A stretch of 31,248 nucleotides of DNA. Source: a virus (Duplodnaviria > Caudoviricetes). The translations under genes and the position numbers were made by a program. This document shows positions 1 through 31,248 of the stretch, one piece after another. Under the pieces are notes generated by a model. It was given only the letters and a program-made list of their open reading frames with translations, did no database searches and was not told the origin of the DNA. The DNA lies in IMG/VR virus record IMGVR_UViG_3300025635_000110, positions 1 through 31,248 of that record. One strand, 5' to 3'. Every line of letters begins with the position of its first letter. The first letter of the stretch is position 1.

Positions 1-14
1 CCCGCGCGATCACC
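1..14. repeat. Terminal 14-bp direct repeat, left copy (candidate cos end)
   Basis: CCCGCGCGATCACC at 1-14 is identical to 31235-31248. Confidence 0.85.
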
Positions 15-119
15 TGCGTATTAGACATAGGCGGGAGCCTCCTAACGTAATTGCAATATGCGATGCGATTAGCTATCGCATTATCACTACACTTAGTGAC
101 ACAAGAACACGCGAAAACA

Positions 120-554
120 TTAGGATTTTGCACGATTTGTCCTCTTGGTTAGTGTCGTATGCTTACGCACAGTTGCTTTGCTTGGCAGATCAATTGGCTT
201 TATATCAAGCTCTTTGAGCTTACGTTGTAGCACAATTTCCTCGCCTCTATGTAAGATATGAGTGATGCGAGCAATGCCCACCTTCATTAGCTTTGCGATG
301 GCGCGATACGTCATTCCTTCCTGCCGTCGTTGGTAGGCAAGCTCGCAGTCGTACTTCTTGAGCCATTCGCTCAGGTCTTCTTCCTTCTCAATGTAAGCGT
401 TTGCAGGGTACGAGATCCAGCCCTTAGCGACCGCATCGGTCACGATCTTCGGAGCTTGATTGAGAAGCGTGATGCGAGCTTGAGTCTCTAAGATGTCAGC
501 CTTAGTGATCTCTCCATCTTGCACCTTTCTACATAGATAATGCTTTGAAGCCAT
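120..554 (-). CDS. Hypothetical protein with a central HTH-like segment, possible transcriptional regulator
   Basis: 144 aa; segment AYQRRQEGMTYRAIAKLMKVGIARITHILHRG has an HTH pattern; last gene of the replication arm. Confidence 0.55.
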   Translation of the reverse strand: MASKHYLCRKVQDGEITKADILETQARITLLNQAPKIVTDAVAKGWISYPANAYIEKEEDLSEWLKKYDCELAYQRRQEGMTYRAIAKLMKVGIARITHILHRGEEIVLQRKLKELDIKPIDLPSKATVRKHTTLTKRTNRAKS

Positions 555-555
555 G

Positions 556-762
556 TTAGCAGCCAGTGAGACGTTCCAGTTCTTCTTCTAGCTCATAGAT
601 ACGACGACGCTGGACATTGGTCTCGCGCTCTAGCTTACGAGCAAAGTGCATAACCAAGAACACGAGCGACTCTGGATATTGTTTCTCAATACGTCGAAGT
701 TCTTGATCGCAGCGTGGAGTGTCGGTCTCTGGGTCTTCCCAGAACGTCTCGGTGTTAGTCAT
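556..762 (-). CDS. Small coiled-coil hypothetical protein
   Basis: 68 aa; DTPRCD...FARKLERE motif resembles the 5583-5783 product; upstream CCATTTAATACC-ATG matches the genome's initiation motif. Confidence 0.65.
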   Translation of the reverse strand: MTNTETFWEDPETDTPRCDQELRRIEKQYPESLVFLVMHFARKLERETNVQRRRIYELEEELERLTGC

Positions 763-784
763 GGTATTAAATGGTTATCTTATA

Positions 785-1072
785 TCAGAACGGAATGTCA
801 TCTTCGGGACCAATAGGATCTCTAGCACTAACTGTCTTTTGCTTTGGCTCACTGTGTCGTTGGTCCATATCAACATAATTACCGAGGATAGGACCTTTCT
901 TGCCTTCTTGTCTGGCTTGCTTGCTCACTGATTGAACGATCATTCCGTCGTTACCGTATTGATCACGGCCAGACTTGTTTGGGATAAGCGCAACGTCTAG
1001 ATAAGTTCCAGACTTGCCTTTGAACAGAAACGACTTGTCGATCTTCGTAACGTCAATCTTGCCGATATGCAT
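785..1072 (-). CDS. Putative ssDNA-binding protein with an acidic C-terminal tail
   Basis: 95 aa; beta-rich body and C-terminal EDDIPF typical of SSB tails; directly downstream of dnaB with its own promoter. Confidence 0.6.
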   Translation of the reverse strand: MHIGKIDVTKIDKSFLFKGKSGTYLDVALIPNKSGRDQYGNDGMIVQSVSKQARQEGKKGPILGNYVDMDQRHSEPKQKTVSARDPIGPEDDIPF

Positions 1073-1105
1073 GGTGTTTGTGGGGGATTTGTACCGTCGA
1101 GGGTC

Positions 1106-1133
1106 AGTTTATCAGGATGGTTTACAGTGTCAA
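1106..1133 (-). promoter_or_regulatory. Sigma70-type promoter
   Basis: Minus strand TTGACA (1133-1128), 16-nt spacer ending in TGn, then TAAACT (1111-1106). Confidence 0.7.
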
Positions 1134-1147
1134 CCCATCGTTGGGTT
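1132..1147. promoter_or_regulatory. Palindromic operator, copy 1
   Basis: AACCCATCGTTGGGTT overlaps the -35 box; related copies at 7813-7828 and 11040-11055. Confidence 0.7.
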
Positions 1148-2443
1148 TTAGGTATCAATCGGAGGTTCAGAGAACCGGCAGAATTGCCCATCGTACCAGA
1201 GTTTTACGATGCCGCACTCACCGTCTCGTTGCTTTGCGATGACGATTGAAGCTTCGCCTTTCGGCTCTTTCCGGTCTCGGTCTAGGAGCATCACAAGATC
1301 AGCGTCTCGTTCGATCTGACCAGAGTCTGCAAGATCAGTCAGCCGAGGTTGTCGGCCTTTGTCTTTCTCGTTCTCTCGGTTCAACTGTGCAAGTGACAGC
1401 AAAGCCACTCCGGTCTGTACCGCAATGTCTTTGAGCTTACCGCTGACCTCTGCGACCTCGTAGGTGCGCTTCTCGGACTTCTCTGCTGCTTTGACCTTCT
1501 GGAGGTAGTCGATAATGACGAGTCGCACTTTGTGCTTACGAACCGCTCGACGGATGTTGGCGGTGATGCTGGCGATGCTTTGAGAGCTTGAGCCATCCAA
1601 GAACCAGAGCGGACTAGACGCCAGCTTCCCAGACGCTTGAGTCATGGAGCGCATATCACCTTCGGAAAGGTTGCCGCTCTTGAGGTTCTGCATCGGGACT
1701 TTGCCTAACGAAGCGACGGATCTTCTGAAGATGGCCTCCTTCGACATCTCAAGCGAGATGAACAGCGTCGGAGTCTTGGCTTTGACTGCTGCGGCTTCTG
1801 CGATGGCGATTGCGATTGCCGTTTTGCCTATAGATGGACGAGCCGCAATTATCGCAAGCTCACCATGCTGGAGACCATCGGTCTTGTCGTCGAGCCAATG
1901 GAAGCCGGTGGTTACTCCCGAGAGCGTACCTTTTCGACTGAACCGCTCTTGCATTGAGTCGATGAACGACCCCGCGACCTGTTTTGAGGTTGAGAGCGTC
2001 TCCTTAGAGACCTCAATGCTGAGTCCTGCTTCGGCATTAGAGACGATTTGATCTGTTGGGAGTGTCAGGACAGCGGACTCGCGTATAAGTCGGTCTCCTG
2101 CGAGCCGTAGCTGGCGACGGTGAGCGGCTTCTGCAATGCCTTTGACGTAGTATGGAAGGTTTGCCGGTGATGGGCAGACTTCCATTGCGCGGTTCCAGTC
2201 CTCGAAAGGGATGGGTTGGTTGCCGTTCAGCTTCTTCCACTCCTTCCCAAGTTCAGGGAGGCTAGGAGCGCGGTTCTGTTGGGTCATCGACTTAATGACC
2301 TCGTAAGTGTCTTTCAGCGATTGGGTTTCGATCCAATCAACTCGGACTTCAGCGAGCGCATCAGCGCAAGTGTCCAGCGTACCAGTCAGACAAGCCCCAA
2401 TCAGACCAAACTCGTCGTCTTCAGCGAAGTAAGGATTGCTCAC
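1148..2443 (-). CDS. dnaB: Replicative DNA helicase, DnaB family
   Basis: Walker A AARPSIGKT, FISLEMS, Walker B LVIIDYLQ, LAQLNR, DLADSGQIERDAD, IAKQRDG. Confidence 0.95.
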   Translation of the reverse strand: MSNPYFAEDDEFGLIGACLTGTLDTCADALAEVRVDWIETQSLKDTYEVIKSMTQQNRAPSLPELGKEWKKLNGNQPIPFEDWNRAMEVCPSPANLPYYVKGIAEAAHRRQLRLAGDRLIRESAVLTLPTDQIVSNAEAGLSIEVSKETLSTSKQVAGSFIDSMQERFSRKGTLSGVTTGFHWLDDKTDGLQHGELAIIAARPSIGKTAIAIAIAEAAAVKAKTPTLFISLEMSKEAIFRRSVASLGKVPMQNLKSGNLSEGDMRSMTQASGKLASSPLWFLDGSSSQSIASITANIRRAVRKHKVRLVIIDYLQKVKAAEKSEKRTYEVAEVSGKLKDIAVQTGVALLSLAQLNRENEKDKGRQPRLTDLADSGQIERDADLVMLLDRDRKEPKGEASIVIAKQRDGECGIVKLWYDGQFCRFSEPPIDT

Positions 2444-3189
2444 AGGCTGTCCCTCCAGTCGATTTCCTTAGTGCGTTTCGATTGCGGTTGAAGCTCAAGC
2501 TGGCTTTTGGGTCTGAATAGACCTTTCCACCCAGAAGCGATTGAGTGCTGAACGATCACCGGAAACTCTTGTGGTGAGAACTCGTTCGCCCATTTGGTCA
2601 GCGATGCGCTAAGTCCCGTCTTCTTGTATCCCTGACGCATCTCGGACTTGTACTGAAGCCAAAGGAGGGCTGCCTGATGGCAGTCCTCATTCTTCAGCGA
2701 GTCTGGCATCTCAAGACCGAAAGCAACCTCCCATGGCGACTTCGGAGCCTTCGTCTTCTCTGTCTTTTCTATCTTATCTATCTTCTCTTCTCTATCGGTT
2801 ACCCCATGGGTTACCCGTGGGATAACCTGATCGTCTTCTGGGTTAACCCGTGGGTTATCTCTGGGTTTCTTTGGCCTCCCTCCCTTTCCACCGTTTGACC
2901 AAGAAGCAATTAGGCTTGCGTTAACCTCGTCCCATTGGTGAACGACCAGACATCCTTCTTCTACCCTGCAATATGTCTGGAGCATGGCGTTCCAGAATGT
3001 GCTGGCGTCACCGTTCCACTTGCAGACAGCGGATAAGATCTCGGCGTTCCATTCTGGGAATCGGCTCGTCTTTCGGGTCTGGCAATGTGACCAAAGCCTT
3101 AGAACGTGGATTGGTGCTGTTTCGGTGTTGAGAAGACGGGATAGAAGTCGCGTCTTCCAATGGTCTAAGAAGTCAGTTTCTACGATCAT
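2440..3189 (-). CDS. Phage replication initiator / replisome organiser (lambda O-like architecture)
   Basis: Overlaps the dnaB start; N-terminal helical domain, NGGKGGRPKK motif, low-complexity middle encoded by iteron-like repeats, C-terminal IVQHSIASGWKGLF. Confidence 0.75.
   Translation of the reverse strand: MIVETDFLDHWKTRLLSRLLNTETAPIHVLRLWSHCQTRKTSRFPEWNAEILSAVCKWNGDASTFWNAMLQTYCRVEEGCLVVHQWDEVNASLIASWSNGGKGGRPKKPRDNPRVNPEDDQVIPRVTHGVTDREEKIDKIEKTEKTKAPKSPWEVAFGLEMPDSLKNEDCHQAALLWLQYKSEMRQGYKKTGLSASLTKWANEFSPQEFPVIVQHSIASGWKGLFRPKSQLELQPQSKRTKEIDWRDSL
2750..2868. repeat. Putative replication origin: iterons plus a strand-skewed tract inside the initiator gene
   Basis: TGGGTTA(A)CCC-like units starting near 2796, 2807, 2818, 2839, 2851 and 2862 (mostly 11-12 bp spacing), next to a pyrimidine-rich tract at ~2750-2794, as in lambda ori. 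Confidence 0.7.
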
Positions 3190-3283
3190 GTATCAAACAG
3201 AAACCCCACTCAGTCCGTGGTGAGAACTCGCGCACAAGCAACGCGACGTACACGGAAAGAGTGGGGATAAATTGGTTGAACAT
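3173..3283 (-). CDS. Possible 36-aa leader peptide (MFNQFIPTLS...) crossing the terminator hairpin
   Basis: ATG at 3283 preceded by A/C-rich ACCATAACACAAGCC; ORF overlaps the initiator start. Confidence 0.35.
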   Translation of the reverse strand: MFNQFIPTLSVYVALLVREFSPRTEWGFCLIHDRRN

Positions 3284-3333
3284 GGCTTGTGTTATGGTTA
3301 GCCAACGCTTGCTTCTCACGGCTCGCGCTGACT
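3195..3333 (-). ncRNA. Structured cis-regulatory RNA / attenuator upstream of the initiator
   Basis: Hairpin 1 AGUCAGCGC/GCGUUGGCU with GUGAGAA in its loop; hairpin 2 CCCCACUC/GAGUGGGG + UCCGUG/CACGGA + UCGCG/CGCGA with a UUCUCAC bulge, followed by UUUCUGUUU. Confidence 0.6.
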
Positions 3334-3341
3334 CCTTACTG

Positions 3342-3524
3342 CTAACTCGGCTTCGGTCCTTCGTCCAGACAAAACTTGTCGTAGAACTCGGCTTTCGGTC
3401 GAACGTAGAAGTAACCCTCACGCTCGTAGACGACGCACAGCCGCTTGGTCTCACCGATGCGGAGTTGGGCTTCGGAGATGAACTCCACGATGACGTTTTG
3501 GTTGGATTTAGAGCGGAATCTCAT
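3342..3524 (-). CDS. Small hypothetical protein, possibly DUF1653-like
   Basis: 60 aa; VVYEREGYFYVRPKAEFYDKF resembles the DUF1653 C-terminal pattern; ATGA-coupled to the upstream gene. Confidence 0.55.
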   Translation of the reverse strand: MRFRSKSNQNVIVEFISEAQLRIGETKRLCVVYEREGYFYVRPKAEFYDKFCLDEGPKPS

Positions 3525-3781
3525 TGTTTTTCTCGGTAGTGTACTGTTGGGAATGTTCCACGGTTGCGAGTAATCACTCTGAACTTTTTAGACTCCATCG
3601 TTCCAATTCGGACTGAGCGGGAGAGCAGAATTCCTGCTGCATTCGGAGTCATTTTCCAAATCTCGGCCCATTGATTGGCTGTATGCCAGCCTCTGGGGAC
3701 ATCTTCGGGTTGATTGGCTAGTGCTGATCGAAGCCGCTTCAAAAGCTCGGCAGGTGCCAATTCTGTTCGTTCTGAGGCCAT
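3521..3781 (-). CDS. Winged-helix-like DNA-binding protein
   Basis: Likely start MASERTEL at 3781; GWHTANQWAEIWKMTPNAAGILLSRSVRIG is HTH-like. Confidence 0.55.
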   Translation of the reverse strand: MASERTELAPAELLKRLRSALANQPEDVPRGWHTANQWAEIWKMTPNAAGILLSRSVRIGTMESKKFRVITRNRGTFPTVHYREKQ

Positions 3782-4488
3782 TGGTGGAGGTAGAGTTGCG
3801 CTGAGTTGTCGGTGTATTCCCCAAACACGATCCCATGGGACCATGCTAGGGTTGATCGTCGTTTTCCTGCATAATCCATTGCAGGAATGTCTGCCAAAGT
3901 TCCGACACAAAAGCCCATCGGATTTCCCATTGTTCGACCAGTCGCTTGACCTGCTCGGTGAGCATGAGCCACGACGCAGTTGCCAAAAGTCTCAGCGGAG
4001 TCACGCAAGAAGTTCTCACTGAATAGGACTCCATGTCCCCATCGAAATCCGCCAAGCTGGAAAAACGATCTGTCGAGACAGTCATTGTGTTTGATGAATG
4101 TGTGACAGTGTTTCTCAATAGGTTTTAGCATTCGTTCCCACACAGCCTCAGCGAATCCACGGACAACAGCGTTGTGATGGTTCAGATACTTCTTGGCTCG
4201 CTCGTCATGGTTCCCAATGGTGAACACCGTTGGTCTTAGTTCGTCTAGGAACTTGGCTCCCTCTTGGATGTCGTCGAGATAGTCATCGGCTTGGTCCGAG
4301 TCTTGTGGGTCTCGGAGTGACCCGCTGCGTAATGATGCAAGATCGTAGGCGTCTCCGAGGTGGATTACTTCGTCTGGTTTGAATCTCTCTCGGAAGAGCA
4401 AGACCGCAGCGAGTGCATCTTGATTGGCTCGGTTCCCATGGCTGCAACCAACCGCCATGACTCGGCGGCGGTGCTGTGTGATGTTCAC
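3739..4488 (-). CDS. Calcineurin-like metallophosphoesterase
   Basis: Motifs GCSHG, LGDAYD, GNHD, GHG and AHAHR; the first motif has Cys in place of the usual Asp. Confidence 0.85.
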   Translation of the reverse strand: MNITQHRRRVMAVGCSHGNRANQDALAAVLLFRERFKPDEVIHLGDAYDLASLRSGSLRDPQDSDQADDYLDDIQEGAKFLDELRPTVFTIGNHDERAKKYLNHHNAVVRGFAEAVWERMLKPIEKHCHTFIKHNDCLDRSFFQLGGFRWGHGVLFSENFLRDSAETFGNCVVAHAHRAGQATGRTMGNPMGFCVGTLADIPAMDYAGKRRSTLAWSHGIVFGEYTDNSAQLYLHQWPQNEQNWHLPSF

Positions 4489-4545
4489 AATGGTTAATAA
4501 GCATAAGCGTAACGCTCAATCAAGACACACTCGCTCGGTGTATTG

Positions 4546-4824
4546 TTAATCTTTCCGCAACTTACCTTTACGGACCATCATTACCCAGTAAGGCGAGACT
4601 CCGTACTTCTTGGATAATTCTCGGTTGGTGAATGTCGCGTGGGACGACCTGACAGCCTCCACGATTGACTGGTCGATTCTTCGTCCAACTGGACGCCCAC
4701 GCTGACGCTTTTTTGGCTTAGTCGGTCTGGATGTAAGAACGGGTTGCGTTTGGACGGTCTTGTGGACTCCCAAGAGTCTAGCGATAGCGTCTTTAGTGAG
4801 ACCGAGTGTTTTTAGTATGCTCAT
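4546..4824 (-). CDS. HTH protein with an AT-hook-like RGRP motif
   Basis: LTKDAIARLLGVHK, RQRGRP, TNRELSKKYGVSPYWV. Confidence 0.6.
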   Translation of the reverse strand: MSILKTLGLTKDAIARLLGVHKTVQTQPVLTSRPTKPKKRQRGRPVGRRIDQSIVEAVRSSHATFTNRELSKKYGVSPYWVMMVRKGKLRKD

Positions 4825-4978
4825 TGAATATTTCTGGGTGGAATGTTAGTACGTGGAAATCTAGGACGTGTCGGAGATATGCTCCCCAAGACTTAAAACC
4901 GAGTTTCTCTGCTTCTTTCTGCAATAGTGTTAGAGTCTTATAATCTAGCTCAAATGATGTATTAACTTTCTGGTTCAT
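4793..4978 (-). CDS. Ribbon-helix-helix-like small protein
   Basis: NTSFELD followed by LQKEAEKLGFKSWGAYLRHVLD fits an RHH pattern. Confidence 0.6.
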   Translation of the reverse strand: MNQKVNTSFELDYKTLTLLQKEAEKLGFKSWGAYLRHVLDFHVLTFHPEIFNEHTKNTRSH

Positions 4979-5168
4979 AATTCACGATGAAATCAAAGTT
5001 GGTTTGCCATGAATCGTTTAATTGGTTGTAGCTGTTATTCTTGATCTTCCACGTTCGCGGGTCACGGCTCGACTTGGTGTGTCGGCACCTGATGCGAACG
5101 TCGATGGTTTGGAGTGCGGAGTTTCGGAGGTGGTGATGGTGCTGGAGTTCGTGGAGCAGGAGGGTCAT
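4962..5168 (-). CDS. Hypothetical protein
   Basis: 68 aa; ATGA-coupled to the upstream gene. Confidence 0.55.
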   Translation of the reverse strand: MTLLLHELQHHHHLRNSALQTIDVRIRCRHTKSSRDPRTWKIKNNSYNQLNDSWQTNFDFIVNYEPES

Positions 5169-5383
5169 ACCTTTTCGGTGAGTGATCTGATGTACCTGTT
5201 CCGCTCTTTCGGTTTTACGTTGATGAGGTATTCAATGGCCATGCAGGCATTGATGCTTGCGGTATGTTCCCAGTTCTCCTTGTTGTCGTAGTACTCATGC
5301 CACCGCTCGCTGGGTGCTACGATGACTTGTCCGGTCTTCCGGTGCTTGAACACGAATGCGGCAGGGCCGATGGGGACGTTCAC
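5165..5383 (-). CDS. Hypothetical protein (mini-gene array)
   Basis: 72 aa; GTG start inside the junction at 5380-5395. Confidence 0.65.
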   Translation of the reverse strand: MNVPIGPAAFVFKHRKTGQVIVAPSERWHEYYDNKENWEHTASINACMAIEYLINVKPKERNRYIRSLTEKV

Positions 5384-5586
5384 GGCTTCACATCCTTCTC
5401 ATTCCACAGCAGCAGATCGGCGCGGAGAGCGTCGTTCTCACGCTCTAGTTGGGTGATGCGCATATGCTGCTCCGCTAATCGCTCCCCTGCTTCAGCGATT
5501 GCTGAGTTAGCGGCGCCGTCCTCGGATTGAATATCCTGAGACAATATCCGCATCGCTGCGATTAGTGTTTCGGTTGAGGTTCTCAC
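5380..5586 (-). CDS. Coiled-coil hypothetical protein ending DVKP
   Basis: 68 aa; GTGA overlaps at both ends. Confidence 0.7.
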   Translation of the reverse strand: MRTSTETLIAAMRILSQDIQSEDGAANSAIAEAGERLAEQHMRITQLERENDALRADLLLWNEKDVKP

Positions 5587-5783
5587 GGCTTAGCCTCCTC
5601 GGATTTGTACTGCTGAATCCAGTTGTCGATGGCATTTAGAACAGCGGCATGGCTGTTCTCTACGCTCTCCAACCGCTTGATGCGTTGTTGTGCGGCGTTG
5701 AGTTCTCGTTCAAGTTTGTACGCCTCCTCCTTCAGGTATGCGTGATTCCAGTGAACTTGATCAACTCTCGGTGTTTCGCTCAC
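5583..5783 (-). CDS. Coiled-coil hypothetical protein ending EAKP
   Basis: Start re-called to GTG 5783 (MSETPRVD...), 66 aa; contains KLERELNAAQQRIKRLE. Confidence 0.7.
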   Translation of the reverse strand: MSETPRVDQVHWNHAYLKEEAYKLERELNAAQQRIKRLESVENSHAAVLNAIDNWIQQYKSEEAKP

Positions 5784-6148
5784 GGCTTGGCCTCCCCCTT
5801 GTAGACAGCTTCTCCTTTTCTCAGATAACCAATCTCGCTTCCGAACCACTCGCGTTCAGGAAGGATTCCGCTGTGCTGCTCAAGCACTTCAAGCGACTCA
5901 ATCCATGACTCCAGCCGCTTGATGCGCTCACGCGCTTCATCCCGCTGCTTCGTAAGCATTTGAATCTCACGAATCCGACACAAATCGCTTTGCCCTACCC
6001 TTCTCCATTGATCGTCATCCCACTCAACGTCGATCTGTGTTCTGCACTCGTAAGTGGCAAACCCGCCGTCGTCTGACCTGAGTGGGTTTCCGCAATGAAC
6101 GCGAACAGGCGACTCGCAGAACGGGCATTTGTCTGGTACGGTTTTCAC
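5780..6148 (-). CDS. Zn-finger (CPFC) plus coiled-coil protein ending EAKP
   Basis: Start re-called to GTG 6148 (MKTVPDKCPFCES...), 122 aa; contains ERIKRLE. Confidence 0.7.
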   Translation of the reverse strand: MKTVPDKCPFCESPVRVHCGNPLRSDDGGFATYECRTQIDVEWDDDQWRRVGQSDLCRIREIQMLTKQRDEARERIKRLESWIESLEVLEQHSGILPEREWFGSEIGYLRKGEAVYKGEAKP

Positions 6149-6339
6149 GGCTTGGCCTCCACCTTCACCATCGGAACAAAATCCAGACTGTTGCTCTCGT
6201 CGATTGCGATGCCCCAGTTGTTCCTTCGGCAGCACAGCTCGGTTGCGTTGTAGACCTCCATCATCGTCTTCTCGGGAAGGTAGATGGACAGCAGTCCTTT
6301 GAACGTGAGACGTACAGTCTCTGACTTGTTGTCGCTCAT
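6145..6339 (-). CDS. Hypothetical protein ending EAKP
   Basis: 64 aa; GGAGG then ATGA-coupled start. Confidence 0.7.
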   Translation of the reverse strand: MSDNKSETVRLTFKGLLSIYLPEKTMMEVYNATELCCRRNNWGIAIDESNSLDFVPMVKVEAKP

Positions 6340-6473
6340 TTCGCCTCCTTCTTATCCATCCACTCACGGATGATGCGGTCAATTTGGTGGTTCATTTTGA
6401 GTCCCTCTCGTTTGCACAGTTCTTTCAATCGAACGTGCGTTGTCTCAGTGATGAATACGGTCTTTGATTTCAC
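6336..6473 (-). CDS. Ribbon-helix-helix DNA-binding protein
   Basis: Start re-called to GTG 6473: MKSKTVFITETTHVRLKELCKREGLKMNHQIDRIIREW, a typical RHH pattern; 45 aa. Confidence 0.7.
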   Translation of the reverse strand: MKSKTVFITETTHVRLKELCKREGLKMNHQIDRIIREWMDKKEAK

Positions 6474-6796
6474 AGGTGCTTTTTGACTTTGTTCCAATAG
6501 CTGACGGTCGCTGACTTGCGATTGCCAGTCGGGCCACCGTTCCAAATTCTAGCCGCTTCTTCATTGGTCTTTCCCGCAGCGTATCGGCTCAGATAGATCT
6601 CGCAAACTCGACGAGCCGCAACGCGATTGGTCATTTGCTGGTGGGTGTAGCTGGTGCCAGCGATCCGGTTAACATCGACCACAACCGCTTTGTGGATCTG
6701 CAACGCGCCAATGGCTCGCCCACCATCTCCAATTGCCATATCGTTTCCGTTGGACTCCACAGTGATCAGAGCCGCAATGAGTGGCCCCAGATTCAT
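6470..6796 (-). CDS. Lysozyme-superfamily muramidase/transglycosylase, i-type (destabilase)-like
   Basis: ITVES (catalytic Glu), GALQI, ARIWNGGPTG...YWNKV. Confidence 0.8.
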   Translation of the reverse strand: MNLGPLIAALITVESNGNDMAIGDGGRAIGALQIHKAVVVDVNRIAGTSYTHQQMTNRVAARRVCEIYLSRYAAGKTNEEAARIWNGGPTGNRKSATVSYWNKVKKHL

Positions 6797-6987
6797 CGGA
6801 GACCTTTCAGCCAGACGGCGGCTTTGTGTTGGATGATCTCTTCGGCTTCAAGCAACCGTCCGCTCTCGTCGGAGATCCCGATTAGCTCAATCGTATGGTT
6901 CCAGACGTCTCTAGCGCGGAGAGCTTCTTCGATGCTGCGGTGAATGCTTAGGACTTTGTTGTCCTTATTTCTGCAATGGTACTTCAT
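6793..6987 (-). CDS. Hypothetical protein
   Basis: 64 aa; preceded by the repeated leader module. Confidence 0.65.
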   Translation of the reverse strand: MKYHCRNKDNKVLSIHRSIEEALRARDVWNHTIELIGISDESGRLLEAEEIIQHKAAVWLKGLR

Positions 6988-7040
6988 GGTATTTGATGGG
7001 TGTTAATGGTTTTGAGCGTTTAACGTATGCGCTCCCCACG
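6983..7040 (-). repeat. Repeated hairpin leader module, copy A
   Basis: TTCATGGTATTTGATGG (6983-6999) is identical to 7507-7523; upstream GAGCG/CGCTC stem. Confidence 0.75.
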
Positions 7041-7047
7041 ATTTGAA

Positions 7048-7296
7048 CTACGACAACCAATGCTTCTCTTGAATTGGTTGGTCTTGATCCAGTTGGAAAT
7101 GATGGGCAGATCCACCGTCAATGAAGCTGAACTTCAACGATGGGCCACCATACCACCCCATAATCGGGCAGAAGGTGTTGGTGGTGCGAGTGATTCCAGA
7201 AACAATCTGGGCGCTTGATTCAAGCGGTCCACGTTGGACCCTGACGAGATCTCCAACCTCAATGTCAGAAAACGATTCGGCGTCTTTGAATTGCAT
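7048..7296 (-). CDS. Hypothetical protein
   Basis: 82 aa; IEVGDLVRV is SH3/KOW-like. Confidence 0.55.
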   Translation of the reverse strand: MQFKDAESFSDIEVGDLVRVQRGPLESSAQIVSGITRTTNTFCPIMGWYGGPSLKFSFIDGGSAHHFQLDQDQPIQEKHWLS

Positions 7297-7307
7297 ATGA
7301 TCTTGGA

Positions 7308-7511
7308 TTACTTGTTGCGGCTGGCGTTGAGCATCTTCGCTTTGTAAGAAGCTTCGCTGAGGCTGTTATTCCCTGCAATGTAATCGCAGACAAACCCAAG
7401 CTTCTCTTGATCCGTCAGATTTTCGGATCGAACGATGCGGAGCATCCAAAACTGACCAACTTTGCACAGCTTGTTGAGGTGAGGCTGAATGACGGATTCG
7501 ACAGTGTTCAT
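7308..7511 (-). CDS. Hypothetical protein
   Basis: 67 aa; preceded by the repeated leader module. Confidence 0.65.
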   Translation of the reverse strand: MNTVESVIQPHLNKLCKVGQFWMLRIVRSENLTDQEKLGFVCDYIAGNNSLSEASYKAKMLNASRNK

Positions 7512-7566
7512 GGTATTTGATGGTATGAGTTATGGTTTGTTGCGCGTTGGAGAGTCGCGCCCCTCG
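7507..7566 (-). repeat. Repeated hairpin leader module, copy B
   Basis: 17-bp identity with copy A; upstream GCGCG/CGCGC stem. Confidence 0.75.
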
Positions 7567-7573
7567 TTAAATT

Positions 7574-7762
7574 CTACTGCCAAACAGGACCGGCAGACAT
7601 GATGAACGGGTTGGATGCGGACTTTGCAGCATCTTCAAAGCTCCATCCGCTTTTGGAAAGAATGTGGGAAGCGATTTCGGCTGCTTGAAACTTCGTCACC
7701 TTAGCCTTCGGGAAGCTGTAGACGATTTCGGTGATTTTGTTGAGTTTGGTTTGCTTGGTCAT
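7574..7762 (-). CDS. Hypothetical protein, first gene of the accessory unit
   Basis: Start re-called to ATG 7762 (MTKQTK...), 62 aa, downstream of the promoter/operator. Confidence 0.6.
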   Translation of the reverse strand: MTKQTKLNKITEIVYSFPKAKVTKFQAAEIASHILSKSGWSFEDAAKSASNPFIMSAGPVWQ

Positions 7763-7807
7763 CGTATTCGTTCCGTTTCTCGCGGCTTGATTGCCGTCGA
7801 TGGAGAG

Positions 7808-7872
7808 AGTTAAACCCAACGCTCGGTTCTCTGCAACAGAAAACTGCAACTTTTTTCACTTCTTCAAAAAAA
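7808..7872 (-). promoter_or_regulatory. Putative promoter containing operator copy 2
   Basis: TTGCAG (7836-7831), a weak -10 region (TTAACT), upstream A/T tracts; AACCCAACGCTCGGTT at 7813-7828 fills the spacer. Confidence 0.55.
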
Positions 7873-7964
7873 GCCCGTAAACATTGGGGAAAATGCGGTG
7901 TTTCTTGAGGTGAACCCAACCCGTCATGGGATCTCCCCATGCACCATGCCGCATTTTCTGAAGG

Positions 7965-8387
7965 TCAGTCAGCGTTGATTCTCACGCTGCATCCAGAGGC
8001 ATACAAAGCGTAAGTCTTCGTCGCTGTGATCTGGTAGACCTGCGAGTCGTCGAGCCAGACCCGTTGAGTGTCGGTGATCGCATCGGTCACCGCTTTGATG
8101 AGGTTGTCCAAGTCTGGCTTCTTTGGGTGCCAGACCGGAGATTTCGGCTTAGGCCATCCGTGCTTGTCCAGATGCGCTTTTGGTCTCGGTAGGAAGAAGT
8201 CTAGCTGCAACCTAATCGGACCCGTCATAAGCGATTCTGGAGCGTTTGCGGTGGCTTCCTGACGCACCGCTTGCTTCCACGCATCGGCTGAGTCTGGAGT
8301 GTATACGCCAGCATGATTCCCACGCCTAAAGGCTTTGACTCGCGGTTGAGCCTTCGGAATTCCGCTGACATGGAAGTCAAGATGCAT
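7965..8387 (-). CDS. rusA: Holliday junction resolvase, RusA family
   Basis: KPDLDNLIKAVTDAI...DDSQV signature. Confidence 0.92.
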   Translation of the reverse strand: MHLDFHVSGIPKAQPRVKAFRRGNHAGVYTPDSADAWKQAVRQEATANAPESLMTGPIRLQLDFFLPRPKAHLDKHGWPKPKSPVWHPKKPDLDNLIKAVTDAITDTQRVWLDDSQVYQITATKTYALYASGCSVRINAD

Positions 8388-8697
8388 GACTGATCTCGTG
8401 GATGCGGCCAGTCACGCGAGGGTTGGCGTACCACCAGCCGGTCTGGCTCTTGTCGGCTGTCGCGTCACAATCACCGTCGAACATGATGTAAGTGCCAGCG
8501 ACCAATTGATCTACGATCTCCATGTCGTCGCGGTCGAATGATCGGAACTGGACCCGTTGAGAGTACGGCTTGCCGTTTCCCAACGTGCGCTGTTCAAATT
8601 CAATGACCGCCAACAGGAACGTCTTGCCATCGTCGGTGGTGATTAGTTCTGCGTCTCTGTACAACTTGCCGAAACCCCTAGCCCATAGATGTCTCAC
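8377..8697 (-). CDS. OB-fold SSB-like protein without an acidic tail
   Basis: 106 aa; GKLYRDAELITTDDGK...QLVAGTYIMFDG resembles the SSB OB fold; lies in the recombination module. Confidence 0.5.
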   Translation of the reverse strand: MRHLWARGFGKLYRDAELITTDDGKTFLLAVIEFEQRTLGNGKPYSQRVQFRSFDRDDMEIVDQLVAGTYIMFDGDCDATADKSQTGWWYANPRVTGRIHEISHAS

Positions 8698-9128
8698 AGC
8701 GTGTACCCTCCCAAGCGAGCCGGTGAGTAGGACGGAGACTTCACGATCTTGCCGTCACTGCGGCGGACAATGTGTCGGTTGTCTCCAACGCGAGTGGATC
8801 GGCAGTCAGCAGGGATGGAGTCGATCTCGTCGTCGCTCCAGCACTTGCTCATGTTAGAGCGGTGAATCTCGCAGAACGCAGCATCGACTTGATGCGGAGA
8901 GAATCCAGCAGCGAGCGCGGCCCCATAGACGACGTAAAGCAGATCCCCAACAGCGTCGAGGTACTCGACCTTATCGGTGGCCTCATTGAGTTCTTGGGCT
9001 TCCTCGTCGATCAGTCGATACCGCAAGTTCTGCGTGACCGGATCTGGCATGACTGGCGATGACGGGACGTACTGCTGAAACGTCCGCATGAACTCGCGGA
9101 CTAATTCCATTGGGTGGGTCTGGTTCAT
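8694..9128 (-). CDS. MazG-like / PRA-PH-type NTP pyrophosphohydrolase
   Basis: LIDEEAQEL...DAVGDLLYVVYG...EIHRSNMSK...DGKIVK; start re-called to ATG 9128. Confidence 0.88.
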   Translation of the reverse strand: MNQTHPMELVREFMRTFQQYVPSSPVMPDPVTQNLRYRLIDEEAQELNEATDKVEYLDAVGDLLYVVYGAALAAGFSPHQVDAAFCEIHRSNMSKCWSDDEIDSIPADCRSTRVGDNRHIVRRSDGKIVKSPSYSPARLGGYTL

Positions 9129-10228
9129 TTGGTTCGGGTCAATGTGGGTTGTGAGGCTTTCGATTCGATACATCCGTCGAGCAAAGCGGTCAGCTTCGCG
9201 TCGAGTTCTTTGCCTTTGGTTTCGGTTGCCACTTTCAACGCATCTTTGAGCTTCGTCTTGTTGATTGTTATGGCTGGCATGATGTCCTCGTAAGTCCCGC
9301 CACTTTCGATAAATCGAAGGTAAACGGTCTCGGTGTCTTTGATGGTCTCACGCACTGCACCTTCTTTGAGCGTCCACCCTTCGATTGCATCTCCTTCGGA
9401 GAGCCTCCTTCGGGCCTCAGATCGGCAAGCTTCAATGACAGCTTCCGCTTGCGCTGCACGGTCAAGAAACGCTCCAAGCGTCTGATTGGTCAGTGTGGCG
9501 GCTATAGCGTCGGGCGTTATGTTGTCTGGCGCATTGGTAAGGGGACCAGCAACGGCCAACTCTCGCGCTTCGGGACAGAACGGTTTCCCTTTGCAGTACC
9601 GGCAAGCGGACTCGGATGGAGTGCGCGGATGTCCAATCTTCTGGATCTGCTCCATCAGATCAGCAGACTCAGCGATTGCGTTTCGGATATCCGCTGACTC
9701 GTAGACTGCGACACTTGGCGGTCCTGCAAGAGGCTGCACAATTGCCACAGTGATCCGGTCAAACGTGAACCCAAAGTTCTCGTCCAGCAGAGCGACCAAA
9801 CACCTAAGCTGGAGATTCTCGGCAGCGTTCTCGACTGCACCGCGACCGCTCTTGTAGTCGATAATCAGACCAGCAGAGCCAACAACGTAGATGACATCCG
9901 GTTTTCCGCTCCACAGTTTGACTCCACGGTCGTCGATGGACCACAGACGCTTCTCGCGCCACACATTCGGCTCTTCTGTGGCTTCTGGGAACGTCGCTTT
10001 GACCAACTCCAATTCCTGCTCTCTACATCGGTCAATGGTCCATGTCTCGTCTGAGGTCAGATCATCCACCGGCTCCATCGCAAGAGCGGCGTGGATTCGG
10101 TTGCCAATGGTCGCATCGCTTGTCGCGGCACCTTCTGCAATCTGCTTCTCTAACTGCCAGCTACCGAGACAAGCAGCGTACCGGCTCGCAGACGATGCGG
10201 ACGGAAGACCTAAGCGTTCGTCACTCAT
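9125..10228 (-). CDS. DUF2800/Cas4-like PD-(D/E)XK exonuclease
   Basis: SASSASRYAAC, GNRIH, GKPD...IIDYKSG, NLQL, CRYC...C; start MSDER at 10228; adjacent to the RecT/Bet gene. Confidence 0.85.
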   Translation of the reverse strand: MSDERLGLPSASSASRYAACLGSWQLEKQIAEGAATSDATIGNRIHAALAMEPVDDLTSDETWTIDRCREQELELVKATFPEATEEPNVWREKRLWSIDDRGVKLWSGKPDVIYVVGSAGLIIDYKSGRGAVENAAENLQLRCLVALLDENFGFTFDRITVAIVQPLAGPPSVAVYESADIRNAIAESADLMEQIQKIGHPRTPSESACRYCKGKPFCPEARELAVAGPLTNAPDNITPDAIAATLTNQTLGAFLDRAAQAEAVIEACRSEARRRLSEGDAIEGWTLKEGAVRETIKDTETVYLRFIESGGTYEDIMPAITINKTKLKDALKVATETKGKELDAKLTALLDGCIESKASQPTLTRTK

Positions 10229-10883
10229 TGGTCGCTCCTTCCTCGGTGGCGGGTTGAGCGTTGGTCTCGACACTGACACTCGGGATTACAACCGGAGGCT
10301 CGACAGTCGGCTCAAGCTTTGACCGGAAAATGGGACGAGACGGAGTGACGTTGAGCGCGACTTGCGGGATAGCTTCTTCGTCGTCGCTGATTCCAGAGAA
10401 CCCAAACGCAACGCGAGCGCATTGGATCAATGCTTTGTGTCGCAGCATTCGACGAGGGTTGACCTTCCACGGCTCAGTGTTGCGTGAACACTCCGAGAAA
10501 TACTCGGTGACCTCCACCGGATGGGCGCGATCTTTAACGTGGATCGTAGCGGTCACACTCCACGGCTTGCCGTCTTTGTCTTCCGTCGTGAACTGGATGC
10601 CATCGAAGCTCGGATGGCTGTTCATCATCTTAATCCAGCCATCAACGCTGACCACCGGCTGGATGCCACCATTGCGAGCGGGAAATGCGTAGATCTCGCG
10701 AGTGAATGGATTTAACCCGTACTGGTTAGCCGTGACGACGAAGCTGAGAAGTTCTTCGTTCGACGCTTTGGGCATCAACGTAGCCTTCAGCGTCTCCAGC
10801 AAACGGGCTGGCTCAACGTTGAATTTGCTCGCCATTATCGCGAGCGCGGACTGTTTCTGACTTGGGATCAACTCTTGTTTCAT
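10221..10883 (-). CDS. bet: ssDNA-annealing recombinase, RecT/Bet family
   Basis: YGLNPFTREIYAFP...PVVSVDGW...PWKVNPRRMLRHKALIQCARVAFGFSGI; start MKQEL at 10883. Confidence 0.9.
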   Translation of the reverse strand: MKQELIPSQKQSALAIMASKFNVEPARLLETLKATLMPKASNEELLSFVVTANQYGLNPFTREIYAFPARNGGIQPVVSVDGWIKMMNSHPSFDGIQFTTEDKDGKPWSVTATIHVKDRAHPVEVTEYFSECSRNTEPWKVNPRRMLRHKALIQCARVAFGFSGISDDEEAIPQVALNVTPSRPIFRSKLEPTVEPPVVIPSVSVETNAQPATEEGATNE

Positions 10884-11022
10884 AGGTCTTCTTTGGCCTC
10901 CCCCCGCGCTTTCCATTCGCACGAGCAGTTTTGGCCTTTGCCAGTGAAGATTTACGCCCCATCTCCTGCGCGATCTCGCGCAAGCTAACGGCAAAAATAT
11001 GCTGACAGGACGGACATTTCAT
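10813..11022 (-). CDS. Small Zn-ribbon / basic NGKRGGRP protein, candidate regulator
   Basis: MKCPSCQH...ARANGKRGGRPKK; first gene after the promoter. Confidence 0.65.
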   Translation of the reverse strand: MKCPSCQHIFAVSLREIAQEMGRKSSLAKAKTARANGKRGGRPKKTYETRVDPKSETVRARDNGEQIQR

Positions 11023-11034
11023 CGGCTGGACAGA

Positions 11035-11063
11035 CACTTAACCCAACGCTGGGTTTCCGTCAA
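11035..11063 (-). promoter_or_regulatory. Putative early promoter containing operator copy 3
   Basis: TTGACG (11063-11058), 17 nt, TAAGTG; AACCCAACGCTGGGTT at 11040-11055 fills the spacer. Confidence 0.6.
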
Positions 11064-13804
11064 GCGGAGAGTTCGTTGGGAAGGCGGAGGCTGACATACC
11101 GAACCGCTCGGTAATACTGCTGACCCAAAATGTCGTCGTAATAGCTGGCAATCTCGACGGTCTCGCCAACGCCATACGCTCTCAGCGGAATCCATGCGGT
11201 CGCAGCAATCGGCGTGACGAGATTGGGCTGCGCGTTGGTGGCGTCAAAATTGTAGGCGTTGAAGCCATTAGATCCGCAGTAACCAGCAAGCGCGGACTGG
11301 CTGACGTACCAGTAGGGATTACCAGACGGATCGTCTGCGGTCTGCGATACAATTCCATTTGCCAAGCAGACGTTGTGCTGCTCTTCGCTCAGGTAGAAAA
11401 CCGCTTGCCCACCTTCGATGCCGGTGGTCGTCAGGTCTTTCGGGATCTGGATTCCGAGTCTCGAAGGTGCAGGATTACCACTCAAATCGAATCCGTTTAT
11501 CGGGCAAGCGACTTCTCCCAAGCACAACGGAATCGCTCGCGTCCACGCTCTGACGGTCCATTCCAGCAAGTTCCACAGATAGGCAGTCTTCGGGATCTTG
11601 TGGTAGAAAGCTCCGTTGAGCGTGTAATTGATCGCGTCAGACTGGACGACGTATGGAAGGTTGAAATACTGATCGGTATCCCGCCAACGGATTTCGGCTA
11701 GATGCGACTGATTGAATCCGGTGTTTGCCGTGATTGATCCTGTCCATGGCGCCAGACCAGCCATCGTGGGAGCATTCAGATCTTTGAAAATGTCATCAGC
11801 GACCAGATCTGGCGTTGCGGTCGTCGTCTGAACCGGCAATTGAAGCGTCTGATTCGGTTGACCTAAGATCCGCACGGTTGCGTCAACACCACCTGCACCA
11901 CCCCACTTGTTGACCCAGAAATCTGACCCGTGAACGTTCTCAATCACCGGATCATTCGGGTCCGTCGAATAGACCCGAGAAAGGTTTGCATCGTAGACGC
12001 TCGACGAGAACCCCCACGGTCCACCCACCGGAACATACCCACAATCGACGGCGGGGAAATAATCGGAAGCAGGAACCGACAAGTTAGGGAAGACGTGCTT
12101 GTACCAGCCGCTGGAACTCGCTGGAGTCTGGAGGTAATAGACTTTTACTCCTGACGTGTACCGTGTTCCGCTCCAGCCAATCGCAGGTGAGAAACCGGCG
12201 GCTTGCGATTCGGTCCAAAGCTCAAACTTGTTTGCCGTTCGCTCGTAGCTTGGCAGATCGCTCATGGCGTTGGCATCGAATGACAAGATGCCGACAGCAG
12301 TCGCAGCGCGGACCATCAATCCAAGCGGCGTCAAAGCAACCCGAGAAACCTTCTCTTCGGAGATGTCCACTTCGTCGTCGTAGGCGTTGAGAAACCCTTC
12401 TTCGACGGCAACACGGCGGCGCAAAGTCCGCATTGTCTCAAACCAATCTGGCTCGTTTCCAGCGGTCCACGATGTCGCGGAAAGCGAGTTCAACAGGTTC
12501 TGAGTCCACACTTGCTTCGGATAGACAGTCGAAAAGTAAGCGAGCGTTGGACTGATCTCCCAATAAGGAAGTGTGTCAGTGAAGAACACGTTGCAGTCCA
12601 CCGGATAGATTCTAATTGCGGTGTTTCCTTCAACCGTCCGCAGCCCCAACGCACCGCCGATTTGAGTCACTTCAACGCCAATCGACCGCAGTGTCTCAAC
12701 GAAGAGATTGGTGTCGCGGAAAACCTTCATGTAATCCGCAATGACCGCATTGGTCAGCGTGTTGTAGACCTGAACCCTAGCACGTCCCCAACTGAAAATG
12801 AGGTCTCCAATCGGCGTGTTAGCGTTCTCTGGGTCTCCGTAAACGTCGGGGTACGTCTGCCGAATGTCGAACGGGATGAAAGGGTCATGCCAGCCTCCCA
12901 ATGCTCGAAACCATTGGGTCAGCACAAACGGATTTGCGACGTTGTTTGCTCGCTCTGATCGCTCATGGGCGACAAATGGAGTGACCGGCCAATCATACAT
13001 CGGCGGACCACCGGCAAAGTATGGGACATCGCCCCTAAAGAATGGGAAGAAGTACTGACACTGAGACCCACTCGGCCAAGTCGTAGCCCATTTCCCATCA
13101 GCTTTGCGTCTGAATGAGCGGCAACCGTACGGACCAACTGACTCACGCTGGCTGGAACCGTCTGGATTCTGCAAGAAGACTGTCGCGGTGTTTTCGCTCA
13201 GATTGTGGACCCTCCAGCAATCGAACCGCTGGTAGGTGTTGAAGATTCGGAACTCTCTCGGGCCTTTAAGCTCAATCTCCGCAACAGCGACTTTGTGCTT
13301 ATGGATGCGACCGGGAGGGAGCGTTGGAACATCAGCCCCAAGACTTCCTCGAACGTATGAGTTCAACGCTCCGTTCTCGTCCCATCCCAAGTGAATATCA
13401 TAGAGAACCCCATCAATTTCTCGTCGCAGCAGTTCAAACGAGAAGTGAATCTGTTTTACGTCGCAGCTAAACGACTCTCCTGCAATGGGGTATTTATCGA
13501 CGTAAATCTGACCTCCAGCAGTGTCGAGGTGGGCGTTCTCTAGCTTTGAAAGCTCAACGGACGCTTGCGCTTGGTCGTAATTCTCAAGATACGCTCCCTC
13601 ATTGGTCAGCGTGTAGGTGTATGTCACGCCATACGGGACATCCAAACCAAACTCAAACTGACTCGGCTCGTCGTATGGCTTCTTTGCTACCTTTGGACTC
13701 TTGCCGTCCAATACTCTAGCGCACTTCTGGTCGAAACGAGCATACAACCCGTTGAGGTTGCGAGCGTTGAACATCCGGTCCCGCTTATCCAACGCGAACG
13801 GCAT
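11060..13804 (-). CDS. Large putative virion protein (tail tip / receptor-binding candidate)
   Basis: 914 aa, aromatic- and Pro-rich; last gene of the tail module; no family recognised. Confidence 0.55.
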   Translation of the reverse strand: MPFALDKRDRMFNARNLNGLYARFDQKCARVLDGKSPKVAKKPYDEPSQFEFGLDVPYGVTYTYTLTNEGAYLENYDQAQASVELSKLENAHLDTAGGQIYVDKYPIAGESFSCDVKQIHFSFELLRREIDGVLYDIHLGWDENGALNSYVRGSLGADVPTLPPGRIHKHKVAVAEIELKGPREFRIFNTYQRFDCWRVHNLSENTATVFLQNPDGSSQRESVGPYGCRSFRRKADGKWATTWPSGSQCQYFFPFFRGDVPYFAGGPPMYDWPVTPFVAHERSERANNVANPFVLTQWFRALGGWHDPFIPFDIRQTYPDVYGDPENANTPIGDLIFSWGRARVQVYNTLTNAVIADYMKVFRDTNLFVETLRSIGVEVTQIGGALGLRTVEGNTAIRIYPVDCNVFFTDTLPYWEISPTLAYFSTVYPKQVWTQNLLNSLSATSWTAGNEPDWFETMRTLRRRVAVEEGFLNAYDDEVDISEEKVSRVALTPLGLMVRAATAVGILSFDANAMSDLPSYERTANKFELWTESQAAGFSPAIGWSGTRYTSGVKVYYLQTPASSSGWYKHVFPNLSVPASDYFPAVDCGYVPVGGPWGFSSSVYDANLSRVYSTDPNDPVIENVHGSDFWVNKWGGAGGVDATVRILGQPNQTLQLPVQTTTATPDLVADDIFKDLNAPTMAGLAPWTGSITANTGFNQSHLAEIRWRDTDQYFNLPYVVQSDAINYTLNGAFYHKIPKTAYLWNLLEWTVRAWTRAIPLCLGEVACPINGFDLSGNPAPSRLGIQIPKDLTTTGIEGGQAVFYLSEEQHNVCLANGIVSQTADDPSGNPYWYVSQSALAGYCGSNGFNAYNFDATNAQPNLVTPIAATAWIPLRAYGVGETVEIASYYDDILGQQYYRAVRYVSLRLPNELSA

Positions 13805-13807
13805 AAA

Positions 13808-14023
13808 TCAATAAAACCAAGAATCCTCGGAGGTCTGCACAACCGTCGTTCCAACTGGCTGACGTATCTTCAACACAGTGCCATTTGGCGTCTGCTCAAT
13901 CGCTTGATCCGGTCCAGCCACAAGCTGGATCTTGCGGACAACATCAATAAGCTGATTGATAGCGCGAGCGTGTTCTGTTTTAAGACCACGCTCTGCAACT
14001 TTAGCTGGAAGAGAGACAGCCAT
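13808..14023 (-). CDS. Small minor tail-module protein
   Basis: 71 aa; INQLID...EQTPNGTVL; tightly packed in the operon. Confidence 0.6.
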   Translation of the reverse strand: MAVSLPAKVAERGLKTEHARAINQLIDVVRKIQLVAGPDQAIEQTPNGTVLKIRQPVGTTVVQTSEDSWFY

Positions 14024-14379
14024 TAGATCTCGCAGAATTGAGCGAATATCTTGAGGGGATTTGTAACTGCTTTGACGTACAGAGCAGCCTCAGCCCTAGG
14101 AATCAAGATGAACTCTTGTGGCGGGATCATAAACGGATATGGGCTTGAAGGCCCAACATAAACCGAATTCTGTAGGTCCATATTGTAAATCAAGCACTTG
14201 TAAGGCAACGAGAGATCAGAAGTGATTCCGAGAACCTCATCCGAAGTCCCAACGTCTTGCGTGGTCTGTCCCATGTCGCGGCCAGTCATGTTGACCACCG
14301 CAGACCATGTTTGAGAGTTGATGGATGCCCCATCTTTCGCGGCATATAACCGCGCTGACATTTGGATTTCGTTCGCCAT
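14023..14379 (-). CDS. Beta-rich putative virion protein, paralogue B
   Basis: About 47% identical by manual alignment to 14390-14749. Confidence 0.75.
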   Translation of the reverse strand: MANEIQMSARLYAAKDGASINSQTWSAVVNMTGRDMGQTTQDVGTSDEVLGITSDLSLPYKCLIYNMDLQNSVYVGPSSPYPFMIPPQEFILIPRAEAALYVKAVTNPLKIFAQFCEI

Positions 14380-14389
14380 AGGTCAAACC

Positions 14390-14749
14390 TTAGACTTCGC
14401 AGAACGTAGCTTGAACGGTCACAGCGGAGGTGTCCGCTTTCAAATACAACGTCGCGCTAACGTAAGGCATCAGCAGCGTTTCACCAGCAGGAATACGCAT
14501 AGTGTAAGTGCCAGAGACAAATCCCAACTCGACGAAGTTGGAGTTGTCGAGATTGGAAATCAACAGCTTGTATGGGCTGGTGACATCAACTGGAACATCC
14601 AAAGCTTCAACGGTGGTTCCAATCAACTGAGTCTGGGAACCCATATCGGTTCCAGCCATCGTCGCGCTCTTGGTGTAAGTCACACTCGGGAGATACGCTC
14701 CGTTTTTAGCAGCGTACAGTCGAGCCGTCATTTGAATTTCGTCAGCCAT
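14390..14749 (-). CDS. Beta-rich putative virion protein, paralogue A
   Basis: MADEIQMTARLYAAKNGA...FCEV versus MANEIQMSARLYAAKDGA...FCEI. Confidence 0.75.
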   Translation of the reverse strand: MADEIQMTARLYAAKNGAYLPSVTYTKSATMAGTDMGSQTQLIGTTVEALDVPVDVTSPYKLLISNLDNSNFVELGFVSGTYTMRIPAGETLLMPYVSATLYLKADTSAVTVQATFCEV

Positions 14750-14758
14750 GTTATTTTA

Positions 14759-15601
14759 TCAGTTTGGTGGGTTGTAAGGGTAAGCGAAAAGATCCCAAGC
14801 AGCAAAGGTCCAAGTCTCGTTTCGTTCAACTTGGTTGGTTTTGATAATCAACGAAGTTGAATCGTTTGTCTTTAGCCAAGACCACGCAGTTCCATCAGGA
14901 GTCAAATCAGGATCAACCGGCGGTCTCGGCATCATGGTCCTAACCGAATCAGGGAATGCATTACGAGCCGCAAGCACTTCTCCGGTGTAGATCGAAGAAA
15001 TAATCGGAGGAGTCGCAGGAAGCCCATTACGAGCGGAGAACGACGAGACGCGAGTCAGAGATACTCGGCTCGTTTGGAAGCTGTCCTGACCCCTCGCAAG
15101 TCGAATAACCAACTGGCTTGCAAGCGGGAATTGAGACTCCGAAAACGTCAGCTTGTTGTTCTTTGGGTCTTCACCAGCAAGCTTGATGGCAGAGAAGTAA
15201 TCAGCCTCAGTCGCTCCAGATCCAAATGTCGTGACAAACCGTTTTGCTTCAGCCCTTACATAAGGAAGTGCAAATAGCGATGCGTCAATGTACTCTGTGC
15301 GGAACTCAAACCGAGTCGTCGGCTCTTCTTGAAACGGATCAACCGGAGAAAGTGGAGCGTTTGGGTCAATCTGACTTCCAGCAAACGTGACAGTTGCTTC
15401 CGAGTACGGTCCGTCTTCGTTTATCTGATATTTGCCACCAGCAGCGACCCAATCAGCAGAAGCAAGGCGCAAAGCATCTTTGCTTCCACGATACTTGTAA
15501 GTTATATAACGACCAGTGCCGTCTCCGTTATTGTACTGTCTAGAGACTTCAATGTATCCAGTTCCGACTGGTACAATTGTATTTGTTTTGATTGTTGCCA
15601 T
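14759..15601 (-). CDS. Putative distal tail / baseplate protein
   Basis: 280 aa, immediately after the tape-measure candidate; positional call. Confidence 0.5.
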   Translation of the reverse strand: MATIKTNTIVPVGTGYIEVSRQYNNGDGTGRYITYKYRGSKDALRLASADWVAAGGKYQINEDGPYSEATVTFAGSQIDPNAPLSPVDPFQEEPTTRFEFRTEYIDASLFALPYVRAEAKRFVTTFGSGATEADYFSAIKLAGEDPKNNKLTFSESQFPLASQLVIRLARGQDSFQTSRVSLTRVSSFSARNGLPATPPIISSIYTGEVLAARNAFPDSVRTMMPRPPVDPDLTPDGTAWSWLKTNDSTSLIIKTNQVERNETWTFAAWDLFAYPYNPPN

Positions 15602-15602
15602 A

Positions 15603-16676
15603 TCAGTCTCTGGATATTACTTGAGCCGTCTTCTCGGTTGATTTGGCAATCTGTTTCAGTTGCAGGGTCTGTTCGATTGCTTGCTTGATGGCTGTGTCTT
15701 GCTGGCTTTGGAAACCAGTGAAACCACCAATGCGAGCAAGCGGATCTTGAGATCCTCCAATAGAGAACTTGGGTCCAGCAACTCGTTCAAACAAAGTCTG
15801 CCCAATTGCTGGAGGATTGGTTGGAGACGGAGGTGCCACTGGAAGCGGAGCATTCACACTTGCAGACTTCAACGCTTGAACTCCTCCGGGCAGATTTCCA
15901 AGCATTGTCGCTCCAATCTGAGATGGTGTTACCTTTACGTTGAATGCTTTTGCAAGATCAGTGTTTTGATCGTTGAGGTATTTGATCGCATCAGCGGTTG
16001 CCGTTATACCGTCAGCCAACGGCTTTGAAGCCAACGCTTTCAATCTGCGGATCTGCTCGTCAAACAGGTTGTTCCCGCGAGCTAAAGTGTCGAGTGTCTC
16101 CTCTGAAATCAACTCGCGCCCCTCAGTGTTCTTATAATCAGCCAAAGCAGCAGCAGCGGTTTTGAGCTTCAACCCATAGATATCAACCATCGCTGCGGTC
16201 GTTTGTGCAGACCTTCCAGATTCTTTGTAAGCTTGCGCTCCTCGAATCGCTAGATTCAAATTTGAATACTCTTTGTTTGATAAGTCTTCAACAGAAAGCC
16301 CGAGATCGTTTATTACTCGAATAGCCTCTTTATCTCCAGAAGTTGCTCTGATTCTTATCTGTTCAAACTTAGCTAAAACAGATCCGAACTTCTCAAAAGA
16401 GACTCCGCTTTCACCGGCAAGAATCTGCAACCGTTGAATTTCGTCGGTGGTCAAGTTCAACTGTTCCGACAAGTCTTTGATCTCGTCGGCAGCATTCATT
16501 AGATGCTTGGTGAACCCAACCACAGCAGAAGCTGCAAACGCTTGACCAAGCTTGTTGGTCACTGCGTTCTTGAAGCTTGTTCCAAACTTCTCACCAAGAC
16601 TTTGGACCCTTTTTAGGTCCATTTCAAACTTGGCAGCATCAACGCCAAGCTTAACGAGTAGAGAGAGAACGCCCAT
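15603..16676 (-). CDS. Short tape-measure-like protein
   Basis: N-terminal LLVKLGVDAAKF and ADEIKDLSEQLNLTTDEIQRLQILAGESGVS are TMP-like; helical and Ala-rich; 357 aa. Confidence 0.7.
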   Translation of the reverse strand: MGVLSLLVKLGVDAAKFEMDLKRVQSLGEKFGTSFKNAVTNKLGQAFAASAVVGFTKHLMNAADEIKDLSEQLNLTTDEIQRLQILAGESGVSFEKFGSVLAKFEQIRIRATSGDKEAIRVINDLGLSVEDLSNKEYSNLNLAIRGAQAYKESGRSAQTTAAMVDIYGLKLKTAAAALADYKNTEGRELISEETLDTLARGNNLFDEQIRRLKALASKPLADGITATADAIKYLNDQNTDLAKAFNVKVTPSQIGATMLGNLPGGVQALKSASVNAPLPVAPPSPTNPPAIGQTLFERVAGPKFSIGGSQDPLARIGGFTGFQSQQDTAIKQAIEQTLQLKQIAKSTEKTAQVISRD

Positions 16677-16677
16677 T

Positions 16678-17229
16678 TTAGACCTCTTGCTGGCTCTGCC
16701 AGATTGCTTCGCTTCTATCGTCCCACAGTTGAACGTGTCCCATCATCTCGGCGTGAGCTAGAATCAGCCTTTCCGCATCACCAAGAGGCATCTGGATGGC
16801 ATCGTCAGGAGCAATGCCGATGTTGAGACAACCAACCAAGACTCGCTCGGGCCATGGCATCGCGGGAGTCTTTGACTTGCTTCCGCTTTCCATCAGCACT
16901 TCGGGAGCGGTTGATTGCTCTTTTAACCATAACTGGAACTTGTCGGACTCCGCCAACAAGTTGAGCTTTGCAATGCGCTTTCCCCACAACCACAGAACAA
17001 GACCACTCCACCGAGACTTGATGGAGCGGATGGATTCCAGCGGAGACTGTGAGCAAACGGTCACAGCCTCCACTAGATCTGTTGGTGCAATCTCTCCGCC
17101 CATGACAAACGGAGAGCGCAACCGTTGCAGCACAATGGCGTGTCCTACGGTGTAAGGAACAAGTCGAACCCCAAGCACAACAGGTGCTTGAGGTCCAGTC
17201 TCTGACAGGATCTTTGCAAGATCGGCCAC
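16678..17229 (-). CDS. Putative tail assembly chaperone
   Basis: 183 aa between the major tail and tape-measure candidates; positional call. Confidence 0.55.
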   Translation of the reverse strand: MADLAKILSETGPQAPVVLGVRLVPYTVGHAIVLQRLRSPFVMGGEIAPTDLVEAVTVCSQSPLESIRSIKSRWSGLVLWLWGKRIAKLNLLAESDKFQLWLKEQSTAPEVLMESGSKSKTPAMPWPERVLVGCLNIGIAPDDAIQMPLGDAERLILAHAEMMGHVQLWDDRSEAIWQSQQEV

Positions 17230-17232
17230 AGA

Positions 17233-17688
17233 TTACAGCGTGAACGTCGAAGCGTTACCAGCCAGCGACGGGTACTTGGTCACGGTCACGGTGACCATAA
17301 CCTTACCGCTGCTGGTGAACTTGACGCTTCCACCGCCAGAATAGACGTAATCCCCATCAATGGAAACACCGCCCACGGTCACACCGTCGCTCGCAGCGAT
17401 AGTAGCGTAACCATTCACCGCAGGAAGACCGGCGGCAAGCTTGGCTTGAGCAAAGCTCGCAGCGGACGGAATAAACGTCACGTTGAGCGAAATGCGCTCA
17501 TTGGCGGACACCTGAGCCACAACCTCACCGGCAGAGTTTTTGATCTGCTCAACGTCGGCCTCATGGGTCGCGTCGTAGCTCTCAATGGTGCTGATCGCTC
17601 CAGTCGTCAGAGCGACGCCAGCAGGAGTGTAAAGCGTTATGGTTCCCTTTGCGCCGTAGACTAGCGCGAGTCCTTTTGAAACTGCCAT
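17233..17688 (-). CDS. Putative major tail (tube) protein
   Basis: 151 aa, A/G/T/V/S-rich beta composition; canonical position. Confidence 0.65.
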   Translation of the reverse strand: MAVSKGLALVYGAKGTITLYTPAGVALTTGAISTIESYDATHEADVEQIKNSAGEVVAQVSANERISLNVTFIPSAASFAQAKLAAGLPAVNGYATIAASDGVTVGGVSIDGDYVYSGGGSVKFTSSGKVMVTVTVTKYPSLAGNASTFTL

Positions 17689-17701
17689 GTTGTGTTAGGT
17701 G

Positions 17702-18190
17702 TTAAGTGTTTGCGTTTGCTGCTGCAAAGATTGTCATCGACCGCGAGAAAGTTCTAGCCCTTTCGCTGGTGTCGTTCACTCCGAAATCAGTCGGAGTTGC
17801 GAAGAACGCTGTGAACCCACCAGACGGGTCATCATCTCCGGTGTTCAAATCCGAGATGTTGTCATCGACGAACAGCGGTTGGAGAATGTTCTCAAACGCT
17901 GCAACGGTCAGCAGAGCGTCAGACTCTGAGGTGTCGTCAGCGGACAACTGAAGCGTTGCGGTGACATCAAGCTCACAAGTGCGATCAATCGGATGGACCG
18001 GAACGGCAGTTGAAGAACGGATCACGATTCGCGGGAAGTCGGGCATTCGATCCTCCAAATCGGGATCGTTGAACGCGCCGTGTCCGTAGCTAGTCATGCA
18101 AGCAGGAGTCCCAAGCGGAGACGCTGACCAGTCTTGAGCAGCCAGCCAATCGGCCAACGCTCTCTCGGTACGCATTGCAACGCCATTCAT
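17702..18190 (-). CDS. Putative tail terminator / completion protein
   Basis: 162 aa, acidic, PDFPRIVI motif; directly precedes the major tail gene. Confidence 0.55.
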   Translation of the reverse strand: MNGVAMRTERALADWLAAQDWSASPLGTPACMTSYGHGAFNDPDLEDRMPDFPRIVIRSSTAVPVHPIDRTCELDVTATLQLSADDTSESDALLTVAAFENILQPLFVDDNISDLNTGDDDPSGGFTAFFATPTDFGVNDTSERARTFSRSMTIFAAANANT

Positions 18191-18969
18191 TGGACAACGA
18201 TTCCTTTCGACTCGGACCCGTCAAACGCTTCGGCCAGCTTGGCGGCAATGTGGATTTCAAGCTCACGCGCTTCGTCGTCGTAAGCTTGCTGCATCGCTTT
18301 CGAGTAAATGCTCTCCACCTTACCGATCTGATCGTCAGCAAGACCGATGTTCATTCGGACGTGCGAATGCGGGTTGAAGCCAGCCTTCGCATTGTAAGCG
18401 TAGGCTGAAGACCCACGGTGCATTGAGACGTTCTCGTAAGGCAAACCGTACTGGTTGGCGAGATTGACCAATGCTTGATTGGCAGCAACAGAGCGAACTT
18501 GAGTAGAACCCTTCTTGGCTCGTCGAGTTCCGCCGAATTGCTGGAACGACGGAGAAAGCTTCTTGATTCCCTTAGTCACGCATGACTTGAGGTAACCAAC
18601 AGAACCAGCAGCGCGGCGGCGCAATTTGGCAGCAGCGTCTTTCATCTTCTGACCGTAAAGTCCCTCATTGCCAGCCTTCGCATTCTTGGCTTGGGCGATC
18701 AAGTGAACGAGACGCAACTGGCGAGAACGGCCCACCTTTTTGCCGGTCTTCTTATCAAAGGCAGGAGAGCCAACGGGCCGGTTGTAGTAGTCGAGAATCT
18801 TATTCCGCGCTGCTTGCGGAGACTTCGGAGGCAGCAAGCAGTACAACCGCAGCATCAGGAAGAACGTGCGAGCATTGACGGCATCAGCCAGAGACCGCTT
18901 GGTCTTTGGCAAGTACTCCTTCCAAGCCGCATCAAACCGCGACGTATCGACTGTGACCGTGGGCGTCAT
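18187..18969 (-). CDS. Putative neck / tail-completion protein (HK97 gp10 / lambda gpZ position)
   Basis: 260 aa, strongly basic; positional call. Confidence 0.5.
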   Translation of the reverse strand: MTPTVTVDTSRFDAAWKEYLPKTKRSLADAVNARTFFLMLRLYCLLPPKSPQAARNKILDYYNRPVGSPAFDKKTGKKVGRSRQLRLVHLIAQAKNAKAGNEGLYGQKMKDAAAKLRRRAAGSVGYLKSCVTKGIKKLSPSFQQFGGTRRAKKGSTQVRSVAANQALVNLANQYGLPYENVSMHRGSSAYAYNAKAGFNPHSHVRMNIGLADDQIGKVESIYSKAMQQAYDDEARELEIHIAAKLAEAFDGSESKGIVVQ

Positions 18970-19421
18970 TTGGTCTTGGCCCCCAATTCCAGAACATAAT
19001 ACGCACCAGTTCCGTCACGCTTGGCGGAGATGATCCGCAGCGAACGCCCATCGTAGGTCAACGTGCGACCCACCACCGGAATCATCTTTCCGAACGTAAG
19101 TTGAAGAGCGTCGGTGTTCTCTTGGAGAATCAGACTTCCGCTCTCTTGCAAGAGCCGGTCAGCGGTCGATCCAACGTCAGCACTCCAGACGGTAGCGTCT
19201 ACGGTCACCAGCGTCGAGTCAGCCAATCGCCAGTCAGCTAGTTTGACCAGCAGACGGACCTGCACGTTGTCTTGGAATCCACCGTTGATGACGTTGTTGG
19301 CGTCGGTGATCGCAGCAGGAATGCAGCGGACAAGCGATCCCTGCCAGATAAACGACGGATTTCCCATCGCTCCCTGTAGGACCGTCATTCCCAACTGAAG
19401 ACTGGTTGCGATCAGGTTCAC
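18966..19421 (-). CDS. Putative head-closure protein with a short LLQE insertion
   Basis: C-terminal PVVGRTLTYDGRSLRIISAKRDGTG resembles FII/gp16-type closure proteins. Confidence 0.5.
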   Translation of the reverse strand: MNLIATSLQLGMTVLQGAMGNPSFIWQGSLVRCIPAAITDANNVINGGFQDNVQVRLLVKLADWRLADSTLVTVDATVWSADVGSTADRLLQESGSLILQENTDALQLTFGKMIPVVGRTLTYDGRSLRIISAKRDGTGAYYVLELGAKTK

Positions 19422-19918
19422 GCCGTGAAGTAGACGCCAGAAACCAAGATTCGGGAAGTGGCTTGAAGCTGACCGGCCAAGCTGGAGATATCGCCGGTTT
19501 CGTAGTGGCTCAACTCGCAGTAAGAAGTGCCACCGACAATCTTACCAATCACAGCGGTCTTGGCTTGAGTCGTCGCGTTGTCCAACCAGATCGACACAGC
19601 AGCGTCGTAAGTCGCAGGATCTGGAAGGCTCAAGCGAAGGTTTCCGGTCGCTGCACCACTCACCGAGTTGATGGTGATGTCAGCGGTGAACGTGGAGACA
19701 AAGCCAATGGACGTATGGCGAGCCGTGTTGACCGTCGTCGAGAACGTGCGGCCACCACCAGAGTCAGTCAGCGTAGGGGTCCACGTTGACGGAGCCAACA
19801 TCGGCAACTCGGCATAGATCTCCGTGAAGTTGTCGTTGGCCTTCTGCCAACTAGCGCGGAGCGTGTCTCCGGTGTTGTCGTTGGCGGTCGTACCCGTGTT
19901 TATGACTTGTTGAGCCAT
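19418..19918 (-). CDS. Virion appendage protein with a T4 gp9/gp10-like N-terminal motif
   Basis: MAQQVINTGTTANDNTGDTLRASWQKANDNFTEIY; C-terminal beta domain starting TWTPTL; start re-called to ATG 19918. Confidence 0.65.
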   Translation of the reverse strand: MAQQVINTGTTANDNTGDTLRASWQKANDNFTEIYAELPMLAPSTWTPTLTDSGGGRTFSTTVNTARHTSIGFVSTFTADITINSVSGAATGNLRLSLPDPATYDAAVSIWLDNATTQAKTAVIGKIVGGTSYCELSHYETGDISSLAGQLQATSRILVSGVYFTA

Positions 19919-19920
19919 GG

Positions 19921-20157
19921 TTAATCTTTCGGCAATGCGTACCAACCCTCGGACAACTTAATTCGGTTTCTGGAGCGAACAGAAACACCGTCCGCTCCTT
20001 TGACCCAGACTCTCGCTTGGACGCTCTCAGCGAGCCTCACAGGCTCACCGTGAGGCACCATGACAACGCGAGTTCCACAGCCACAGCTACCCACCAGCGC
20101 GGTCAATGCGATCCAGCAGCTTCTTTTTAAGCTCTGGGTCTTGTTTTGCATCTTCAA
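19921..20157 (-). CDS. Putative lipoprotein, o-spanin (Rz1)-like
   Basis: Basic N-terminus, hydrophobic WIALTALVG, then SCGC lipobox-like; overlaps the upstream gene in another frame. Confidence 0.5.
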   Translation of the reverse strand: MKMQNKTQSLKRSCWIALTALVGSCGCGTRVVMVPHGEPVRLAESVQARVWVKGADGVSVRSRNRIKLSEGWYALPKD

Positions 20158-20230
20158 CGGTTGGTGGGGTTTTCGCCAGACCAGTCAGCCATTTTAGAAT
20201 GGCTGTGACGATCTGTTCGATGATGTTCAC
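20087..20230 (-). CDS. Small membrane-anchored protein, i-spanin-like position
   Basis: 47 aa, MNIIEQIVTAILKWLTGLAK...DRAGG; GTGA-coupled; translated by hand (below the ORF-track cutoff). Confidence 0.55.
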   Translation of the reverse strand: MNIIEQIVTAILKWLTGLAKTPPTVEDAKQDPELKKKLLDRIDRAGG

Positions 20231-20409
20231 TCGGTCTTCTTCTTGTCCGCATCCTTAGCGGCGATCAAACCGAAACCAACCGTAACAGCAGCAATGGTCG
20301 CAGTCAGATCAAGATTCGTCGCGGGGTCACCGTCGAACAGTGCTTTGAGCGCACCACCCACGGCAACCATGATTGCACCAACACCAGCGAGAGTCGTTTT
20401 CCAGTTCAT
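20227..20409 (-). CDS. Holin-like protein with two TM segments
   Basis: MNWKTTLAG, two hydrophobic segments, charged tail KDADKKKTE. Confidence 0.65.
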   Translation of the reverse strand: MNWKTTLAGVGAIMVAVGGALKALFDGDPATNLDLTATIAAVTVGFGLIAAKDADKKKTE

Positions 20410-20579
20410 TTTTTAATGGCTTTGTAGAGTCCAATTGCAGCAGCGATGAAAGCCAACACAGCGGCTCCAAGCTGGAACCACTGCGTTAGCTGCGGGATAA
20501 ACGAGACCGCACCAGCAGCGGCGGCAGTTGCGAGTGAGATTCCAACTCCACTTCCGTTGTTGGTGCTGTCTGTTTGCAT
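20406..20579 (-). CDS. Holin-like small membrane protein
   Basis: 57 aa, MQTDSTNNGSGVGISLATAAAAGAVSFIPQLTQWFQLGAAVLAFIAAAIGLYKAIKK; translated by hand; ATGA-coupled to the next gene. Confidence 0.6.
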   Translation of the reverse strand: MQTDSTNNGSGVGISLATAAAAGAVSFIPQLTQWFQLGAAVLAFIAAAIGLYKAIKK

Positions 20580-20582
20580 GGG

Positions 20583-20729
20583 TTACTGAGGTTGGGCAGC
20601 GGACTTGATCTTCTCGACCAGCGGCAGAGCGACGGCAGCGTTAGCAAGACCACCGGCTTTAACCGCGATGTCGATCAGAGCGATCAGGTTATTGGCTTCG
20701 GTTTCGTTCAGCTTGATAGTGATTTCCAT
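20583..20729 (-). CDS. Small fibre-associated hypothetical protein
   Basis: Start re-called to ATG 20729 (MEITIKLNETE...), 48 aa. Confidence 0.6.
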   Translation of the reverse strand: MEITIKLNETEANNLIALIDIAVKAGGLANAAVALPLVEKIKSAAQPQ

Positions 20730-20730
20730 A

Positions 20731-21093
20731 TCAAGCGGCAGCATCGACGACAGCTTCAGTCGGCGCAACAACAACCGGCGGCAACCACGGCAGCGGCGGA
20801 GCGATGACCGGAGGGTTGATCTGATCAGCGATCTGAGCGGAGACGTTCGCTTCGATGGCCGCTTGATCGACGCCATTGGCATAGCACCACCCAAGCACCT
20901 GCTGCTCGGTCAGATCAGGATACGGCGTGAAGTTCTCGCTGGGAGGCGCGAACGACGACGAGCCGTAGCAGGTGCCGCTGTAGGTGCCATCGGTGCCGTT
21001 GCATCGCCAGTCGGCGGTAATCACAACGTCCGTGAGCGATCCTTCGGTGGGTTTAACGAGAAGGCGTTCGATGATCCAAGAGAGGGTAATCAT
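20731..21093 (-). CDS. Fibre-associated protein (assembly-factor candidate)
   Basis: 120 aa, FTPYPDLTEQQVLGW...PPLPW; directly follows the fibre gene. Confidence 0.65.
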   Translation of the reverse strand: MITLSWIIERLLVKPTEGSLTDVVITADWRCNGTDGTYSGTCYGSSSFAPPSENFTPYPDLTEQQVLGWCYANGVDQAAIEANVSAQIADQINPPVIAPPLPWLPPVVVAPTEAVVDAAA

Positions 21094-21099
21094 GGGATA

Positions 21100-22383
21100 T
21101 TAGGCTTCCAGAGCGGCAACACGGGTGCGGAGCGATTGGATTTCGGCAATCAGCAGAGGGACAAACGATGAGACATCCATTTGCTGGTACTTAGGGTTAC
21201 CATCAGCATCAACCTCGTCCTTTTGTCCGGTAACAGAATAAGGAGCAACGATCTGAGCTTCGTGGGCCACAAGCATCGGGCGTTCAACCGAAGCCCCCTT
21301 CATCTTGCCGATGTACACCTTCAGAGAATCAATGACAGATCCGCTGTTGGAAACAGGGCCAATGATATCCTTGGCTCTGTAATCGGATGTCGTGTTGTAT
21401 GCGACAAGACCACCGGATCGGTTGTAGGTGATTGATCCGCGAGCGGTGAATGTTGAATCAGTCCCAAAGTTGATGAACGAATTGTCGAGGCTTCCGGTGT
21501 TCCAAAGTTCTTCAACAAACACGGAAGAACCAGCAGACGATTTGAGTCCTGATGCAACTCCAGCGGAACTATCAACCGAAAGTTTACCACCTCGGATCTG
21601 ACTCGTCGTCCCCACCAACAGATTCCCGCTCGCGTCGAGCGTCATCGCTTGGGTGAAGGTTATTGTGCCAGTGCTTGCGGCAGCGGTGTACCAAGCGTGC
21701 TGTCCTGTTGCGGACTGTTCGTAAAGAGTGGCTTCGTCGTTTACGATGTAAGTAAAGTTGCCAGCCGTGCTTTCGTAGACGTTGCGTCCGATGCAGGTAG
21801 AACCACCGCTTGCAGCGGATGAGAAGTAGGCTCCAACCGCACCAATCTGCAAAGCCTTCTGGGTACTACGCCACGCACTCGGCGTAACCCCCACGCCCAG
21901 CCCCGTGGAGTTCAGGGTCATGGCGGTGGAGCCAGATATCCCAACAGTTAATGCATCTACGGCGTGGTTGTACTCAATGAAACCTCGGTAGGCTTCGTTG
22001 CCAACAGTTCCTTTGGCATAATAAATTCCTGAAACATTCGCTGTGCCGCCATAGAGAGTAAGCGCAGGAGTTTGAGTTCCATCTCCAATTACCAGCTTCT
22101 TTGGTGAGTTGCCAAGGAAGGATGATTGAGAACTTGTCCCAACACCAACGCCGCTAGAATTAACCGTCAACCCAGTCGTCCGCACCGTCAGATCGCCGGT
22201 GATGGTGGCGGAGGCGAGGGTGGCGGTGCCGCTTGCACCAAGCAGTTGGTTCAGCGTGACCTTTTTGGTCGTTCCGCTCGCGGCCATCGACGTGTCGGAA
22301 ACGTCCACCAACACAAGCGGATCGTTCGCGGGATCGGTAGAGGCTCCGATGCTCGTCAGGGCTGTAATCTTAGAGTCTGCCAT
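21100..22383 (-). CDS. Tail fibre with a C-terminal Peptidase S74 intramolecular chaperone
   Basis: MADSKITALT attachment-type N-terminus; VGVGT/LLVGT fibre repeats; TSDYRAK cleavage motif; terminal coiled coil. Confidence 0.85.
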   Translation of the reverse strand: MADSKITALTSIGASTDPANDPLVLVDVSDTSMAASGTTKKVTLNQLLGASGTATLASATITGDLTVRTTGLTVNSSGVGVGTSSQSSFLGNSPKKLVIGDGTQTPALTLYGGTANVSGIYYAKGTVGNEAYRGFIEYNHAVDALTVGISGSTAMTLNSTGLGVGVTPSAWRSTQKALQIGAVGAYFSSAASGGSTCIGRNVYESTAGNFTYIVNDEATLYEQSATGQHAWYTAAASTGTITFTQAMTLDASGNLLVGTTSQIRGGKLSVDSSAGVASGLKSSAGSSVFVEELWNTGSLDNSFINFGTDSTFTARGSITYNRSGGLVAYNTTSDYRAKDIIGPVSNSGSVIDSLKVYIGKMKGASVERPMLVAHEAQIVAPYSVTGQKDEVDADGNPKYQQMDVSSFVPLLIAEIQSLRTRVAALEA

Positions 22384-22394
22384 AGGTCAGGAAG

Positions 22395-22553
22395 TTAGTC
22401 GGTGGAGAGTGAGAAAACGATTTTGGAACTGCCGTCCTCTTGGAGAACGAATGAGGTCGCGTCCTCCTGCATCAGGTAACGGTCCATCGCAGGATATGCG
22501 ACTTCGATCGCATCATCCGACGTGGACAGTTGCAGTGAGAGCGCGAGAGTCAT
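22395..22553 (-). CDS. Small acidic protein with a doubled xQED motif
   Basis: 52 aa, MTLALSLQLSTSDDAIEVAYPAMDRYLMQEDATSFVLQEDGSSKIVFSLSTD; translated by hand; TGATG-coupled. Confidence 0.6.
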   Translation of the reverse strand: MTLALSLQLSTSDDAIEVAYPAMDRYLMQEDATSFVLQEDGSSKIVFSLSTD

Positions 22554-22822
22554 CAGGTGGTCGCTCGGGCGAAGTAGGCGATGACCGCACCGCTCGTCAG
22601 CGTAAAGCTGGAGATCTTACCCACGATGGTGATGCCAGCGGGAATGGTGGTGCCACTCCACGTTCCGGTGATACCAGTACCAGCAATGGACGAGATCACG
22701 GTCGCGGTGATGGTCTGGATTGCGATGTAACCGCTCGTCTGAGCGGATGTTCCGGTGACCAGAGTGAAACCCTGATGACCCATCGAATCCTGCGTTGCTA
22801 CATCGGTCTGGTAAGCGGACAT
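22553..22822 (-). CDS. Small Thr/Gly-rich putative virion protein
   Basis: 89 aa, beta-rich; downstream of the capsid gene. Confidence 0.65.
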   Translation of the reverse strand: MSAYQTDVATQDSMGHQGFTLVTGTSAQTSGYIAIQTITATVISSIAGTGITGTWSGTTIPAGITIVGKISSFTLTSGAVIAYFARATT

Positions 22823-22839
22823 TTTGAAATCTGGTTAGA

Positions 22840-22873
22840 GGGGAGGCCACCGGAACTTTCCAGCAGCCTCCCC
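22840..22873 (-). terminator. Long hairpin downstream of the capsid genes (terminator or processing site)
   Basis: GGGGAGGCUGCUGGA-AAGU-UCCGGUGGCCUCCCC forms a 15-bp stem with G-U pairs only on the minus-strand RNA; weak U-tail. Confidence 0.65.
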
Positions 22874-22907
22874 AATTTTAACGGTTAACCTTTTCGGACT
22901 TTCGGTG

Positions 22908-23060
22908 CTAAGGCTCCCTGTATCCACAGGACGAGCTTGCCTCCTTCGGGACAGAAGCAGTGTTGAAGTTAGTGCGTTGGAGATCCGCACTAACATCGGG
23001 ACCAGACACCAGCTTAGACTTGCCGGTCTTGTCCACTGCAATGGTGGTTGCGATACGCAT
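22908..23060 (-). CDS. Small protein after the capsid gene, possibly frameshifted
   Basis: MRIATTIAVDKTGKSKLVSGPDVS..., 50 aa as read; the -1 frame continues to TAA at 22885. Confidence 0.5.
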   Translation of the reverse strand: MRIATTIAVDKTGKSKLVSGPDVSADLQRTNFNTASVPKEASSSCGYREP

Positions 23061-23071
23061 ATCCGTTAGGA

Positions 23072-25207
23072 TTAAGCGGTGATCAGAACTTCGGCTTGCG
23101 TCTTGTCGCCAGCAGCCGCGCCAAACATGATGTCGTAGGACGCCATGTGCGAGCGGGTCGAGCGGCTGTACCAGACGGACAGCAGGACCGACAGACCGTT
23201 GGTGGACTCGACGGTGCGCTGTTCGATGAACTCGCCAGCGATCATTCCAACCGGCAGACCGGCGGCGATGGCGACGGCGTCCTGACCGCAGACGAAGCCA
23301 GCGGTGTTGGCGATGGCACCAGTCCAGTCGTTCTGCTCCAAGATGTTGTTGAAGCCAAAGAAACCGTTGTTCAACGGGCCATAGCGAGCATCGGGGAAGG
23401 TGTTCGCAGCGGCAGAGAACTGGAGACGAGCCAGATGTCCACCATCCAGCAGCAGCAGCTTCTGGCGATAGTTCTTGGCGAGAGCCAAGATGGCGGGGAG
23501 ATCGCTGGTGTCGAAGTTGGCAGCGGTGCCAATGGTGGTTCCCGCGCCGTAGTTGGCGGCAGTCATCACGGCGGTGATCTTCTTGGAGATACCAAGAGCG
23601 AACACGTCAGCCGAACCGGCAGCGAGATCAGCCAGAGCGAAGCCCTGATTCAACTCCTGCTGAGTCACGGTGAACAACTTGCTGATCTGGTTAACAGTGA
23701 CGGAAACCGCATCAAGCTGCGAGTCGTTGCTGGTCTCAAAGTTGGTCGCATTGTCAACGGTAGCCGAGGCACCGGACTGAACGAACTTTTTGACCTGCAC
23801 GGTGGCGCGGGGGCGGAGGTTATCCAGACCCACGTTGCGCGTGAAGCTGCCAACCATCGCCAACTTGGTCGCCATCTCGGTGATGACAGCATCAGCGAGG
23901 TAATCAACGATCAAACCAGCAGCGAAGGTGTTCGCGTTCTGGGGAGCGATGATTCGGTTCTGGCGGAGAAGCTCGCTGTGGTTCTCCACAAGGAACTTGC
24001 GACGCTCGGCACCAGCGCGGAGACCCTTATGCTTCTCCAGAAGCGGGTTGCCGAGGTTCTCAATAACGGGGCGCACCGGCTCAGGAGCAGGAGCAGCGGC
24101 GGGAGACTTCAACGAAGCTTCCAGAGCGGAGAGCTTTGCCATAATGGAAGCAAGATCGACGGAAGCAGCAGGAGCCGCAGCCGCCACAGTAGTAGTGTCA
24201 GACATGGTTGTGTCGGTGTTGTTGTGTGTTGGTTGCGGCGTGTTGGTCACGCCAGCCTCGCCTTTAGCGTTGGTGCTATCGGTCGAAATCTTGTCTTCGG
24301 TCTCGGTGAGTTCCTGCTCTTGGTCCAACTGGACAGCAAGAGCGGTGAACCAATCGCGTCCAGCCGCACCACCCCAAAGATTGGCGGCGACATCGGCAGG
24401 AGTGTTAGGCTCGGCCTCAAGAAAGCGTTCGTTTCTAGCCCACCAAGCGACAGCCTTCTTAATTTTCTGGGGACTCGGCTCTTCACCTTTAACGAGGTTG
24501 CGAGCGTCAATGACGGTGGCTTCCTCAAGCCCATCACCACCGAGACCCTCCTCGTACTGCTGAATACCGCGCTGGAGGTTGTTTTTGACCGTAGGAGGAG
24601 CCGTCTTAGTCACGGCTCGCGGATGCCATTTAGCAGCCATCGCAAGTTGTTTGATAGGTTTGTCGCAAAGACCAAAGATCATCGCTTCTTCGGTCGTGAA
24701 CCAAGTCTCAGCCTTCATCGCAGCGCGGATAGACTCGGGAGACTTGCCGGTTTTCTTGGCGTATACTCCAACAAGCACCTCGGCGTGTTGATCAAGAGCG
24801 TCAGCCATCTTCCGCATATCCTCGGAAGTGCCAGAAGCCATTCCTGACGGATCGTGAATCATCATCAGAGCAGCGTCGGCCATCTCAACGCGATCACCGG
24901 CAAGAGCAATGATGGAAGCAATCGAAGCCGCAATGCCGACAACCCGAGTGGTAACCGGAGCTTTGCGACCGCGAAGCTGGTTGTAGATGCTTAGACCGTC
25001 CCAGACGTTGCCACCGGGAGAGTTGATCTCAATTAAGAGCGGGCCATTGCCGCACTCAATCAGAACATCTGAGAACTGTTTTGCAGACAGACCGCTACCA
25101 CCATACCAGTCCTCACCAATCTGATCAAAGATCTGAATGGTTGAAGTCTCACCGGCGGCATTTGCCGGTGCGTAAAAGAGCCAGTCGGACTTTTTGGTGA
25201 AGCTCAT
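23072..25207 (-). CDS. ClpP-like head maturation protease fused to the major capsid protein
   Basis: INSPGG, GIAASIAS, MMIHDP, ETWFTTEEA (ClpP family), then an extra domain, a linker and a ~377-aa capsid-like region; follows the portal. Confidence 0.85.
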   Translation of the reverse strand: MSFTKKSDWLFYAPANAAGETSTIQIFDQIGEDWYGGSGLSAKQFSDVLIECGNGPLLIEINSPGGNVWDGLSIYNQLRGRKAPVTTRVVGIAASIASIIALAGDRVEMADAALMMIHDPSGMASGTSEDMRKMADALDQHAEVLVGVYAKKTGKSPESIRAAMKAETWFTTEEAMIFGLCDKPIKQLAMAAKWHPRAVTKTAPPTVKNNLQRGIQQYEEGLGGDGLEEATVIDARNLVKGEEPSPQKIKKAVAWWARNERFLEAEPNTPADVAANLWGGAAGRDWFTALAVQLDQEQELTETEDKISTDSTNAKGEAGVTNTPQPTHNNTDTTMSDTTTVAAAAPAASVDLASIMAKLSALEASLKSPAAAPAPEPVRPVIENLGNPLLEKHKGLRAGAERRKFLVENHSELLRQNRIIAPQNANTFAAGLIVDYLADAVITEMATKLAMVGSFTRNVGLDNLRPRATVQVKKFVQSGASATVDNATNFETSNDSQLDAVSVTVNQISKLFTVTQQELNQGFALADLAAGSADVFALGISKKITAVMTAANYGAGTTIGTAANFDTSDLPAILALAKNYRQKLLLLDGGHLARLQFSAAANTFPDARYGPLNNGFFGFNNILEQNDWTGAIANTAGFVCGQDAVAIAAGLPVGMIAGEFIEQRTVESTNGLSVLLSVWYSRSTRSHMASYDIMFGAAAGDKTQAEVLITA

Positions 25208-26775
25208 TCGGTTTTCTTGGCTCGCGGCTTGCGTTGCTTTTTGACTGAAGCGGTCACTTCGGTTTGTTCTACGACAAGCGGTTGTGATCCACCTTCAGAC
25301 GGAGCAACTGGCGACGGAGATTCAGAAGAATTGTCTTCAGTGTCAATAGCAGGTGCAGCACTAGCCGCAGGACGCTCTTTCTGAATCACCGAAATCTCAG
25401 AGACATCAACACCGTATTTGTCAGCGAGTTGACGCACAAACAAAGCTTGTTGAGCTTTAGACTCAAGAGCAGAACGCCAATCAAGTCCACGCGCACCGTA
25501 GACTTCATCGTAAGTCACAACACCGGCTTCCAACTCTGCAAGTTGAGCGGCAGAGTTACGGCCAACGTCAACATTGGGCGAGCGAGGAGCAGTGATGGAT
25601 ACTTCGTACCAGTCGGACGGAGCGTCATTAAGAGTCGGATCGCTCTTGATCGCGTACTCCATGACGTACTCGTAAATACGACGAGCAGCAGAAGCCATCA
25701 CTTGATGACGCGAACGGAACCACACAGCGGACATATCTAACGCACCGCGATAGACCGTTCCCTGCATGGACTCTGGATAAACAAGAACGTAAGGAATACC
25801 GACACCAGCGCAGACCTTTTCTGTCAATTGCCGCCAGTACTCACGCATATTGACACCGGGACGCTCGGTGGCGAACTGCTCGAAAGTGTCTCCGTTCTTA
25901 AGAACTTTAACCGAAGAACCAAACACTTGCTCGTAATACGTCTCAGCAGTGTTTGGAGTGACATTCGCTCCAATGCCAGCGCGGAGACTAGAAGCTTGGA
26001 TCTCACCGCTTACGGTCTTAACGATTTGAGCGACGGAAGCACCGAGCTTACAGGCTTCCATTTCGAGCTTCTGGAGGTCGTCGAGGTCGTGCAGGTCATT
26101 GATGACCGCAGAGACAAATGGGAGACCGCGAAGTTGGGCTGGCCGGTTAGGCTCGTAAATGTGAACGACCGAATCCGCAGGAATGGAGCGAACATCGACG
26201 AGGTTTCCTTGGGTTTTCTCGCTTCCGATGAAATAGGAAACAGCGCGTCCCGTCTTCGGGTCAAACCGGATACCGTCAAACACGGTCAGGTCAGACTCCA
26301 TGCCCACCGGAGTTGCGATGGATTGAGCCTCAATCAACTGCAAGCGCGGCTTTCCGCTCTCTCCACGGGTAAGCAGAATGAAGCTTTCCCCATCATAAAA
26401 CCACCCACGGGCAGCTTGACCCATGAGCGTTGAGAACGACTGACGGCTTCCGATGTCGGGATATCGGCACCAGATATCAAACCACTTCTTAGCCTTAAGA
26501 TTCCAAGCGGGATCGCTAGAAGCAGGTTGAACAGAGAACGAAGATCCAACGGTGTAAGACTCAAACAGATCTCCCAATCTGTTCATTATCGCGTTATTCT
26601 GTTCAAAGAAACGCGACTTACGGACAATGGCTTGTCGGGTCGAACTGGTAACGTCGAAACGAGCAGACGTGTAAGACGTGTCCAGATACGAACGACGCAA
26701 AGACTGGCTCGCTCCTTCGTACTTGTTAGCAGGAGCAGCAAAGAGCTTCTCTCGGATGGTGGCTAGGATTCCCAT
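25204..26775 (-). CDS. Portal protein, lambda family
   Basis: 523 aa; DGESFI, LQLIEA, DGIRFD..GRAVSY, RPAQLRGLP. Confidence 0.9.
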   Translation of the reverse strand: MGILATIREKLFAAPANKYEGASQSLRRSYLDTSYTSARFDVTSSTRQAIVRKSRFFEQNNAIMNRLGDLFESYTVGSSFSVQPASSDPAWNLKAKKWFDIWCRYPDIGSRQSFSTLMGQAARGWFYDGESFILLTRGESGKPRLQLIEAQSIATPVGMESDLTVFDGIRFDPKTGRAVSYFIGSEKTQGNLVDVRSIPADSVVHIYEPNRPAQLRGLPFVSAVINDLHDLDDLQKLEMEACKLGASVAQIVKTVSGEIQASSLRAGIGANVTPNTAETYYEQVFGSSVKVLKNGDTFEQFATERPGVNMREYWRQLTEKVCAGVGIPYVLVYPESMQGTVYRGALDMSAVWFRSRHQVMASAARRIYEYVMEYAIKSDPTLNDAPSDWYEVSITAPRSPNVDVGRNSAAQLAELEAGVVTYDEVYGARGLDWRSALESKAQQALFVRQLADKYGVDVSEISVIQKERPAASAAPAIDTEDNSSESPSPVAPSEGGSQPLVVEQTEVTASVKKQRKPRAKKTE

Positions 26776-27177
26776 TTAAGACATCCTGACGGTTGGCTCT
26801 CTGCGGAACTGAGTGAAATCTCCGTAGTAACGAGTGGTCGCAATCAAGATTGCACCAAGCATCTTGTTATAGATCTGGAGATCAGTCGGGCTAGTGATTC
26901 CATCGCCAGACAACAAAGTCACAGCGTAATCATAATCGCCCAACAGAGATTCCCACATTTCAAGCATCTCAATCGGAGCCGCAGTGCCTTTTCCGGGTTC
27001 AGCGAACTCCACAGAAACGTCACTGCTAGAGGTCTGTCTGACAATCTGACCAGACTCTTGCGAGTTAGCCGAGACGGTCAATTTAGCGGTCAACGCTTCC
27101 AGCAGCGTCAAAGAGCCTCTGCTCGCGTATGTGGTACGCAAGTAAGCTCGCTTAGTCGCTACTGTGTAAGTAAACAC
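26776..27177 (-). CDS. Putative head-tail adaptor (lambda gpW position)
   Basis: 133 aa between terL and portal; positional call. Confidence 0.5.
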   Translation of the reverse strand: MFTYTVATKRAYLRTTYASRGSLTLLEALTAKLTVSANSQESGQIVRQTSSSDVSVEFAEPGKGTAAPIEMLEMWESLLGDYDYAVTLLSGDGITSPTDLQIYNKMLGAILIATTRYYGDFTQFRREPTVRMS

Positions 27178-27184
27178 TTGCGCG

Positions 27185-27213
27185 GACTATCCACAGAGCG
27201 GTGAGTCTGTCAA
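27185..27213 (-). promoter_or_regulatory. Possible promoter for head genes
   Basis: Perfect TTGACA (27213-27208) containing the terL stop codon; the -10 region (GATAGT) is imperfect. Confidence 0.4.
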
Positions 27214-29060
27214 CTACCAGAAATTTCAGCGGTGCTGGACGCCAGATCATTCCACAGCATCACCATTGCCAATTGCATAAGCTCGCAATCGTGCAAGTGA
27301 TCGGGCCAGCGAGTGTTTCGCTTGAACCAGAGATGTTTGATTCGACCCGCTCTGTTAGCCGTTGGCTTAAGAATGTGAGAATCCAAGTGCTTCCAATATG
27401 TCTCGGAATCAGCCGCAAATGCGCCTTCAGCCTCTAGCGGTGCTGGTAGGCTACAGACAGTCCACTGGTTAGAATCAGAGCCTTTACGGAGCCGCTGGAG
27501 AACTTCCCGCATGTGCTCAGTGTCGAACACCAGCAGAGGCTGCACCGCATCGGTTCTCATTGACGTTGATGTCGAAATGCCGAACGGATGAATTGCTCCG
27601 GTCTTGCTGGTGAATCGCGCTCCTGTCTCTCGACCTTTCATTGGTAGCCAACCGATAAGCATTGGCTTTCGGAGTCCGCCTTCTGGTGGATAACGGAGAC
27701 CGCACGGGTAGGTTATCGGGTTGCTACTTGTCTGCGAGAACTCGGCGCAAGCATCGTATACCGCTTGCGAGTTGAAGCCAGAGTCAATGCCAACGTCCAT
27801 ATCATGCACGTTGTATTGCAACTGAACACGTCTCAGAGCGGCAAAGTCGTCAGCGTGACCGGCAGCGACCAAGCGCGAGTTTCCTTTGCTCCATTCTCGG
27901 CAGACCCACCACAGGAACGGAGCGGCGGCTTGAACGTCAGCGGTAAGGTATCGTCGAGCTTCTGGTAGGCCAGAGTCAGAAACGACTTCGACCCGCTCTT
28001 GCTGGCTCTCTTGGTTCTCCCACGGTTCCGCTAGCATACCGTTGACGAAACCCTGAAGCCCCATCATTGACGCTTTGGCCTCCAAGAACGAGACCGCCAA
28101 GTGTCCCCAAGTGCATTTACGATCCGGTGAGTAGAGGCTCGACAGGTGGTAAGAGCGAATGCTTGGTAGGCTCGCTTGATTCTCAGAAATCCACTTACCG
28201 TTGCGTAACCCTGCAACCTTCTGGCTGTCAGAGATCTTTCCCTGACAAAGCTGGCAGACGTAATGAGCCGAAGACCGGATCTTCTGCCAGTCAGGTCGTC
28301 CGTCTTCAGTCTTGGCGTTATCCCAAGTGACTTGCCGCCATTCCAGCTTGATGTATTCGGAGCAGTGCGGACACGGGATGTAATACCGTCGCTGATCGCC
28401 CCTCAGGAATCGCTGCCAGATTCGACCCTCAGAGGTTGTCGGAGTGCTGGTGAAGAAGGCCTTAGAGCTTGAGAACGCTTTGAGTCGCTGCTCTGCGAGG
28501 TCCAGCGCATCGGCTTCTTTGGCTGTCGCCTCCGCAAACTTGTCCACTTCGTCAGCGACCAGAATTCGGACGGGACGAGATGCCAGATTTGCCGGTGAGT
28601 TGGAACCCACAAAGGTCAACGTGCAGCGGTCGAATTGCTGCTCCAAGTTGGTCATCTGGTCTTTGTCAGCAGGGAATCGCTTCACCAGCGCGGGACAGTC
28701 TTCCAGCATCGGAAGCCAACGAGACTTGCTGAAGCTGCGAGCTAGATTCTCGGAAGGCATCAGCCACAGCGCGGGACTCGGTTCTGTGTCGATAGCCCAC
28801 GCCAGACCAGCCATGAGCGTTGTCGTCTTGGAGGTTTGAGATCCCCAACACAACGTGACCTCAGACACTGACGGATCTTTCCAGCACTCCAGCGGTTCTC
28901 GGCAATATGGCCTCACTGCCGTTGAGAAGGGGCCGGGATGCTCAGTCTGCCTTTGAGTCAACGTCAGGTTTGACTCACTCCATTCCACCACAGTCTGACG
29001 TGGTGACGGACGGTAGATCTGACGACGGAACTCTAGGATTTCACGCTCAAGATCTCGCAT
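27210..29060 (-). CDS. terL: Terminase large subunit, lambda GpA family
   Basis: GSQTSKT Walker A, ILVADEVD Walker B, TSTPT, CPHC/CQLC, LSSLYSP, TADVQ nuclease motif. Confidence 0.95.
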   Translation of the reverse strand: MRDLEREILEFRRQIYRPSPRQTVVEWSESNLTLTQRQTEHPGPFSTAVRPYCREPLECWKDPSVSEVTLCWGSQTSKTTTLMAGLAWAIDTEPSPALWLMPSENLARSFSKSRWLPMLEDCPALVKRFPADKDQMTNLEQQFDRCTLTFVGSNSPANLASRPVRILVADEVDKFAEATAKEADALDLAEQRLKAFSSSKAFFTSTPTTSEGRIWQRFLRGDQRRYYIPCPHCSEYIKLEWRQVTWDNAKTEDGRPDWQKIRSSAHYVCQLCQGKISDSQKVAGLRNGKWISENQASLPSIRSYHLSSLYSPDRKCTWGHLAVSFLEAKASMMGLQGFVNGMLAEPWENQESQQERVEVVSDSGLPEARRYLTADVQAAAPFLWWVCREWSKGNSRLVAAGHADDFAALRRVQLQYNVHDMDVGIDSGFNSQAVYDACAEFSQTSSNPITYPCGLRYPPEGGLRKPMLIGWLPMKGRETGARFTSKTGAIHPFGISTSTSMRTDAVQPLLVFDTEHMREVLQRLRKGSDSNQWTVCSLPAPLEAEGAFAADSETYWKHLDSHILKPTANRAGRIKHLWFKRNTRWPDHLHDCELMQLAMVMLWNDLASSTAEISGS

Positions 29061-29554
29061 CAGAAAAGCTCCGTTTGATTGTCAACGATGCGGTGCTTTC
29101 GAGCCTCTGCCATGTTCAAGAATGCCATGCGTTCCTCCACTCCATCCCATAGCTTGTTACGCAACTGCACGTTGCAACCCCACGTCGCAGACTCATTGAA
29201 GATCTCAACCATCAGCACCAGACCGTCAGGCTCCAAGTGCAGCACTCCCCAGAATGGCAACTTGGTATGCTTGGTGATATCAAGTGCAGCTTGGAGCTTA
29301 GACCATGAAACCATCCATTGATTGCCGTAGGTCGATTCCAATTTATCCAGTCCGTAGGTCCGAGATTTGACCTCATAGATTCCGGTAATTACGCCAGAGT
29401 TTTGATTCCAGATGAAACCGTCGATGCGTGATGGCTTGTCGTCTGCAATTGGTAAGAACCGGAGAACCGTGTCACGCTCAATGGCTTTAAGAGCGATCTT
29501 GTTCTGACGGAGAGCCTCCAGTCCTTTCGGCTTCTGGCAGTTCAAGATTTCCAT
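29060..29554 (-). CDS. PD-(D/E)XK-fold nuclease-like protein between terS and terL
   Basis: SRIDG...IYEVKSR...VSWSKL; likely start MEILN at 29554. Confidence 0.65.
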   Translation of the reverse strand: MEILNCQKPKGLEALRQNKIALKAIERDTVLRFLPIADDKPSRIDGFIWNQNSGVITGIYEVKSRTYGLDKLESTYGNQWMVSWSKLQAALDITKHTKLPFWGVLHLEPDGLVLMVEIFNESATWGCNVQLRNKLWDGVEERMAFLNMAEARKHRIVDNQTELF

Positions 29555-30159
29555 GGGTCCGTCTGGTGTAACGTTTTCAAGCATACATCTTGCACCCACC
29601 GTTCTAGCTCGTTCTCAGCGTGTTCTGGGTCATGCGGCGCAATGCGACCGGCAAGTTGCTTCGGCATACTCTTGAGCAACTGAGCAACCGCTCCGTCATG
29701 GTCCAGCATCGCCTTCTTGACCCAATCGCCAGACACCAGCTTCCGTTCACGCTCTGCGAGGTCGAGAACGTCTTGACGTGCTGAGATCAAGTTCTTGGCT
29801 GCTGTCGAATGCACCGAGACCATGCGACCAGCATCCAGAGATCGCGCTCTCAGAGACTCGACGGCTAAGCCATAAGCGGCGCGTTCGATCTCCTTTTGCC
29901 TCTCATACGCCCCTTGTGGCGTGTCGTTGGCTACCTGCGAGCGGTCCACCTTCTCTTCGGCTTCTGGTGGTCGATATGGTCCATCAAGAGGCTCTGAACG
30001 GATATGGCTCGCTTCAATAGCCGCTTTGCGACGTTGAGCCGATGACCCACGCCAAGCATCGGCGGCTTCAGCGGAGTCCAAAGGCATACCCTTTGAAACC
30101 AACTGAGAGACTCGACCTTTGGTCAGCCCACTGTGTTTGACGTACTCGCTCTGTGTCAT
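29542..30159 (-). CDS. terS: Terminase small subunit, Nu1-like
   Basis: N-terminal wHTH MTQSEYVKHSGLTKGRVSQLVSKGMP; coiled coil ERERKLVS; start at ATG 30159. Confidence 0.8.
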   Translation of the reverse strand: MTQSEYVKHSGLTKGRVSQLVSKGMPLDSAEAADAWRGSSAQRRKAAIEASHIRSEPLDGPYRPPEAEEKVDRSQVANDTPQGAYERQKEIERAAYGLAVESLRARSLDAGRMVSVHSTAAKNLISARQDVLDLAERERKLVSGDWVKKAMLDHDGAVAQLLKSMPKQLAGRIAPHDPEHAENELERWVQDVCLKTLHQTDPWKS

Positions 30160-30974
30160 AGTCCGCATCCTCCTTCGCACTCAAAGTTGAAGGCTGACTG
30201 ACCTCGCTCTCCATCGGTCAGATGAACCTCTTTAAGAGGTCTGCAAGACTTGTGGATGTAGAGCTTCTCGTTGAGGTTTCGATTGCAAACAGTTCCCTCA
30301 ACTCGGAGCGCATCATCGATTTCAACAGCTCTGGCCCACCCATCAGGGTCTGATTCCCTGAGCTTGAGCCATTCGTAGTCTGACTTGTACGGACAGAATA
30401 CGCAGGCAGAACGAGGAACCTTGTGAGGTATTCCATAAGCATCCAACCACTTCACGCAATCTGCTCTGGTCATCATCTTGTCGCATAGCGGGAACTCAGG
30501 TTCAGACCAGTGCGGACTGTTGCCTTTGATGCGCGTTGCTCGCCCTGCTTCATCAAGACTGATTCCGAAAATCTGTGTCAGCTTGGTCTTGATGCGCTGA
30601 CCTTTCTGAAGCCCAAGAAGCTCACGCCGAATAAACCGTTCGATTGGCAGGATCTTGTACTCGCTAGTGCATTGGCGGCGGATCTTGCCGAGCGGCTCAC
30701 CTTCGTTCTGAGCGGTGAAAGCTGGAATGGATGCAATTCGTTGGCCTGTTGAATTGACGCCATGGATCAAGTCGTTTCCAAGGATTCCCGCAGACACGAC
30801 ATGGATGATTGGCCCACCCAGACTCTTGAGCCACTCCATGTGGGCGTAGACTGATTTCGGCTCCTCACCGAGGTCAGCGAAGATGGCGCAATCAATCGGC
30901 TCAATCTCGCCTTTTAGGGCCATGAGGTAGAGCGTCGTTGATTGGACGCCACCACCGAGGTTCAAAATTCTCAT
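30156..30974 (-). CDS. PP-loop adenine-nucleotide alpha-hydrolase (PAPS-reductase-like), Cys-rich
   Basis: LGGGVQS PP-loop variant, FADLGEE, RQCTSEYKI.PI, GISLDE, SACVFCPY, C-terminal ECEGGC. Confidence 0.75.
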   Translation of the reverse strand: MRILNLGGGVQSTTLYLMALKGEIEPIDCAIFADLGEEPKSVYAHMEWLKSLGGPIIHVVSAGILGNDLIHGVNSTGQRIASIPAFTAQNEGEPLGKIRRQCTSEYKILPIERFIRRELLGLQKGQRIKTKLTQIFGISLDEAGRATRIKGNSPHWSEPEFPLCDKMMTRADCVKWLDAYGIPHKVPRSACVFCPYKSDYEWLKLRESDPDGWARAVEIDDALRVEGTVCNRNLNEKLYIHKSCRPLKEVHLTDGERGQSAFNFECEGGCGL

Positions 30975-31204
30975 CGCAGACTTTCGGGAAGATCTTCAGC
31001 TTTGGCTTTGAGCAAGTCAGCCAACCCTTTGGCAATCGTGCGTCGAGCGGGGTTGTCGTCGTCTTGGGCGTAATGCGCGGCCACCAGATCGCAGGTTGTG
31101 CGATTTGCGCGGATTTGGGCGAGATGCCAACGCAGTGTGTGATGCCCAAAATTCAGCATGACGTATTGTGCAGCGTTTGTCATAAAGTGGCGTTTATAAT
31201 ACAA
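30971..31204 (-). CDS. Hypothetical protein
   Basis: Up to 77 aa (start uncertain); ATGA-coupled to the PP-loop gene. Confidence 0.55.
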   Translation of the reverse strand: MYYKRHFMTNAAQYVMLNFGHHTLRWHLAQIRANRTTCDLVAAHYAQDDDNPARRTIAKGLADLLKAKAEDLPESLR

Positions 31205-31234
31205 TAGCGAGTTTGATCGCGGAGAGAGATCGGC

Positions 31235-31248
31235 CCCGCGCGATCACC
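31235..31248. repeat. Terminal 14-bp direct repeat, right copy (candidate cos end)
   Basis: Identical to 1-14. Confidence 0.85.

Follow-up and report, generated by a model that had tools for sequence, protein, structure and literature searches.

A conserved two-box RNA leader before phage replication genes, with the recognition geometry of the P1 and P4 C4/CI antisense RNAs

The C4/CI antisense RNAs described in our sources belong to temperate phages and their Proteobacterial hosts and have a second target downstream, present as a2/b2 in P1 and as seqC in P4. The IncI/IncB plasmids (ColIb-P9 repY/repZ) control rep through a leader peptide and a pseudoknot. In P4, the CI RNA acts through seqA and seqC to end transcription of the replication operon early (PMC4825925), and the RNase P site of C4 is described as GG(W) (PMC5320573). 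In the IsrK-orf45-anrP locus of Gifsy-1, the upstream RNA acts in trans and activates, and the fold formed in cis is translationally silent (PMC4825925). P4 seqA scores as both isrK (RF01394) and c4-a1b1 (RF03163), and CI is the C4 of Rfam (RF01695).

We analyzed the 31,248-nt IMG/VR record IMGVR_UViG_3300025635_000110, here called the window, in which an RNA leader on the minus strand precedes the phage DNA-replication genes. By comparison of related sequences, this leader is a real, conserved two-box element. Upstream of it lies a 60-aa ORF (3342..3524, minus strand) with no PHROG or Pfam match, and downstream lies a lambda O-like replication initiator (2440..3189, minus strand; PHROG 9474, E 2e-8; PHROG 678, E 8e-5), which would be the first gated gene. 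A DnaB-like replicative helicase gene (1148..2443, minus strand; PHROG 19, E 8e-82) overlaps the initiator stop. Because the stop of the 60-aa ORF falls about 9 nt before hairpin 1, the leader appears to be part of an early polycistronic transcript; relatives differ in which gene stands upstream. The gene that follows the leader in relatives is an initiator, an HNH-like gene, a methylase or a 70-aa gene, and then comes dnaB; there are six kinds of first downstream gene, and the phages are mosaic throughout. When loci were chosen solely by their dnaB, the element was present in 78 of 80, and both misses have less than 120 nt of upstream sequence. Each genome carries one copy.

Both hairpins drawn in the initial annotation were borne out. 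Hairpin 1 (3300..3333, minus strand), a target hairpin of the a1/seqA type with an 8-nt loop, folds on the minus strand with -16.4 kcal/mol and a z of -2.66, as against -1.20 on the plus strand, on which its G-U pairs turn into A-C mismatches. Its outer and inner stems are conserved among relatives, where the alignment shows G-U changes and a single double-sided column. Hairpin 2 (3204..3266, minus strand), the C4/CI-like antisense hairpin, has three stacked stems: a main and an inner stem, with no P2 branch, above a G-C-rich basal stem of 8 bp. Its z is -5.46, and none of 200 shuffles was equally stable; the leader as a whole has a z of -3.96. Folding predicts one irregular hairpin for hairpin 2 throughout the window clade, and the 5' strand of its stem opens with a C-run. 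Across relatives the stem pairs tolerate many G-U combinations, unlike the box pairing described below. A basal helix between the leader AUG and the initiator AUG, also predicted by folding, was set aside, as cognate pairs were no better than shuffled partners (68/300).

The loop of hairpin 1 displays box a, GUGAGAA (3313..3319, minus strand), the same 7-mer as in P4 seqA, and the 3' bulge of hairpin 2 holds its complement, box a', UUCUCAC (3220..3226, minus strand). This complementarity had been recorded earlier, and covariation now places the pairing strongly beyond chance: among 59 non-redundant sequences all 413 of 413 cells are paired, with 56 double-sided changes, a level reached in 0 of 500 shuffles, and with zero G-U pairs. 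In 102 of 107 distinct relatives, which are related sequences and not independent events, a and a' pair at 7/7 positions, over 5 a alleles. Relatives had been named as the check on both the stems and the box pair; a/a' covaries, and the stems carry G-U changes. Within the initiator gene, 14 nt of the a' region recur (2571-2584), but this repeat does not track the a' allele in L003-L005 and is attributed to chance.

A second cross-pairing proposed at the outset, AAGCAA/UUGCUU, failed the same comparison, with 0 compensatory changes and 90.7% of cells paired against 91.0% after shuffling (423 of 500 shuffles as high). The actual partner of the hairpin-2 tip is the overlooked box b, CACAAGC (3285..3291, minus strand), for which 98.1% of cells are paired, with 75 double-sided changes and 0 of 500 shuffles as high. 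Its complement, box b', GCUUGUG (3233..3239, minus strand), forms the terminal loop of hairpin 2. The two pair at 6/6 positions in 98 of the 107 relatives, over 11 b alleles. Among 112 metagenome pattern matches, from which 80 without a' were left out, b/b' was no part of the search pattern, and the pairing is perfect in 25 of 26 distinct elements, the remaining one having a single G-U. Box b ends 1 nt upstream of the leader AUG and so lies within the ribosome footprint; it is this second target, over the ribosome landing site of the leader ORF, that suggests a mechanism.

The leader ORF (3173..3283, minus strand) has 36 codons and, as the initial annotation held, runs across hairpin 2 into the initiator start (3189), which it overlaps. 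In 106 of 107 relatives no stop codon interrupts it before the basal stem ends; among the relatives, frame and sequence vary and the peptide ranges from 24 to 49 aa, with one in-frame fusion. The alignment shows selection for openness of the leader through hairpin 2, with no conservation of the peptide. One stem pair with a 5' U is a U-G wobble (UGG) for 9 of 10 sequences that have the 3' triplet in frame, and U-A (UGA) for 12 of 12 that have it out of frame. In 85 of 107 relatives the leader stop falls between -6 and +14 nt relative to the next AUG, and translational coupling is predicted. A short ORF at a C4/CI locus can have an activity of its own, icd being annotated as a cell-division inhibitor, and the leader peptide might likewise be the product that matters, as with Icd or Kil; or the locus might be a mere terminator with incidental cross-matches. 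The changes in frame, length and sequence argue against the former, and covariation of the cross-matches over 16 alleles in the close clade argues against the latter, so that we find this explanation most improbable.

Following the basal stem is a U-rich, terminator-like tail (3195..3203, minus strand), which overlaps the translation start region of the initiator and agrees with the tail reported earlier. It averages 6.6 U of 9 in the 107 relatives, compared with 2.0 at equal offset before 32 other window genes. The G-run and U tail that end hairpin 2 lie 14 nt upstream of the initiator AUG. A G-C-rich stem, a U tract and a leader open across both are hallmarks of a leader attenuator, and termination is predicted near 3195. 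The earlier description of a terminator-like hairpin stands as regards the basal stem and the U tract, but a consensus terminator scan, which accepts loops of 3-8 nt only, did not return hairpin 2. A 13-nt complement to the 3' arm of hairpin 2 at 3609-3621 was rejected as chance, since at least 11 of 13 positions match in only 1 of 92 elements.

The surroundings of hairpin 1 bear on two further explanations. An A/C-rich spacer without a U tract follows it, inspection of the sequence revealed no terminator after it, and a sigma-70 scan, whose consensus may not fit the host, gave no promoter-like site near it. The sole promoter-like site in 2400-8000 (4102-4131, plus strand) lies beyond the element and faces away from it. 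If the locus worked like IsrK, the cis-paired leader would be silent, and a processed hairpin-1 RNA carrying a and b would titrate a'/b' in trans and switch replication on. Gifsy-1 IsrK-orf45-anrP does work so, and its target is likewise followed by a short ORF and then by a coupled gene (PMC4825925); the a1 regions of P1 and P4 score on the IsrK model, and in the window, too, a short ORF follows the target and ends at the start of the next gene. IsrK, however, has its own promoter and terminator, whereas hairpin 1 comes about 9 nt past an upstream stop and has neither an intrinsic terminator nor a nearby promoter-like site. We regard activation of this kind as unlikely.

An activating pseudoknot of the IncI/IncB type would employ the same order of loop, leader ORF, hairpin and replication initiator: leader translation would open hairpin 2, a-a' pairing would then keep the initiator start open, and a plus-strand countertranscript would block the a loop. 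In that arrangement the partner is buried in the downstream stem, but here a' and b' are each predicted to be unpaired, with a probability of 0.85. Moreover, pairing of b' at the leader start would repress, the G-U pairs of hairpin 1 would be lost on a plus-strand transcript, and the only promoter-like site points away from the element. We consider this explanation very improbable.

Comparison of sequences shows the hairpins, both pairings, the position of b beside the leader AUG, the open leader, the U tail and the linkage to replication genes. From these features we propose, at roughly even confidence, that the two-box leader, likely derived from C4/CI, is a translation-controlled attenuator of initiator-dnaB. 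Pairing of b' and a' with b and a would keep ribosomes off the leader ORF; with leader translation blocked, hairpin 2 and the U tail would terminate transcription, or at least occlude the downstream start, and so limit initiator-dnaB expression. A ribosome on the leader would instead melt hairpin 2, allowing read-through and coupling to the next gene. The boxes would pair in cis as b' emerges, and the terminated hairpin-2 RNA, freed from the 5' part and accumulating, would also pair in trans on new transcripts. As a result, initiator and helicase would be made in a brief early burst, after which the shut-off would reinforce itself, and an incoming phage that shares the a/b type would be silenced as well.

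In prefix folding, b-b' (including the leader AUG) is in the minimum-energy fold as soon as b' emerges, and a nested a-a'/b-b' fold appears once a' emerges. Because cis pairing is predicted upon synthesis of b', cis masking alone could account for the covariation. The element would then be a kinetic switch whose boxes pair within one transcript, as a double pseudoknot or a transient nested fold; the leader would be translatable only in the short interval before b' is made, so that each transcript would yield a low, set amount of initiator, and no free RNA would act on other transcripts. The single target, the one copy per genome, the missing RNase P hallmark and the lack of lysogeny genes favor such a switch, as does the silent cis fold of Gifsy-1. 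It leaves unexplained why a separate upstream loop box is retained although b' alone adjoins its target, and why a and b combine into about 20 types, largely orthogonal, that differ by multi-base jumps, with no wobble intermediates in a/a'. On balance we judge a purely cis-acting switch to be rather unlikely.

The allele data bear on the trans-acting part of the attenuator model. The 5 a and 11 b alleles of the close clade make up 16 alleles, which combine into the roughly 20 types just mentioned; computed energies average -17.6 kcal/mol for cognate target/antisense pairs versus -7.9 kcal/mol for non-cognate ones, and the cognate partner is the best in 18 of 20 types. On a dnaB tree of 68 rows the a allele changes 27 times (minimum 4), compared with 39 for shuffled labels, so alleles are more clustered than shuffled labels; identical DnaB proteins nevertheless occur with different a alleles. 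Since these phages are mosaic, alleles could have been shuffled without any selection for immunity types. The orthogonal cognate pairs, the absence of G-U from a/a' and the shuffling of alleles on the dnaB tree speak for specificity in trans. Against it are the lack of a downstream a2/b2, the site at which C4/CI represses in P1 and P4, and the fact that in Gifsy-1 IsrK-orf45, the most similar layout that has been tested, the trans-acting RNA is the upstream one and is activating.

The genomes that carry the element have no recognizable lysogeny genes, and their host phylum is probably one other than Proteobacteria. Tyrosine integrase, serine recombinase, S24 repressor and ParA were found in none of 34 genomes (that of the window and 33 related ones), 30 of which are at least 90% complete. 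The initial remark that no CI repressor was visible thus holds as to an S24 repressor or an integrase in the window's genome and its 33 relatives. Weak HTH_3 matches occur in 16 of the 34, and none in the window's genome.

Cultured phages sharing the element were not found, the best DnaB match among them being 33%. In bacterial genomes a strict pattern returned only 2 chance matches; a loose pattern returned 120 loci, of which 100 were scanned with model R1, yielding one partial match (E 0.007) without hairpin 2. Matches from a 14-mer scan of viral contigs were mostly chance. There was no model match at the distant initiator homologues L021-L025, nor at L543-L545, L548, L549 and L550-L554; L543, L544 and L549 have just a simple terminator-like hairpin before the initiator, and L552 and L553 have a different multi-branch leader. 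In a distant clade, a/b pair with a'/b' in 91 of 91 cells, most members have an extra branch (absent in L546), and one allele, UUGACAC, is 6/7 identical to P1 a1. Synteny and anatomy link this clade to the window, and the reciprocal matches of models R2 and R3 are non-significant (E 0.1-1.2); neither model detects the C4/CI of P1 or P4. Two RNA runs were found (share 0.07), which are contigs of relatives and unable to show RNA ends. Literature searches, some supplements aside, turned up no published description of the element, and a prior listing is possible; six motif strings are absent from the searchable supplements of PMC10690425 (all but 3 files).

Rfam had been suggested as a source of confirmation for the C4 likeness, and cmscan gave no match in the window at the gathering score or at E<=10. 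RF01695 matched 0 of 5 records, three distant-clade phages included, at E<=1, with P1 and P4 controls at 69-75 bits. Neither RF03163, the upstream two-hairpin a1/b1 motif, nor isrK (RF01394) matched in the window. In three distant-clade genomes the best RF03163 match coincides exactly with the upstream hairpins, scoring 16-21 bits with a per-genome E of 9e-5 to 3e-3, the gathering score being 46.7. An element's own a 6-mer recurs in the next 120 nt in 0 of 91 elements, and its own b occurs within 600 nt downstream in 22 of 91, against a rate of 0.25 for other alleles. Folding gives no P1-P2-P3 three-way junction in the window clade, and the GG(W) RNase P hallmark of C4 is absent from the stem start, which has the C-run instead. 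The analogy to C4/CI first put forward is well supported, by the identical P4 box, by the b'-6 nt-a'-3' order shared with P1 and P4, and by the absence of an S24 repressor or integrase from this and the 33 related genomes; its second pairing had been misassigned.

As a broader and more tentative suggestion, which we think possible but doubtful, small and apparently non-integrating phages, probably of Verrucomicrobiota, may have fused a C4/CI RNA, a terminator and a leader ORF into a 140-nt cassette whose terminated product represses its own synthesis and gates initiator and helicase, with a two-box code of at least 20 types providing repressor-free timing and superinfection exclusion. If it acts in trans, the RNA would time replication and exclude superinfecting phages without any protein; its specificity types could be read off the sequence, and phage-phage interference would become predictable from metagenomes. 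The cassette also offers about 20 natural, putative repressor/target pairs, largely orthogonal by computation, in a 140-nt part. Acting in cis only, it would still be an RNA family not yet catalogued, and one whose long-range covariation is very clean.

Among known systems, IncI/IncB plasmids share a leader ORF that runs through a hairpin and is coupled to a replication initiator, along with long-range loop pairing; the window differs in showing no sign of a countertranscript, in displaying rather than sequestering its boxes, and in a second pairing that covers the leader start. Gifsy-1 has a target-type RNA, a short ORF with the complement in its 3' part, translational coupling and cis pairing that silences translation. 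Its IsrK is a promoter-proximal, terminator-ended, trans-activating sRNA before an antirepressor-like gene, whereas the window has no terminator after hairpin 1 and the genes that would be gated are initiator and helicase.

P1/P7 C4 has the same b'-a' order and 6-nt spacing, and its b adjoins a start codon. The 21-nt a-b spacing here is close to that of P1 a2-b2 (22 nt), and our finding points to an unannotated 66-codon ORF in P1 that starts at b1 and crosses C4. C4 acts through a2/b2 on icd-ant, an antirepressor operon, its phage is temperate and has a C1 repressor, and RNase P matures the RNA at a GGU; in the window we found no a2/b2, antirepressor, GG(W) stem start or Rfam match. P4 differs from the window in that both boxes occur a third time downstream (seqC), a terminator-like hairpin separates seqA from CI, there is a three-way junction, a and b are 9 nt apart, and a 46-codon ORF stops at the CI 5' end and does not cross it. 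In common with P4, the a and a' 7-mers are those of seqA and the CI box; b' lies in a loop, and a' comes 6-7 nt later (7 nt in P4), immediately ahead of the main stem's 3' strand; the a/b target, which here covaries with a'/b', precedes the antisense hairpin in one transcript, and an AUG follows b at a short distance; and the whole precedes replication genes, whose expression in P4 is prevented by the CI RNA and not by a protein. The element thus has the same recognition geometry and the exact a box of P4, rebuilt as what appears to be a one-target, leader-crossed, terminator-ended cassette before replication genes.

The 31,248-nt record, which is rated 100% complete, carries all of its assignable genes on the minus strand: head and tail genes, Bet-like, exonuclease, RusA, a small Arc-like protein and a phosphoesterase, then the initiator (2440-3189; PHROG 9474/678) followed by DnaB (PHROG 19). 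The leader lies between a minus-strand 60-aa ORF on its upstream flank (3342-3524) and the initiator, and gene order together with a gap near 7850-7960 would place it about 4 kb into an apparent early operon. Both hairpins proposed in the initial annotation (hairpin 1, 3300-3333; hairpin 2, 3204-3266), the boxes GUGAGAA (a, 3313-3319) and UUCUCAC (a', 3220-3226), the U tail and the 36-codon leader ORF (3173-3283) are present at these positions. Given its composition, hairpin 2 is very stable (z -5.46), and hairpin 1 favours the minus strand, as had been claimed (z -2.66, versus -1.20 on the plus strand). The 9 nt after the stem contain a mean of 6.6 U, versus 2.0 at the equivalent position ahead of 32 other genes of the window. 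A further proposed cross-pairing, AAGCAA/UUGCUU, was dropped, having no compensatory changes and pairing at the shuffle level. The window has no Rfam match at the gathering score, and nothing relevant was returned in 2900-3700 at E<=10.

Among 25 loci found through the initiator, the leader is present in 20 (49-100% identity) and absent from 5 (39-46%), and a pattern scan gave 119 further matches. From 83 distinct full-length elements we took 59 non-redundant sequences for alignment, and their consensus fold has compensatory changes in hairpin 1 and in each of hairpin 2's three stems, so that the stems are conserved and covary as the initial annotation required. As an unbiased check, 80 loci chosen by dnaB alone were scanned with the resulting model: 78 contain a full-length element, and the two misses have less than 120 nt upstream of dnaB. 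Exactly one copy is found in 31 of 34 whole records, the remaining three belonging to a distant clade. In one relative (L318:2858-3074) a long inverted repeat, with arms of about 26 bp some 150 nt apart, lies downstream of the leader.

Two long-range pairings connect the parts of the leader. In the 59-sequence alignment, a and a' are paired in 413/413 cells with 56 double-sided changes, and the tip of hairpin 2 (b', GCUUGUG, 3233-3239) tracks the 7 nt ending one base before the leader AUG (b, CACAAGC, 3285-3291), with 98.1% of cells paired and 75 double-sided changes; 0/500 shuffles reach either result. Across 107 distinct elements, a/a' is Watson-Crick at 7/7 positions in 102 and at 5/7 in 5, while b/b' pairs at 6/6 in 98 and at 4-5 of 6 in 9. 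Five a and 11 b alleles occur in 20 combinations. A metagenome scan with b, b' and a' left free in the pattern gave 112 matches, 32 of them with a'; b/b' was assessed on those with a' (the 80 lacking it were left out), and among their 26 distinct elements it is perfect in 25, the other pairing with a G-U. All these counts are made on sequences that are related to one another, and shuffling takes no account of kinship, but so many different matched alleles cannot have been inherited from one original pair.

The leader peptide is not conserved, ranging from 24 to 49 codons in differing frames, with one copy forming an in-frame fusion with the gene that follows. Its openness is conserved: the frame reads through the basal stem in 106/107 elements. 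At the stem pair with a 5' U, in-frame copies carry the wobble G (UGG) in 9/10 cases and out-of-frame copies carry A (UGA) in 12/12, as selection against stops within the hairpin would predict. In 85/107 the leader stop lies between -6 and +14 nt relative to the following AUG. By N-terminal motif, the first gene after the leader is a DUF1376-like initiator (41), a window-type initiator (29), a third-type initiator (1), a small 70-aa protein (15), a protein that we take from its motif to be HNH-like, Pfam giving no match (13), or a cytosine methylase (8), and where the gene chain can be traced it reaches the initiator and dnaB.

Comparative evidence demonstrates the structure with its two covarying pairings and its U tail, places b at the ribosome site of the leader, and shows that the leader is selected to stay open and that the element is linked to replication genes. 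Mechanistically, leader translation would melt hairpin 2 and give read-through and coupling to the next gene, and pairing by b' and a' would block leader initiation, leaving the hairpin to terminate or occlude. In prefix folding, b-b' is predicted to pair in cis the moment b' has been transcribed, so any model probably includes a cis component. We give an even chance to a repressive attenuator that acts both in cis and in trans. Three points speak for the trans role: an upstream loop box would allow a free RNA to dock before the AUG emerges, the alleles are largely orthogonal (computed energies of -17.6 kcal/mol for cognate versus -7.9 for non-cognate pairs, with the cognate best in 18/20), and they are scattered on a quick dnaB tree of 68 rows (27 changes; minimum 4, shuffled mean 39). 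General mosaicism could also scatter alleles, however, and the leader has no processing signal. A switch working in cis only is possible, if doubtful. The Gifsy-1 precedent runs opposite to trans repression: in IsrK-orf45-anrP, a short coupled ORF is silenced by cis pairing and IsrK activates in trans, according to PMC4825925. Activation of this kind is unlikely here, an activating pseudoknot quite improbable, and other readings carry the slightest weight.

Verrucomicrobiota supply the majority of the 80 top-ranking DnaB matches in bacterial genomes, and the same leader design recurs on a contig (L459) that belongs to a MAG of Verrucomicrobia subdivision 3; for these two reasons Verrucomicrobiota is our best guess for the host, the contig being the best clue. 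There the a-b-AUG-b'-a'-U-tail design (L459:3800-6450) precedes a 56-aa ORF, dnaB and then the initiator, in reversed order, with divergently oriented recombination genes upstream. Because a search of 34 records (30 with a completeness of 90% or more) detected no tyrosine integrase, serine recombinase, S24 domain or ParA, the phage family looks lytic or carrier-like by gene content, though divergent lysogeny genes could escape detection. HTH_3 matches weakly in 16/34 records, in 2 above the cut-off, and not in the window genome, whose sole regulator-like protein matching a transcription-regulation family is a small Arc/ribbon-helix-helix protein (6336-6545; PHROG 3180, with weak Pfam RepB-RCR_reg and ParG matches).

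The window contains other repeats. Early-gene leaders on the minus strand (6983-7035 and 7507-7565, with a weaker copy at 758-774) share a small hairpin, an A/C-rich spacer and, across the start codon, the same 17 nt, and the spacer at 7520-7537 resembles the one after hairpin 1 (83%); these may be cassette or translation-start signals. A 21-nt repeat at junctions of consecutive small early genes (5583-5603, 5780-5800, 6145-6165 and, weaker, 5377-5395) may mark recombination cassettes. The initiator gene itself holds short, imperfect repeats, both direct and palindromic (2808-2870), at what we take to be the position of lambda-type origin iterons.

A second leader group at the same genomic position was reached via a 53%-identity dnaB and a stem pattern. 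In all 14 aligned members of this distant clade the a-loop is complementary to a' (91/91 cells with 20 double-sided changes in the 13 with aligned columns), and b/b' gives a 5-8-nt match at the leader start. Its upstream part is a hairpin pair with a sub-threshold score for Rfam c4-a1b1 (16-21 bits; in each of three genomes no other match scores higher), and its long hairpin mostly has an extra branch, the member without it (L546) having the window topology. Each clade's model matches the other at the correct place, non-significantly (E 0.1-1.2), and common descent is likely. Among other relatives, the leaders at L552:1655-1806 and L553:1520-1713, which precede other initiators (dnaB about 40% identical), are multi-branched and promoter-proximal and bear a pyrimidine tail; they have short upstream/downstream complements by eye and no match to Rfam or our leader models, and are possibly another C4-like family. 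In three further loci (L543, L544 and L549; DnaB 57-66% identical to that of L458), a plain terminator-like hairpin about 60 nt before the initiator replaces the two-box leader, and a purine-rich Shine-Dalgarno-like stretch precedes the AUG.

We found no description of the two-box leader in the literature searched, including passages of PMC5737381 and bioRxiv 10.64898/2026.09.22.753630, and its motif strings are absent from those PMC10690425 supplementary files that were searched; other supplements could list it. The initial annotation had likened the element to the P1 C4 and P4 CI antisense RNAs. The P4 seqA loop has GUGAGAA and CI has UUCUCAC immediately ahead of the main stem's 3' strand, 7-mers identical to those of the window, and P1, P4 and the window all place b' in the loop, then 6-7 nt, a' and the 3' strand. 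P1 and P4, unlike the window, fold with a three-way junction, carry a terminator-like hairpin of IsrK type between b1 and the RNA, and repeat both boxes downstream; in 91 window-clade elements an a 6-mer occurs within 120 nt downstream in none, and the element's own b within 600 nt only at the background rate. The hairpin-2 stem is also reversed in polarity (C-run first, G-run last), which removes the GG(W) start of C4 and creates a terminator-type end. The sources describe RNase P processing at that GG(W) (PMC5320573), CI-dependent termination of the P4 replication genes (PMC4825925), seqA/CI as equivalents of IsrK/C4 (PMC3632133), and c4 as listed in Proteobacteria and phages (PMC2864571). 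Because the window leader falls short of C4/CI in model score, second target and three-way junction, we file it as a variant of the type and not a member; from its sequence, it probably works like C4/CI and is descended from it. In the P1 record (AF234172, 48267-48467; L555:168-368) an unannotated 66-codon ORF starts at an AUG overlapping the b1 site, runs across the IsrK-like terminator and C4, and ends 2 nt short of icd, and P4 has an ORF comparable to Gifsy-1 orf45, 46 codons long and beginning 7 nt after the b box. C4 systems in general may include leader translation as a component that has been overlooked.
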